Source: an uncultured archaeon
Lineage (GTDB): Archaea > Asgardarchaeota > Heimdallarchaeia > Heimdallarchaeales > Heimdallarchaeaceae
Assembly: GCA_964549075.1 (NCBI GenBank)
Contig: CAZJUB010000003.1
Span: forward strand, 24,283-88,282
Reading direction: 5' to 3'
DNA: 64,000 nucleotides
Part shown: one piece after another, positions 1 to 64,000 of the stretch
How the letters are laid out: each line of letters starts with the position of its first letter
Numbering within the stretch: position 1 is the first letter of the stretch
The notes under the pieces: generated by a model
Told to the model about the DNA's origin: nothing
Databases searched by the model: none
Seen by the model: the letters and a program-made list of their open reading frames with translations, nothing else
Position numbers and translations under genes: made by a program

Positions 1-2
1 TT

Positions 3-608
3 CTAAAATCTAAGCTTCCTCTTACTGATAGGATTGATCTCTTGTTTAGCACTTCCTTATTCCTAATTGCTGCATCTGTTTATCTTAACGTACTATTTTA
101 TGTTATTATGTATCTTACAAAAAGCCCAGTAATTAGAGTCACTGCTGGAAGTTTTCCTCCTCTTATTATTATGCCGATAGCTTTCGCATTTTCTTATCAA
201 ATATCGGGGATAATTTCTGTTTTGTTTGCTAGAAAAAGTGGTATTAAAAGTATGAAACCATTTGATTTAATATACTTCCTTATTTTAGCACTTGTTCTAA
301 ATCCTTTCACTGTTTATGCAGTTTTTAAATCTATTTTCTTAAGAAGAATTCCAATTAGAGGTAAAGATGAGTGGAATGAGAAGGTCTCATATCTTTTTAT
401 CTCCTTTATTATTTCTTTATTGGGAGGAGGTTTAGTAGTGATAACAGTGCTGGATTTGATTAGCTCTGGAGTTGGAGGTTCATTCTGGTTGGTTTTAGGT
501 TTACTAGGACTTTCTATGGTAGCTACTTTTCCAGTATGTTTGTATCTACATCTTACAACAAAACACAACAAACCTTATTTTGTTAAAGAAAATAATGCAT
601 ATCATTGA
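3..608 (+). CDS. C-terminal membrane part of a GT2 glycosyltransferase (5'-truncated by the window edge)
   Basis: The frame is open from position 3 (LKSKLPLTDRIDLLFST...). DRIDLL parallels NKIDIT that follows QxxRW in the next gene, and the multi-TM layout is similar. It overlaps the next gene by 4 bp. Confidence 0.6.
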   Translation, partial: LKSKLPLTDRIDLLFSTSLFLIAASVYLNVLFYVIMYLTKSPVIRVTAGSFPPLIIMPIAFAFSYQISGIISVLFARKSGIKSMKPFDLIYFLILALVLNPFTVYAVFKSIFLRRIPIRGKDEWNEKVSYLFISFIISLLGGGLVVITVLDLISSGVGGSFWLVLGLLGLSMVATFPVCLYLHLTTKHNKPYFVKENNAYH

Positions 609-2302
609 GCGGACCAATAATGCAATGGAAAAGGAATCTTTGGTATAGTCTGACTCTCCTCTTATTGTTGTTTTTAACGTTCTATATCGGATATAGTAGC
701 TATGTTATTGTAAAACAGTTGTCACCTTATCTTCCTAATTGGAAGGCTATTCTTGGTCTAATTCTTAATTTTCTGATATTGTTACTTGAACTTTTGTCTA
801 CATTCTACTCCATATTTATCTACTACTTCATTGGTTCTTCTTCAACCTATCGAATATCAAAAGATATGAATAATAAATATCTATCAAGTACACCTCTTCC
901 TAACGTTATAATAGCAATCCCTCTCTACAAAGAACCTCTCACTGTTGTTTCCAAGACAATTGAAGGTGCATTAAAAATCGATTATCCTGCAGATAGATAT
1001 GAAGTGATAGTCTGTGATGACAGTCCGGAAGAACTCTCTCATGATATAATGCATTTTTGTGAAGAAAAAAATATCCGTTTTATTCATAGAGATACTAGAA
1101 AAGGATTCAAAGCAGGTGCTCTAAATAACGTTCTTCAACAAGTTCAATGTGATTTTTTCAGTGTTCTTGATTCTGATCACATCCCTACACCCAATTTCAT
1201 TAAAACATGTTTATCTGGATTTACTGAAGATGATGTAGTCTTAGTTCAAGGAAAACCAATGTTTGTTAATCAAGAAGATTACTTGATGAGAAGTAGTTCC
1301 TTTATCCACACACAATTCTTTCATGTGTATCAGAAAAGTAGAGGAACTCGAGGTGGAGTTATATTTGCAGGAACAACAGGAATGTTTAGAACAGATTTAC
1401 TTAAAGATTTTGGAGGATTTTTAGAAGATACACTTGCAGAAGATTCTGATACTTCATTTATGTTGTTAAGTCAAGGATATAAAACAAAGTATATTCATGA
1501 AATTTGTTCTCATGGTTTGGTTCCTTGGAATCCTATAAGTATGATAAATCAAGTGTGGAGATGGACTAATGGTATAACTTCAATCTTCAGAAAAAGATTC
1601 TTTAAAATTCTTAGGGGTCATAATTCATTTATAAATAAAATTGATATAACTTCTACAATTCTTACTCCGATAATTGGAGTTACTATGTGGTTTGTTTACC
1701 TTTTACTTTTTGTTATGTATATGCTTAGTACAGAAACTCTGGGAGGAATTCCTGAATTTCAATTTATTAGACCAGATTTAGGATCAGTACCTTGGATACT
1801 TTTTGCACCTCTTCTTATCTCTTTTGCTAGTCTAATTATGGCATTTGTTTCTTGGATTCGAGAAAGTAAAGAAGACAGAATGATCAAATTAAGAGGATTA
1901 TTTGGAATGACTTGGACTATCGGTGTTTTTTATCTTTTAATGATGACAGCACAATCATTCTTGGTTTGGGCAGTTTTAAGTGCTTTACTCGGCGTAAGAA
2001 AGGATTTTGATCGTACAATAAAGGAGAAAACAAAGACTTTAGGAAGGATGAGTAAAAAGATCAAATATGCTATCTGGTCATTCGTGCTCTTTTTAATATC
2101 AGGAGCATATTTCTATGCAAGTTATCATACATTCTTTGTTTCAGGAAGTTTCCTATTTGGATGGTTTATAATTGCAGCTATTACAACTTTAATACCTATC
2201 ATCATTACACTTACCCATTTTAAAAAACTTGATATCATGAGAGAGATTGCTGCAACTAAAACAGCTGCAGATGTTGAATCAGAATCAGAGGGGATAAACT
2301 AG
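605..2302 (+). CDS. Processive GT2 glycosyltransferase, cellulose synthase (BcsA/NdvB)-like
   Basis: Motifs DDS, FKAGALN, DSD, TLAED and QVWRW (D,D,D,QxxRW); 2 N-terminal and about 5-6 C-terminal TM helices. Confidence 0.85.
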   Translation: MSGPIMQWKRNLWYSLTLLLLLFLTFYIGYSSYVIVKQLSPYLPNWKAILGLILNFLILLLELLSTFYSIFIYYFIGSSSTYRISKDMNNKYLSSTPLPNVIIAIPLYKEPLTVVSKTIEGALKIDYPADRYEVIVCDDSPEELSHDIMHFCEEKNIRFIHRDTRKGFKAGALNNVLQQVQCDFFSVLDSDHIPTPNFIKTCLSGFTEDDVVLVQGKPMFVNQEDYLMRSSSFIHTQFFHVYQKSRGTRGGVIFAGTTGMFRTDLLKDFGGFLEDTLAEDSDTSFMLLSQGYKTKYIHEICSHGLVPWNPISMINQVWRWTNGITSIFRKRFFKILRGHNSFINKIDITSTILTPIIGVTMWFVYLLLFVMYMLSTETLGGIPEFQFIRPDLGSVPWILFAPLLISFASLIMAFVSWIRESKEDRMIKLRGLFGMTWTIGVFYLLMMTAQSFLVWAVLSALLGVRKDFDRTIKEKTKTLGRMSKKIKYAIWSFVLFLISGAYFYASYHTFFVSGSFLFGWFIIAAITTLIPIIITLTHFKKLDIMREIAATKTAADVESESEGIN

Positions 2303-5073
2303 TGCAAATCGATATAAGAATAGTAATTCCAGTGTTATCGATTCTTTCTCTTGGTTCTCTTTTTACTGACGTTCTTAAAAGAAGAATTCTGAGAATCAAG
2401 AATGATAGTCCGTTTTTAGAACTGTTAGCAGAATCTCTTGTTTTTGGAACCCTGATTCTTATAGTACCTATGATCGGGCTTGCTTGGATAGCAGAACGCT
2501 TGAGAAATGATGTAATTTTAGAAACCTATGTGTACATCTATCTTGCAATTGGGTTGTTATATCTAGTATATAAAATTTATATCTGGGTGAGAAGAAAATT
2601 ACCAGATTTGATGTTAGCTGAACGAAAGAAAATCAGCAAATCGTTAGAGATTCTCTTAATTGTTCTTGTTCTTTCAATGATTTTCTTTTATATACTTCAA
2701 GTCCTTGTTTACCCTCTTAAAGGCTGGGATTTTCTTCATTTTTATCTTCCAAATTCATTTAGATTATTTTTAACAGGTCAATTAAGTAAAATTAACGAGC
2801 TCACTTTCTTACCACAATACAAACCACCGATGAACATTTTTCTATATGCTTATACTTTCTTTGTGACTCAAGCTGAAATGATACAGTTGGTTCCGCTATT
2901 GTTCTTAGCTGGGACTGTTTACTATTGTTATAGAATCTCACAAACAATTGGTCTCTCGAAAAAAACATCACTATTCGCAGTTATTGCCTTCTTAGCTACT
3001 CCTTTAACTTTTTTCTTAGTATATGAATACATTTACTACCAAGAAATCTTCATCATGTTTTTTGTTACAGCTTCCTTTTATTATTACAAACGTTTTCTTA
3101 AGAGCCAACAAACCAAATCACAGATTTATTATGTTATTTTAACTGCTTTTAGTATGTCTGGATGTGTATTGAGTAAACTAAGTGGTTTTATCATCCCGAT
3201 CGTGATTTTCGTGGCAATGCCTTCTGACAAGATAGGAAAAATTATACGAAGTGTGTTAGTGGTTGGATTTGCTGTACAACTGATTAGAAAATCTCTTTTT
3301 GATATTTTTCTTGGAACAAGTATTTTCTTGATTTTGCTAACTCTGTGTTGTATTTACTTTATTTTAACAAGTGAAGAACTTCAGTTTTCCTGGAAAAGGT
3401 GGATTTACACAATAGGAATCCTCCTCCCACCAATAATAATTGCTGTTTTCTGGGGATTGTATATGATAACAATACCAGGAATAAGCAATCTACTAAAAGA
3501 GATGTTCTTAAGTGTAAAATATACAAAAGTTAGCTTAGTTTGGCCTGGAATTAATCTCCCTAATACTGAGACTTATCTAGAAAATGCTCATACTGCTACA
3601 TTTCTCTCCTCTTCATTTTCTATTTTAATTGCATCAATGTTTGCAGGTACTTGGATTTTTATCAAACTTGTTGGCTTTGTGAAATCAAATAAAAAATATA
3701 ATGATATTGTTCTTTGGGCTCTATTCTTTTTCATGTTTTGGCAAGGGATCTATGCTATGGGTTCAATCAGATATATTGTTCCTTTATTAGTCCCTTTAGC
3801 TATAATATGTGCAATAGGTTTTGAATCTATAGTATCTTTACTTAATTCTAAAGATGGAGGTAATCGTGATGGTTTTATCAGTTTCCTTTTCCTCATTGCA
3901 ACTGGTTATTTATCTATTTTTCCAGTTTTACCTATTGAAACTGTTTTTGAACCATTTCACCTCAGATGGTATTATGCGCACACTCATCTGTTATCTTTGC
4001 TAGGCTATATTATCTTTTTCAATATGCTGGCTTTTCTTTTATTATGGAAAGAGGAACAACTCAAACTTGGTTTTTCGCAGATTTATGTTAAGAAGATGAA
4101 TTTTAGAAAGATTCTTTCAGGATTGCTTATTTTTATAATCGGCTTTGTTCCTTTTAGTGTCCAATTTGTTCTTCTTTCATCTGTTGGTTTTGATATTAAT
4201 CAATTCCAAGGTGAGTATACGTATGATTATAGGTTTTCGTTGCAGGAATTAATTGATGCTATTAATCGATTAGGCTATACTGATGATCAAGTGGTTTTGA
4301 CTATCAATACTCCTGGTTTGGAATATTACGCATCCCAACCTGTTATTGATTTATTCATGATTGATTTACTTAGTGAATCTGGTTTATCTAATACTACGGT
4401 GCCTTTTTGGAGCTCTAACATAACTAGAAATCTTGAATTTCTAGATGAGTATAAAGTAACAATTTTCGTCGCTTTGAATTGTTCAAATGATTGGTTCCCA
4501 GCATATCTACAAAGAATGTACTGGAATATACCTCTTCTGAGATTTATGAATAATAATAATTATTTTATATATAGATTCTCAAATGATGAATTCTTCCTAT
4601 ATACGATTAAAAATTTTAACGAGTTTGTTGGACCTGTTGATATCTTAATGAAAGGTGAATCTAGCCAAGCTAGTCTTCTCAATCTAGCTCCTCTTTCGTT
4701 AAAAATTAAGGGAACTCAAGCATCAATAGGTACCTTACTTGATCTAACTTTTGCTCAAACTTCACAACCTATTTCTGTTAATATATCTGCTCAATATTAT
4801 ACTTCTGAAAACCAGACAATGCAATATGAATTTAGTAATCATTTACTTTATAGACCAGAAAATGAAAGTTTTACATTTCTTCCTCTCTTCGATTTACCGG
4901 TTGATTCAGTAAATCTCTATCGCATACATGTCAGTATTGAATACACCTCGTACCTTGGTTATCTAAAATCTTTCCAATATCATTTAAAACCTGCTACTGG
5001 ACCTACTGTAAACATAACTAGATCGGAAGGTTCTTGGTACTATGTTGGATATGAAGGTTTGATTTTTTACTAG
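2302..5073 (+). CDS. GT-C fold (ArnT/PMT-like) multipass membrane glycosyltransferase with C-terminal extracellular domain
   Basis: More than 12 TM segments; first-loop GWDFLHFYLP and YKPP; LSKLSG and RYIVPL motifs typical of GT39/83-like proteins; N-x-S/T-rich soluble tail. Confidence 0.6.
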   Translation: MQIDIRIVIPVLSILSLGSLFTDVLKRRILRIKNDSPFLELLAESLVFGTLILIVPMIGLAWIAERLRNDVILETYVYIYLAIGLLYLVYKIYIWVRRKLPDLMLAERKKISKSLEILLIVLVLSMIFFYILQVLVYPLKGWDFLHFYLPNSFRLFLTGQLSKINELTFLPQYKPPMNIFLYAYTFFVTQAEMIQLVPLLFLAGTVYYCYRISQTIGLSKKTSLFAVIAFLATPLTFFLVYEYIYYQEIFIMFFVTASFYYYKRFLKSQQTKSQIYYVILTAFSMSGCVLSKLSGFIIPIVIFVAMPSDKIGKIIRSVLVVGFAVQLIRKSLFDIFLGTSIFLILLTLCCIYFILTSEELQFSWKRWIYTIGILLPPIIIAVFWGLYMITIPGISNLLKEMFLSVKYTKVSLVWPGINLPNTETYLENAHTATFLSSSFSILIASMFAGTWIFIKLVGFVKSNKKYNDIVLWALFFFMFWQGIYAMGSIRYIVPLLVPLAIICAIGFESIVSLLNSKDGGNRDGFISFLFLIATGYLSIFPVLPIETVFEPFHLRWYYAHTHLLSLLGYIIFFNMLAFLLLWKEEQLKLGFSQIYVKKMNFRKILSGLLIFIIGFVPFSVQFVLLSSVGFDINQFQGEYTYDYRFSLQELIDAINRLGYTDDQVVLTINTPGLEYYASQPVIDLFMIDLLSESGLSNTTVPFWSSNITRNLEFLDEYKVTIFVALNCSNDWFPAYLQRMYWNIPLLRFMNNNNYFIYRFSNDEFFLYTIKNFNEFVGPVDILMKGESSQASLLNLAPLSLKIKGTQASIGTLLDLTFAQTSQPISVNISAQYYTSENQTMQYEFSNHLLYRPENESFTFLPLFDLPVDSVNLYRIHVSIEYTSYLGYLKSFQYHLKPATGPTVNITRSEGSWYYVGYEGLIFY

Positions 5074-8000
5074 TCATTTCCTTCTAGAATAAGCTATTTT
5101 CTTGACTTTACTTGTTTTTCTTGTAATTATAAAAGTTGTAACGACTGCAACGAACATAGTAAACACCAAATTAAGTGCAAATATAAACCAGCTTCCACGA
5201 GGAATAAAGGTATGACCAAAAAAGACAGTTTGATTCAAACTTGACAAAATAAAAAGTACAAGATTTCCAAAACCATACCCAATAATTGATGCAATAAAAG
5301 CTATAAAACCAACTCTAGCAAAAATGGCAGATATTACATGTAAATTGGTACCTCCAACCATTTTAATGATAGAAGTTTCTTTTCTGCTTTCTGAATAAAG
5401 ATTTTGGATAATAGAATTCATATTAACGACTACAACTATCAGAATAAGAAGAACCTCTGCATAAGCTAGCGTATAGGTAAATAATAAAGAACCTTGAAGA
5501 TAATGATCTACATATTCATAAGAAAGGGAAATTAAGAATGCAAAGCCAGAAATTGACTTAAAAGGTATTTTCGACCATTGATCCTCAGTTTCACTTGGAA
5601 TGATAATAGTTATTTTTTCCATACTTGGTTCGAAAGCTCTTCTAAGATTGATTATAGTGCCATTTTTTAGGTAAATTGTTAAGTCAACTATTCCATATGA
5701 GAGATATAAAGTAACATCAGAGGATAATCCTGTATTTGTTATGATACTCCCTTCGTAAACTGTTGTAATTTCTACAGGCAAGTTGTAAATTTTCGTTCCA
5801 TTATCGTACTGAAATTGGAAAATAATTTGTTGTTTTTTAGAAGGAACTTTAAATTCGATAAAATTCTGAGAAAGATAAATATCATGATTAAACACAGCAA
5901 TACCCTCACCTGTACTAATAAAATAAAAATTGTAGGTACCCGCATCTAAATTGGTTGTATATACTCTTCCATTTTGGTCAGTATAACTTGATAAAACGCG
6001 ATTCCCATATTCATCTCTAATTACGCAATATAAGCCATTTACAGCAGAATTAGCAAAAGTATCTCTCACTTCAATAATGGTGTATGCACCATTTAACCAT
6101 ATTATTTGATTTTCACCATCATTAGTGTCAAGTCTAAAATTGTAAACTTTCGAATCATATTCAAACGAAACATTGTATAAACCTTCAAAGATGTTAAAGG
6201 TAACAGTTCCATTGCTGCTTGAATGTAATAATAAAATAGTCGAGTTATAATAATTAGATACTGACATACTTAAATTATTAATGGAATACAAGACATCATC
6301 GATTTTGTATTGAAAGATTAATTCTTGAGAAGAATATGATAAGTTGACTTTAAAAGTATAAAATATTGTTCTCTCATTTCCATATGTATCAGTAAGATAA
6401 AATACCATTGAGTGTTCTCCTCCAGAACTGAAAATGATGTTTTGTGGAGAAGTGTATTCGTATATAACTGAATCTGATGTAAACATGAAAAGAATTTCAG
6501 CAGCATCGCTTTCAACAACGAGTTGGGTAGAGAGTCCTGAATTTCCTTTTGCTGGAGATACAATCTCTAAACTCGGTTCTGCTGTATCAACAATAAAATC
6601 ATAACTAAAAGATTCGTTTGAGATTAAAGGATATTGATACTCCAAAGTGTAATATCCATCTGTAATGAATAAAGAATCAATAGATGACAAATTGAAAACC
6701 ATATCATAGTAAATAAAATTCAATGAAATCTCTGTTGGAATTGAATCATTTATATCACTTGCATATATCTCATTGTAGTCAAATCCCTCACTAATTTCAA
6801 ACGCCCATGTTCTTGATCTGCTTTCAAACAGATCTATCCAGAGAGTCACAGTCAGAGTATAAGTACCTGGGAAAAGATATTCTCTTTGAGCCCCTAAAAC
6901 ATGACCATATCTGAGCGTAGATTCTCCTTCTATCCTATACTCTATAAGGAGGAAGCTTTCTTGAATATAAGGACTTATATCAATAAAACTTTGATTCAAA
7001 ATTCCAGAATATTCATATTCTAAGTAAAAATCATTAGGTCCCAATGTTCCACTGAAATCAGTGACATTGAATTGGTAGAAAAGTATAATTGAGTTACCAA
7101 CAATATCTTTCGCTTTGATAGTAAGGTTGTGGAAACCATTTCCTTCTGGAATCTGAATATCCCTACCATAGACGGTAGAAAACGGAAAATCATCCCATGC
7201 AAATTGCATTAGAGATAATTCTTCATTATTTGTATAAGTAATATATTCTGTGGAATTTATTTCAGTTCCATTTATCTCAGAAAGCATAATTATCGGAGTA
7301 ACATTGTCGACTTCAATTGCGTATGATCTGTTATACCATTGTGTTTCTATGTATGTATAAAGTTTTAAAGTATTTATCCCATCTACTAAATCAGTTGTAT
7401 TTAGTTTTCCACTATGTGGTATCAAACTTAATGCTTCTGAATTCCAACTATAAAATGCACTATAATAAGGATTAAACCAGGTCTGAATGTACTCTCCGCT
7501 CCTTATTCTCAAATCGTCTCTTAATCCAATTGTTCCAATATGTCTTGGATTGTCTGAAATAATAAAAACATAAATTATCTCTTTTATTTGGCTATCATCA
7601 CTTGCTTGAAGTGTTAGTTTATGTATGCCTAATTTGTAAGGAGAGATGATAAAATTTGACTCTAATGTGATATAGTCCTCACTGTCCCACTTAAATCTTA
7701 GATTTTTATTAAATTTGTAAGTTGTATTCAAAAAAAGAAAATCATTTGGTTCAATATGCGAACCATTCATAACATTATAAAATGATAAATCGTCTGGAAT
7801 TTCATCAGTTATTGTAAAATACACTGTTGTTGATGCATAATTCAAACTCTTATTATATCCACTTGAAATGTAATCGTTGTTAAAAGCTTCAACAGTAATT
7901 GAGTGAAGACCGTTGCTGAAAGGGATATCAATACCATTGGGATATATCTCTTCTCCAGCTGCAATAAAATACTCTTTCTTTAGACCAATATTACCATCCA

Positions 8001-9333
8001 AGTAGAAATAGATAGAATACCCTGTTGTAGCTGTTACTGTAAGATTTAACTGTTGTCCAACCACCAAGCTATTATTTATTGGTCTATTAACAAAAATATA
8101 AGGATGTCTTGATATCAAAATAACTTCATAATTATTTACTTCAGATGTCATGAATGCTATAGTCTTTGTGTATCTAATGTAAGAAATTTCTGCAAAATAA
8201 CTTCCGTCACTCACAGTTAAATTGGCTTTACCATTAATATCTGTAATTGTTTGAAAATTCCTACTTTCAATATATCTTTCTGTGATATTTTGACTATATA
8301 CTTTTATTAAAGCATCTTTTATAGGTTCATCTTCATCAGTTATAACACTAAATGAGATCAATCTCTCTTTGTAAGGGATTTCCAAATTAAGAAGTGTGTC
8401 TCTCTTTAATAACAATGATTGAGTTGGCGACATTATTCCTTCAATTGTTCCTTGGATTTTATATTCTCCAAACGGGAGAGTATAAGAGATTTGATTGTCA
8501 TTTAAGATGATGGTTTCGTTAACCAATTGACCTCTTCTAGAACGTATTGTAATGGTCGCATTTACTTCTAAAAGTAAATCTGGAGTGAGTATGTTGATTG
8601 TTAACTCATATTCACTTAGGACTAAATCTCGTAATAATTCTTTATTTGGTATTAAATCTAGATTTATCTTCACTCTAATGTGTGTAACATAATCATAATC
8701 TTCGAATGCGAAAAACTGACCTATCCATAATGATGATATAATCTCATCATCCAGTAAAGTTCCTGTTTTAAAAATTGATTTGATTTTTAACTCAACAGCA
8801 GCTTCAGACCTTGTTGAAAATAAAGTAATAAAATCTCCAACATCTAAGTTATTACGTTTGGCAAAATTAATACCTATACTTACTTCAAATGAATCTGTCA
8901 AGCTGGGAAGTTGTCCTTGTAGATATTTTACTTCAGTTAGTTGCCAGAATTTGCCTACATCTACCCCTCGAAAATATACAGCTTTTTTATTATACACAGC
9001 AGCTGTCATTACTTCTGGACTAACAATTTCCACTCCTTCTATCGTACTGATAGTATCTGCTATATCTAGAGGAAGAATACTTGTATAAGGTGTCGAAGCT
9101 TCAGGACTAGATATTACCAGAATATCATCACTTTCTCCTAGATAAGAGGAGGTTGATTCAATAACACTTGATAACAAAATACCTGCTCCAGTAATGATCG
9201 TTGAGCTGATTAGAAAACCTATGAATGCAATCAATAATCTCTTTTTTGGGAGAACATTATAGAGAAATAATTTCCGATATTTATGTTCAATCCAAGCACT
9301 CAATCTCTTAAAACGAGAGCGTACGTAAAACAT
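5074..9333 (-). CDS. Giant MacB/FtsX-type ABC permease with about 1000 aa of beta-rich extracellular repeats
   Basis: N-terminal TM plus MacB-PCD signature (IEGVEIVSPEV, FRGVD, LDVGD); C-terminal FtsX motif ESRKETSIIKMVGG plus 3 TMs; Ig-like repeats in between (G.HSITVEA.., GFHNLTIKAKDIVGN, YLTDTYGN). Confidence 0.75.
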   Translation of the reverse strand: MFYVRSRFKRLSAWIEHKYRKLFLYNVLPKKRLLIAFIGFLISSTIITGAGILLSSVIESTSSYLGESDDILVISSPEASTPYTSILPLDIADTISTIEGVEIVSPEVMTAAVYNKKAVYFRGVDVGKFWQLTEVKYLQGQLPSLTDSFEVSIGINFAKRNNLDVGDFITLFSTRSEAAVELKIKSIFKTGTLLDDEIISSLWIGQFFAFEDYDYVTHIRVKINLDLIPNKELLRDLVLSEYELTINILTPDLLLEVNATITIRSRRGQLVNETIILNDNQISYTLPFGEYKIQGTIEGIMSPTQSLLLKRDTLLNLEIPYKERLISFSVITDEDEPIKDALIKVYSQNITERYIESRNFQTITDINGKANLTVSDGSYFAEISYIRYTKTIAFMTSEVNNYEVILISRHPYIFVNRPINNSLVVGQQLNLTVTATTGYSIYFYLDGNIGLKKEYFIAAGEEIYPNGIDIPFSNGLHSITVEAFNNDYISSGYNKSLNYASTTVYFTITDEIPDDLSFYNVMNGSHIEPNDFLFLNTTYKFNKNLRFKWDSEDYITLESNFIISPYKLGIHKLTLQASDDSQIKEIIYVFIISDNPRHIGTIGLRDDLRIRSGEYIQTWFNPYYSAFYSWNSEALSLIPHSGKLNTTDLVDGINTLKLYTYIETQWYNRSYAIEVDNVTPIIMLSEINGTEINSTEYITYTNNEELSLMQFAWDDFPFSTVYGRDIQIPEGNGFHNLTIKAKDIVGNSIILFYQFNVTDFSGTLGPNDFYLEYEYSGILNQSFIDISPYIQESFLLIEYRIEGESTLRYGHVLGAQREYLFPGTYTLTVTLWIDLFESRSRTWAFEISEGFDYNEIYASDINDSIPTEISLNFIYYDMVFNLSSIDSLFITDGYYTLEYQYPLISNESFSYDFIVDTAEPSLEIVSPAKGNSGLSTQLVVESDAAEILFMFTSDSVIYEYTSPQNIIFSSGGEHSMVFYLTDTYGNERTIFYTFKVNLSYSSQELIFQYKIDDVLYSINNLSMSVSNYYNSTILLLHSSSNGTVTFNIFEGLYNVSFEYDSKVYNFRLDTNDGENQIIWLNGAYTIIEVRDTFANSAVNGLYCVIRDEYGNRVLSSYTDQNGRVYTTNLDAGTYNFYFISTGEGIAVFNHDIYLSQNFIEFKVPSKKQQIIFQFQYDNGTKIYNLPVEITTVYEGSIITNTGLSSDVTLYLSYGIVDLTIYLKNGTIINLRRAFEPSMEKITIIIPSETEDQWSKIPFKSISGFAFLISLSYEYVDHYLQGSLLFTYTLAYAEVLLILIVVVVNMNSIIQNLYSESRKETSIIKMVGGTNLHVISAIFARVGFIAFIASIIGYGFGNLVLFILSSLNQTVFFGHTFIPRGSWFIFALNLVFTMFVAVVTTFIITRKTSKVKKIAYSRRK

Positions 9334-9334
9334 A

Positions 9335-10507
9335 TCATAGGTCCTCCTTTATTACTCTAATCTGTGATGCTTTGATTGAGGGGTAAATACCCGATACTAA
9401 GGATAGAGTCAAGGAGAATAGGAAGATTATCCCTATTAAACCAAGATTAATACTAAGAGGAATAAAAGGTAGATTCAGCGTAGCGGTTACAATTCCAACA
9501 ATTCCACTCACACTGAGATATCCCACAATCAAAGATAATAATCCAGCTATAAATCCGATGAAAAGAGATTGTAGCATAAATAAAAATATAATTTGCTTTT
9601 TTGTTGCTCCTATTGATCTTAAGGTGAAAATTTCTTCTTCACTCTCTCTCACTAAAGTGTAGATACTATAGGTTATAGATACTAACATCAATGTAAAAAA
9701 CATAATTTCTAAAAGAGTTAAAGTTTTGACTACATCTTCCGTAGCATATTGGATGAAGTTTTGAGTTTGTTTTTCATTCATGACATTGAGATTTCCATAT
9801 TGATTCTCTATATCTGATATGATTGTATCCATCTGTCTTTTATCACTAATTCTGAGTTCTATAAACGAGAAATATGGGACCTCTATAGGAAGAGGTAAGG
9901 TGGTTATTGAGCCTAGAAGTTCCAAATCATATTCATGTCCTGATTCAATAATATTTACAATTGAAAAGTTCTCAGCAGCAGAATAAAAATATGAATTATT
10001 TACGTAAAGATCCTCTATCTGTATCTCTATGATAGAACCTACACCAGCTGAAATAAGATATGCAGTCTGTTGACCGATAATTAATTCATCAGCATTCATA
10101 TCTCCTAATGGAGAAGAATAATGATGCTGTTGAAACTCTTCAAAAAGCGAGATGTTCAGTAGTCTTAAATGCGTATTGATCTGCAATCCCGTTTCTCCTT
10201 TAATCGTAATTGGTATATACAGCTGAGGAAGGATAACTTCAACAATAGGGGTTTGTATAGAATATTCCTGCAGAAAGTCTAAAACTTCTAAATTTATTTT
10301 ACTTTGAGAAAGACTTTTGCCGTCTTCTGATATCAGTAGAAGGTCAGATGGCTCAATTATCTCGGCCATTCCACTGATATTTGATGAATAGCCTTTAACA
10401 AGCAAAGTTGTTGCTATATAAATTACTAATCCTAAAGTTAGTGTCATAATAGCTTGATATGTTCTTTTTCTGTTGTGGAAGAAGAAACGTACACTAAATT
10501 TTAGCAT
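9335..10507 (-). CDS. MacB/FtsX (LolC/E-like) ABC permease
   Basis: TM1, extracytoplasmic domain, then ESEEEIFTLRSIGA, 3 TMs and terminal YPSIKAS motif. Confidence 0.85.
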   Translation of the reverse strand: MLKFSVRFFFHNRKRTYQAIMTLTLGLVIYIATTLLVKGYSSNISGMAEIIEPSDLLLISEDGKSLSQSKINLEVLDFLQEYSIQTPIVEVILPQLYIPITIKGETGLQINTHLRLLNISLFEEFQQHHYSSPLGDMNADELIIGQQTAYLISAGVGSIIEIQIEDLYVNNSYFYSAAENFSIVNIIESGHEYDLELLGSITTLPLPIEVPYFSFIELRISDKRQMDTIISDIENQYGNLNVMNEKQTQNFIQYATEDVVKTLTLLEIMFFTLMLVSITYSIYTLVRESEEEIFTLRSIGATKKQIIFLFMLQSLFIGFIAGLLSLIVGYLSVSGIVGIVTATLNLPFIPLSINLGLIGIIFLFSLTLSLVSGIYPSIKASQIRVIKEDL

Positions 10508-10583
10508 CAGTTATTTCCCTTCTTGAAAATATTCAAAGCTTTTGATAAAACTTTCTGAAAGAAATGAGAATAATTGGTGAGTG

Positions 10584-11906
10584 TTAAGTCCCACCATAAA
10601 AAATCGAAAAAACAATTCCTTGAAGTGTTAATGTCAGATAAATAGCAACACCTACTGCTAGTAGAGAGGGAATTCTAGTTCTAGATGGTGAGACTCTAGT
10701 TACACCTAATCCAAGATATAACAGAAAACCATAGAAAAAGATATTCAGAGGAATAGAGGAGAAAAGCTGGAACGTAAGTAATTGTCTTTCTGAATTGTAT
10801 AGAGCTATATCTCTTGGATGAAAACCTATACCTTCTAAGTATTTCACACCAATGAAGATGTAACACATAATATAAATGTAAATTGCAATAGATGCAATGA
10901 ACATGGCATTCTTGTATATTTTACCCCACTTCTTCTCTCCAAGAATTAAAGAATAGATTAGAGGGAAAATGAAAACCCATGAAAACCATGCAAATACACC
11001 TAACCACATTTGATCTCCAACATCACTCTCGCTGAAATTAGTGAAATCAAAATCCTTCGTATAACCTTCGATTAATGAACCTGGAAACAATGGTCTCGCT
11101 TTTAACTCGACAAAGAATGCTCCGGCGAACATCATAAAACTAACATAAACTATGAAAGAAGTGAGTATATTAATCAAGAAATAGTTAGGTAGTAATTCTG
11201 CATAGCTTGCTCTTGTAGGTCTTGTTATGTAATCTCGACTGAATCGGAAAGTATCTTTAACATTTGTAAATCTGAATAAGAGAAATACAGCTATTGCTGG
11301 GATCGCTATAACTGCAACAAGGAAGAGTATATTGAGAATCAAAGTTACAGGTGTAGATAAAGTTCCTATTAATCTATCCCAGATAAATGTTCTGATGTCA
11401 AAATCAATAAAACCTTTAATCGGAGGAGAACCGAAAATGAGTAAAGAATACCAGCTTATAACAAGTGCTACGAAAAATGTTCCAAGATAATCCCATATAC
11501 GGAATTTCTTTTTCTGAGTGTCCAAATACCATAATTTCTGATATATGATCTCATTAGCATCAGTTACAAAGTCAGTCAGTACTAATCCATCGATTCTTAC
11601 ATCTCCATATTTTTCATAGAATCTTTTTGCTATCATATTAAGCAAATCTTCAGTGTCTTTGATGTCCATTCTTTTATCTACTGTAAGGACAAATAAGAGA
11701 TCCCCTTTTTCTTCTTGAAAAACTATTCTTGATGTGACTAATTCAAATTCTGATATTCTTTCTCTTTGAGTTTCAGATGCCATTGAATAGATAGCACTCA
11801 TCAATCCTCCTGTAAGAGCAACATCAACAGCTTCTTCGGTTTTTTCAAATTCTTGACTGTAGAATATTTGACCATAAGTTGTTAGAATTAGAAGGTTCTT
11901 TATCAA
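10584..11906 (-). CDS. Longin-like domain fused to a ~7-TM membrane domain
   Basis: N-terminus MIKNLLILTTYGQIFYSQEF...LTGGLMSAIYSMASE...IAKRFYEKY matches the Asgard longin pattern; seven hydrophobic segments follow. Confidence 0.65.
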   Translation of the reverse strand: MIKNLLILTTYGQIFYSQEFEKTEEAVDVALTGGLMSAIYSMASETQRERISEFELVTSRIVFQEEKGDLLFVLTVDKRMDIKDTEDLLNMIAKRFYEKYGDVRIDGLVLTDFVTDANEIIYQKLWYLDTQKKKFRIWDYLGTFFVALVISWYSLLIFGSPPIKGFIDFDIRTFIWDRLIGTLSTPVTLILNILFLVAVIAIPAIAVFLLFRFTNVKDTFRFSRDYITRPTRASYAELLPNYFLINILTSFIVYVSFMMFAGAFFVELKARPLFPGSLIEGYTKDFDFTNFSESDVGDQMWLGVFAWFSWVFIFPLIYSLILGEKKWGKIYKNAMFIASIAIYIYIMCYIFIGVKYLEGIGFHPRDIALYNSERQLLTFQLFSSIPLNIFFYGFLLYLGLGVTRVSPSRTRIPSLLAVGVAIYLTLTLQGIVFSIFYGGT

Positions 11907-12004
11907 GGGAATATTCCTCGTATCTTATACACTTAATATAAGAACTATCATTGAAAAATATTGTGTATGTTTCTGTAGAATGAGAGAGGAAAAAGGTGTA
12001 GAAC

Positions 12005-13258
12005 TTATGTACCCTCAAAATAAGCATCTTGGTAAGCAATTTGGTCTTCAGTCAATTCATCTATTTCATATCCCATAAGTCTTAACTTCAGTGTAGCGAT
12101 TTTTTCATCTTGTTCAACAGTGATATCATAGACCTTATTTTCTAGTTCATTTCCTTCCTTTGCTAAGTAAATCAAACTAAGTAATTGATTAGCAAAAGAC
12201 ATATCCATTACTTCTGAAGGATGACCTTCAGCTGCTGACAAATTCACAAGTCTTCCTTTTGCAAGGAGATAAATCCTTCTACCATCCTCCATGAGATATT
12301 CTTCATTGTTCTTTCGCAACTCTCTTTTAGATTTGCTTACTTCCTCTAAATCAACAATATTAATTTCAGCGTCATAATGACCAGTATTGCATACAATAGC
12401 TCCGTCTTTCATGATTTTAAAATGACGCTTTACAAGGATATCTTTCATGCCAGTTGCAGTAATAAATAGGTCTCCTAATTTTGCAGCTGAATCCATTTTC
12501 ATAACTCGAAAACCGTCCATAGCAGCTTTAAGCGCTTGAACTGGATTAACTTCTGTGATTATAACATCAGCTCCAAGTCCTGAAGCATTTTTAGCTAATC
12601 CTTTTCCACAATGACCATACCCAGCTATCACCACAGTTTTACCTGCTATGATTATATTTGTTGAACGAAGAATACCATCTAAAGTAGATTGGCCTGTTCC
12701 ATAAACGTTATCAAAATCACTCTTTGTTTCCGCATCATTTACTGCAATAATAGGATATAGTAATTTTCCTGCTTTATCCATCGCTCTAAGTCTGTGAACA
12801 CCAGTAGTAGTCTCTTCTGTACCACCAATGATTCCTTCAGCAAGTTCTTGATGTTTTGAATGAACGGTAAATATGAGATCAGCTCCATCATCTAGTGTTA
12901 ATGTAGGTCTAAATTCCAGTACTTTGTCAATAGCCCAATAGAATTCTTCAGTATTCATACCATACCAAGCAAAAACAGGTATATTATTCTTAACTAAAGC
13001 TGCTGCAATATCGTCTTTAGTAGAAAGGGGATTACAACCAGACCACGATACTTCTGCTCCTGCTGCAACAAGAGTTTCCACCAAAACAGCAGTCTCTTTA
13101 GTTACATGTAAACATCCAGCAATTTTCTGACCTTTCAATGGCTTTTCTTTTGAAAATCTCTTTCTTAGTTCCATCATTACAGGCATTCGGGATTCTGCCC
13201 AATCTATATTTTTTCGACCTTGTTCAGCTAAATCGATATCTTTAATCTTATAATCCAT
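12005..13258 (-). CDS. ahcY: Adenosylhomocysteinase
   Basis: GCLHVTKETA, CNPLST, EETTTGV, GYGHCGKG and GHPSEVMDMSF motifs. Confidence 0.97.
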   Translation of the reverse strand: MDYKIKDIDLAEQGRKNIDWAESRMPVMMELRKRFSKEKPLKGQKIAGCLHVTKETAVLVETLVAAGAEVSWSGCNPLSTKDDIAAALVKNNIPVFAWYGMNTEEFYWAIDKVLEFRPTLTLDDGADLIFTVHSKHQELAEGIIGGTEETTTGVHRLRAMDKAGKLLYPIIAVNDAETKSDFDNVYGTGQSTLDGILRSTNIIIAGKTVVIAGYGHCGKGLAKNASGLGADVIITEVNPVQALKAAMDGFRVMKMDSAAKLGDLFITATGMKDILVKRHFKIMKDGAIVCNTGHYDAEINIVDLEEVSKSKRELRKNNEEYLMEDGRRIYLLAKGRLVNLSAAEGHPSEVMDMSFANQLLSLIYLAKEGNELENKVYDITVEQDEKIATLKLRLMGYEIDELTEDQIAYQDAYFEGT

Positions 13259-13349
13259 GTTTTACAAATCATATTGAATTTTAAAAATATGTCGAGAATA
13301 GTTTTTTCAAAACACAACATTAATCAATTATTTCGTTTGGTATTAAAAT

Positions 13350-14054
13350 ATGTCTGATAAAGTGTTTCCTCTTATAATAGCTCATAGAGGTGCTTCCAAA
13401 GATGGATATCAAAATTCCATAGAAGCATTTCAGCTAGCTGTTGATCAAAAAGCAGATATGATAGAACTAGATATACATCTTACAAAAGATAACCATTTTG
13501 TTGTTCACCATGATAATGATTTGAATTATAAAGGTAATTCATATCCAATAAAATCTACAACTTTAGAAAAAATCCAATCTTTCAGATTACCAAACGATGA
13601 ACCGATTCCCTTGTTCAAAGATGTGTTAGAGCGATTTCACAAATTAATTCGTTTTAATATTGAAATAAAGTGCAATATTCAACGAAATCAGTTTGATGAC
13701 CTGCTCAAAGAAGTCGGTATTAATACGTTTGAAACTGTCGTAAGTTCTTTCTTGCATGAGGTACATATGGAATTAAAAGAAACAGATTTAGAATACCAAT
13801 TAGCCTATCTTTATTTCTTTCCAACTTCTCATAATAAACGTGCTGCAAAGAATGAGTTTATAGCTGCCATGAACCCATTTGCAGGATTTATGAGAAAGAA
13901 AGTGGTTAAATTTTATCACAACTTAGGGAAGAAAGTTTATCCTTGGACAGTTGATGATGAAAAAACCATCAAACGTCTAGTATCATACAATGTTGATGGA
14001 ATAATAACAAATAGACCAAAAGAAACTAGAAAATTCATAGAATCCATTATCTAG
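13350..14054 (+). CDS. Glycerophosphodiester phosphodiesterase (GDPD family)
   Basis: IAHRGAS, ELDIHLTKD, HD, NIEIK, WTVD and DGIITN motifs. Confidence 0.92.
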   Translation: MSDKVFPLIIAHRGASKDGYQNSIEAFQLAVDQKADMIELDIHLTKDNHFVVHHDNDLNYKGNSYPIKSTTLEKIQSFRLPNDEPIPLFKDVLERFHKLIRFNIEIKCNIQRNQFDDLLKEVGINTFETVVSSFLHEVHMELKETDLEYQLAYLYFFPTSHNKRAAKNEFIAAMNPFAGFMRKKVVKFYHNLGKKVYPWTVDDEKTIKRLVSYNVDGIITNRPKETRKFIESII

Positions 14055-14059
14055 TTTCT

Positions 14060-14785
14060 TTAATAATATTTTATTAAAGAGAAAGTATATTCTTGCCATT
14101 CAGCAATTTCATTAACTTTTTTCAATAACTCTTCACTAAGATTTTCTTCTACATTAAAAATCATGCTCACAATTTCAGGATTATACCCATTTTCTATGAT
14201 TTTCTTGTAGTCAGTAGGTTCTTCTATTATTTCTAATTGAAAAACATCATTGCTAGAGACCATCAGTTCAATAATTTCAGGTTTGGGATCCTCCTGGACT
14301 TTATTATATATACCAACGAATTCTGTTTTTCTTTCCAACTCTTTACTCACACGAAGAATAGCAACATTATATCCCCCTTCATCTGTAAATAGAGGTATTA
14401 ACCAAAAGGATTGGCTAGGTAAAGTGATTTCAACACTTGAACAGTTATTTTTTGCGACTAAATCCTCAACTTCATTAATAATCCCTTCTGCAATTTGATT
14501 ATTCTGGTCTTCGGAACGAATAACAATCTCATCTATTGAAAGTATGACTGTAGTAGTCTTTTTTCCAGTGTCTTCATCTTCCTCTACTTCTTTTTCAATT
14601 AACCAAATAATATATCCACAAATATGATTTCCATAGTTAATTAAGCTAAGTTTAGATTCTTTGTTTTCTAATGTCGCTTCTACAAACATTTCATTTGTCA
14701 CTTGGTTTCCATAAAGTTCGTTAAGAAGAGTCTGCAGCTCTTGTGAACCAGTTGGGGATTTAAGTTCCTGAAACATTTCAATCAA
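14060..14785 (-). CDS. GNAT-fold acidic protein with unknown C-terminal domain
   Basis: ICGYII...LSIDEIVIRSEDQNNQIAEGII resembles GNAT motif A but lacks the GxG; F...GGY resembles motif B. Confidence 0.5.
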   Translation of the reverse strand: MIEMFQELKSPTGSQELQTLLNELYGNQVTNEMFVEATLENKESKLSLINYGNHICGYIIWLIEKEVEEDEDTGKKTTTVILSIDEIVIRSEDQNNQIAEGIINEVEDLVAKNNCSSVEITLPSQSFWLIPLFTDEGGYNVAILRVSKELERKTEFVGIYNKVQEDPKPEIIELMVSSNDVFQLEIIEEPTDYKKIIENGYNPEIVSMIFNVEENLSEELLKKVNEIAEWQEYTFSLIKYY

Positions 14786-14849
14786 TGTAATAGTTAGAAC
14801 TAAATAAAATTATGCTTTTTAACTATAGAATATTAGTAGTATTAAATAT

Positions 14850-14873
14850 AATAAAAAAGAAGAGAAAAAGAGA
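14850..14873 (-). terminator. Probable archaeal U-rich terminator after the pilin gene
   Basis: Pyrimidine/T run (TCTCTTTTTCTCTTCTTTTTT on the minus strand) directly after the stop codon. Confidence 0.45.
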
Positions 14874-15299
14874 TTATGTTGCTGTTGGAGTAACTTCAGC
14901 TTGAGCATATATTGTTGAATCTCCAGCTGTGAAATAGATGTTGATACTATACTTTACTCCACTTGTAAATGAACCAACAAATTCAATTTGTCCAATCTCT
15001 CCATTACCTATTCCTGTACCTGTTGATGTTACTGGTGCAAGATACGCAATATCTGGAGATGTTGTAATCGTACCATTAAACGTAATATCTGCTGCTTGAG
15101 CTTGAACTGTTACGATAATTGTGAAGTTACCATCTAATTCTTCTTCAAAACTGCTTCCAGTTACGAGTGCGGTTGGAGCAGGATTTAACATTGGTATCAC
15201 AACAAGAAATACTATTGCTGCTGCTGCTGTTACCAGTGCAATCAGTAAAACTGTTGCGATGACTGGAGATACTCCTCGTTTTTTCATTTTTTTGTTCAC
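14874..15299 (-). CDS. Archaeal type IV pilin (class III signal peptide)
   Basis: KKRG|VSPVIATVLLIALVTAAAAIV is a PibD/ArlK cleavage site followed by a hydrophobic helix and a short beta-rich domain. Confidence 0.9.
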   Translation of the reverse strand: MNKKMKKRGVSPVIATVLLIALVTAAAAIVFLVVIPMLNPAPTALVTGSSFEEELDGNFTIIVTVQAQAADITFNGTITTSPDIAYLAPVTSTGTGIGNGEIGQIEFVGSFTSGVKYSINIYFTAGDSTIYAQAEVTPTAT

Positions 15300-15401
15300 C
15301 CTTAAAACTATAAGTAATCAATTCAAGATTCCGAAAGATTACTTAAAAAAGTAGCGATAGTTTTTTCACATCACCTAATTGATAGTGAAAATACTGAAGG
15401 A

Positions 15402-15530
15402 TTGAACATTAACAATCATTTATGATTTGATTCTTGAACTTAGAAAGTTCTCTACCTTTGTTAGATTATCGAAGTTCGAAACTCCATCTAAGTGGGTAAA
15501 CCACATACCCTCCTACACCGTAATCAGCTG
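15402..15530 (-). mobile_element. Relic 3' end / right end of an IS200/IS605-family tnpB element
   Basis: The minus strand encodes ADYGVGGYVVYPLRWSFELR* (stop at 15466-15468), homologous to the TnpB tail near 20800. Hairpins occur at 15494-15510, 15436-15450 and 15414-15427, and a TTCAA ends at 15402. Confidence 0.6.
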
Positions 15531-15606
15531 TAGTATGAAATCTTGATCAATCTTGCCAACAAGAAATTTTGGGATAATTTTTGAAAGGGAAATTGACGAA
15601 GAACTT

Positions 15607-15858
15607 ATGTTAATAAGAATAGGCATAGCAGCTCAGTTACAAGGAGTGTCAGCGAGTACACTAAGAAGATGGGAGAAAGACGGAAAAATGCTCCCCTACG
15701 GAAGGACAAGGGGAGGACACAGAAGATATAAACTCTCCCAGAGTGTAGAACAAAAACAGGGATGGAAAATAACGAGAATCTTCACCGATATCGCTTCAGG
15801 GATGAATACTTTAACCCTCATCATTCAATGTACAATAATTTACTATAAAAACTCCTAA
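15607..15858 (+). pseudogene. IS607-family serine transposase (TnpA) remnant, internally deleted and truncated
   Basis: MerR-like HTH (IGIAAQLQGVSASTLRRWEKDGK..RTRGGHRRY) is joined directly to IFTDIASGMN; the catalytic YARVS segment and the C-terminus are absent. Confidence 0.85.
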
Positions 15859-15933
15859 TTTCTATTCTCAATGTTTTAAAATTCCAAAATTCAAAAAATG
15901 TAATCATTTATATGTGTTGGTGTTCTTATAATA

Positions 15934-16638
15934 TTGAAGCAAATGGATACCCCTACTAATATAATTTTTAGGTCTTTAACTGCTATTTATGCAGGAACTA
16001 TTAGTGGTGATTCTCTCTATCCTGCTCTTTATTTTACTGAAACACAAAAACCAAGTACATACTATGGATTCAGACTTCAGGAAGTTATTCCTACTAGATT
16101 AATCCTTAGAATTTATAGTGAAGGAAAGAAAACTATTGCTGATTTACTATGGCTAGTAGATAATGCAAAAGTTCTTTCAAATAATCATGCTCATCTTATA
16201 GAAAAATCTAAAGAAATCCTAGTTGAAGGTGAGTCTAAGGAATACATCTCTCAAATAAAAAACGATGCTACAATATCTGCTTGTTATGAAGATTTGCTTT
16301 TTCTCCCTAATTTCTTCGATTATGTAATCATCGGTACTCCTAATTGGGCACCAGATGAAATACTATCAAAAACAAAATTGAACATTAGAAACATTCCAAC
16401 TAAGATTTATGCTTTTTCGAGAACTATCCTGAATACCAAAGAACTCGAAGATGAGCATTATCAAGATAAACTTATAAACAGTTATTTAGCAATGATTGAT
16501 TTGGTTCATCGATTATTTGAGTTAATGTCTAAACAATCTCAAAAACTAAATGGTGATCTGGTTTTTTGTGTTAGATGTGGACAAGAACTCCCTTCTAGTT
16601 CTATTTATTGTCCTATCTGTGGTAGTAAACAAAATTAA
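15934..16638 (+). CDS. Hypothetical protein with C-terminal zinc ribbon
   Basis: FCVRCG...YCPICG at the C-terminus. Confidence 0.7.
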   Translation: MKQMDTPTNIIFRSLTAIYAGTISGDSLYPALYFTETQKPSTYYGFRLQEVIPTRLILRIYSEGKKTIADLLWLVDNAKVLSNNHAHLIEKSKEILVEGESKEYISQIKNDATISACYEDLLFLPNFFDYVIIGTPNWAPDEILSKTKLNIRNIPTKIYAFSRTILNTKELEDEHYQDKLINSYLAMIDLVHRLFELMSKQSQKLNGDLVFCVRCGQELPSSSIYCPICGSKQN

Positions 16639-16640
16639 TC

Positions 16641-16982
16641 TTAAGTATGATATAGTATTTCTGCTCTTTCTATCAATTCTAGAGTGTCTGTTTGACCTGC
16701 TAAATCCCGAGCATTAGGTGAAAAATTGTTTGCTATAATGAAACCTCCACTCAAGTTTGAACGTTGGACTAATCTCTCTATGTGGATTATTTTATCAGTA
16801 CCCACACTTCTCTTCCAATCAAGAACCCAGACACCTACTAGAAGTTCTTTTATGATAATAAGAAAATCAATTGCATGTTTTGAAGGACCTTGAATTAAAG
16901 ATAAGTCATGAGAGATGGAGCCAAAGTTTTTGAGGTATTCTAGAGATAGTTCAATGAGAGGTTTGTTTCGGTCAAAGCTCAT
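16641..16982 (-). CDS. Small Mrr/restriction-endonuclease-fold protein
   Basis: AIDFLI..VGVWVLDWKRSVGTDKI..GGFIIANNFSPNARDLA follows the Mrr_cat layout. Confidence 0.55.
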   Translation of the reverse strand: MSFDRNKPLIELSLEYLKNFGSISHDLSLIQGPSKHAIDFLIIIKELLVGVWVLDWKRSVGTDKIIHIERLVQRSNLSGGFIIANNFSPNARDLAGQTDTLELIERAEILYHT

Positions 16983-17035
16983 AAACCTCCAATAGACAAT
17001 AGATATTAAAAACTTTGTATGAATTATTTTATTTT

Positions 17036-17347
17036 CTATTCTACTAACACTTCAAGATTTTTGTCGTTAACTTGCAATATCCATTTTCCAGCATGAGGGA
17101 AAGTGATATTGACCTCTTTTATGAATTTCTTTGTCACTTGAGCAGCCATCACATTTGGATCTCTCTTTACCCAGATTTTGACGGAAATATTGTTTTTAGG
17201 ATTATTTATATCTACACTTTCTCTTTGTACCTCCCAAGCTGGATCTGACAACATTCCTTCTATAAATAATGTTATCTCTTCTCCCTTTATTGGTGTTGAA
17301 GCAATATTAAGCTGTGTTATATTCGCTAATTTCTGCAATTGTTTCAT
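17036..17347 (-). CDS. Hypothetical small beta-sandwich protein
   Basis: 103-aa ORF with alternating beta pattern (MAAQVTKKF, GKWILQVND); possibly PrcB-C-like. Confidence 0.55.
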   Translation of the reverse strand: MKQLQKLANITQLNIASTPIKGEEITLFIEGMLSDPAWEVQRESVDINNPKNNISVKIWVKRDPNVMAAQVTKKFIKEVNITFPHAGKWILQVNDKNLEVLVE

Positions 17348-17440
17348 AGGTTATATTAGATATTATGGTTTTTAATCTTGCTGATTTTTTATGTACATTA
17401 AAAGAAAATATTTTTTAACACCCCATGTGAGAGACATTTA

Positions 17441-18661
17441 ATGTCTGATGAAGAAGAAAGTGATACTTTTCAGAAAATTAAGAATTACCTGAAGAGACTT
17501 ATTGCTGATATCGATACAAAAGAAGTGTTTTCTCTACTTATTTTTGCAATTATTATCTTCTTTGTTTTTAAGCTGATGTTTGGAGGAATCTTTGGAATCT
17601 CACTTGTTGTAATTGAAAATGGACCTTGTCCAGCTTCCTCTATGTGTCCAACTTATGATAAAGGAGATATGTTTGTTATTAGTAAATCTTCTCCTGAAAA
17701 AATCGAGATGGGAGATGTTATAGTTTACGAATCTGCTAGTTCGTACGATCCTGGTAGACTCATAATACATAGAGTCATCAATATCACAATTATAGATGCG
17801 TCTTCTGGTCCTGAATATTATTTTAGGGTGAGTGGAGATAATTATAATACTAATGATAATATAGATCATTATAATACATCTAATACACTTATCCCTTATG
17901 ATGCTGTAAAAGGTAAAACTATAATGGTAATCAGAAAAATCGGTTATCTACGACTTTGGTTATCAGATAATCCTTTTATCCGTAATATCCTTCTTGTTTT
18001 GGTAATTGGTGTAGGTGCTTATCTGATTCTTGCTCCTGAAAAGAAAACAGAAGAAGAGAAAGAAGCAGAAGAAAAAGAAAAAGCAGCAAAGAAGGAGAAG
18101 AGAGAAGCTCAAAAAAATAAAGAATTCAAAGTGCGAGTGAAAGAATTCTCACTTAATTCTTGGAAAAATACAAAGAAGTGGTTTGTGGAGCTAATAACAG
18201 TCAAGAAAAAAAGAATATATCTAATTTCAATTACCTCTATAATACTTCTCATGGTTATCTTGATTCCTGTTATTGATCAGAGTATTAGGGTAGAAGGTGC
18301 GACTACCGGAATACATGGTATCTCTAGTTTACGGTTAGATGATCTTACTTACGCCTCTGAAGGTATTATATTCCTAGCTTATAATATCCATTATAGTGAT
18401 GATGGTTCTTGGAATGAAGTTTTCAGATGCTTTTTAGTAGAAGGGATTCAAAATAATACGGTTATAGGTACGTTTAGGTGGAAAGCGTTATACCAACCTG
18501 AAGTAGACGGAATTTTAGGCGGATCAATGATCTTTGATATTAGCCAATTTAATGCGAGTATGAGTCTTACTCTAAAAATAACTTACAATATTATACACAG
18601 ATTTGGTCCAGACCAAATTGGTCTAGTCTATCAAGATACTTTTACAGCTTTAGATTGGTAA
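17441..18661 (+). CDS. sec11: Signal peptidase I (Sec11/S26B type) with fused C-terminal TM and extracellular domain
   Basis: SMCPTYDKGD (catalytic Ser), IIHRV (His) and GDN motifs, followed by an extra ~200-aa C-terminal extension. Confidence 0.85.
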   Translation: MSDEEESDTFQKIKNYLKRLIADIDTKEVFSLLIFAIIIFFVFKLMFGGIFGISLVVIENGPCPASSMCPTYDKGDMFVISKSSPEKIEMGDVIVYESASSYDPGRLIIHRVINITIIDASSGPEYYFRVSGDNYNTNDNIDHYNTSNTLIPYDAVKGKTIMVIRKIGYLRLWLSDNPFIRNILLVLVIGVGAYLILAPEKKTEEEKEAEEKEKAAKKEKREAQKNKEFKVRVKEFSLNSWKNTKKWFVELITVKKKRIYLISITSIILLMVILIPVIDQSIRVEGATTGIHGISSLRLDDLTYASEGIIFLAYNIHYSDDGSWNEVFRCFLVEGIQNNTVIGTFRWKALYQPEVDGILGGSMIFDISQFNASMSLTLKITYNIIHRFGPDQIGLVYQDTFTALDW

Positions 18662-18685
18662 AAAATAGTTGTTATGTGAGAAACC

Positions 18686-19552
18686 TCACATAATTTCTTT
18701 CATTTTTCCTGCTATCTCACCAGGAGTTCTAACTGTCGTTATACCAGCTTCACTCAGAATTCTCATTTTTTCTTTAGCAGTTCCAGATTTTCCATGAACA
18801 ATGGCTCCAGCATGACCCATCTGTTTTCCTGGAGGAGCAGTTTGTCCTGCTATAAATCCAAAAACGTGTTTGCTTATATCAGTTTTAACCAAATCAGCAG
18901 CTTCTTGTTCTCCAGTACCACCAATCTCGCCAACTAAAACTATCGATTTTGTCTGTGGATCATCTTCAAACCATCTAAGACATTCATTAAAACCAATTCC
19001 TTTAATTGGATCTCCACCTAAACCTACACAAGTAGATTGACCAAAACCGTTAATGGATAAATTCTGAATGATTTCATAGGTTAGGGTACCACTCCGACTT
19101 ACGATACCAACTTCTCCTTTATGACAGATTTCTCCAGGTATAATACCTATCTTTGATGCACCTGGCGTTATTAATCCTGGGCAATTGGGACCTACCATAA
19201 GAACATCATTTTCCAGTGCTCTCTGTCTGATTCTGGCTGTATCTTTAACAGGAACACCTTCTGTAATTACTGTCATGAGTTTGATTCCAGCATCAATTGC
19301 CTCTAAAGCTGCACCATAAGCAAATTTTGCTGGAATGAATATAACTGATGCAGTAGCTTGAGTAGCTTCAACAGCTTCTTTCACACTATCAAAGACTGGA
19401 ACACCAAGATGTTCTTGACCTCCCTTACCTGGAGTGACGCCAGCAACAACTTTTGTTCCATAGTCAATCATTGATCTTGCATGAAAAGTCCCTTGTTTTC
19501 CAGTTATTCCTTGAACAATAACTTTTGTATTTTCATCTAATAGAATTGCCAT
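18686..19552 (-). CDS. sucD: Succinyl-CoA synthetase alpha subunit
   Basis: VQGITG, GPNCPG, SRSGTLTYE and MGHAGA (phospho-His); start placed at MAILLD after a GGAGG-like site. Confidence 0.96.
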   Translation of the reverse strand: MAILLDENTKVIVQGITGKQGTFHARSMIDYGTKVVAGVTPGKGGQEHLGVPVFDSVKEAVEATQATASVIFIPAKFAYGAALEAIDAGIKLMTVITEGVPVKDTARIRQRALENDVLMVGPNCPGLITPGASKIGIIPGEICHKGEVGIVSRSGTLTYEIIQNLSINGFGQSTCVGLGGDPIKGIGFNECLRWFEDDPQTKSIVLVGEIGGTGEQEAADLVKTDISKHVFGFIAGQTAPPGKQMGHAGAIVHGKSGTAKEKMRILSEAGITTVRTPGEIAGKMKEIM

Positions 19553-19553
19553 C

Positions 19554-20714
19554 TCAGTTCCCTCCTTTAACCAACTCAACTATGCGTTTTGCAGCAGGTT
19601 CCATTTTATTATAGGCATTGATACCATTTTTTTCTAGTATTTGTATTCCTTCTTCATCGTTTGTTCCGACTAAACGTATAACCATAGGTACCTTAATCTC
19701 GAATTTTTTGGATGCATTAATGATACCATTAGCAACATCATCACATCTGGTAATTCCTGCGAAGAAATTAATGAAAATACCTTTTACATCATGTGTAGAG
19801 AGCATTTCCAATGATTTCTCTATCTTTGTTTCATCTGCACCACCACCTACATCCAAAAAGTTTGCTGGAGAACTTCCATAAAATTGTAGTAAATCACAAG
19901 TTGCCATAGAAAGTCCAGCACCTCCCGATATGATACCAATATCACCATCAAGTTGGACATAGCTTATACCCGCTTGCTCTGCTTCGTACTCTAAATCAGT
20001 GAGTCTATCTATTTGAGATTTTAGATTAGCAATGTCAGGATGTCTATAGTACGCATTAGCATCTATTACAACCTTAGAATCTGCTGCAATAATTTGATTG
20101 TCTTTTGTGAGAATCAGGGGATTGATTTCGATTAGAGTCAGGTCTTTGTTTTGGGCCATTTTAAACATATTAGTCATAATATTTGTAAACGAAGTTAAAG
20201 TGTGAGTTTCGAATCCCAGTTTCTTCCCTAAGTCAATAAACATATAAGGTAAAGGCTCAATATAAACAGAAAAATGCTGTCTGAAGATTTCATCTGGATA
20301 CTTCTCAGCAACTTCCTCGATATCTACCCCACCTCTTGGACTAGCTAGAATAAGATATTGACCGGATTCATTATCTAACAGCACAGAAAGATAGAATTCG
20401 TTGGTAATCTCAACAGGTTGTTCGAGCATTACAAGCTCAACAGGTTTTCCTCTATGGTCTCTGCCCAGAATACTTTGTATATACTCTTCAGCTTCAGAAG
20501 CTGTGACTTTTTTAATAAGTCCAGCTTTTCCTCTTCCGCCTGAAAGAGCCTGAGCTTTCGCCATGAATACATCACTACCAAGTTCTTCAACAAAAGCTTG
20601 AATGCTTTCTTTTCCAGAATAAGCTTTGAATTTTGGAACTGGTATACCATTCTCTTTGAATAGTTGTTTGCCTTCAATTTCGTAAAGCATTGGCATGATG
20701 AGTCTTGTTTTCAT
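19554..20714 (-). CDS. sucC: Succinyl-CoA synthetase beta subunit
   Basis: LYEIEGK, KAQALSGGRGKAG, EINPL, GAGL and NFLDVGGG; the true start may be at 20696. Confidence 0.95.
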   Translation of the reverse strand: MKTRLIMPMLYEIEGKQLFKENGIPVPKFKAYSGKESIQAFVEELGSDVFMAKAQALSGGRGKAGLIKKVTASEAEEYIQSILGRDHRGKPVELVMLEQPVEITNEFYLSVLLDNESGQYLILASPRGGVDIEEVAEKYPDEIFRQHFSVYIEPLPYMFIDLGKKLGFETHTLTSFTNIMTNMFKMAQNKDLTLIEINPLILTKDNQIIAADSKVVIDANAYYRHPDIANLKSQIDRLTDLEYEAEQAGISYVQLDGDIGIISGGAGLSMATCDLLQFYGSSPANFLDVGGGADETKIEKSLEMLSTHDVKGIFINFFAGITRCDDVANGIINASKKFEIKVPMVIRLVGTNDEEGIQILEKNGINAYNKMEPAAKRIVELVKGGN

Positions 20715-20742
20715 GTAGGAATATAAATCTTACATTGTAACC

Positions 20743-21018
20743 TTATTTCGTAGCAAGTAAGCGTGTCATTCCTTGTGAGTCTACGCATACTCTACGGGGG
20801 TACATCACGTACCCTCCTACCCCATCAGCACTTCGTGGAGGAAGTGCATTTGGATCGCTTTTGATTAAGATATTATATGCAGCATTAACATCAGAATTGA
20901 TTTGAAATCCTAACTTAGAGGTGTATATTCCTCTCAGGGATTATTTTCCTTTATATTTTGCCCGATGTTGAAGGAATTCATTATCTAAGAAACTGCTTTT
21001 AGAAGTATGCGACTCATT
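20743..21018 (-). pseudogene. tnpB: IS200/IS605-family TnpB C-terminal remnant with in-frame stop
   Basis: Manual translation gives NESHTSKSSFLDNE...KYKGK*SLRGIYTSKLGFQINSDVNAAYNILIKSDPNA...ADGVGGYVMYP...TK*. It retains TSK.SFLD and the RuvC-III motif N.DVNAA, with a premature TAA at 20941-20943. Confidence 0.85.
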
Positions 21019-21135
21019 TGAAGACTAACTGGAATTGACGTGTTTTAAGGTCTTTGAAGTGAGCTTAGAATTTAGATAAAACTAAGTAATATTGGAAATA
21101 GAAAATAGAAGATTTAGAATGGAGTAAAAGAGAAA

Positions 21136-21450
21136 TTACTTCTTAACCATTTCGACTCTTTTTGTTCTTGGATAAGAAAGAACCCATTTTTTACCACAAT
21201 CAGGGCATGTCAATCTTAAATCGACTTTCTTAGAAGTTTTAGAAGCCATTTTGGTTTGAGTGACAGGACGCTTACTGAACCTACCTTGATTTCCATAACC
21301 TCTACGAGTACGTTTTTCTCGTCGAGCCATAGCACTCATACCACCTTTTCTTCGGGCAGATTTTTCTTGTTTAACTTTCATAGACTGGTGTTTCCCGCAT
21401 TTAGGACAATATTTAAACATTTTTTCTGGTATTTTGACCATTTGTGTCAC
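21136..21450 (-). CDS. rpl44e: 50S ribosomal protein L44e (eL42)
   Basis: KYCPKCGKH, GYGNQG and KTSKKVDLRLTCPDCGK. Confidence 0.95.
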   Translation of the reverse strand: MTQMVKIPEKMFKYCPKCGKHQSMKVKQEKSARRKGGMSAMARREKRTRRGYGNQGRFSKRPVTQTKMASKTSKKVDLRLTCPDCGKKWVLSYPRTKRVEMVKK

Positions 21451-21503
21451 TCATCCTTTTCTTTGGTTAACGTTTTTATTTGTTTCCTTTTTTGAGAGTC
21501 AAT

Positions 21504-21818
21504 TTAGATCTCTCTTAAAGCTTGTATATCTCGTAATCTTTGAAGAGGAATAACTTGATATGTTTTATTAGGTTGCTCTCTTCGAATGCTTAAGGGTAGA
21601 ACTTTTGCTCTTAATTCTAACTCAGAGATAACTAAAGGAGATTTGTTTTCTATATCCTCCATAGCTAACAGAATTGGAGCCCCCATACTGAGCTGTAGTG
21701 CTCGAGCACCTACAATTCTAGCACGTTCAAAACGAGTTAGTCTATCAGGACCAACTTTAACTTGTTTGGAAACAATTTCCCTTTGTTCCTCGCCTTCAAT
21801 TGTATCAGGAGCCACCAT
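21504..21818 (-). CDS. rpoK: DNA-directed RNA polymerase subunit Rpo6 (K)
   Basis: [22 protein letters not shown] signature. Confidence 0.97.
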
Positions 21819-22151
21819 ACATCACCAAAACACGCTAGATGTTACATCATCCAAGTTTTAATGCATCTTAAAAATATTTAGTTATTAGGGAGAAATATTG
21901 GTTAGTAAAACGATTTTAATTAATAGCTTGCTTAAATAAAAAAGATGCACTATATCGAAATTTTTTTAATGCTGATAAAAAGCAAAAAAAACAAGCTAAT
22001 CGGAATATAGAGATAAGAAAAAGATTTTTCCCTTTGCATATCTGGAAAAACTTTAATAAGAAAATAACTCCAAATTAAACAGATAAGCAACCGAGAATAA
22101 GACTTATAAAATAACCTCTAAATGTAAAATAATAAAACGGAATGTCAGCAT

Positions 22152-22718
22152 ATGAGCATGTTCGGATCCTTTTCCTCATGGTTGAGAGCGAAGCTGAAGC
22201 GAGAGCAGAAAGCTAAAATATTGATACTTGGTCTCGATGCTGCCGGCAAGACCACTTTAACACGTTTTATGAGGTTTGGGAAGTTTGCTGAGAACCTTAC
22301 TCCAACCATAGGACAAAATATTGAAAGCTTCGAGTTTGAAGGATGGACAATTACTGCTATTGATGTGGCTGGTCAGTCCCATTTTAGGTTCCTATGGGAG
22401 GCTCACTATCCCGGTTGTAGTGCTGTTATTTTTGTTATAGATGCTGCTGACATCGAAAGATTACCTGAAGCAAGGGATGTTCTCAAAACTCATGTTTTTA
22501 ATAATCCTTACATGGAAAATGTTCCTACTTTGATTATGGCAAATAAACAAGATCTTCCTGGAGCCGTGGAAGCACCTTTGCTTATCCAAATGTTAGGATT
22601 ACATTTAGATCTTAAAGATCGAACTTTTGCTGTTTTTGATACAAGTATTCTTCATGGTAAAGGTATCAAAGAAGCTTTTATCTGGCTAGTAAATGAATTG
22701 GATACTCATTTACCTTAA
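22152..22718 (+). CDS. Arf-family small GTPase
   Basis: GLDAAGKTT, PTIG, DVAGQ..FRFLW..HY, FVIDAAD and ANKQD; N-terminal amphipathic helix. Confidence 0.92.
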   Translation: MSMFGSFSSWLRAKLKREQKAKILILGLDAAGKTTLTRFMRFGKFAENLTPTIGQNIESFEFEGWTITAIDVAGQSHFRFLWEAHYPGCSAVIFVIDAADIERLPEARDVLKTHVFNNPYMENVPTLIMANKQDLPGAVEAPLLIQMLGLHLDLKDRTFAVFDTSILHGKGIKEAFIWLVNELDTHLP

Positions 22719-22746
22719 TTAACTTGAATTAATCCTTATTATGAGA

Positions 22747-24036
22747 TTATTTTTCTTTAAATGCAAAATTAGCTAAAAATCCACCGGAATTGCTAGTTGT
22801 AATTGGATCTAAATAGATCGTTGCCTTTTGTAGTTGAGCCTTGATTTCTTTGAATTGTTCTGGTACTTCTCTTGCACTTAACGAATCTCGTGCTTTTAAT
22901 TTGCTTATCTCCTCAGCATGATTTATTGTTTTATAGTAAGCTTTCTGAGTGATACTTTTGACCACTGCTTCATTCTCTAAATAATCAATTGAGTGAGTAA
23001 TATAGGCTACAGAAGCTCTCTTATGTAAACATCTGAAAAGATCTGCAACAATTTTCTGCTGTTTTTCAGCGTAATTTCTTAATACTCCATAACTTAAATT
23101 CGATGAAAAGACAGGTATAATTGCAGTTCTAGAATTCTGTGGTTCCATAAAAACAGCAGTATATTTTATCTCATGACGTTCTCTCAGAAAACTATTAAAT
23201 GAAGCATGATGTACTCTAATTGCCTTTGATTTCGCTCTTTCCAAGTTTTTCCTAATAGCCTTAACCTGCATATCATTTTGAGCTAAAACAGTTATTGGAA
23301 TTTTATTATCAGTTAATTCAGCAATGTAGCTGGCAACATCTCCCTTATCAGTGGACATTACTAAAATGCTATCGCGTCTTCCTAGAGGAAGTGATTTTAC
23401 TCCTATAGCTTGAATAGGTGTAAGGATGTTGAAATATCCCCTGCGATATATTCTCATTTCAGTTAAAGGAGGAGCATAAGCTATGGATTCTTTTACTGAT
23501 ATTACTTCTCTTTGAGTTAAATTTGATAGTTCTGAGCTATTTACGTCTGCTATACCTTTTGCTATAAGATTGCTAGCTCCGTCTAGAATGCAAAGCTCAT
23601 CACCAACATTAAAATCATCGTATTTTGTAACATTAGCTGTTTGAACATCCTTACCAAGAGCTATACCTGTAGAAGCTTCATGATCAACTTTGACAATAGG
23701 TAAATCTGAGCGTTTTGTATCTAAATCTCTTTTAATTACATCGACTTCAATAAAATCATCTAAAAGCTCATGTTTTTTAGCACTAAATCCATGCTCATAA
23801 AATATCTCTAAAAGGGAATCAAAATCTATTTTATTCGTATTTACCTGAACCCACAATGTTTTCATTGGTGTTCTAAGACTTTCTATTAATTTGAGCATGT
23901 AATCTAAACCAAACTCTTCTAGCCAATGTTCAAGAAGACTTCCAGAGTAACTGAATTTCTTCATTAATTCTTGAAACATTGTAGTAGAATCATCTGATTC
24001 GTTATTAGAGTTCATTGTGGTAAGAAATTTCAGCAA
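22747..24036 (-). CDS. RsmB/NOP2/NSUN6-like protein with PUA domain, catalytic motifs degenerate
   Basis: QVNTNKI, a PUA domain (GKDVQTANV..FNVGDELCI) and LENEAVV are present; DAPCSG is replaced by MEPQNS and YSTCS by YITHS. Confidence 0.75.
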   Translation of the reverse strand: MLKFLTTMNSNNESDDSTTMFQELMKKFSYSGSLLEHWLEEFGLDYMLKLIESLRTPMKTLWVQVNTNKIDFDSLLEIFYEHGFSAKKHELLDDFIEVDVIKRDLDTKRSDLPIVKVDHEASTGIALGKDVQTANVTKYDDFNVGDELCILDGASNLIAKGIADVNSSELSNLTQREVISVKESIAYAPPLTEMRIYRRGYFNILTPIQAIGVKSLPLGRRDSILVMSTDKGDVASYIAELTDNKIPITVLAQNDMQVKAIRKNLERAKSKAIRVHHASFNSFLRERHEIKYTAVFMEPQNSRTAIIPVFSSNLSYGVLRNYAEKQQKIVADLFRCLHKRASVAYITHSIDYLENEAVVKSITQKAYYKTINHAEEISKLKARDSLSAREVPEQFKEIKAQLQKATIYLDPITTSNSGGFLANFAFKEK

Positions 24037-24131
24037 TTTAGCTTTAAGAATATTATTACTAACGTGAAGAAATAATAAATCCTCAACAAAAAGTTGAAAA
24101 AAGAGTTGTTTTAATTCACTTCGAGAAAAGA

Positions 24132-24650
24132 ATGGAATCAGATAAAATAGTAAGACAAGCTGAACTAGGTGATATCAATGATATTATTAAAATAAACAGA
24201 CTTTGTCTTCCTGAAAATTACTCTTTTGATTTCTTCTACCGAATCTTAACTGAATTTGGTTTTGCTTGTGCAATAGGTTTGGAGGATGGGAAAATAACTG
24301 GTTATCTTTTATCCAGAGTTGAAAGACCTTTTGCAACCTTTATCGGTCTGAATTCAGCAAAAGGGCATGTAATCTCAATAGCAGTTCTGCCCGAATTTAG
24401 AAGAAAAGGTTTTGGAGAAGAAATAATGAAATATGGGATGCAAAAACTCATTGAAAACAACGTTGAGACAATCTATTTAGAAGTAAGAGTATCCAATATC
24501 GCAGCAATTGAAATGTACAAAAAACTCGGTTTCTATATTAAACGAGAGTTTAAACATTATTATAGAGATGGAGAATCAGCTTTCGTTATGGAATGGGGTA
24601 AAAAACAAGAAAATGAGGAAATAGAAGAATTAGAGGATAGTTACTCCTAG
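24132..24650 (+). CDS. ard1: Ard1/RimI-type N-terminal acetyltransferase
   Basis: INRLCLPENY, GHVISIAVLPEFRRKGFG, LEVRVSN..AIEMY and YYRDGESA. Confidence 0.9.
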   Translation: MESDKIVRQAELGDINDIIKINRLCLPENYSFDFFYRILTEFGFACAIGLEDGKITGYLLSRVERPFATFIGLNSAKGHVISIAVLPEFRRKGFGEEIMKYGMQKLIENNVETIYLEVRVSNIAAIEMYKKLGFYIKREFKHYYRDGESAFVMEWGKKQENEEIEELEDSYS

Positions 24651-24718
24651 TTTGCTTCTTCATACTTCTTCGTAATAACGACATATTTATACTGAAAACT
24701 AAGTCGACAATTAGCAGT

Positions 24719-27700
24719 ATGACCATCCATTACTTAGATGAACCATCTACTCCAGTTTCTATTCATTCTTTCTTAGCAGATGAGATTAGAGATTGGTTTA
24801 CGTCTAAGTTTCCTGGAGGGTTCACACCACCTCAGTTGTATGCAATACCTTCAATTCATGAAAAACGGAATACACTTATATTTAGTTCAACAGGATCAGG
24901 AAAAACATTTGCTGCATTCTTAGCTTCAATTAATGAATTATTCAATGAAGCAAAAGAGGGAAAATTAAAGGACGAAATTTATGTTCTCTATATCTCACCT
25001 TTGAAAGCTTTGGGGAATGATATTAGAAAGAATCTTGAAGAACCATTACAAGGTATTCAAGAATTAGCAGCTTCTAATAATCTTGTTACACCAAAGATTC
25101 GTGTAGCTGTAAGAACAGGTGATACTACCCAAGCTGAAAGATCTAGTATGCTAAAACAACCTCCACATATTTTAATTACAACACCTGAAAGTTTAGGGTT
25201 GATAATCGCTTCACCGAAGTTTTCCTTAAGTCTGAAAAGTGTACGTTGGATTATAGTGGATGAAATTCATGAAGTGAGCTCAAACAAACGAGGAGTCTTT
25301 TTGTCACTATGTTTAGAATATTTACAACAAGAACTTACTGAAAATAATGTGACTCGAATAGGTCTTTCAGCAACTCAAGCTCCAATTGAGGAAATTGCGA
25401 GATTTCTTGTTGGTTTAGATGAGAATGGAAGAGAAAATGATTGCTATATTGCCAATCTACCTCCACAGAGAAAATTGGACCTTGAAGTGAAAAGTCCAGT
25501 TGAAGATCTTCTTCATACACCTTATATTATGATTCAAGAAGGAATTTACAATTTACTTGCTAATCTTATAATGGATCATGAAACCACTATTGTTTTCACC
25601 AATACTCGTAAAGGAGCAGAGAGTGTTTCATTCAAATTAAAGGAATATTTGGGGGATGAATATTCTTCTTCTATTGCTGTGCATCATTCCAGCCTTTCAC
25701 GAGAAATAAGATTAGATGTGGAAGACAAACTGAAGAATAATGAATTATTAGCAGCTGTTACATCTACCTCATTAGAATTAGGAATTGATATTGGAAGTGT
25801 AGAACTAGTTGCTCAAATAGGATCACCGAAAACTGTTGCTAAATATCTTCAGAGGGTAGGAAGAAGCGGACACTCACTTGATAGAATTGCTAAAGGTCGT
25901 TTGATAACAACTGATAGAGATGATGCAATTGAATGTGCAGTTTTAACTAAAAGTGCTTACAGCAGAGAAATCGACAAAGTTCAGATTCCTCACAATTGTT
26001 TAGATGTTCTATCACAGTTCATTGTTGGAATCTCTTTGATGAAAAGATGGAAAATGGATGAAGCATATTCCTTGATAAAGAGATCATATAACTATAACAC
26101 TTTAGATTTTGATGATTACCAGAAAGTTCTGGAATATCTCGGTGGTTACAATTTAGAAGTTGAAGAAAGAAAGATTTATCGAAAAATCTGGTATGATGAC
26201 AAAGAAAAGGCATTTGGAAAAAAGAAAGGATCACGATTAACTTACTATACTAATATAGGTACTATTCCCGAGAATGCAGATTATAGAGTAGAATTAGAAA
26301 CTTATAGAACTAGATTGGGGATGTTATCAGAGAGTTTTGTTGAAAGACTTACGCCTGGAGATGTTTTTGTTTTAGGTAGCCATACTTACCAATTTAAAAG
26401 AACAGTTGGATCTAGAGTGGTTGTATCTGAAGCATTTGGTAAACGTCCTACTATACCCAATTGGGTAGGAGAAGAATTACCTAGATCTTTTGAATTATCG
26501 CAACAAATTGGAAGATTTATTGAAGCTGTAGCGCAAAAGATACAAAAAGAAGATGAAGAAGCTGTCGTAGAATGGATACAAAGATCATTTCAAGTTGACA
26601 GTATTATTGCACAAACCATTGTAGAATATGTGAACCAACAGATTCAATATTTACACGTAACACCCAGTGATAAAAAATTGTTAGTTGAATCATTTATTGA
26701 TCCACAAGGAAGAATGATTCTTGTTTTCCACGGGTATTATGGTAGAAGAGTGAACGATACTCTGTCTAGAGCTTTTGCGTACGCTATTGGTTCTAATTTA
26801 GATGCAGATGTGGGATCAGCAGTTAATGATAATGGCTTTGTTTTAATGCTACCTGTAGACAAAATTTTCGATACTTCAATAATCCCTGAATTAATCAAAG
26901 TGGATAATTTAGAGAATATTCTAAAGAGTGCAATAATTAATACTGAACTTTTCTTGACAAGATTTAGACATGTTGCAAATAGATCTTTGATGATACTAAG
27001 AAGAAGTAATAACAGGAGTGTTCCTGTATCTCGACAAACCATGTACGCAAGAAGGATTTTCTCTACTATGAGAAATATGGATGATTTTTGTGTTATTAAG
27101 GAAACTTATCGGGAGATACTTCGAGATTATATGGATTTAACTAATAGCTTGATAGTTCTTGAAAAATTGCAGAAAAAGGAGTTCGAATATGTTATTACTC
27201 CTCTTACTGATATACCAAGTCCCTTTGCACATGGGATTGTATTGTTAGGTGTTTCTGATATAGTTCAAATATCTGATAGAAGCGCACTTCTGAGGGAATT
27301 ACATCAACAGGTTCTTGCTAAGGTTTTTGGTAAAGAAGGAACAAAAGAAATTTTGTTTGATGAAGAACTTGTTAGACGTATATTTAACAATCGTAGCTAT
27401 AAAAACAAAGAACTACCAATCTCGTCGTTAAAGCATTTGCGTGATGCAATGAGAGCTCTAGCACCGATTAAAACTATTGAAAGTATTCAACCTAGTATCT
27501 ATCACTTGAGTATAAGTGATCCAAAACAGATACAAAGTTGGTCTTTAGCTTTACACAATTCTGGAGAATTTGTAGAGATTTATGTTGCAAAAGGAGATAG
27601 ACGTTCAATTCCTCTAAAGGATTTTCAGTTATATTGGAATCTATATGTTACGACAATAGAAGAGAATGAGTTAGAGAAGAGGATTTTAGCAACATTAAAA

Positions 27701-30445
27701 GAGAAATCACCAATCTCTCTTAATCAGTTATCAGAAGAACTAGACATACCTATAAGCACATTGCAACCTCATATAGAAAGACTTGAGAGAGCAATACTAG
27801 TACTCAGAACAGATTATGAACTGTATGGGGGAAGAGTCAGAAATAAATATGCTCTGTCAGAGAATATAGTACCTAAACAGCTGTTTAATGAGGCTAAAAA
27901 GCTTGATCCAGAAGAATGCTTGAAAAAAATTCTTCTTCATTATTTGAAAGTACATGGACCTTCAACCTTGTATCAGATTATTGAATATCTTAGAATTGAA
28001 GAAGAAAAAGTTAATCGCGCTCTTTCAGAATTACAAAATCAAAACCGTATTCTAAAAGGAAGGATTGTCGAATCTGCCTTAGAAGATCAATATATTAGGT
28101 TAGAAGACAGAGAACTTCTCAGAAACTTAAGTAATAGAAAACCTGATTCAATAATTCTTACTCATACAGAACTTAATTTTATCCACTATTTGTTCGCTGT
28201 GAATGCTTTTCTTAAAGAACAACTTTTTGGTAAAGAAAATATCCTAAACATACTCAATAATTTTGGAACGATAGAAAACTTAAGTTCTCTATCTATTCGT
28301 ATTCAAGATTATGAGATAGAGTGGATAAGAGAACTAGTAGAGAAAAATGAGATAGTACAAGGAAGATTTAGTCATCGTAGACCAGCTTATGTAAGTAGAG
28401 AGCTTTTCCCCTATTTCTATGTAGCATACAGAGAACCCTTCAATCTAACTAAAGTTGAAGAGAAAATTATCTCAGTCATAAGAAAATATGGTCCTTTAAC
28501 AAAGAGAGAGATAAAAGAGTTAACCGATTTAGATGGTGATATAGTTCAAGAAAGTTTGATGATTCTTGATAAAACTCTCTATTTGGTTAGAAAGTCAGTA
28601 ACAGTTGAAACCTTCCTTCCTCGGCAATTTATCCCAAATGTTTATGACATTTCAGAGCGTTATGTAACAGTTGATAAACTTCCATCAATAGATAAAAGTC
28701 AAGAATTCATAATGTTAAAAACAATTCAATCTTCAGGACCTGTTTCCTTAATTGAATTAACTCATCTGTTAGGATTCAAATATAGTGATACTGAGAAAAT
28801 AATTAAGAATTTACTCCAAGATAAAAAAATCATAGAGAAAAAGCTTACAGAGCGAGAAACAAACTATTATATGATTAAAGAGAGATTCGAAGAAATTTCT
28901 AAAATAAAAACAGATATGATAAATATAGCTTCAAGTGACGATGAAGAAATTATTATTCTCCCTCGTGATGATCCATTCACAAAATTGGGTATGAGATTAC
29001 AACTTCGAGATATTTATGGAGAAGGACAAATAGATCCAATCTTGTTAGATGGAGAAATGGTTGGTTCTATCGAGTATAAAATACACGGAGGACAATATCT
29101 TCAAATTTATGATTTGAAACTAGATGACTCTATACTTTACAATTCTTCCTTACTGCAAAAATTAGCAGCTGAACTAGTAAATTATACAAGAAAAATACAT
29201 CGAGTTCTTAGTCTTCAGATTGAGGATATTAATAGTAAATCGATATTATCAAAAAGTAACAGCTTTATACGAGAAACACTAGTTAAAACAGGTTTTAAAC
29301 TCGTAAAAGATATATTAATAGGTGGAGATACAGTTACAAAGGTTTTCTCCAGACGTTTTATTGATAGAAATGTAATGGAGAACCTTTGGTTAAAGAAGCA
29401 AACACCAGCTTTAAATTCCGAGAATTTACTACAGATGATTAACCATTTCGGATTTGTAGATATTAAAGAAATACTATCTAGATATCCTGAAAACATGATT
29501 TCTGTAATAATCTATCTTCTCAATCAACTTCTCAAGAACAGAGATATAATATGTCAAAGCAACGTTTTTTATTCAATACAATTTGCTCGTTATAGAAAAA
29601 GTGGATTAAGAACTCGAAGAAAGATGAAAGATGATGCAACACAATTGTATAACAAGATTAAGAAAGGTATAGCTAATAATCAAAGTTTGTTAGATAATTG
29701 GAAAGGAACAACTGTATCATTTAAAGCAGCACTCAGAATACTTGAAGAAAATATGTTAATTGGTACAGAATCAATTAATAATCTTCTAGAACCTCAAGAA
29801 TATTGGGACTTAGGTTCTTTTATTCCAGAAATTGATAAGGAAATTTCAGTCATAAGAAAAGAGTATGTTTATGATGTCATAGGAAGCTTAGGTGTTGCAA
29901 CAGAAGAGCAGATTTCAGAAAGAGCTTCAATTCCTGGAATACTTACAAAAATAAGAATAAAAGAAGTGCTAGCTTCACTAATAAATGAGGAAAGAATACT
30001 TGGAGGAAGATTTGTTGAGAATGATACAAGATTCTTTTATACCACTCAAGAAAATTATGATAATTTATTAATATTGGAGAAAAAAGCAGAAAGTAAAGTT
30101 GAATATTCTAAGAAAGAGGAAAGGGAAAGATATTATTTACTTAATCCAAAAGATCTCGCGAATATTGTTCTTAAAGCGAATCTATATGAACAGTTTGGAA
30201 TATCAGATGAAAATTACGTTATTATTCTTGATCAAAAAGTAGCTGCACAATGTAATATTGAAAGTATAAATCAAAAACGAATGACAGTGAAAAATATCCT
30301 TTTAGCTCCTTGGATACATGCAGAGAGCTCGTTAAATTATGTGATCAATGCGATAGAAACAATTCCTAACTTTGAGAACAGTGAAATCAATTCTATAGTT
30401 GTGCAAAGGATAAATGGAATACCTTCACACACTTTGGTGATATAA
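24719..30445 (+). CDS. lhr: Lhr-family SF2 helicase with long winged-helix/AlkZ-like C-terminal region
   Basis: TGSGKT, SPLKALGND, RTGDT, TTPESL, DEIH, SAT, SLELGIDIG, QRVGRSGH and PSPFA; about 1000 aa of repeated wHTH modules follow. Confidence 0.93.
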   Translation: MTIHYLDEPSTPVSIHSFLADEIRDWFTSKFPGGFTPPQLYAIPSIHEKRNTLIFSSTGSGKTFAAFLASINELFNEAKEGKLKDEIYVLYISPLKALGNDIRKNLEEPLQGIQELAASNNLVTPKIRVAVRTGDTTQAERSSMLKQPPHILITTPESLGLIIASPKFSLSLKSVRWIIVDEIHEVSSNKRGVFLSLCLEYLQQELTENNVTRIGLSATQAPIEEIARFLVGLDENGRENDCYIANLPPQRKLDLEVKSPVEDLLHTPYIMIQEGIYNLLANLIMDHETTIVFTNTRKGAESVSFKLKEYLGDEYSSSIAVHHSSLSREIRLDVEDKLKNNELLAAVTSTSLELGIDIGSVELVAQIGSPKTVAKYLQRVGRSGHSLDRIAKGRLITTDRDDAIECAVLTKSAYSREIDKVQIPHNCLDVLSQFIVGISLMKRWKMDEAYSLIKRSYNYNTLDFDDYQKVLEYLGGYNLEVEERKIYRKIWYDDKEKAFGKKKGSRLTYYTNIGTIPENADYRVELETYRTRLGMLSESFVERLTPGDVFVLGSHTYQFKRTVGSRVVVSEAFGKRPTIPNWVGEELPRSFELSQQIGRFIEAVAQKIQKEDEEAVVEWIQRSFQVDSIIAQTIVEYVNQQIQYLHVTPSDKKLLVESFIDPQGRMILVFHGYYGRRVNDTLSRAFAYAIGSNLDADVGSAVNDNGFVLMLPVDKIFDTSIIPELIKVDNLENILKSAIINTELFLTRFRHVANRSLMILRRSNNRSVPVSRQTMYARRIFSTMRNMDDFCVIKETYREILRDYMDLTNSLIVLEKLQKKEFEYVITPLTDIPSPFAHGIVLLGVSDIVQISDRSALLRELHQQVLAKVFGKEGTKEILFDEELVRRIFNNRSYKNKELPISSLKHLRDAMRALAPIKTIESIQPSIYHLSISDPKQIQSWSLALHNSGEFVEIYVAKGDRRSIPLKDFQLYWNLYVTTIEENELEKRILATLKEKSPISLNQLSEELDIPISTLQPHIERLERAILVLRTDYELYGGRVRNKYALSENIVPKQLFNEAKKLDPEECLKKILLHYLKVHGPSTLYQIIEYLRIEEEKVNRALSELQNQNRILKGRIVESALEDQYIRLEDRELLRNLSNRKPDSIILTHTELNFIHYLFAVNAFLKEQLFGKENILNILNNFGTIENLSSLSIRIQDYEIEWIRELVEKNEIVQGRFSHRRPAYVSRELFPYFYVAYREPFNLTKVEEKIISVIRKYGPLTKREIKELTDLDGDIVQESLMILDKTLYLVRKSVTVETFLPRQFIPNVYDISERYVTVDKLPSIDKSQEFIMLKTIQSSGPVSLIELTHLLGFKYSDTEKIIKNLLQDKKIIEKKLTERETNYYMIKERFEEISKIKTDMINIASSDDEEIIILPRDDPFTKLGMRLQLRDIYGEGQIDPILLDGEMVGSIEYKIHGGQYLQIYDLKLDDSILYNSSLLQKLAAELVNYTRKIHRVLSLQIEDINSKSILSKSNSFIRETLVKTGFKLVKDILIGGDTVTKVFSRRFIDRNVMENLWLKKQTPALNSENLLQMINHFGFVDIKEILSRYPENMISVIIYLLNQLLKNRDIICQSNVFYSIQFARYRKSGLRTRRKMKDDATQLYNKIKKGIANNQSLLDNWKGTTVSFKAALRILEENMLIGTESINNLLEPQEYWDLGSFIPEIDKEISVIRKEYVYDVIGSLGVATEEQISERASIPGILTKIRIKEVLASLINEERILGGRFVENDTRFFYTTQENYDNLLILEKKAESKVEYSKKEERERYYLLNPKDLANIVLKANLYEQFGISDENYVIILDQKVAAQCNIESINQKRMTVKNILLAPWIHAESSLNYVINAIETIPNFENSEINSIVVQRINGIPSHTLVI

Positions 30446-30446
30446 A

Positions 30447-32786
30447 ATGGCTATTACACAATATTCTCTTTCATTGGATAAACTTGCTAGATACTTGGTG
30501 GAAAAACAAAATATAGATGGAGAGTATAAAGGAGTTAATTATAGCCACGCAATATCGATAATTAACAATGTGATAATGTTCCAAGATATAGAATCACTTT
30601 TTGTTAGAATGAGAACTTATTCTTCTGGACTAGTAGATTCTCTTATAAAAAATAAACATCTTGTACATGCTCCATTCAAAGAAGGAAAGCTAGCTTATGT
30701 TGGGAGAGATAATCTTTATCTCTATAGTACAATTTATACAAAGGATAATATCCAATATAAAAATCCTCTAACAAGAACAGTCCTTGAATATTTAGAAGAA
30801 GAAGGTTCATCTACTCGCCAAAAAATAATGGAAAAATTTGAAATCTCAAAGGAAGATGTTATGGATATCCTTACAGAACTTCGCGCTAATTTCCAGATTT
30901 ACATGTTCTATGATGGTACTTACTGGACAATATTTTCAAGCAAATTGGTTCTCGAAGATACAAAAATCAGTAAAGCCTCAGCTATTTCTGAACTGATTTA
31001 TGCTGTAATTAAAAATTTTGGCCCTATAACTGTCCCCCAAATAATCAAAATACTCAAAATGAGTGGAGGAAGGGTAAGCACAAGCATCATTGAACTTTAT
31101 GAAAATAAAAAAATAGTTAGAGGTAATTTTATAGAAAATTCGAGTTATGAAGCTTTTCTAGCTTCAGATGAGCTTGAATATTTATCTGCCTTTCTTGAGA
31201 ATTATAAACAGAAAATATCAAAAGAGATAGTTATCCTACCGAATTCTGATCCTCTTGCCGAATATTGGTCTTCTGCAGATTTTTTGAATTTAGATGAAGT
31301 TCTTGAAGAACTAACACTAATAGATGGCAAACCTATTTGTTCTTTTGAATATAAAATTGATGGGGATAACTTACACATAACTAATCTTGTTAAGACTTCA
31401 GAATTTACCGTTCTCGAAATAGAAATTAAAAACAAAATCCAAGAATATGCTGAAAATAAAGGTAAAATACTAATTTTTCCTGAACTTCAATCTGAAGTTA
31501 TAGAAAATCAATCTAAAATTCTGGCTGATATCCTTTCTAAAAGAGGTTATCAAAATCGTACATCTGGTCTAGTTTCATTTCTAGCTGCTAAACCTATAAC
31601 TCAAGAAGAAAGCCAATTGTTTTTCCTGAGAGATGTTTTTCCGCTTCTTCTAGATTTACAATTTTTAAGTCCCAAATATGGTTTTGGTAGTAAAAAAGGT
31701 GTATTAAATGGTCTATCATCATTGGGAATACCTCTACCTACTGATTCTTTGTTAGTTCGAATCTCTTCAAAGGAAGTCTCTATGTTAGATGATTTAATTG
31801 TCGATAAACAACTGATAACAGGAAAATATGGTGCATTTTATAGAGGAACTATCTCTTCTCAAGATTATCCTTATTTCTCTAAGTTAAGTCCTTCCCGCCA
31901 GTATGGTGTTTTAGAGGAAAATGTTCTTCATCTTATAAACCAAAAAGAACGCATTAATTTCTCACAACTCAAATCTTCATTAAATTACTCGAACAAGGTT
32001 TTATTATCAGCACTTCAGAGACTAGAACTAGCTAACAAAATTATTCAAACTAAATCTATATCGAAACAAATCGTCTGGGAATTAACCTCAAAATTTCTAG
32101 CAAACCATCCTGTAAAAACAATACAAACACAAAGAGAGGCTTGGTTAGAAGTGCTTTACCGAATATTTTCTACCAATTTACCTTTAAGTATACGACAGTT
32201 GGCTAATCTTACAGGATTATCTAATACACAGTTGGAAGTTTATCTCAAAGAACTAATAGCCTCTAAAGGTGTTAGATCTGGAAGATTTTTTGAAGATGAA
32301 AATGAAGTCCAATTTACTATAGGAGAGATAGAGAATAAAATAATAGGATATATCTATAAAAAAGAAGAAGATTCAGATAGTGGAGAAGTTATAGTAACCT
32401 ATTTACCAAAGAATGAACCACTCCTAATTCTTTACAGAAACTATCTTTTAAAACGATTTAGACTTAAATCACTTTTCTCACGTTCTAGCCCAACAGAATA
32501 CGGTGAAATAATTTTAATGAATGGGGAACCGATAGCAGCTCTACACCTTAAGAAAGCTGATAAGATAGAATATATCAACAATATAGAAATCCTCCCTGAA
32601 TTTACAGATTCTCATACTCTTATGCTTATTTTTAGTTCAATCCAAGAATATTTGTTGAAGACAAAGGATGAGAAAGATAGAGTGATGAGAATCAAACAAA
32701 TAAATGGTATAACTTTAAACACAGAAAGCGGTAAAAAATATATTGAACTTCTCAATAATATGCAGATTAAATATCAAATTCTGTAA
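30447..32786 (+). CDS. Stand-alone Lhr-CTD/AlkZ(HTH_42)-like winged-helix repeat protein
   Basis: Two modules with FGPIT/LPLS helices, RG.F.E motifs, LP.SDPL/LPKNEPL and terminal QING, all matching the Lhr C-terminal repeats; starts 1 bp after the lhr stop. Confidence 0.65.
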   Translation: MAITQYSLSLDKLARYLVEKQNIDGEYKGVNYSHAISIINNVIMFQDIESLFVRMRTYSSGLVDSLIKNKHLVHAPFKEGKLAYVGRDNLYLYSTIYTKDNIQYKNPLTRTVLEYLEEEGSSTRQKIMEKFEISKEDVMDILTELRANFQIYMFYDGTYWTIFSSKLVLEDTKISKASAISELIYAVIKNFGPITVPQIIKILKMSGGRVSTSIIELYENKKIVRGNFIENSSYEAFLASDELEYLSAFLENYKQKISKEIVILPNSDPLAEYWSSADFLNLDEVLEELTLIDGKPICSFEYKIDGDNLHITNLVKTSEFTVLEIEIKNKIQEYAENKGKILIFPELQSEVIENQSKILADILSKRGYQNRTSGLVSFLAAKPITQEESQLFFLRDVFPLLLDLQFLSPKYGFGSKKGVLNGLSSLGIPLPTDSLLVRISSKEVSMLDDLIVDKQLITGKYGAFYRGTISSQDYPYFSKLSPSRQYGVLEENVLHLINQKERINFSQLKSSLNYSNKVLLSALQRLELANKIIQTKSISKQIVWELTSKFLANHPVKTIQTQREAWLEVLYRIFSTNLPLSIRQLANLTGLSNTQLEVYLKELIASKGVRSGRFFEDENEVQFTIGEIENKIIGYIYKKEEDSDSGEVIVTYLPKNEPLLILYRNYLLKRFRLKSLFSRSSPTEYGEIILMNGEPIAALHLKKADKIEYINNIEILPEFTDSHTLMLIFSSIQEYLLKTKDEKDRVMRIKQINGITLNTESGKKYIELLNNMQIKYQIL

Positions 32787-32830
32787 TAATAAGGAGATAT
32801 CTTTTTTACTTTAGATGACAATGTAATTTC

Positions 32831-33679
32831 ATGAGACGTACAGCTTTCAATGCTGGAAGGTTTTATGAAGGCAGAGATGGACATCTTATAGATTCAATAG
32901 AAAAATGCTTTAAAAGCAATTTAGGACCTGAAAATTTACCAAAAGGTACAATTCATTCTGATCTCTCAACACCATTTTTTCTAGTACCTCATGCTGGATA
33001 TATGTATAGTGGACCAGTAGCTGCTAGTAGTTATTTAGAAATGAGTAAGTACAAACCACCTAAAACTGTTGTGATTTTTGGTCCAAATCACACGGGTGAT
33101 GGAGCTGACATCAGTGTTCCAGATAAAGCTACAGAATGGGAAACACCTCTTGGAACTGTGAAAGTTAATGAGGAATTTATAGATAAATTAATGTCTTTAG
33201 ACAGTCAAGTTCGTAAAAGTGATCCCGCTCATATACGGGAGCACTCTATTGAAGTACAAATACCTTTTCTTCAATATATTTTGAAAGAACCTTTTCAGAT
33301 TGTTCCTATTACTATGATGAACCAAAGTTATGATTCAAGCATGCTACTTGGAGAAACTGTGGCTAAACTCATCAAAAATGAAAATATCGTAGTTATTGCT
33401 AGTAGTGATCTTACGCATTTTGAAAGTCATGAAGCTGCAAAACAAAAAGATAGTCAAGTTCTTGAAGCTATCGAGAAAATGGACATAAAAACAATGTACG
33501 ATGTTAAATATAAGCTACATGTTACCATGTGTGGATATGGCCCCATTGCTGCAACTATCGAAGCAGCAATGCAAACTGGTCGTACAAACAGTAAAATATT
33601 GAATTATGCAACATCTGGCGATGTTTCAGGAGACAAAAGTCAAGTGGTAGGCTATGCTTCTGCAATGTTTTATAAGTAA
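32831..33679 (+). CDS. MEMO1-family protein (AmmeMemoRadiSam protein B)
   Basis: AGRFY, PHAGYMYSG, GPNH, EHSIEVQ, SSDLTH, CGYG and VVGY. Confidence 0.93.
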   Translation: MRRTAFNAGRFYEGRDGHLIDSIEKCFKSNLGPENLPKGTIHSDLSTPFFLVPHAGYMYSGPVAASSYLEMSKYKPPKTVVIFGPNHTGDGADISVPDKATEWETPLGTVKVNEEFIDKLMSLDSQVRKSDPAHIREHSIEVQIPFLQYILKEPFQIVPITMMNQSYDSSMLLGETVAKLIKNENIVVIASSDLTHFESHEAAKQKDSQVLEAIEKMDIKTMYDVKYKLHVTMCGYGPIAATIEAAMQTGRTNSKILNYATSGDVSGDKSQVVGYASAMFYK

Positions 33680-33737
33680 AAATTCGATTGTCCACATAGA
33701 AATCAATATTAGCATAATCATATAATAATAATCAAAA

Positions 33738-34274
33738 GTGAGTTCAGTGTCTACGAAAAACTATCTTACCAACAAAATTGTTCTAATAGGAGATGCACGA
33801 GTTGGAAAGACTTCTCTAGTTAGAAGATTTGTTACAAATATGTTCGATCCTTCCTACAAGATTACTTTAGGTACAACAATAATGAAGAAAGAGTTAGAAT
33901 ATCTGACAAATAACGTAATACTTGCCATATGGGATATAGGAGGGCAAGAAGTTTTTAGACAGATCAGAAGTAAATACTTCTTCGGAAGTAAAGGAGCGTT
34001 AGCTGTTTGTGATGCTTCTAACAAAGAAACCTATGATAATTTATCATCATGGGTAGAATCGTTCAGAAACGAAGTAGGAGATATGCCTATAATTTTTATA
34101 GCGAATAAATGTGATTTGAAAGATCAACAAGTAACAGAAGAAGATATGAGAAAACTGGTAAAAACCTATACAAAAACTGAATTCTTGTTCACATCTGCTA
34201 AAGATGGAACCAACGCAGAAAAAGCATTTGCAGACCTAACAAGACTGATGATAGAAGACGCTGATATAATTTAA
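33738..34274 (+). CDS. Rab-like small GTPase
   Basis: GDARVGKTS, TLG, WDIGGQ, NKCD and TSAK; no C-terminal Cys. Confidence 0.9.
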   Translation: MSSVSTKNYLTNKIVLIGDARVGKTSLVRRFVTNMFDPSYKITLGTTIMKKELEYLTNNVILAIWDIGGQEVFRQIRSKYFFGSKGALAVCDASNKETYDNLSSWVESFRNEVGDMPIIFIANKCDLKDQQVTEEDMRKLVKTYTKTEFLFTSAKDGTNAEKAFADLTRLMIEDADII

Positions 34275-34309
34275 TTCATAATTTAAGTTAGTCATCTGAA
34301 TAATCTCTT

Positions 34310-34795
34310 TTATTCATTTTTCTTTTGTTCAATTTGTTTTCGTAAGAGATACAAGGAAAGAGTTATTTCTCCTAAACAACCTATCTCATTCAATTTATCA
34401 AAATAAACTGCTCTTCCTTTCTCTAACTCTTGTTTGGTGAGTCCTGGTTCTGAACCTCCAAAAATTAAAAGAATATTCTTACCAACTGCATAAGACTTAG
34501 TTATCTCTTTTTCATTGAAGACTTCTTTAGAGTAAGGTCTCTTAATAAAAAGATAGATTTCTTCAGGATTAACCAATTCAATAGCGTCATCAATCCCTTG
34601 AAGATAAAGAAGATTTGCGTTTTGTGAGTGAGCTAATTTCTGAGCTATTGGAACACCTGTAGTTGCTGCAGTTCCCGTAGCTTTAGATAGAATAATATCT
34701 CTTGCACCTAGATTCAAAGCTATTCTAACAAACTCTCTACAATGGTTAATGCTACTGAAATTATGTAATTGGACAATGATTTTTCCTGAATTCAT
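34310..34795 (-). CDS. DUF2122/COG4080-type archaeal SPOUT-like protein (often labelled RecB-family nuclease)
   Basis: LHNFSS, KATGTAATTGVP.AQKLA, DDAIEL and FGGSEPGLT. Confidence 0.7.
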   Translation of the reverse strand: MNSGKIIVQLHNFSSINHCREFVRIALNLGARDIILSKATGTAATTGVPIAQKLAHSQNANLLYLQGIDDAIELVNPEEIYLFIKRPYSKEVFNEKEITKSYAVGKNILLIFGGSEPGLTKQELEKGRAVYFDKLNEIGCLGEITLSLYLLRKQIEQKKNE

Positions 34796-34858
34796 TAAGT
34801 TACTTTAAAATGAGCTATTCAAAAATATAACTGTCAAAACTTGAACCAAGTAAAAATA

Positions 34859-34866
34859 TTTTTAAA
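34859..34866 (+). promoter_or_regulatory. Putative TATA box for tRNA-His
   Basis: TTTTTAAA about 30 nt upstream of the tRNA 5' end, preceded by an A-rich BRE-like stretch. Confidence 0.45.
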
Positions 34867-34894
34867 ACACACTAACAACAAGAAAGTAAGTTAA

Positions 34895-34968
34895 GCCCCG
34901 ATAGTTTAGCCGCAGAATTGCGGATTGTGGCTCCGTAGACGCAGGTTCAAATCTTGCTCGGGGCACCA
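34895..34968 (+). tRNA. tRNA-His (GTG), intronless, CCA encoded
   Basis: Acceptor stem GCCCCGA/TCGGGGC, anticodon arm GCGGA-TTGTGGC-TCCGT, T arm GCAGG-TTCAAAT-CTTGC and 3' ACCA. Confidence 0.9.
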
Positions 34969-35060
34969 CATTTTCTATCTTTAAAGTTTCATTATTGAGT
35001 TAAAATTTATATCCAAGGTACTTTAAAATATTAAACAAGAGAACATTTGAGTGAGAGATT

Positions 35061-35633
35061 ATGGCAATTCTTTATAATTTATGGCCTTATTATTTAGCTA
35101 GTTATATTATAGCTTATAGTACACAAGTGTGGGCAAATCACAAACGTGGTGAACCTTTTGATGATCCTGAGTTTTTGTTTGCTGATAAGAAAATTGTTGT
35201 TATTGCTTTAATATGGCTTTTTGGAGGATTAGCTATTACTTTTTTCGTTCCAGTTAGTTATGGATTGTTATATTATATCGGTTTACCTATCTTCATTGTA
35301 GGTTTGTCGCTTGGGGAGATTGCTTTATTTTCTTTTGCAAAGAATAAAGGTTTAACCACTTCAAGAATTCACCACTTTTCGAGGAATCCAATCTACGTAG
35401 GAACAACAATTATGTACTTAGGTTTAGTTTTAATGGGTTGGTCTGTTCCTGTTTCTGTTGGAAGTATCCTTTTTCTGATTTACTTCATATTGACGATTCC
35501 CTATTTTCATTGGACTGTCCTTCTTGAAGAAGCTTTTCTGACTAAGAAATATGGTGATACCTATATACAATATCTAGAATCCACACCAAGATACATAGGA
35601 ATACCTAAAAAAATGGACAATAAAGATAATTAG
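35061..35633 (+). CDS. ICMT/PEMT (Ste14)-family membrane methyltransferase
   Basis: SRNPIYVG and EEAFLTKKYG..Y..Y...TPRY; multi-TM. Confidence 0.85.
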   Translation: MAILYNLWPYYLASYIIAYSTQVWANHKRGEPFDDPEFLFADKKIVVIALIWLFGGLAITFFVPVSYGLLYYIGLPIFIVGLSLGEIALFSFAKNKGLTTSRIHHFSRNPIYVGTTIMYLGLVLMGWSVPVSVGSILFLIYFILTIPYFHWTVLLEEAFLTKKYGDTYIQYLESTPRYIGIPKKMDNKDN

Positions 35634-35682
35634 CAAAGTTTAAAGCAGAGTGTCATTCCCTTTAAGTTACTGACGTGATAAA

Positions 35683-36141
35683 ATGCCTTGGGTAGAAGAA
35701 GTAATTTTAGGAGGAACTTTTGACCATTTACACCCAGGACATAAAGCATTACTTGAAGCAGCTAAAAGTTTTGGCTCTTATGTTAGAATTGGATTAACTA
35801 CGGATGAATTTGCAAAGAGTCTTAGAAGAAGTGATCCCCACCTTGATTTAATGCAGCCATATGATGTCAGGAAAAATGATTTAGAGAAATATTTGAAGTC
35901 AAGAAATCTTAAAAAATTTGAAATCATTAAGATAGAAGATAGATATGGTTTCGCTTTAACTGCTAAGGATGCAGAAGGTATTGTTGTAACTGAAGAAACT
36001 TATCCAACTGCTGTAGATATAAATAAGCTTCGAACTCTCAGTAATTTAGATCAACTTCTGATTTTGGTTATTCCCTTTGTATACGATGAATCAGGAATAA
36101 TCATAAGCTCGCGTAGAATTAGACAACAACTCGCGGAATAA
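35683..36141 (+). CDS. coaD: Archaeal/eukaryote-type phosphopantetheine adenylyltransferase
   Basis: GGTFDHLHPGH, GLTTD, IVVTEET, IN..R and ISSRRIR. Confidence 0.88.
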   Translation: MPWVEEVILGGTFDHLHPGHKALLEAAKSFGSYVRIGLTTDEFAKSLRRSDPHLDLMQPYDVRKNDLEKYLKSRNLKKFEIIKIEDRYGFALTAKDAEGIVVTEETYPTAVDINKLRTLSNLDQLLILVIPFVYDESGIIISSRRIRQQLAE

Positions 36142-36166
36142 ACAAAATATTAAAGCAAAATTGAAT

Positions 36167-36697
36167 TCAATCTCTTGCTTCAATGCTACTTAAGATTTGT
36201 TCTCCCATTGCAAGAAATGCATCTGCAACATTATCCCCAGTTTTAGCTGATGTTTCAATGAACCCGATACATCCAGATTCTTCTGCAAATTTCTTTCCTT
36301 CTTCAGTTGAAACATCTCGAAGATCTCCTAAATCATTTTTATTTCCTACAAGCATTAACATTATACGAGGACTTTCTGTTTGAGCTTCTTTAATCCATGT
36401 TTGAAGATTTTCAAATGATTGTCTTCTTGTGATATCATAGGTAACTAGTGCTCCCAGACTACCCTTGAAAAAGATTTGACGCATTGAAGCAAAACGGTCT
36501 TGACCAGCAATATCCCATAATTGCAAACATACTCTTGTGTCCTTTATCGTTTCAAAGCGCGAATACGGCTCCATACCAATAGTCATCAAATAACCTGCTT
36601 GGAATTTGTTGTGAATAAATCTTTGGACTAAACTAGTTTTACCAACAGCCCCATCTCCAAGCAATAAAATTTTGAAAGTATACTTGTAGCTAGTCAT
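36167..36697 (-). CDS. Rab-like small GTPase
   Basis: YKYTFKILLLGDGAVGKTS, TIG, LQLWDIAGQDRF, YDIT, GNKND and ETSAKTG; no C-terminal Cys. Confidence 0.93.
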   Translation of the reverse strand: MTSYKYTFKILLLGDGAVGKTSLVQRFIHNKFQAGYLMTIGMEPYSRFETIKDTRVCLQLWDIAGQDRFASMRQIFFKGSLGALVTYDITRRQSFENLQTWIKEAQTESPRIMLMLVGNKNDLGDLRDVSTEEGKKFAEESGCIGFIETSAKTGDNVADAFLAMGEQILSSIEARD

Positions 36698-36909
36698 ATT
36701 GCTTTCTAACAAACCACATAATTTTATTGCTTATAATTATTTTGATGTTTCCCGTCACATAAGAAGGTCAGATTTTGTTTAGAAAGTTGCTTTTGTCTTA
36801 TATTTACAAGCTTTTGAATTATTTTTCTCAGCAAACATGTGAAAATGAGCATTTTGTGCATAATAACGAAACCTTTTAACATTGTTGAATTTTTTTCTTT
36901 TTAGTTCAA

Positions 36910-38847
36910 ATGATTGATCCAAATAATCTAGATTTTAAGAAATTAGGATTTCACGCAGGCTTAGAAGTTCATCATCAACTACGCTCAAATAGAAAATTAT
37001 TTTGTAATTGTCCTCTAATATTGGAGGAAGATCCTGAAAATATGGACTATAGTTTTTATAGATATTTTCGACCAGTATTAGGAGAAATGGGTGATTTTGA
37101 TCCAGGGATGCTCGTTGAATTTGAAAAAGGTTACAAAGTTATCTATCTTGCTAATGAACGAAATACTTGCACCTACGAGATGGATGAAACACCTCCATTC
37201 TTTCCAGATATGGAAGCAATTGAAAAAGGAATATCTCTTTCAGCTTATTTCCATTGTTCCGCTTATGCAGAGGAAGTAGTTGTAAATAGAAAACAATATC
37301 TAGATGGGTCAATTACAACTGGTTTCCAACGCACATTTATTTCTGCTCGCGATGGATGGGTTCCAGTTAAAGGTAAGAAAGTTCGAATTACTAATGTTCT
37401 TATTGAGGAAGATGCTGCAAGAAGGGTAAACTGGGATAATACTGCTAATAGAACTGTCTATTTTAATTTAGACAGATTAGGTATGCCATTAACTGAGGTA
37501 ATTACTGAATATACTGATGTAGATACACCAGAAGAATTGATCGAAACAGCCATGCAAATTGGGCGAGTACTTAGAATAAGTAAAATTGGACGACGAGGAT
37601 TAGGTAGTGCAAGACAAGATGTAAACATCAGCATTTCAGGTGGAGATAGAGCCGAAATCAAAGGTGTTCAAAATTTAGATCACTTTGATATTATGTGCCG
37701 ACATGAAGTTGTACGTCAACATGCTCTTATTGAGATAAAGAATGAAATGTTAGAGAGAGGAATTCAAAAAGAGGATTTTGAGCATACATATGTTGATATC
37801 AGTCATTTATTTGAGGACGATATGAAATATTTTGCTACAGTTTTTCCTAAAATGAAAGATCTTTTTGGGAGAGAAGTTCAGCCTAACAAAGATTTTGGTG
37901 AAGAAATTTTCGAGAAAAGTATGCTTATAACAGGGATTTTAAGAGAGCATCATTTTCATAGTGATGAACTAGTAGACAATGCAGTTAGAAAACGATCTGC
38001 TCATCCTTGTACTCTACCGATTAATAACGCTGTTCTGGAAAAAATAAAATCTATTGTTAAATTAAGTCCTGAAGATAGTTTAATTGTTGTAGCAGGTTCA
38101 GAGAGAAATGCTATGCACGCAATGAAGAAAATTGTGGAAAGAGTAAAGTTGGCTTTAAAAGGCGTTCCTCAAGAAACAAGACGTTATATGTATAATGGAA
38201 ATACAGAATTTCTTAGAGTTATTCATGGAAAAGATAGAATTTATCCAGATACTGATACACCTCCTGTTGTTATTTCTTTAGAGAGAGTTCACGAAATAGC
38301 TAAGAAGATTGGTAAGCGTCCATGGGAAGTATTTGCTGATTTGAATGAAAGATTCCAATTTGATCAGCAACATGTAGATTTGCTAATCAGAGATGAAAAA
38401 CTAAATATGTTCTATGAAATTGTAGATAAGGTTAGCTTAGATGCAAATTTGACATATAAACTGTTAATTGATTTGCCAAGAGAGCTACGAAGGAAAGAGA
38501 TAGAGATTAATAGTGAAATAATAATTAAATTGGTTAAATTATTGGCTGATAACATTATTATTCCTGAACAATTAGAATTAGCATTACCTTTTGTTATTGA
38601 AAAACCTGATATTACTGATGAAGAAATTAAGAGTAAACTTAATTTTAAGATTCTTAGTTCTGAAGAATTAGATAAAATTATAGCCAACCAACTAGAACTT
38701 TGTGGCAAAGATAAAATAATTTCTGCTGAAAATAGAAGACGGTTAATTCCAAAAATTGTTTTTCAAATTTTAAAGAAATGTAATTTTTCTGTTCCAGGTG
38801 AAAGAATAGTGGAAAAAATAAATCTAATGTTAAAGGAGGTAGACTGA
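36910..38847 (+). CDS. gatE: Glu-tRNA(Gln) amidotransferase subunit E
   Basis: GLEVHHQL..KLFCNCP, DGSITTGFQRT, LDRLGMPL.E, RRGLGSARQDVNISI and RIYPDTD.PP. Confidence 0.95.
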   Translation: MIDPNNLDFKKLGFHAGLEVHHQLRSNRKLFCNCPLILEEDPENMDYSFYRYFRPVLGEMGDFDPGMLVEFEKGYKVIYLANERNTCTYEMDETPPFFPDMEAIEKGISLSAYFHCSAYAEEVVVNRKQYLDGSITTGFQRTFISARDGWVPVKGKKVRITNVLIEEDAARRVNWDNTANRTVYFNLDRLGMPLTEVITEYTDVDTPEELIETAMQIGRVLRISKIGRRGLGSARQDVNISISGGDRAEIKGVQNLDHFDIMCRHEVVRQHALIEIKNEMLERGIQKEDFEHTYVDISHLFEDDMKYFATVFPKMKDLFGREVQPNKDFGEEIFEKSMLITGILREHHFHSDELVDNAVRKRSAHPCTLPINNAVLEKIKSIVKLSPEDSLIVVAGSERNAMHAMKKIVERVKLALKGVPQETRRYMYNGNTEFLRVIHGKDRIYPDTDTPPVVISLERVHEIAKKIGKRPWEVFADLNERFQFDQQHVDLLIRDEKLNMFYEIVDKVSLDANLTYKLLIDLPRELRRKEIEINSEIIIKLVKLLADNIIIPEQLELALPFVIEKPDITDEEIKSKLNFKILSSEELDKIIANQLELCGKDKIISAENRRRLIPKIVFQILKKCNFSVPGERIVEKINLMLKEVD

Positions 38848-40238
38848 TGACTGATAACAATACCAGCACAGAACCAGAGGGATATAGAGGTATTCTTCGA
38901 GAAAGACTCATAAGAGATAAAATCCGAACTTGGAGTAGAGTTGAAGTCAAGAAAGGGGATGCTCATTATGAAGGCTTACTCCTTCCACGTAGCCAACATA
39001 CTAACGATTACTATATAACTATCAAAGTTGATACTGGTTATAATTTGGGTATATTGGTTGATGATCAGACAACTGTCAAGGAAATTGGTTATCAAAAAGG
39101 TCATTATGAACTCCCACATGTAGACGTACAATTCAAAAAAGAATTTCCCGATGTGACTCTTTTAGGTACTGGTGGTACTGTAGCTTCAAGACTTGATTAT
39201 AGAACTGGTGCTGTACTCCCCGCTTTTACACCTGATGAATTATTTTCTGCTGTTCCTGAGTTGACTTCAACTGTTAATCTTACACCTAAAACTCTGTATC
39301 AAATACTTAGTGAAAATTTTAGACCCGAATATTGGGTAAAAACCGCGGAAGCAATAGCCAAAGAAATTGAATCTGGAACCGATGGAGTAGTAATAGGACA
39401 TGGAACTGATACTATGTGTGTTACTGGATGTGCTTTATCTTATTTCCTCAGAAATCTCTCTATTCCCGTTGTTTTGGTTGGAAGTCAAAGAAGTTCTGAC
39501 CGTCCTTCATCTGATGGGCCTAGAAATATTTTATATGCCTCAGAACTTGCAGGATACGAGAATTTTGCTGAAGTTACCATATGTATGCATGGAACACCAA
39601 GTGATAGTTACAATCTTATTCATAGGTCTACCCGTTGTAGAAAAATGCATTCTGCTAGAAGAGATACATTTAGAACGATAAGTGATACTCCTTTAGGTAA
39701 AATTGATGATAGTGGAGTTACATGGCTGAAAAAAGATATCAAACCACGCTCTTCAGCTGAAGATTTCTATCTAGACGCAAAGATAGACGAACGAGTTGGA
39801 ATGTTATACTTTTACCCAGGAATGAATCCTGATTTGCTGGAATCCATGGTGGATCTGGGATATCATGGAGTTGTTATCATTGGTACAGGATTAGGACATG
39901 TAGCTACTGATATCTATCCTGCTTTAGAGAGATGTCAAGAAGAAAAAATCCCTGTTATTATGGTGGTTGAACCTTTATATGGCTTTGTTCAACTTCGAGT
40001 ATATGAAACAGGTAGAGATATGCTTGCAAGAGGTGTAATCGAAGGAGAAAACATGTTACCTTCTGCTGCTTATACCAAATTAATTTGGACCTTAGGCCAT
40101 ACTAGAAATCTCGAAGAAGTTAGGAAGATTATGCTTACTAATATAGCCGGAGAAATCACAAAGAGAGAAAGTCCAAGAGGTTTTATGTTACATCAAGGGA
40201 CTGAACCAGGGATAGATTATATGCTCAAAAACCTTTAG
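38847..40238 (+). CDS. gatD: Glu-tRNA(Gln) amidotransferase subunit D
   Basis: TGGTVASRLDYRTG, HGTDTM, GSQRSSDRPSSD and RKMHSARRDTF. Confidence 0.96.
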   Translation: MTDNNTSTEPEGYRGILRERLIRDKIRTWSRVEVKKGDAHYEGLLLPRSQHTNDYYITIKVDTGYNLGILVDDQTTVKEIGYQKGHYELPHVDVQFKKEFPDVTLLGTGGTVASRLDYRTGAVLPAFTPDELFSAVPELTSTVNLTPKTLYQILSENFRPEYWVKTAEAIAKEIESGTDGVVIGHGTDTMCVTGCALSYFLRNLSIPVVLVGSQRSSDRPSSDGPRNILYASELAGYENFAEVTICMHGTPSDSYNLIHRSTRCRKMHSARRDTFRTISDTPLGKIDDSGVTWLKKDIKPRSSAEDFYLDAKIDERVGMLYFYPGMNPDLLESMVDLGYHGVVIIGTGLGHVATDIYPALERCQEEKIPVIMVVEPLYGFVQLRVYETGRDMLARGVIEGENMLPSAAYTKLIWTLGHTRNLEEVRKIMLTNIAGEITKRESPRGFMLHQGTEPGIDYMLKNL

Positions 40239-40294
40239 TTTTTTAAAATTGTGAATTCCAAAACTTTTTTGATATCTAACTTATCTTTTACTTA

Positions 40295-41641
40295 ATGCTC
40301 ATTAGCAACTACGATATCCGTTTATTCTATAAATGTCAAATGCATTTTTATTTAAACAAATATGGACCTGAGCAGGAGAGAGATGTTCATCCAATTCTTG
40401 GAAAACGTAAGCACAGATCTATTAAACTTCCTAGCACAGAGGAGATAAACGCAAATTCAATAAAAACCATTCAAAAAATGAAGGAGGGAAAAACTGCTAT
40501 AAATCAAGCATGGTTATATTCTGATCCTTACTTTACAAAAATTGATCGAATAATGAAAGTAGACAAACCAAGTGTTTTTGGCTCGTATTCATATATCCCA
40601 GTTTTTCTTCGCAATGTTAAACATGTTAGAAAGCCTTTGGTTATGGAAGGGATCCTCAATTCTTTAATTATTTCAAGAATACAAGAAACCAGAGTCAACC
40701 AATTTCTGATTCAAAGAAAAGAGGATTCTCTTAACATCGATGTAGAAGAGTATGAAGATGAACTGTTAGTTGATATAGAAAAAATCGAACAGATTCTTAA
40801 AGGGAAGATTAAGATTTCTCCTAATTATACACGAAATTGTAGAGTTTGTGAATGGAGAAAATATTGTAAGAAACTAGCTGAAGAGAAACTCGATTTAACT
40901 TTAATAAGTGGAATTGGTAAGCGAATTAAGAAACAATTAGAAGAACAGAATATTACAGATGTGCCAAGTTTAGCTCAAGCCTCTGGAGATTCCTTGCTTT
41001 TAGAAAATGTTACCCCTGAGCAAAAAGAATATTTTCTATTACAAGCACAATCTCTGATTGAAGAAAAGGAAAGAATAAGAGGAAAGTATGCTTTTCCTAA
41101 AAAGAAAATTGAGCTTTTTGTTGATTTGGAAGGTTCATCACACCATGATTTTGTTTGGATTATTGGTTGTCTAGTAAGAGAAGGGGGAAAGCACTATTAC
41201 AAACATTTTCTTGCTGAAACACCTAAAAAAGAAAAAGAAATTTTATCTTCATTTCTTAATTATATTGAGAGCTTGGGAAATGACTATGTTTTATATCATT
41301 GGTCTCTTGCTGAACCTCAATACTTTACAAATCTAGCTAAAAAATATAATGTGAACTTAGCTCGTATAAACAGACTTTTGGAAAATTCAATTGATCTTTT
41401 TCCTATTTTTAAGGATAAAATTATACTTCCCATTTATACTTATACTTTGAAAGAAGTTGCGAAATGGTTGGGGTTTGAGTGGTTTGAACCAATGGTTGAT
41501 GGTGCAACGAGTATTGTTCTTTTTGATAACTGGTATCTACATCGTGACAGAAAATCTCTGGATAGAGCAATCACTTATAACGATGATGATTGCAAAGCTT
41601 TGATGGTTATTAAAGACTATGTATCAAAGGTTCTCAACTAA
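40295..41641 (+). CDS. TM0106-family RecB/Cas4-like plus RNase H-like (YprB) nuclease
   Basis: N-terminal Cys plus CRVCEWRKYC, HhH (ISGIG), FVDLEG, YTLKEVA..LGF.W and YNDDDC. Confidence 0.82.
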   Translation: MLISNYDIRLFYKCQMHFYLNKYGPEQERDVHPILGKRKHRSIKLPSTEEINANSIKTIQKMKEGKTAINQAWLYSDPYFTKIDRIMKVDKPSVFGSYSYIPVFLRNVKHVRKPLVMEGILNSLIISRIQETRVNQFLIQRKEDSLNIDVEEYEDELLVDIEKIEQILKGKIKISPNYTRNCRVCEWRKYCKKLAEEKLDLTLISGIGKRIKKQLEEQNITDVPSLAQASGDSLLLENVTPEQKEYFLLQAQSLIEEKERIRGKYAFPKKKIELFVDLEGSSHHDFVWIIGCLVREGGKHYYKHFLAETPKKEKEILSSFLNYIESLGNDYVLYHWSLAEPQYFTNLAKKYNVNLARINRLLENSIDLFPIFKDKIILPIYTYTLKEVAKWLGFEWFEPMVDGATSIVLFDNWYLHRDRKSLDRAITYNDDDCKALMVIKDYVSKVLN

Positions 41642-41869
41642 ACATTAATCTGGTTTAAAGGGTGTCTAGTAAATTTATTTGTAAAATTACATATTAAGAA
41701 GAAATAGAAATTTAGAATGTCTTTATTTCATTTTAATTTAGCTTCTAATTGTATATAGAAATAGATATTTAAATACATAATAGAACTGCGCGTAGAATTG
41801 AATTAAGAATTAGTATAATAGTGGGAAATTCCGCTTTTAGCTAGTTTAAACCTATTAAGAGGAGATTGG

Positions 41870-42394
41870 ATGAGCTCAGCTACTCAACAAAAGAACGTGA
41901 ATTCTGATTTCAAAATAGATGAAAAAACAAAACAAAAATTAGATCAGATTATTACATCAGCAAATAAAGATAAGAGTAATCTTATTCAAATACTTCAAGA
42001 AACTCAAGATTTACTTAATTATCTACCTGAATCTGTTCTTGCCTATATATCTACTCAGCTTGATGTAACAGAACATTGGATTTATGGCGTTGCCACCTTC
42101 TATTCGCAGTTCAAGTTTATCAAACCTGGTAAACATATAATAAAAATCTGTATGGGTACCGCATGTCATGTCAGAGGAAGTAATAAAATCAAGGATAAAA
42201 TTGAGACTGAACTCAATGTGAAAGTAGGAGAAACAACAGAAGATGGTTTATTCAGTCTTGAGGAAGTGTTTTGTTTAGGTTGTTGTGCTTTGGCTCCTGT
42301 AATGGTTATTGATGATGAAGTGTTTGGTAGTCTCACTTCTGCTAAACTGAAGAGAATACTTACTAAATTTCAAAAAGAGGAGGAAGTACTTTGA
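41870..42394 (+). CDS. nuoE: NuoE/HydC-like [2Fe-2S] subunit
   Basis: VATFYSQF, CMGTACHVRG and CLGCCALAP. Confidence 0.9.
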   Translation: MSSATQQKNVNSDFKIDEKTKQKLDQIITSANKDKSNLIQILQETQDLLNYLPESVLAYISTQLDVTEHWIYGVATFYSQFKFIKPGKHIIKICMGTACHVRGSNKIKDKIETELNVKVGETTEDGLFSLEEVFCLGCCALAPVMVIDDEVFGSLTSAKLKRILTKFQKEEEVL

Positions 42395-44211
42395 AATCTG
42401 ACTCAAGTAAAAACGGAAGGAAAATACTGATCTGTGAAGGAACAGGTTGTCTGTCATCTAAATCTGATTTAATAAAAGATAGATTTGAGGAAGAACTAAA
42501 AAAAGCAGATGTTGAAGATGTGGAAGTTACCTTCACTGGGTGTCATGGTTTTTGTGCTCAAGGTCCAATAGTATCTGTTCTTCCAGAAGATACACTCTAT
42601 GTAAAAGTTAATGTTGAGGATGTACCAACTATAGTTGAATCTCATATTGTGAAAAATCAACCTGTTGAGAAATTATTTTATGAAGACCCAACCACACATA
42701 ACAAAATCGAGAGATATCATGATATATTATTTTATAAGAAACAACAGCGTCTAATTCTATCTCGATGTGGTCAAATCAATCCAGAGAGAATTCAAGAATA
42801 TATTGATACAGGTGGTTATATTGGTTTAGCAAAAGCTCTCAAATTGTCTCAGGAAGAAGTTATAAATTTAATAAAACAATCTGGACTAAGGGGAAGGGGA
42901 GGAGCAGGTTTTCCTACAGGTCTAAAATGGGAATTTTGCTATAAAGCTCAAGGTGAAGAAAAATATGTTGTTTGTAATGCTGATGAAGGGGATCCCGGAG
43001 CATTCATGGATAGAAGCATCTTAGAAGCTGATCCACATAGTGTATTGGAGGGAATGGCAATAGGAGCTTATGCAATTGGTTCTTCAAAAGGATTCATTTA
43101 TGTTAGAGCAGAATATCCGCTTGCGGTAAAAAGATTTAGAAAAGCAATTGAAACTGCTCGCTCCAAAGGTTATTTAGGAAATAACATACTTGGAAGTAGC
43201 TTTTCTTTTGATATTCAAGTAAAAGAAGGTGCAGGTGCATTTGTTTGTGGGGAAGAAACCGCGCTTATTGCGTCAATTGAGGGTAAGAGAGGTATGCCTG
43301 TATCTAAACCACCATTTCCTGCAGAACACGGATTGTGGGGGTACCCTACTAATATTAATAATGTAAAAACATGGGCTTTTGCATCATGGATTTTAAGAAA
43401 TGGTTATGAAGAATTCAGAAAAATTGGAACAGAATCTTCCCCTGGAACAGCAATCTTTTCCCTTACTGGAAAAATCAAGAACTCTGGTCTTATCGAGGTT
43501 CCAATGGGGACAAAATTGCGAGAGATTATTTATGAACTCGGTGGAGGAGTATTAGAGGATAAAGAATTTAAAGCTGTTCAGACCGGAGGACCTTCTGGAG
43601 GTTGTCTTCCTAAAGAACTACTTGACTTACCTGTAGATTTTGAATCATTTAAGGAAGCTGATTCAATCATGGGTTCTGGTGGAATGGTTGTTGTAGATGA
43701 AGATACATGTATAGTAGATTTAGCAAAATATTTCCTTCAATTTACTCAGTCAGAATCCTGTGGTAAATGTGTTCCTTGTAGAGTAGGTACAAAAGAGTTG
43801 CTTGATATTTGTACAAAAATAACTGAAGGAAAAGCAACACTTGAAGATTTAGACATGCTTGAAGAATTGGCTCATACCGTTGTAGATGGGAGTTTATGCA
43901 ATTTAGGTAAAACTGCACCGAATCCAGTAATTTCTACTTTACGATATTTCAAAGATGAATTTCTAGCACATATAGAAGAAAAACGATGTCCAGCAAAAGT
44001 GTGTAAAGAATTGATCAGTTATCAAGTAGTTGAAGATGCTTGTATTGGTTGTCAGAGATGTAAAAGAGAATGTCCTGTAGACGCAATAACTGGAGAGAAA
44101 AAAGGTCCTCATTTTATCGATGCAAGCATATGTATCAGATGTGGGCTCTGCTATGAAAACTGCCCAACGGATGCGATAATTAAAGTGGATAAGTTTGGTG
44201 AAGTAGCATGA
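42391..44211 (+). CDS. nuoF: NuoF/HydB-like FMN/NAD-binding subunit (long form)
   Basis: N-terminal thioredoxin-like [2Fe-2S], GRGGAGFPTG, NADEGDPGAFMD, GGPSGGC, CGKCVPCR, RCPAKVC and C-terminal 2x[4Fe-4S]. Confidence 0.92.
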   Translation: MKSDSSKNGRKILICEGTGCLSSKSDLIKDRFEEELKKADVEDVEVTFTGCHGFCAQGPIVSVLPEDTLYVKVNVEDVPTIVESHIVKNQPVEKLFYEDPTTHNKIERYHDILFYKKQQRLILSRCGQINPERIQEYIDTGGYIGLAKALKLSQEEVINLIKQSGLRGRGGAGFPTGLKWEFCYKAQGEEKYVVCNADEGDPGAFMDRSILEADPHSVLEGMAIGAYAIGSSKGFIYVRAEYPLAVKRFRKAIETARSKGYLGNNILGSSFSFDIQVKEGAGAFVCGEETALIASIEGKRGMPVSKPPFPAEHGLWGYPTNINNVKTWAFASWILRNGYEEFRKIGTESSPGTAIFSLTGKIKNSGLIEVPMGTKLREIIYELGGGVLEDKEFKAVQTGGPSGGCLPKELLDLPVDFESFKEADSIMGSGGMVVVDEDTCIVDLAKYFLQFTQSESCGKCVPCRVGTKELLDICTKITEGKATLEDLDMLEELAHTVVDGSLCNLGKTAPNPVISTLRYFKDEFLAHIEEKRCPAKVCKELISYQVVEDACIGCQRCKRECPVDAITGEKKGPHFIDASICIRCGLCYENCPTDAIIKVDKFGEVA

Positions 44212-45776
44212 TAGTAATAGATGGTAAAGAAATTGAATTTGAGGAAGGTAAAACTATCTTAGAGTTAGCGAGAGCGAACGATATATACATCCCTACTCTT
44301 TGTGATCATGAATATTTAGATTCTTTTGGAGCTTGTAGATTATGTTTAGTTCAGGTCGAAGGTATGAGAGGGTTCACAACTGCTTGTACAACCCCTGCCA
44401 AGAAAGACATGAAAGTTACTACAAATTCTGAAGAAATTAATAAACTTAGAAGATCGATTTACGAGTTAATTATGACTGAGCACCCCAATTCTTGTCTTGT
44501 CTGTAGTATGGCAGAATCTTGTAATGAGAGAAATTGTGGTCTTCAAAAATCTGGTCACATAACTGGTTGTCAAACTTGTCCTAATCGAGATAATTGTGAA
44601 TTAAGAATTGTTGGAGAAAAAATAGGTTTCGAAACTGTTAGATTTCCAACACTTTACAAAAGTTTGCCACTTGAACGATATGATCCATTCTTTGACCGAG
44701 ATTACAACATTTGTATTCTATGTGGTAGGTGTGTTAGAGTATGCCAAGATTTAGCTGGAGCAGGAGTACTAGTATTTACAAAGAGAGGTCACGAAACAAA
44801 AATTGGTACAGCTTTTGAGAAACCTCACATTTTAACAGAATGTAGATTTTGTGGAGCTTGTGTAGATGTATGCCCAACAGGAGCTCTTTCAGCAAGAAAT
44901 CAGAAATGGTATAGAGAACCAGATAATAGGATTATCACAACTTGTATGCTCTGTAGCAAAGGTTGTCAATTAGAGATGGAATCAAAATGGAATTACATTA
45001 TGTCAGTTAGACCTGATCCCGATCACATACCATCTCATTATAACATATGTGTTAAAGGTCGTTTCTGTCTTCCTGTACTATTTAATGATACTGAACGTCT
45101 AAAGCTTCCCTTAATTATGCGAACACACAAACAATTTCCCAGTAATTGGAGAGATGCAGCAAATACTGTAGCAAAAATCTTTAAGGAAACACCAGTAAAT
45201 GAAATTGCATTATATCTCAGTCCTTTCCTTACTGATGAAGCATTTTACCTCTTTAACAAGTTTGCTAAAGCTCTTGGATTGGAAAATGTTTTTACTTCTC
45301 AAGAAGAATTAGAAGTTATTCCTAAGAAGAAAATTAAAGTACTCTATACAACAGAAGGAGTTTTTGATTCCTCTATTTTAGATTCTCTTGAGTCTTATAT
45401 CTTACAAGATATCTTCCCTTCAACTGGATTTGAACAAGCAGCAGTAGTTTTACCTACTACTGCATTTACTGAAGAAAAAGGTTCAATTACGACCAAAGAA
45501 GGTGTTAGAAAAATAGAACCTATAGTTCCTGCTCCTGGATTAGCTCAACCAGATTGGAAAATACTATGTCAATTAGCAGAAGACCTTAATCTGTCAGGAT
45601 TTGAGTTCCAAAATACCGATGAAATCAATTCCGATATGATTAACTCTAATTATTCAGCTCCATTAAGGGAAATAGACAAATATTACTTGAATTATCGAGG
45701 AACAGCTATATCTGACAAAGTTCCTGATTTTGACATCTTGCTAAAAGCGAGAAAAAATAGGAAAACACCGTGGTGA
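44208..45776 (+). CDS. NuoG/FdhA-like Fe-S subunit with a truncated molybdopterin-fold domain
   Basis: IPTLC..CRLC [2Fe-2S], HxxxCxxC, CILCGRCVRVC, CRFCGACVDVCP and TCMLCSKGC..CVKG; only about 200 aa of the Mo-fold remain. Confidence 0.82.
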   Translation: MIVIDGKEIEFEEGKTILELARANDIYIPTLCDHEYLDSFGACRLCLVQVEGMRGFTTACTTPAKKDMKVTTNSEEINKLRRSIYELIMTEHPNSCLVCSMAESCNERNCGLQKSGHITGCQTCPNRDNCELRIVGEKIGFETVRFPTLYKSLPLERYDPFFDRDYNICILCGRCVRVCQDLAGAGVLVFTKRGHETKIGTAFEKPHILTECRFCGACVDVCPTGALSARNQKWYREPDNRIITTCMLCSKGCQLEMESKWNYIMSVRPDPDHIPSHYNICVKGRFCLPVLFNDTERLKLPLIMRTHKQFPSNWRDAANTVAKIFKETPVNEIALYLSPFLTDEAFYLFNKFAKALGLENVFTSQEELEVIPKKKIKVLYTTEGVFDSSILDSLESYILQDIFPSTGFEQAAVVLPTTAFTEEKGSITTKEGVRKIEPIVPAPGLAQPDWKILCQLAEDLNLSGFEFQNTDEINSDMINSNYSAPLREIDKYYLNYRGTAISDKVPDFDILLKARKNRKTPW

Positions 45777-45782
45777 TGATAA

Positions 45783-46652
45783 ATGTTGTATGAAATAATA
45801 AATAAAATAGAAGAAGTTCCAAATGTTTATCGAATTGAAATTTACGAACCTGATATTGCTAAAAAAGCTAAACCTGGACAATTTATAATTCTCATGTCTG
45901 ATGAAGTAAGTGAGCGAATTCCTATCTCCATCGCAGATACCTCTGATGAAACAATTACTGTCTTCGTTCAAGAACAAGGAATTTCATCAGCAAAAATAGC
46001 TAATATGCAAGCTGGGGAAGTGTTTTACAGTGTTGTTGGACCTTTAGGCCTTCCTGCTGTTATTGATAATTTTGGTACAGTTTTACTTGGAGGAGGGTGT
46101 TATGGTATAGGTGGAATTTATCCTTTAGCTAAAGCACTAAAGAAAGCAGGTAATAAAATCATCACTATACTTGAAGCTAGAAGCAGTTATCTTCTTTATT
46201 TCGAGGAGGAACTTAAAACTATCTCTGATGAGCTTTTTGTTGCAACTTCAGATGGAACTAAAGGTTTTACTGGACAAGTACATGATGTTGTAGATATACT
46301 CGTGAATGAGCGTAACTACAAATTTGATCATGCAAAATTCATAGGTTGCACATTTATGATGATGAATTGCTCAAATGCAACACTACCTTATAAAATACCT
46401 ACTATGGTAGCTTTGAATGCTATAATGTTAGATGGAACAGGTATGTGTGGGTGCTGTCGTGTAAGTGTTGGAGGAGAAACGAAGTTTGCCTGTGTTGATG
46501 GTCCTGAATTTGATGGACATGTGGTAGATTGGGATTTAATGATGAAAAGAAAAGGCTCATACTTACAAGAAGAGATGATGGCTTATCAGAAAGATCCTCA
46601 TGTTTGTAAAGCGTTAGAACAACTATATCTGGAAGGTGAATGCGATGACTGA
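45783..46652 (+). CDS. nfnA: NfnA/SudB FAD/NAD-binding [2Fe-2S] subunit
   Basis: KPGQF, ERIPISI, GPLG and DGTGMCGCCRV..FACVDGPEFD. Confidence 0.92.
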   Translation: MLYEIINKIEEVPNVYRIEIYEPDIAKKAKPGQFIILMSDEVSERIPISIADTSDETITVFVQEQGISSAKIANMQAGEVFYSVVGPLGLPAVIDNFGTVLLGGGCYGIGGIYPLAKALKKAGNKIITILEARSSYLLYFEEELKTISDELFVATSDGTKGFTGQVHDVVDILVNERNYKFDHAKFIGCTFMMMNCSNATLPYKIPTMVALNAIMLDGTGMCGCCRVSVGGETKFACVDGPEFDGHVVDWDLMMKRKGSYLQEEMMAYQKDPHVCKALEQLYLEGECDD

Positions 46653-48063
46653 AGAATCAAGTAAACCTACTAGACCTCCAAGGGTGAAGATGCAAGAACA
46701 ACCACCAGAAATTAGAGCTAAAAACTTCTTAGAGGTACCATATGGCTATACACCTGAAGAAGCTGTATTGGAAGCACAACGTTGTTTAAATTGTAAGAAA
46801 CCTAAATGTATGGAAGGATGTCCTGTAAGTGTAAAAATTCCTGAATTTGTCGCTCTCATTGTAGAAAGCAAATTTATTGATGCAGCTAAGAAAATCAAAG
46901 AAACCAATGTTTTACCTGCTGTTTGTGGAAGAGTGTGTCCACAAGAGTCTCAATGTGAAGGCTCTTGTATTCTAGGTAGAAGATTTGAGCCTGTAGCTAT
47001 AGGAAATCTTGAACGTTTTGTTGCTGATTATCAGAGATTAGCTGGTGAGTTGGAATTGCCAAAAATACCTCCATCAAATGGTAAGAAAATAGCAGTTATT
47101 GGTTCCGGTCCTTCTGGTTTGACTGTTGCTGGTGATTTAATCCTACTCGGATATGAAGTCACTATTTTTGAAGCATTTCATAAAGGAGGAGGGGTTTTAG
47201 TATACGGTATTCCGGAGTTTAGGTTACCCAAAGAAATAGTGGAATCAGAACTCGATTATCTAGAAAAACTAGGTGCTAAATTCAGCTTTAATCATGTTAT
47301 TGGTACAATTAAGACTATAGATGAGTTGTTTGAAAAAGATGGCTTTGATGCAGTTTACATAGGAGTAGGTGCTGGTTTACCTTCTTTCATGAACATCCCT
47401 GGTGAAAATCTTACTGGAGTCTATTCAGCAAATGAATATCTTACTCGCTCTAATTTAATGAAAGCTTATCTTTTCCCAAAATATGATACTCCCATTTTGA
47501 AAGGAAAACATGTCACTGTTGTAGGTGGAGGTAATGTTGCAATGGATTCTGCTAGAACAGCTCTTCGTTTAGATTCAGAAAATGTAACTCTAGTTTATCG
47601 TCGTGCTAAAGAACAGATGCCAGCTCGTGCAGAGGAGCTACATCATGCTGAACAAGAAGGTGTAATCTTAAAACTCCTTTCAAATCCAGTTGAAATCTTT
47701 GGCGATGAAGACGGTAATGTTACAAGAATCAAATGTCAAAAATATGAACTTGGAGAACCTGATGATTCTGGCAGAAGAAGACCTATACCTGTTGAAGGAG
47801 AATATTTTGAATTTGATACTGATATGGTAGTTATCGCAATAGGTGGGAACGCAAATCCCCTTATTACTGCAACAACTCCTGAGCTTGAAACAAATAAGTG
47901 GGGATATATCGTAACTGATGAGTCAGGAAGAACCAGTAAGAAATTTGTTTATGCTGGAGGAGATATAGTTACAGGTTCGGCAACCGTAATCTCAGCAATG
48001 GGTGCCGGAAGACGAGCTGCAGAAGCTATTCATCAAGACCTTTCAGAAAAGGAAGAAGATTAA
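46645..48063 (+). CDS. nfnB: NfnB/SudA (GltD-like) NADP-binding flavoprotein
   Basis: RCLNCKKPKC..GCP, CGRVCPQESQCE, GSGPSG, YGIPEFRLPK, GGGNVAMD and AGGDIVTG; start follows a GGTGA ribosome-binding site. Confidence 0.92.
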   Translation: MTEESSKPTRPPRVKMQEQPPEIRAKNFLEVPYGYTPEEAVLEAQRCLNCKKPKCMEGCPVSVKIPEFVALIVESKFIDAAKKIKETNVLPAVCGRVCPQESQCEGSCILGRRFEPVAIGNLERFVADYQRLAGELELPKIPPSNGKKIAVIGSGPSGLTVAGDLILLGYEVTIFEAFHKGGGVLVYGIPEFRLPKEIVESELDYLEKLGAKFSFNHVIGTIKTIDELFEKDGFDAVYIGVGAGLPSFMNIPGENLTGVYSANEYLTRSNLMKAYLFPKYDTPILKGKHVTVVGGGNVAMDSARTALRLDSENVTLVYRRAKEQMPARAEELHHAEQEGVILKLLSNPVEIFGDEDGNVTRIKCQKYELGEPDDSGRRRPIPVEGEYFEFDTDMVVIAIGGNANPLITATTPELETNKWGYIVTDESGRTSKKFVYAGGDIVTGSATVISAMGAGRRAAEAIHQDLSEKEED

Positions 48064-48102
48064 TTTTTTCTTTTTTGTTCTTCTTTTCTTTCTTTTCATT
48101 AT
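48064..48102 (+). terminator. Probable U-rich terminator of the nuoEFG-nfnAB operon
   Basis: Long T/C run immediately after the nfnB stop codon. Confidence 0.55.
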
Positions 48103-48163
48103 TTGCTTAGCAAAATCCTTGTAAGTACAAAAGAATTATTAGTAAGTTTATTATAGTTATACC

Positions 48164-49126
48164 ATGAATCCTTCTGATGATTTTTATGGCGATTTAGGCA
48201 TTATAGGCGGTGGAGTCGGGGGAATGGGTGCTGCGATAATCGCAGCATATAAGGGTTTAAAAGTAACAGTTTTCGAGGGAGGAAATCTTGGTGGTATCGT
48301 TAATACTTTATACGGACGGAAAATTCTAGAAAACTATCCCGGTTCTCCAAGTATTTTAAGTAGAAGATTGATAGATGAATTTGAAATTCAAATTGAAGAA
48401 GTTCAAGCTGAAGTTAAGCATGAAAGAGTTATTGATGTAAAAAAATCTGATGACATTCTTACAATTGTGACTCATGAAGGAGAATATACCTTTAGGTGTA
48501 TCATTATTGCAACTGGTTCTAGTCCTTCTGAACTAGGAATTGAAAATGAGAGGAGATTTAAGCTTAAAAACAGAGGAGTATACAATTTCGTTACTGATCC
48601 GGAACTGTTCAAAGGATCATCTGTTTTGGTGGTGGGAGGAGGAGATACAGCAATCGATGCTGTCTATATGCTTGCTAAGGACGCTAAAAAAATATACCTT
48701 GTTCATAGAAGAGATAGTTTTAGAGCTGCTGAAACTAAAGTAGATGACATTATAAATGATAATTTAGCTGAAATTATCTATAACCATCAGCTTATTGAAC
48801 TTAATGGAGATGATGTATTAGAAAAAGCAGTAATTCAAGATATTAATACTAATATGAAAAGAGAGCTTAAAGTTGATAAATGTATCTTAGCAGTAGGAAT
48901 GCATACAAACTTGGAACTTTTTAAGAATTTGGGACTTAAAACTGATAGAAAATTTATAATAGTTGACAGTGATATGAGAACCAATATTCCTGGTATTTTT
49001 GCAGTGGGGGATATTGTTTCTAATCGATATCAGTTAATAGTAATAGCTGTTGCTCAAGGAGCTATAGCTGCACATAATGCTTTTGGTATGATAAGAAAAC
49101 CATACTGGTATAAAGATGATGAATAG
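48164..49126 (+). CDS. Thioredoxin reductase-like FAD/NAD(P) oxidoreductase lacking CxxC (TrxB-type ferredoxin-NADP reductase-like)
   Basis: GGGVGG, IATGS, GGGDTA, VHRRD.FRA and FAVGD; GVYNFVTD sits where CATC would be. Confidence 0.8.
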   Translation: MNPSDDFYGDLGIIGGGVGGMGAAIIAAYKGLKVTVFEGGNLGGIVNTLYGRKILENYPGSPSILSRRLIDEFEIQIEEVQAEVKHERVIDVKKSDDILTIVTHEGEYTFRCIIIATGSSPSELGIENERRFKLKNRGVYNFVTDPELFKGSSVLVVGGGDTAIDAVYMLAKDAKKIYLVHRRDSFRAAETKVDDIINDNLAEIIYNHQLIELNGDDVLEKAVIQDINTNMKRELKVDKCILAVGMHTNLELFKNLGLKTDRKFIIVDSDMRTNIPGIFAVGDIVSNRYQLIVIAVAQGAIAAHNAFGMIRKPYWYKDDE

Positions 49127-49202
49127 CCAACTGAAATTTGATAGTTTCATCTATTTTTTGTTATTCCAATTGTTTTTTATGTAAGTGCTTTTAGTTAAAT
49201 CT

Positions 49203-49763
49203 ATGGATTTATTCTCAAGAATCGCAAGCATCTACGATAAAATTATTAGAGGTTTTGCTTTAGAAACTATACGAGAATTTCTTCAATTAAATCCTGATGA
49301 ATTACTTTTAGATCTTGGTGGAGGAACAGGCCGATTATCCACAGAGTTGGATAATCAATCTAATGGCTGTATAATTCTTGATAGATCTTTTGAAATGTTG
49401 CAACAAGCTTCGCAAAAATCAAAGCAATTGCTAATTGTACAAGGTGTAGGTGAAAATCTACCTTTTAAGGAGAATTCAATTCCTCAAATTTTTTTAAACG
49501 ATACTCTACATCATATTCATTTCCAGAATGATACAATTGCAAATTGCTATAATATACTAAAACCTGAAGGTCGCTTGTTCATTAGAGAATATGATCCAGA
49601 CCAATGGAGAACAAGATTTTTGATTTTTTTTGAATGGGTTCTTCGATTTGGCAGTACCTTTCTTTCTCCATACAAGTTAGAAGAGATTTGCCAAAATTGT
49701 GGTTTTTCTGTTGAGTGGCAACGTTTGAGTAAGTCTACCTACATGTTATCTGCTAAAAAATAA
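49203..49763 (+). CDS. Class I SAM-dependent methyltransferase
   Basis: LLDLGGGTG, D.S.EML, ENLPF, LHH and LKPEG. Confidence 0.88.
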   Translation: MDLFSRIASIYDKIIRGFALETIREFLQLNPDELLLDLGGGTGRLSTELDNQSNGCIILDRSFEMLQQASQKSKQLLIVQGVGENLPFKENSIPQIFLNDTLHHIHFQNDTIANCYNILKPEGRLFIREYDPDQWRTRFLIFFEWVLRFGSTFLSPYKLEEICQNCGFSVEWQRLSKSTYMLSAKK

Positions 49764-49797
49764 CCTATACTGAGATTTTGTCATGCTTGTGAAATCT

Positions 49798-50517
49798 CTA
49801 ATGCAGGAGAAAAAGTAGATATAAGGAAGCAGCAACTGCTGCAGGTAAGGTCACATTGTCTATAAAACTGAAACTGAACGCTTCTATTGTCACAGCAATT
49901 ATGGCTACTACTACCATCTTCCACCAAACACCAGGAAGTCCAAGCATCTGATAGACTCCAAAGGCAATAATTAAACCAATAAATGTTCCTACAAAAACTG
50001 CTAAAGAACCTTCTACACTTTTTTGGTTGAAGATTTTATATTTTAATCTACCAAAAGGTCTTCCTATCATCTCACCAAGTCCATCTCCTAAACTGACTGT
50101 TAGGTATGCTGCAGTAAATACAAATAACCTATCTTCTTCTTTGAAGAACCACAGGATTAAAAGCATAGTAATACCCATCAAAATAGCATTAATAAATAGT
50201 TCCCAAGGGAAATTTTCTTTTCTTGAACACATTTTGAATATTCTTTGTAAGAACCAAATAGGTGGAATAGCAGATAAAATTAGAATGACCCCTATAGCAA
50301 TTGCTAAAGATATGATTAAATCAAAGAAATTGTTAAAAAGAAGAGGATAGAATGCTGCGACAGCATTTACAATCATATGACCTATTTTTCTTATTTGCCA
50401 TCTTTCAAGACCAAGCATTTTCAAAATAAATACAGTACTAAGTGCTGCTAAGATGATTAATACTGCTATACTTATCATTAACCAGTTATGTGGAGCTATA
50501 TCAACACTTAATCCCAT
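49798..50517 (-). CDS. CTP-dependent polyprenol/diacylglycerol kinase (dolichol/phytol kinase family)
   Basis: RKIGH, GDGLGEMIG, KSVEGS and DNVTLP; multi-TM. Confidence 0.85.
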   Translation of the reverse strand: MGLSVDIAPHNWLMISIAVLIILAALSTVFILKMLGLERWQIRKIGHMIVNAVAAFYPLLFNNFFDLIISLAIAIGVILILSAIPPIWFLQRIFKMCSRKENFPWELFINAILMGITMLLILWFFKEEDRLFVFTAAYLTVSLGDGLGEMIGRPFGRLKYKIFNQKSVEGSLAVFVGTFIGLIIAFGVYQMLGLPGVWWKMVVVAIIAVTIEAFSFSFIDNVTLPAAVAASLYLLFLLH

Positions 50518-50530
50518 TCTTAGTCCTATC

Positions 50531-51073
50531 CTACGGTTTGCATATTAATTCTTTTAGTTTCATATCAAAGAACATTTGGGAATGTGCTGGTTTAATTACC
50601 CATGCTGTGTCTGCTCCTCTTCCAGTCCCTCCAATTGCTATTAAATCTTCCATTTCAATTGCTCCTGCATCAGCTGCCATCATAACTATCTCTGCACAAA
50701 CCTTGGTTCCTTGACCTAAAATACGAAGAGTTTCAGCAATTATCTCAGTAGTCATCCAAGTATCGTGTTTTTTACGGATTGCTCGATCAACACCTGCAAG
50801 AGCATGAGTGGCTGTTACCACAGTTACACCTTTATTTTTTAATTCTTCAACTACTTCCTTAGGAACTTCTAATACTCCAGGTTCTCGAAATCCTGCTTGA
50901 TGAGTTACAGCTATTAATTTTACTTCTTTAAATATATCCACAGCTTTTAAAGCGGTTTTTCCTGAAGTTGTAGCTACAATAACTTGTCTAATATCCCCTT
51001 TTTTTATTCGTTTTAAAACTTCTGTAAACACTTCATTAGTATAGTCACCAGGTTTGGGAAAATGAACAGCCAT
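50531..51073 (-). CDS. Pyruvate kinase C-terminal-like (PK_C/DUF1867) protein
   Basis: VATTSG.TA, VTHQAG, GQGTKVCAEI.MMAADAG and GGTGRGADTA. Confidence 0.85.
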   Translation of the reverse strand: MAVHFPKPGDYTNEVFTEVLKRIKKGDIRQVIVATTSGKTALKAVDIFKEVKLIAVTHQAGFREPGVLEVPKEVVEELKNKGVTVVTATHALAGVDRAIRKKHDTWMTTEIIAETLRILGQGTKVCAEIVMMAADAGAIEMEDLIAIGGTGRGADTAWVIKPAHSQMFFDMKLKELICKP

Positions 51074-51198
51074 AAGTTTAATTCATGAAACAGGTTTATA
51101 TTTTTTTAGCAATATATTCATGATGCTAATTCTCTCTGTTTCCAAAAAATACAACAATTTTGAAAACACTTATAGATAACTAAAATAAAATTAACTCA

Positions 51199-51606
51199 AT
51201 GAGTATTACTTTTGAGCTTGACCAAGGAAAAACAAATGCTGTTCTCATTAGTTCTAGAAAGATAATGCTCAATAAAGGTCAAGTGGAAATTTTCGAAAAA
51301 CTACTTGATTGTGTCTTTAATGCTATTCCGAGTATGAATAAAGGCACATTGGAAGCTCTACTAAAACTTTCTTGTAGAGATTGGGAAAAGGAAAAAGTAA
51401 GACCTATCAACGAATTTAGGTTCATACATGCAAATGAGCGAATGAAGGCTTTTGATGAGATACTCGTACAATTTTTCTTAAGATTCAGAGAATTACTAAC
51501 AGGTTCTCTAAATGCTGAAACAGTTTCCTTTCTACGTAATGCAATTTTAACAAATTACAAAGATTTCCTCGAAGCAGAAGGATATGTTGTAGATTATGTT
51601 CCTTAA
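51199..51606 (+). CDS. Hypothetical protein
   Basis: 135-aa ATG-initiated ORF filling the gap; no recognised motif. Confidence 0.6.
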   Translation: MSITFELDQGKTNAVLISSRKIMLNKGQVEIFEKLLDCVFNAIPSMNKGTLEALLKLSCRDWEKEKVRPINEFRFIHANERMKAFDEILVQFFLRFRELLTGSLNAETVSFLRNAILTNYKDFLEAEGYVVDYVP

Positions 51607-51680
51607 AATACTATTTTTCTAATAGTTTTTCAACAAACAATAAATACTAGTTGAACATTCGGGTGGTTAAAGGTGTTTTT

Positions 51681-54299
51681 ATGAATAAGAAAATTACACT
51701 ATCCTTAGTCATTAGTTTACTTGTTATGTTTGTATTCAGTTCTGTAATATCGCTAACTAAAGCTGATGTCACTATCGATCTTTTAGTTGTTGGTAATGGT
51801 ATTGATAATGATTTCATGCAGCGATTAGAATTGGATCCTCAATTTGTTATTACTGTTGATACAGAGGTGGGAACTGACATTAGTGCATATGATTCGGTGT
51901 TGATTTTTGACTATGCTCCCACACCTTCTGAGGTTTCTTTATTAGATTCTTTCGCGGGTGGAATTGCTATTTTTATCTATGAAAATCTTTCATCTGATGC
52001 TACGTTGTTGGTTTCATTAGGACTTGCATCTGCTAGTACAGGTTCAATTGAAACTGGAGATTCATTACCTATTCCAGTAAATCTCTCTTATTCACATCCT
52101 ATTATTAACGATATTCCTTGGAATTCAGTACCTATGATAACCAATTATACTACGGTTCCTCTTGCAGGAACTATTTTGGTGGAAGCCTCAGAAGCTAGCG
52201 CTAATCCCGAACTTGCTTTAATCAGTACAACAGATAATAACAGGTTGATTGCATTCAATATGATTCCTATATTCAGCATAAATCCAGAATTGATTGAGTG
52301 GCCATACTTCAACTATATGTTATATCTCACTATCATGACTATAAATGGTGAAACAGTTGAAACATATGCAAATTGGGATTATTCGCCTGTTCCTCATTCC
52401 ACAGCAACTATAGTTCTTGGAGTTTCTGTTATTTTAACTATTATTGTTACTGTGATTGGTATCGTCTTCGCAAAGAGATACTCGAAAAATACTCCAATTC
52501 ACGAAAAAGATCTCAAGGAAATCAGTAAAAGTGAAAAAACTGAGAAATGGGAAGAAGTGGGAATGCATCGGCAACTTGGTGGATTTTTAGTTCAATTGTT
52601 TGTTGGTCTATTAATAATATTGCCTAATGCAGTTATGTCAGCTTTAGTGTTTCCCTTACTAATACTTCCAAGCCCTCAAGCTGTAGGTTTTTATGATTAC
52701 ACAATCAAGTTTTTTGAGGCTTTATGGTTATTCTTTGACTTTGGTACGTCAGTAGTACTAGTGAAATTCTTTAGTGAACATAGAGTTAAGCGTCCAGATC
52801 ATGCAATAAAGTATGTTCAATTATTTGTCTGGTTTCAGATGCTATCAGGGATAGCACAATTGTTCTTAATATCATTTTTAGGTTCGATGATTTTTCCAAA
52901 AACTTTTCTAGCTCACATGTCTTGGTTGTTCGTAACACACGCTTTCTTCCAATGGCCTGCATTTTTCTTGGTTTTCATGTACCTTTTCCAAGCTATGAAT
53001 AGGATTGATTATTTCCAAATCTTAAACATACTCTTGTATGGTGTTTTCAACATAACAGTACAATATCTAGTTGTAGTTCTTTTCAGATTTACTTTAGGGA
53101 ATAATCCCATCTTTGGAGACGGATTAGCAGGAGCTATAGGATACAGTGTGGGATTTTATGTCATTCAAGTGTTAACGTTCTTTGTCGGTCTTTGGATGTT
53201 CAAACGGCTTGGGTTCTCACTGAAAACGATTTTCAGAATAGATTTTACGTGGGCAGAAATAAAAGAAGCCTTCAAATTTGGAACTAAGTGGATGGTAGGT
53301 GCAATATTACCACCTTTAGGATGGTTTATTCAACTCTTCCTCTTGTCTACCTTTTTACCAAATTATACACAACAACAAGGATATTTCTCAATAGCTTGGA
53401 ACTTCGCAACAATAGTTATGCTTGTAGGTTTATTTGCAAATGGATTCCTTCCCGCGATTTCTGAATCTTATCATGCAAAGAAACAAGCTTTAACTAGATA
53501 TTATTCAGTGAGCTCGCTCAAATGGAGTGCTTATTTTGACTGGTATCTAGTAGCGACGTTGGCGGCAGTAGGCTGGAGATTTATAATCGGAGGTGCAGGA
53601 GAAGAATGGAAACCTGCAGCAGGTTTGATTATATGGTTCTTGTTCTTCCATTCAATAGGTTATTTCTCATGGCTAGGTGATTGGCATTTTGCGGGTTCTG
53701 ACAGACCCGGATGGGCTGCTATAAGTTGGGTGATAGAACAAAGTATACGCGCAGGTTTACTAGCTGCCTTTATACCACTGCATGTGTGGTTTACAAAAAC
53801 CTTTGGTTCCCCTATGGTCTCTATCATGTTTGCTTACTTCCCTGCTTTAATCATCAAAAACATCTTCATGTGGATAATGATAAGAAGAAACGATTATTTC
53901 AAATTCAAGTGGAAAGATCTCTATTGGCAAGGTATAATAGCTCCTCTAATATCAGCTGGAATCCTATTTGGAATTTTCGAAGGATTGTTCCGTCTAATTT
54001 GGCAAGGTGAGATAATTACTTCTGTTGTAATATTACTTATAGGCACGCTTGGAGGTCTTTATCTTTATGCCTTTATTGCTAGTTGGTTTGGAACTTTTGA
54101 TGATAATACCTTAGGCGAGCTTAAAAAAGCATGTGACTTAGCTGGTGGCCTTAAATTTATGGCCAAACCACTCTATAAAATGACAGAATGGGGAGCAAAA
54201 GTATCTCCTTTGCATAATAAGTTCAAAATTTCTATTTTTGAAGAAGCTGCACAAGAAGCAGTTCAACTCACAGAAGAAAAGGCTCAGTTAATCATTTAA
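51681..54299 (+). CDS. MOP/MATE-superfamily (Wzx/MurJ-like) flippase with N-terminal extracellular domain
   Basis: Signal peptide, about 210-aa acidic soluble domain, a TM, then about 14 TMs with FDFGTS..LVKFFSE and FLPAISESY motifs. Confidence 0.65.
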   Translation: MNKKITLSLVISLLVMFVFSSVISLTKADVTIDLLVVGNGIDNDFMQRLELDPQFVITVDTEVGTDISAYDSVLIFDYAPTPSEVSLLDSFAGGIAIFIYENLSSDATLLVSLGLASASTGSIETGDSLPIPVNLSYSHPIINDIPWNSVPMITNYTTVPLAGTILVEASEASANPELALISTTDNNRLIAFNMIPIFSINPELIEWPYFNYMLYLTIMTINGETVETYANWDYSPVPHSTATIVLGVSVILTIIVTVIGIVFAKRYSKNTPIHEKDLKEISKSEKTEKWEEVGMHRQLGGFLVQLFVGLLIILPNAVMSALVFPLLILPSPQAVGFYDYTIKFFEALWLFFDFGTSVVLVKFFSEHRVKRPDHAIKYVQLFVWFQMLSGIAQLFLISFLGSMIFPKTFLAHMSWLFVTHAFFQWPAFFLVFMYLFQAMNRIDYFQILNILLYGVFNITVQYLVVVLFRFTLGNNPIFGDGLAGAIGYSVGFYVIQVLTFFVGLWMFKRLGFSLKTIFRIDFTWAEIKEAFKFGTKWMVGAILPPLGWFIQLFLLSTFLPNYTQQQGYFSIAWNFATIVMLVGLFANGFLPAISESYHAKKQALTRYYSVSSLKWSAYFDWYLVATLAAVGWRFIIGGAGEEWKPAAGLIIWFLFFHSIGYFSWLGDWHFAGSDRPGWAAISWVIEQSIRAGLLAAFIPLHVWFTKTFGSPMVSIMFAYFPALIIKNIFMWIMIRRNDYFKFKWKDLYWQGIIAPLISAGILFGIFEGLFRLIWQGEIITSVVILLIGTLGGLYLYAFIASWFGTFDDNTLGELKKACDLAGGLKFMAKPLYKMTEWGAKVSPLHNKFKISIFEEAAQEAVQLTEEKAQLII

Positions 54300-54314
54300 C
54301 CTTTCTTCTCTTCT

Positions 54315-54797
54315 TTATTTTTTTGCATTTTTTGCTGATTTTATTGTTTTTACTATCCAATTTTCTGTATTGGAATCTTTTTCTAGTTCATCACAGTAAT
54401 CCCAGTGTTCTCCAGCTATTAAACCCATTAAAGATATTTTTTTGAATGCTCTAGGTTTTTTTGGCGCAGATGTAAAAAGAAAGAGCAATCTTGCTGCTTT
54501 ATTTCTTAACTCTTTTCTATCTAAACCTTTTGAGATGATAATTTCTTCTTCTTGGAGGGTAATAGCTACTTCTTCAACTTCAGTATTTATCGAAGCAAAC
54601 TTGGTTAGTGCTAGTAATGAAAAATTCCTAATCCAATCCATACGAGAAGAGGTAAAAGCGTGAGTATATAATGAAGATAAACAGCCATTGTATATTAGCT
54701 GACGTAAGGCTTCTCTTCTGTTATCATCTCCAGTCGAAGGAGTAGATATAATCCTATCTAAACTACCACAATCCATCAAAATATTATTTTCTTGCAA
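54315..54797 (-). CDS. Hypothetical helical (HEAT-like) protein
   Basis: RREALRQL, WIRNFSLLALTK and LRNKAARLL suggest helical repeats. Confidence 0.45.
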   Translation of the reverse strand: MQENNILMDCGSLDRIISTPSTGDDNRREALRQLIYNGCLSSLYTHAFTSSRMDWIRNFSLLALTKFASINTEVEEVAITLQEEEIIISKGLDRKELRNKAARLLFLFTSAPKKPRAFKKISLMGLIAGEHWDYCDELEKDSNTENWIVKTIKSAKNAKK

Positions 54798-54819
54798 TTA
54801 AATAAAGATTGAGAAACGG

Positions 54820-55371
54820 ATGATTGAGAAAATTTTTAACTCACTTTACAGTTCAGACATTATGGATTCTGTAACACATGGAAGTGTGGCTGTTCTTATA
54901 GGTCTGATATTCGTTCAGTTTTATACTGCACCTTTTTGGCTTCTTCTTATTGTGTTATTCGTATTTGGAATTCTACCTGATTATGATCATGTTTTCTATT
55001 ACAAGAGAAATAATCCAGATATCAAATTATGGAATATTCCTCAACTCATAAAATTTTATTTCAAAACTATTGATGATAGGGATGAATTCATATATCACAC
55101 ATGGATACATGAACCATTTGGAGTTCTGGTGGTTAGTGGATTAAGTTTCTTAATTTTTGGTTTCACTCAATATTGGTATTTAGGAATACTTGCTTCTTGT
55201 GTTTATTTCTCACATTATCTTTTAGATCTTTTGTCTGGAAAAATGAAACCTTTAGCACCTTTTACAAATAAAGTTGTTATTGACTTAAGGATTCTTCCAG
55301 CTAACTCTTTTATTATTATGTCTATAACCTTAATTGCATTTTTAACTGGTTTAATCATTTATCTGGTATGA
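54820..55371 (+). CDS. Membrane-bound metal-dependent hydrolase (YdjM-like)
   Basis: MDSVTH, LPDYDH, HTWIH and SHYLLD. Confidence 0.8.
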   Translation: MIEKIFNSLYSSDIMDSVTHGSVAVLIGLIFVQFYTAPFWLLLIVLFVFGILPDYDHVFYYKRNNPDIKLWNIPQLIKFYFKTIDDRDEFIYHTWIHEPFGVLVVSGLSFLIFGFTQYWYLGILASCVYFSHYLLDLLSGKMKPLAPFTNKVVIDLRILPANSFIIMSITLIAFLTGLIIYLV

Positions 55372-55395
55372 TTCCTGTGTTTTCTCGATAAGTTT

Positions 55396-57819
55396 TTGAA
55401 TTTTAATAAAAAATGTAATATAATGTCTTCAGAAATGGTTGGAAAATTGCCTTTTTTCCTTGTAAAGTTTGCTATAAACAAAATCTTCAGGAAGAAGATG
55501 ATAGAATATAATAAAGTAGTTTTACCTGAAGATGAATCTAAATGGAGTAATTTAGGTAAAATTATTGATTATAAAGCAAAAAAATACAATATTGAAGTTG
55601 CTTTACAGAATGGTAAACTCAAAATAACTTCCCTAGATAATGGTATATTAAATATTCAAGTTTCAAAAGATTTAGGAAAAATTCCTCAAACAAATGCTGT
55701 TATACTTAAAAATAAAACTCCTCCTCCACTCGTGGTAGAAAACAATGACGAATTGATGTCTATTAATCAAGAATTAGAAACAATTAAGTTTGCATCTATA
55801 GAAATTGACCAAAAGGATTCAAAACTTACTTTCAAGGACGGTTTTGGTTTTGGAATTTTCACTGAAACCATCCCTAATTTTCATGAAGAAGGCTGGTATA
55901 AAACTGTAAAACATCCAGAAGTATTGTGCGAAAATCATTATGGTTTTGGCGAAAAAGGTGGTCCTTTAGACAAAAAGGGAGAGACTATCTCTTTCTGGAA
56001 TACAGATTCTTTTGCTTATGATGTTCATGATGGAAAATTGTATCAAACACAACCTATCCAAATTGTTGTAAGACCAAATGGATTTTGTTATGCTTTAATT
56101 TATGACAATCCATTTAGAAGTCAGATGAAAATAGGTGAAGAAAACGATTGCTCTTCTGAGTACTATGTACAAGGTGGAGGAATTAATTATTATTTAATAA
56201 TAGGACCTACAGTCTACAAAGTTTTCACAAAAATACAAAAATTACTCGGAAAACCATCACTTCCTCCAATTTCTGCTTTAGGACATCATCAAAGTAAATG
56301 GTCCTATTACTCTGAAACTGAGGTTAGAGAGTTAGCTAAAGAATTTAGGGAAAGAAAGATACCTTGTGATTTTATCCATTTAGACATTGATTATATGGAT
56401 GAATATAGAATTTTTACTTGGGATAAAAAAAATTTTCCTAATCCTAAAAAACTTGCTAATGATCTTTTTGAGGAAGGTTTCAGATTAATGGCTATGACTG
56501 ATCCCGGAGTAAAAGTGGATCCAGAATTTAAAATATATAAAGAAGGAATCAGAGGAAAACATTTCTGTTTAAACCCTGATGGAACTGTTTTTACTGGCCC
56601 CGTTTGGCCTGGAGATTGTCATTTTCCTGATTTTACACAAACAAAAACAAGAGAATGGTTTGGAAGTCAGTACAAGGCTTTAACTGATGTTGGTATCAGA
56701 GGATTTTGGATTGATATGAATGAACCTTCAATCTTCAGTGATAAAGGTACTATGGATGATGAAGTTATTCATCCAGGTGATGAAAGTTTTAAACTCCACA
56801 AAGAAGTCCATAATCAATATGCTCATCTGATGGCTCAGGCAACATATGAAGGTTTGCAAAAATTACTCCCAAACACTAGAACCTATATCAATTCTAGAGC
56901 TGCTTATTTGGGAACTCATAGGTATGCAGGAACATGGACTGGAGATAATAACGCAGAATGGGAACATCTTCAGATTTCAATTCCGATGATTTTGAATATG
57001 GCAGCTTCTGGCCAATTGATGATTGGTCCTGACATCGGTGGTTTTGCAGGAAAACCTTCTTCTGAGCTTCTAACTAGATGGTATCAAGCCGGAATATTAT
57101 ATCCATACTTTAGAAATCATACTATTAATCAAAAGTGTTCACAAGAACCTTGGATATTTGGGAAGAAAACAGAAGAGATAATAAGAAAAACAATCCAGCT
57201 TCGATATTCTCTTATTATCTATATCTATAATGTGGTCCATAAGACTTTTTTGACAGGGGTTCCAGCTTTCAGAGCTTTATGGATAGATTATCCAAAAGAT
57301 CCAGTTGCTCACATGGCTGAATGGTCTGAAACAGAATATATGTTTGGAGATAATCTTTTAGTTGCCCCTGTTTTACAGAAGGGAAAACGAAAACGAGAAG
57401 TGTACCTCCCTGCAGGTAAGTGGTATAGTTTCAATAGAAATAAGAGATTTGATGGCGGTAAAATACATGAAATCGATGTTCCTTTGGATTTAGTACCCAT
57501 TTTCGTTAGAGAAGGTTCAATTATCCCATTTATTGATGAGTGTATTCAACATACTGGAGAGATAAAAAATCAGAAAATTTCTTTACACGTTTATCCAAGA
57601 GAGACTGAAGCTCAGGCAGATATTTATTTAGATGATGGCGAAACCTTCAATTTCGAGAAAGGAGATTATGAAATCGCTCATATCGAAGCAGAAAAGCGAG
57701 GACATGATACTTGGTACATAAACGTCAAAAGAGAAGGTAAGACGAAACAATATATCGATATAGGAGAAATAATTATCTTTGGAGAAGAAAAATCAAATTA
57801 TTTACTATTTGAAAAATGA
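55396..57819 (+). CDS. GH31 alpha-glucosidase
   Basis: HLDIDYMD, WIDMNEP (nucleophile), WTGDN (acid/base), DIGGF and FRNH; the true start may be 55423. Confidence 0.95.
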   Translation: MNFNKKCNIMSSEMVGKLPFFLVKFAINKIFRKKMIEYNKVVLPEDESKWSNLGKIIDYKAKKYNIEVALQNGKLKITSLDNGILNIQVSKDLGKIPQTNAVILKNKTPPPLVVENNDELMSINQELETIKFASIEIDQKDSKLTFKDGFGFGIFTETIPNFHEEGWYKTVKHPEVLCENHYGFGEKGGPLDKKGETISFWNTDSFAYDVHDGKLYQTQPIQIVVRPNGFCYALIYDNPFRSQMKIGEENDCSSEYYVQGGGINYYLIIGPTVYKVFTKIQKLLGKPSLPPISALGHHQSKWSYYSETEVRELAKEFRERKIPCDFIHLDIDYMDEYRIFTWDKKNFPNPKKLANDLFEEGFRLMAMTDPGVKVDPEFKIYKEGIRGKHFCLNPDGTVFTGPVWPGDCHFPDFTQTKTREWFGSQYKALTDVGIRGFWIDMNEPSIFSDKGTMDDEVIHPGDESFKLHKEVHNQYAHLMAQATYEGLQKLLPNTRTYINSRAAYLGTHRYAGTWTGDNNAEWEHLQISIPMILNMAASGQLMIGPDIGGFAGKPSSELLTRWYQAGILYPYFRNHTINQKCSQEPWIFGKKTEEIIRKTIQLRYSLIIYIYNVVHKTFLTGVPAFRALWIDYPKDPVAHMAEWSETEYMFGDNLLVAPVLQKGKRKREVYLPAGKWYSFNRNKRFDGGKIHEIDVPLDLVPIFVREGSIIPFIDECIQHTGEIKNQKISLHVYPRETEAQADIYLDDGETFNFEKGDYEIAHIEAEKRGHDTWYINVKREGKTKQYIDIGEIIIFGEEKSNYLLFEK

Positions 57820-57821
57820 AG

Positions 57822-58529
57822 TTAATCAAGAAATTCTTTTGAGCTACGCCAGAGAATTTTCTTGAAAACTTCACCATATTTTACGTATCCCATCGATCCT
57901 ATCATCAACATACCAGAGATTTTGTAATCCCTAACAGGCCATTCTCCATATGCTTCTTCATAAATATCGAAAAACTTCATGATTCTATCATATTGTTGAG
58001 TTACATCGACAAACACGCTATTCTCGAGTGCTGAACCCAATCCTATATAAGGTGTGTATAGGCTAACTGGTTTTCTATGTGGTTCTACAGTATCATCATC
58101 GCTATTATATCTAGCGTATGAAATGGCGTCCATGGTGATGTCGTGGGTATAACGATGATCGGGATGTCCTACACCAATATTCTCTGACTTTCCCCAAGTA
58201 ATTATTATGTCGGGTTTCAATTGTTTAAAGATTCTTGCTAGCATTTTCGCGTTTTCTACTGATGGGAACACACCAGAGTCTGGCAAATCTAGTAATGTAT
58301 ATTTTGCTCCAACAATTTTTTCTATCCTGTTTACATGACCTTGTCTAACAAGTTTTATCTCTTCATGAGTTCCTTTTATTGATGAAGCATTTTCACCATG
58401 AGTAAGTAAAACAACATACACATTATCACCTCTGTCACTGTGATTCATTAAGGTGCCAATTGCACCAGCTTCGTCGTCTGGATGAGCAAATACTGCAACT
58501 ACATTTAAAGGAGTGTAATCTTCATTCAT
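57822..58529 (-). CDS. PIG-L/LmbE family deacetylase
   Basis: AHPDDE and GHPDH zinc-binding motifs. Confidence 0.92.
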   Translation of the reverse strand: MNEDYTPLNVVAVFAHPDDEAGAIGTLMNHSDRGDNVYVVLLTHGENASSIKGTHEEIKLVRQGHVNRIEKIVGAKYTLLDLPDSGVFPSVENAKMLARIFKQLKPDIIITWGKSENIGVGHPDHRYTHDITMDAISYARYNSDDDTVEPHRKPVSLYTPYIGLGSALENSVFVDVTQQYDRIMKFFDIYEEAYGEWPVRDYKISGMLMIGSMGYVKYGEVFKKILWRSSKEFLD

Positions 58530-58590
58530 ATGTAATCTCTCTAAATATTACATAAAAAAACAACTATTTTACAAAAAAGAAGGTGGGTTA

Positions 58591-60099
58591 TTACAACCCA
58601 TACAAATATGAATATTTTTCTTGTAAGAATTTAATCAGATATTGAGGATTTGGATATTCTCCAGTAACTTCTTTTACTAATTCTGGGGGATCATAGAGAT
58701 TTCCTTTCTTTTGAACATTCTCAGTTATCCAATCAGTTAGTACATTGATCTCTCCGTTTTCCAATTTAATATTCCAATCAGGAATATCCTTCTTTAATTT
58801 TGCAAAAAACTGTGCCCCATATACATTACCCAATGTATAAGTTGGAAAATATCCAAAAGAACCACCACTCCAGTGGATATCTTGTAAAACTCCATCAGCT
58901 ACCTTAGGAACATCTATACCGAGTAACTCTTTCATTTTCTTATCCCAAATTTTAGGAAGTTCTTCTATGGTTATTTTGCCTTCGAACAAATCTCTTTCCA
59001 GCTCAAAACGAAGAATAATGTGTAAATTGTAAGTAACCTCATCAGCTTCTACTCTAATTAGCGAAGGTTGAACTTTGTTTATTGCTCTTATGAAATCATC
59101 ATATTCTATGTCTTTGAAAATATCTCCAGTAATCTCTTTAAATTTATCAAGATAGAAAAACCAGAAAGATTTGCTTCGTCCAATTATATTTTCATAAAAT
59201 CGAGATTGAGATTCATGTACTCCCATCGAGCAATAATTTCCTACAGGTTGATATCTTAATTTGATATCTGCATTCTGGTCATAGCAACCATGTCCTCCTT
59301 CATGCATAACAGCAAAAAAAGAGCTTGTAAAATCGTTTAATTGATATCTAGTTGTGATTCGAACATCGTCATAATCTCCTGTAGTAAAAGGATGAGCAGC
59401 TTCATCTAATCTACCTCTCTCTAAATCATAATTAAGACGTTTCATAATGTCTTCCGCTAGTTTTTGTTGAACTTTTTTAGGAACTTCTTTAGTCAGTAAT
59501 GTATAGTCTGGTTTGACAGCTGAAGTTTGACATTTTTGTATCAATTCTACTGTTGCTTCTTTTAATGGATTGAATATCTCATTATATCTTTCAGTAGTCA
59601 TTTCAGGCTCATAGAGATCTAAAAGAACTTCATATGGTGGAAGATCAGGATTCAGATAATTTGCTAATTGCTTTGTCATTTCAAACATAGTTTCTAAGTG
59701 AGGTTTAAAAATGCTAAAATCATTATTCTTTCTAGCTTCTTTCCATTTTTCAGTAGATATAACTGCAGCTTTTGTATATTCAGCAACAAACTCTCCTGGT
59801 ATTTTTGTTTGTCTATCATACTCTCTCTGCATAAGGTAAATATTCCTTTTTTCTATATAGGAGAGTTTTTCATAATCTTGATGATCCTGTATTTCTTTGA
59901 GAAGTTTACCAATCTCTGGATCAGTCTGTTTATCATGAGCTAATTTAGCAATAAATGCTTGTTGTTCACTTCTTTGAATTACGCCACCTTTAGGCATTTT
60001 AGTTTCAGTATCCCAGCCCAACAACATGGCAATTTGATTAATAATCTGTGATTCTTTGAATTTCTTGAGTAGAGTGTCGTATTTTTCTTTCATGTACAT
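58591..60099 (-). CDS. Carboxypeptidase M32
   Basis: HPF, DVRITTRY, HEGGH, HESQSR, IRVEADE and QDIHW..G.FGYFPTY. Confidence 0.96.
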   Translation of the reverse strand: MYMKEKYDTLLKKFKESQIINQIAMLLGWDTETKMPKGGVIQRSEQQAFIAKLAHDKQTDPEIGKLLKEIQDHQDYEKLSYIEKRNIYLMQREYDRQTKIPGEFVAEYTKAAVISTEKWKEARKNNDFSIFKPHLETMFEMTKQLANYLNPDLPPYEVLLDLYEPEMTTERYNEIFNPLKEATVELIQKCQTSAVKPDYTLLTKEVPKKVQQKLAEDIMKRLNYDLERGRLDEAAHPFTTGDYDDVRITTRYQLNDFTSSFFAVMHEGGHGCYDQNADIKLRYQPVGNYCSMGVHESQSRFYENIIGRSKSFWFFYLDKFKEITGDIFKDIEYDDFIRAINKVQPSLIRVEADEVTYNLHIILRFELERDLFEGKITIEELPKIWDKKMKELLGIDVPKVADGVLQDIHWSGGSFGYFPTYTLGNVYGAQFFAKLKKDIPDWNIKLENGEINVLTDWITENVQKKGNLYDPPELVKEVTGEYPNPQYLIKFLQEKYSYLYGL

Positions 60100-60215
60100 C
60101 AACACATCTTTGCTAACATCTCCCTCTAAAAGACTGATAAATATTTGGTAATAACATCATTTTCTGTCAAGATATTTTCTAAAGTCTTAAAAACGTTTGA
60201 GTGCATTTAGTTATT

Positions 60216-62543
60216 ATGCGATTCTCAAACAAGTTGAAAGGAACATTAATCCTGTTGGCGCTTGTAGCAGCAATACCTTACGTGTTTGTAAATAGCAAGA
60301 CTTTGGATGATGTTATATTATCCACAGATGCAGATATCAAAGATTGGACCGTTTTGGTGTATATGTGCGGAGATAATAACTTGGAATATTTTGCTCTTGA
60401 AGATCTTAATGAAATGGAAGCAGCTGGAGGAACAACAGCAGATGTTAATATAGTAGCAATAGTAGATAGATGTACTGCCTCCTACGAGACACCAGAATAT
60501 TCAAACGATTGGTCTGAATCACGATATTATACCATAGTAGGAGACAGTTATGTTGGCACTTTCACCTCTCCAATGAATGTATCCTTAGGAGAAAAAAACA
60601 TGGGAGATCCACAAACTTTAGATGATTTTATCAATTGGGGTTTGACTAATTATCCTTCTGATAAAACAGCTTTGATTCTCTGGGATCATGGTGGAGGATT
60701 AGATGGTATCTGTTGGGACGAAGATAATGGCGATGATAATCTCTTAGTGGACGAAATTTCGACAGCTCTAGACGGTTATCATTTTGATTTCTTAGGTATA
60801 GATGCTTGTGTTATGGGACAGTTTGAAGTTCTGTATGAATTGAAAGATTATTGTGATTTCTATGTTGCAAGCATGCTAAATGAACCTGGGTATGGGTGGA
60901 ATTATTATGATACTTTCTTAGCGCTATTAACTAACCCAACAATGACAGCTGCTGAACTAGCACAGAATTCTTGTGAAGATTATGTCGATTTCTACTCTGG
61001 TTATAGTACTGATGTAACATTAAGTGCATATGATACTTCAGCTATTTCAGGTCTTGAAACAGTTATTGATGACTTCGCTTCTGAATTAATTAATGCACTT
61101 GATACTAACGCTGCTGATATTTTCAATGTAAGAATGATTTCAAATAGCCAGCTTTTCCCTGATGTTATGTGTGATATCAAAGACTTCGTTGAAAATGTTG
61201 CATTACTTCCTATTCCAAATTTGAGTGCAGCAGCAAGTGCATTAGATAGCAAATTGGATGAAATCCTTTATGTATCAGAATCGAATCTCATTGAAGATCC
61301 ATACGGTATGTGGTTCTTTTTACCTGCAATTCCATATAATTATTATAATGATTTCTACATCTACTCCAATCAGAGTGTGGTAAATAGCTACATCAATTAC
61401 TATTATGATTTTGATTTTGTTATCAATACTATCTGGGATGATTTTCTATTTCAATGGAAACTAGAATTAGAAAGCTTCTTACCTGAAATATCAACAGTTT
61501 CTCCTTTTACTGATACTTTGATCTCTGGAGATCTAACTTATCTCTATGCAGATTTACCTGATCCGGGTGTTGGCAATGCTTACCAAGCAACCTTAACAAT
61601 GGATATGTATGTTGACTTTGATTTGTATGTCTGGTCTGAAGAGCATTATTGGGGTTTACCAAATGGCTTTGATGTATCAAGCGAGAATATGGACGACGAG
61701 CCTGAGGTTGTTTTATTCTTAATTGATGATGCAACACGAGTATTTTTCCTTCTACATGCTTATTCTGGGTCGGGTTCCTATACACTCAATCTTGAGATAG
61801 TCGAATATAGTGATGACGGATATGAAGAAAACGATGATATTACAGAAGCCGCTCATATTGAAGTAAATACACTATATTCTCTTATTGCAAATGATATGGA
61901 TTTCTTTTATGTAGAATTAACAAGTGGCATAAATATGGAAATTACACTCACATTTAATGGAGCTGTAGTAGATCTTGATTTGTATCTTTTTGATGAAGAC
62001 CAAAGTACTATGTTAGATTATAGTGAAGGTTATTCTTCGTTAGAAACTATAACTTACACTGCAGGTTATTCTGGAATATTTTATATCCTTGTTAATTTTT
62101 ACAGTGGAGCAGCAGGAGAATCTTATAATTTAGAAATATCTATAAATGAAGATCCTGTTATAACAACATTTTATCATTCTCCTTACTATCCTCAACCAGG
62201 AGAAACAGTAACATTTACTTGTATGGTGACTTCTCTCTATCCTATAGTCGAAGTCACACTCTCAGTAAGTTACGATGGGGGAACACCACAGTACTTTGCA
62301 ATGGTATTTTCAGGTTCATCATATTCTGTAGACGTGGTTCCTCCTGCTGGAACTGAAGAAGTAGAATATTCAGTTTATGTTGAAGATAGTATGGATAACT
62401 CAGTAGAGAGTTCTGTTAAAGATTTTTCAATTAAAGCAGAGTCTTCTACATTTACTCTAGATTTTTCATGGCTTATTTTACCATTTGTTTTTCTAGGGTT
62501 GTCAGTTCTTTACAGAATAATTTCAACAAAGAAAAGGGTTTAA
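60216..62543 (+). CDS. Secreted, C-terminally anchored clostripain (C11) peptidase with PPC-like domains
   Basis: Signal peptide, WTVLVYMCGDNNL, WDHGGG (His), DAC (Cys), two DFDLY/DLDLY PPC repeats and a C-terminal TM with basic tail. Confidence 0.9.
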   Translation: MRFSNKLKGTLILLALVAAIPYVFVNSKTLDDVILSTDADIKDWTVLVYMCGDNNLEYFALEDLNEMEAAGGTTADVNIVAIVDRCTASYETPEYSNDWSESRYYTIVGDSYVGTFTSPMNVSLGEKNMGDPQTLDDFINWGLTNYPSDKTALILWDHGGGLDGICWDEDNGDDNLLVDEISTALDGYHFDFLGIDACVMGQFEVLYELKDYCDFYVASMLNEPGYGWNYYDTFLALLTNPTMTAAELAQNSCEDYVDFYSGYSTDVTLSAYDTSAISGLETVIDDFASELINALDTNAADIFNVRMISNSQLFPDVMCDIKDFVENVALLPIPNLSAAASALDSKLDEILYVSESNLIEDPYGMWFFLPAIPYNYYNDFYIYSNQSVVNSYINYYYDFDFVINTIWDDFLFQWKLELESFLPEISTVSPFTDTLISGDLTYLYADLPDPGVGNAYQATLTMDMYVDFDLYVWSEEHYWGLPNGFDVSSENMDDEPEVVLFLIDDATRVFFLLHAYSGSGSYTLNLEIVEYSDDGYEENDDITEAAHIEVNTLYSLIANDMDFFYVELTSGINMEITLTFNGAVVDLDLYLFDEDQSTMLDYSEGYSSLETITYTAGYSGIFYILVNFYSGAAGESYNLEISINEDPVITTFYHSPYYPQPGETVTFTCMVTSLYPIVEVTLSVSYDGGTPQYFAMVFSGSSYSVDVVPPAGTEEVEYSVYVEDSMDNSVESSVKDFSIKAESSTFTLDFSWLILPFVFLGLSVLYRIISTKKRV

Positions 62544-62607
62544 CTCTTTTTCTTCTCTTTCCTATTAAATGTTATATACTAGTTAATAATTTGTCTTTTA
62601 GATTGAT

Positions 62608-63504
62608 ATGGTTAAAATTCTAGGCATAGACTCAGAGAAATGCATTAAATGTGAAAAATGTGCAGATGTGTGTTCTGTCAATCTTTTTAGTGTTAAAAGA
62701 GAAGATAAAATGGAAAAAAGGATAGTTTTTGATGATCCTCTGAGATTTTGTTTTAGATGTGGGCACTGTATCGCTATCTGTCCAACTGAAGCAATCTTCT
62801 ATGAAAAAGCAGATCCTCCCTATAATTTTGAGGAAGCAAAGAACCCATCAACACTCATTTCGTATGAAGACTACATGAAGTTCATTCGTTCTCGTAGATC
62901 GATGAGAAAATTCAAAGACAAACCTCTTTCTGAAGAAAATATTCAACGCATAATTGAAGCTATGAGGTATTCTCCAAGTGCAAGTAACAGACAAAATAGG
63001 AACTATCTAGTATTAACAAAACCAGAAGATATTGCATACTTATCAGATAGAGTATCTCGCTTGATGCAGAGAGCGAAAAGACTATTATTTCTGAAATACT
63101 TGATCGCTCCATTCATAGGAGGTTTACTGCGAAAAAGGTTATTGAATCCAAAAACAAAGATCCGTCTGAATAGATTTTTTGAAGAAAAGGCAGCAGGTAA
63201 AGATAACATCTTTTTCCACGCTCCTTGTGTCGTAATTGTTCATGCTCCACCTTATTCAAAAATGACACCATCTGATGCAGCTATTGCAATAACACATGGA
63301 ATATTAGCTGCACATACTCTAGGACTAGGAACATGTTGGATAGGTTTTGCTCAAGAACATTTATGGAGAAGTAAGAAGTCAAGAAAAAGTCTAGGGATAC
63401 CCAAAAAGAACAATGTCTACGGTGTATTTGTTATAGGCTATCCTGATTTCAAATTTGAAAGAGCACCTCCGAGACGTGAAGCAAGAGTAAAATGGAAAAA
63501 ATAG
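62608..63504 (+). CDS. Nitroreductase with N-terminal 2x[4Fe-4S] ferredoxin domain
   Basis: CIKCEKCADVC, CFRCGHCIAICP, RRSMRKF, SPSASNRQ and GLGTCW. Confidence 0.92.
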   Translation: MVKILGIDSEKCIKCEKCADVCSVNLFSVKREDKMEKRIVFDDPLRFCFRCGHCIAICPTEAIFYEKADPPYNFEEAKNPSTLISYEDYMKFIRSRRSMRKFKDKPLSEENIQRIIEAMRYSPSASNRQNRNYLVLTKPEDIAYLSDRVSRLMQRAKRLLFLKYLIAPFIGGLLRKRLLNPKTKIRLNRFFEEKAAGKDNIFFHAPCVVIVHAPPYSKMTPSDAAIAITHGILAAHTLGLGTCWIGFAQEHLWRSKKSRKSLGIPKKNNVYGVFVIGYPDFKFERAPPRREARVKWKK

Positions 63505-63519
63505 CCTTATGATAAGATC

Positions 63520-63963
63520 TTATTCTTTTTTTACCCTCTTTTCTCCTGTTTTCAAATTAAAAGTATAAATATCTCTAATTTTTGGTATTTGAACACTCAA
63601 TTCTTCTAAATCTATCTTATATAAAACGAAACTTGGATCTTCAGATGATTCCCAATAATTATCAAACCAAGGAATTGCTGTTGCTACATCTCTTCTAATT
63701 TCAGCATTATTGACCAAAACAGCTTTTCCTGTCCCTCTTATAGTACTTAATTTTTCGTCATCATGAGGATTAATAGCAAATTCAATATTATTGTTCTTCT
63801 CTAATTGTATGATTTTATTTCTCCCAGTGATACTTACAAACCAGCACTTGTCTTCGTGATAAATAAGAGCAACAGGTCTAACTCTAGGTCTGTCTTCATC
63901 TATGTTTGCTAAATACATTAGTGGTTGTTTCTTTAGATAATTGACTACGGTTTCGACTTCCAT
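63520..63963 (-). CDS. Pyridoxamine 5'-phosphate oxidase-like flavin-binding split-barrel protein
   Basis: LANIDEDRPRVRP, K..QLEKN and IRGTGKA. Confidence 0.82.
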   Translation of the reverse strand: MEVETVVNYLKKQPLMYLANIDEDRPRVRPVALIYHEDKCWFVSITGRNKIIQLEKNNNIEFAINPHDDEKLSTIRGTGKAVLVNNAEIRRDVATAIPWFDNYWESSEDPSFVLYKIDLEELSVQIPKIRDIYTFNLKTGEKRVKKE

Positions 63964-64000
63964 AAATCATTTTATCCTCAGACAGATATATTCTTTTTTA

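Follow-up and report, generated by a model that had tools for sequence, protein, structure and literature searches.

An A73 tRNA-His gene without an encoded G-1 in Heimdallarchaeaceae and four further Asgard families, and its probable pairing with a G-1-independent long histidyl-tRNA synthetase

Introduction

The G at position -1 (G-1) of tRNA-His is among the most conserved of tRNA identity marks and is nearly universal. The exceptions named in the available part of a 2023 review of tRNA identity are a single clade of alpha-proteobacteria, a small number of protists, and the mitochondria of C. elegans (PMC9976931). A tRNA-His with A73, served by a histidyl-tRNA synthetase (HisRS) that does not depend on G-1, has been described in Caulobacter (PMC3064791) as well as in T. 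brucei and Acanthamoeba (PMC4338351). Both the T. brucei and the Acanthamoeba enzyme can rescue yeast that lacks thg1 (PMC4338351). In the HisRS of Thermus, Gly72' and Gly73' of an RGGR tetrapeptide form the G-1 pocket, and Arg115 and Arg122 hold the phosphate and base of G-1; in the Caulobacter enzyme, whose tRNA substrate is without G-1, both glycines are replaced by Asp-Asp (PMC4357726). C73 has been taken as the archaeal and bacterial state, with the change to A73 placed in early eukaryotic evolution, and C73 without an encoded G-1, where G-1 is added by a Thg1-like protein, is a known archaeal alternative (PMC3245924).

Within the portion of the 2023 review that was available, Asgard or Heimdall is not mentioned and no archaeal G-1-less case is named (PMC9976931). 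Searches with subscription journals outside their coverage found no literature linking Asgard archaea or Heimdallarchaeota with tRNA-His, Thg1, or HisRS in this manner, and no report of a G-1-less histidine pair in archaea, such systems being known from alpha-proteobacteria and some protists.

Here, the window is the whole stretch of 64,000 nucleotides of archaeal DNA that was analyzed. An earlier note, made from its letters alone, had pointed to a tRNA-His with A73 and no encoded G-1, had called this identity eukaryote-type, and had offered either eukaryote-style untemplated addition of G-1 or a G-1-independent HisRS as the explanation. The assembly to which the window belongs (G000) comprises 3.23 Mb in 217 contigs, with 32% G+C, and is 89.7% complete. 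Its HisRS is referred to below as P0001, the family of the window as f1, and other families by anonymous f-numbers. Relatives of P0001 with 55 to 83% identity are labeled Candidatus Heimdallarchaeaceae or Heimdallarchaeota at NCBI, which bears out the description of the host in the earlier note as an Asgard-like archaeon.

Results

The tRNA-His gene in the window

Using ARAGORN, a single tRNA was identified in the 64-kb window, a tRNA-His(GUG) on the plus strand at positions 34895 to 34968. The features of the locus are as follows:

34310 to 34795, minus strand: gene for a DUF2122/SPOUT-like protein of 161 amino acids, divergent from the tRNA-His gene and 99 nt away from it
34856 to 34867, plus strand: A/T-rich, TATA-like stretch about 30 nt 5' of G1, a possible promoter element picked out by reading the sequence
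34894, plus strand: position -1, an A, with no encoded G-1 (sequence read)
34895 to 34965, plus strand: tRNA-His(GUG) body, positions 1 to 73, 71 nt, intron-free (ARAGORN, Rfam RF00005)
34911, plus strand: C in the D-loop at the standard G18 position, peculiar to the window copy
34927 to 34929, plus strand: anticodon GTG (sequence read, ARAGORN)
34965, plus strand: discriminator N73, an A (sequence read), conserved in 51 genomes
34966 to 34968, plus strand: encoded CCA end (sequence read), as in 36 of 36 tRNA genes of the assembly

The body of the gene (34895 to 34965) matched Rfam RF00005 with 58.3 bits (gathering score, 29) over model positions 1 to 71, with an intact cloverleaf, and was the top match in G000 for both of the tRNA-His covariance models used (R1 and R2). 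Its acceptor helix, GCCCCGA/TCGGGGC, comprises 7 bp and starts with G1:C72, so that with A at 34894 and A73 at 34965 the central observation of the earlier note was confirmed. As encoded, the tRNA ends in an ordinary 7-bp acceptor helix and a 4-nt ACCA tail, whereas the canonical tRNA-His has an 8-bp helix that includes G-1:C73 and a 3-nt tail. Renumbering G34895 as G-1 and C34964 as C73 was rejected, as it gives an A at position 8 and a 6-bp stem and goes against the layout of 7 bp, N73, and CCA common to all 36 tRNAs of the genome. The D-loop measures 7 to 8 nt. G18 is a near-universal D-loop base, and across 26 aligned Asgard tRNA-His sequences (74% mean column identity over the tRNA body) a G was found in the 25 others and a C in the window copy; the posterior probability of the Rfam alignment drops at this position. 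The C at 34911 could be a genuine substitution or an error in the consensus of this metagenome-assembled genome (MAG).

The window gene is the sole tRNA-His among the 36 tRNAs identified by ARAGORN in the 217 contigs of G000, and model R2, in which 16 canonical sequences were included, returned one match at an E value of ≤1e-11, again the window gene. A second, canonical tRNA-His, which according to the earlier note would overturn its reading if the window copy were unexpressed, was thus found by neither method in this 89.7% complete assembly. A73 is carried by 22 of the 36 tRNAs and C73 by none, and T is the commonest base at position -1 (18 of 36) in this AT-rich genome. Many of the tRNA genes contain introns, which in several of them are at noncanonical positions. 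In G013, of the same genus, contigs C94 and C11 carry two extra partial copies of tRNA-His (model positions 5 to 66) at contig ends, which accompany one full copy and are perhaps repeat or assembly fragments.

Genes for Ras/Roc-family small GTPases are located on both sides of the tRNA, at 33738 to 34274 (plus strand) and 36167 to 36712 (minus strand), and a further one adjoins the HisRS gene on contig C44, as is typical for Asgard genomes. The arrangement of the DUF2122 gene and tRNA-His recurred in 19 locus entries (some genomes being entered twice), all from the family of the window. The DUF2122/SPOUT-like protein was considered as a candidate tRNA-His-specific factor; its gene did not turn up at the f7 loci, and the candidate was dropped. 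An archaeal RNase P RNA is present elsewhere in the genome (G000:C9:57225-57547; 157 bits), and ordinary 5' processing is therefore expected. The TATA-like stretch at 34856 to 34867, if used, would leave a short 5' leader for RNase P to remove.

tRNA-His genes across Asgard archaea

As BLAST with the 74-nt tRNA matched close relatives only, models R1 and R2 were used instead and searched against samples of the phylum; their top matches were often other tRNAs, namely those for Gly, Asp, Gln, and Glu. The tRNA-His genes of 102 genomes were read, a count that includes related genomes, which are not independent of one another. Families f9, f10, f13 to f19, f21, f23, f26, f27, and f32, together with many genomes in the sampled families, lie outside this survey, and G058 (f5), with C73 and an unresolved 5' part, was excluded from the counts. 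The genomes were distributed as follows:

A73: 51 genomes (f1, 19; f3, 4; f4, 2; f7, 11; f12, 15)
C73 with G at -1: 46 genomes in 11 families (f5, 6; f6, 2; f8, 1; f11, 2; f20, 5; f22, 1; f24, 6; f25, 3; f30, 1; f31, 18; f33, 1)
C73 without G at -1: 3 genomes, G158 (L230), G307 (L242), and G309 (L237), all Thg1 positive
Odd cases: 2 genomes, G034 (A73 with g at -1) and G025 (U73)

The tabulation of N-1 and N73 that the earlier note had proposed as a check showed that A73 without G-1 recurs in f1, f3, f4, f7, and f12. One f12 gene begins at a contig end with position -1 beyond it; the other 50 A73 genes have T (33 genes), A (15), or C (2) as this base and never G, giving A73 with a non-G at -1 in 19 genomes of f1, 4 of f3, 2 of f4, 11 of f7, and 14 of f12. 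Two single-contig genomes of f1 (G054 and G055) have the A73 type as their only tRNA-His, the second model match in them being a tRNA-Gly(CCC). The earlier note had allowed for a sequencing error at 34965, which is excluded because A73 was read in 51 related genomes. It had also asked whether A73 might be widespread in archaea outside Asgard, a question answered here only as far as two such genomes, both of which are canonical.

A further 49 Asgard genomes follow one of the two canonical patterns, G-1:C73 or C73 with Thg1, and the recovery of these patterns in other families indicates that the method detects what is known from archaea. The acceptor stem of the G158 tRNA-His is mismatched and begins with A1. 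Introns in the T-loop region were seen in canonical tRNA-His genes at loci L234 and L235 (f11), L233 (f30), and L239 (f33). The two odd cases belong to the order of the window and break its pattern. In G034 (contig C193; L169/L209), the tRNA-His with A73 and g at -1 is located about 165 nt from a HisRS gene, and in G025 (contig C30; L172/L208), the tRNA-His with U73 contains two introns and is 6 kb from a HisRS gene. Both genomes encode a third kind of HisRS, of 478 and 462 amino acids, respectively, with an insertion at the Gly-Gly loop. These cases may represent a swap for another linked pair or contamination.

A long HisRS accompanies A73

One HisRS gene was identified in G000, outside the window (G000:C44:17995-19485), encoding the 497-amino-acid P0001. 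The protein matches PF13393 (157.9 bits), PF03129 (48.5 bits), and TIGR00442 (321 bits; cutoff, 287), and by models of the catalytic and anticodon-binding domains it is a class IIa HisRS, with the HisRS fold. Its best solved relatives by sequence are the HisRS enzymes of Thermoplasma (245 bits) and T. cruzi (179 bits), the score against human HisRS being 124 bits, and the eukaryote-type identity and link to the origin of the eukaryotic His system proposed in the earlier note are weakened by the margin of Thermoplasma over human. Between motifs 2 and 3, P0001 is longer than Thermoplasma HisRS by about 65 residues (query residues 211 to 307 versus chain residues 206 to 237). In an AF2 model (pLDDT, 86.4), residues ~170 to 321 form a confident, all-helical insertion domain. 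A Foldseek search with this model was led by the Thermoplasma and T. cruzi enzymes; the best match was 1wu7 (TM, 0.74/0.85), and trypanosomatid HisRS came second by fold (TM, 0.71 to 0.86; identity, ~25%).

To delimit this enzyme type of about 500 amino acids, a long HisRS was defined as a match to P0001 at an E value of ≤1e-60 in a 400-genome sample of the phylum. Of the 77 genomes belonging to the five A73 families, 72 contained it, compared with none of 323 genomes of other families:

f1 (plus G000): 30 of 30
f3: 10 of 12
f4: 3 of 3
f7: 11 of 12
f12: 17 of 19
Other families: 0 of 323

The families with a long HisRS are exactly those with an A73 tRNA-His. A prediction drawn from f1, f3, and f4, that a long HisRS implies A73, held in f7 (11 of 11) and in f12, which belongs to a different class (15 of 15). 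In a tree, 31 long-type sequences formed one clade (SH-aLRT, 100), in which every family with more than one sequence was monophyletic and f1 grouped with f3 and f7 with f12; between the five families, the enzymes have diverged to 37 to 45% identity. As the long HisRS is a single clade, its co-occurrence with A73 reflects a single evolutionary event and is not statistically independent support.

The nearest HisRS sequences outside this clade are enzymes of 410 to 440 amino acids from Patescibacteria, Gemmatimonadota, Verrucomicrobiota, Chloroflexota, and Thermoplasmata. A g(-1)/C73 tRNA-His was present in all four of the genomes read with such a nearest short HisRS (a Thermoplasmata archaeon, an uncultured archaeon, a Patescibacteria bacterium, and a Gemmatimonadota bacterium); a Luteolibacter genome stands outside this count, its tRNA-His not being among the three loci inspected. 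Since these short relatives are canonical, the long-type stem is where the tRNA switched from one type to the other.

The two genes are close together in some of the families. In f12 (L251 to L265; G092 to G110), the tRNA-His gene, interrupted by as many as three introns (following position 7, within the D-loop, and within the anticodon loop), precedes the long HisRS gene by about 90 nt on the same strand at 15 of 15 loci, and in 7 of 11 f7 genomes both genes are on one contig, 0.3 to 9 kb apart. In two closed genomes of f1, they are separated by about 135 kb. An ancestral linked pair of tRNA and HisRS genes is plausible, and the pair may have been transferred between lineages.

Residues at the G-1 site of the long HisRS

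The tetrapeptide of the G-1 pocket was located by anchoring on the LRPE of motif 1 that follows it and by alignment to the KGGR of Thermoplasma HisRS. In place of RGGR, P0001 has R74-E75-E76-R77. None of the 31 long-type sequences keeps Gly-Gly (EE, ED, DD, KK, SN, and others are found), and one glycine is kept in two of them, both from f7. Inspection of HisRS motif 2, a further check named in the earlier note, revealed [FY]R[DN]ET.Q[RK]GRV[KR]E in all 31, where Thr occupies the site of Thermus Arg115 (Thr117 in P0001) and Lys or Arg that of Arg122. Gln119 is invariant across 39 aligned long-type sequences. Replacement of both the Gly-Gly pair and Arg115 is suggestive of G-1 independence of the long HisRS. 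The Gly-Gly criterion predicts G-1 dependence imperfectly. In the alignment, Gly-Gly is kept by the HisRS of T. cruzi, whose lineage includes the G-1-independent T. brucei enzyme, and the HisRS of f5 and f6, paired with a canonical tRNA-His, has one Gly only (GQ, AG, or SG). Thermoplasma HisRS has Glu in place of the motif-2 Arg. Of the two explanations given in the earlier note, a G-1-independent HisRS that reads the anticodon is favored, as A73 co-occurs with a distinct clade of long HisRS in which neither the Gly-Gly pocket nor the motif-2 Arg is retained.

A eukaryote-like HisRS in f5

Hodarchaeales have been suggested to be the nearest archaeal relative of eukaryotes. The solved enzyme that the HisRS of G070, from f5 (L203; G070:C5), matches best is human cytosolic HisRS, over the full length, with 240 bits versus 150 bits for Thermoplasma HisRS, and the close relatives of the G070 enzyme are labeled Hodarchaeales, Hodarchaeum mangrovi, or Heimdallarchaeota LC_3. 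Motif 2, common to all three of the f5 sequences aligned, reads GRYREFVQCDAD and is near the human GRYREFYQCDFD. The tRNA-His of f5 has an encoded G-1:C73 in six of six genomes read, and Thg1 was found in none of 22 f5 genomes. The eukaryote-like synthetase thus goes with a bacterial-style tRNA and the A73 tRNA goes with another synthetase, a distribution that weakens further the eukaryotic link drawn in the earlier note.

Thg1 and alternative explanations

The other explanation in the earlier note follows the eukaryotic scheme, in which RNase P would cut at +1, Thg1 or an analogue would add an untemplated G, and HisRS would be G-1 dependent. A73 without an encoded G-1 is indeed the pattern of eukaryotic cytosolic genes (PMC3245924), and Thg1 homologues do exist in the phylum, PF04446 being detected in 16 of 400 genomes and in a Methanosarcina control. 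In the A73 families, mostly represented by incomplete MAGs, the same HMM search found Thg1 neither in G000 nor in any of the 77 genomes, two of them single contig, leaving the addition of G-1 by Thg1 unsupported, and Thg1C (PF14413) was found in none of five genomes, among which were the single-contig G054 and G055. According to Table 1 of the same source, moreover, the base that archaeal-type Thg1 adds opposite A73 is U rather than G (PMC3245924). A G-1-dependent HisRS is also difficult to reconcile with a partner that has neither the Gly-Gly pocket nor an equivalent of Arg115 and that, as its bit scores against human and Thermoplasma HisRS indicate (124 versus 245), is not of the eukaryote-like type. 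Taken together, this explanation is unlikely. Searches with Thg1 HMMs are blind to any unrelated G-adding enzyme, and an addition of G-1 in these archaea by an enzyme unrelated to Thg1 is conceivable, though unlikely.

It is less likely still that the encoded base at -1 is retained, with RNase P cutting one nucleotide early and HisRS reading the extra 5' nucleotide and its phosphate. In 33 of the 50 genes, the base at -1 is a T that could pair with A73 to give an end resembling 8 bp, and the HisRS of A. pernix is described as accepting A-1 or C-1 (PMC9976931). Against this, no pairing with A73 is available in 17 of the 50 genes, including the A/A of the window, T is the commonest -1 base of all G000 tRNAs in any case, and the residues of the G-1 pocket are now bulky or charged. 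An artifact or nonfunctional copy, with a canonical tRNA-His absent from the incomplete MAG or an assembly error at 34965, is scarcely credible, since the 89.7% completeness, the 217 contigs, and the odd C at the G18 position are set against the same gene type in 51 genomes, an A73 type that is the only tRNA-His in two single-contig genomes, an intact cloverleaf of 58.3 bits, and a single HisRS gene in G000 that is of the long type.

Discussion

The reading that we prefer, with a probability of roughly 0.75, is that the window gene encodes a functional tRNA-His that would mature without G-1 and would be charged by a G-1-independent long HisRS. The features of the gene, their distribution, the joint occurrence of tRNA and HisRS types, and the lack of Thg1 hits are observed in the genomes; from this genomic evidence we infer that the mature 5' end is at +1, that the HisRS does not need G-1, and what parts the anticodon and the insertion domain play. 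Transcription would start from the A/T-rich promoter about 30 nt upstream, and RNase P would cleave at the normal +1 site, because A(-1) and A73 cannot lengthen the 7-bp acceptor helix; no G would be added later. The single HisRS of G000 (497 amino acids) would then charge the tRNA without G-1, its Gly-Gly pocket presumably filled by R74-E75-E76-R77 and its motif-2 Arg replaced by Thr117. Specificity would come mainly from the GUG anticodon, since G1:C72/A73 is not distinctive in G000, where A73 is common to 22 of 36 tRNAs and C73 is absent. The insertion domain of Thermus HisRS clamps tRNA nucleotides 72 to 76, and the enlarged insertion domain of P0001 may likewise help specificity at the acceptor end. 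The pair probably has a single origin, on the stem leading to the long HisRS clade, and would have persisted while five Asgard families diverged deeply, in two of which the genes are still linked.

The likeness of the window gene to eukaryotic tRNA-His is most simply taken as convergent. It is doubtful that a set of A73 and G-1-less tRNA was old in Heimdall-related Asgard archaea and that the eukaryotic A73 is its relic. If it were, a Hodarchaeales-like, G-1-dependent HisRS would have been brought together with an A73 tRNA-His in the eukaryotic stem, and Thg1 would have been taken on to place a nontemplated G-1 opposite A73, which would explain why eukaryotic Thg1 acts against a nonpairing base.

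A G-1-independent pair would add to the exceptions an archaeal group apparently living without G-1, five Asgard families that include Heimdallarchaeaceae, and would establish a new HisRS subtype as the partner of a G-1-less tRNA-His. Such a pair would be a naturally orthogonal tRNA-His/HisRS set that is directly testable. The survey also shows an origin of A73 among the archaeal relatives of eukaryotes, outside eukaryotes themselves, and that f5, whose HisRS relatives are labeled Hodarchaeales, keeps G-1:C73 and a eukaryote-like HisRS, which constrains scenarios for the origin of eukaryotic A73 and Thg1.

Comparison with known systems

The window gene differs from the canonical archaeal tRNA-His in having A73 for C73 and no G at -1, and a Thg1-like protein was not found in the searches described above. 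It resembles the eukaryotic cytosolic tRNA-His gene in A73, G1:C72, and the lack of an encoded G-1, and differs from that system in that CCA is encoded in the gene, the HisRS is not eukaryote-like, and Thg1 was not found.

With T. brucei and Acanthamoeba, it shares A73, a Watson-Crick +1:72 pair, and the absence of an encoded G-1 and of detected Thg1 (PMC4338351). Trypanosomatid HisRS keeps Gly-Gly, has a different motif-2 loop, and is without the extra helical insertion. As Thermoplasma HisRS is closer to P0001, common descent of the G-1-independent state with trypanosomatids appears unlikely.

The likeness to the Caulobacter pair extends to A73, the lack of an encoded G-1 and of detected Thg1, acidic residues in place of Gly-Gly and, by our reading, a probable reliance on the anticodon. 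The replacement is Asp-Asp in Caulobacter and Glu-Glu in P0001 (PMC4357726). [quoted passage not shown] P0001 also probably belongs to a HisRS clade other than that of Caulobacter, its best solved relative being the Thermoplasma enzyme and its insertion about 65 residues larger, and its host is archaeal rather than alpha-proteobacterial. On present evidence, the tRNA-His and long HisRS are best read as a G-1-independent pair that would work like those of Caulobacter and Trypanosoma and would be of separate origin.
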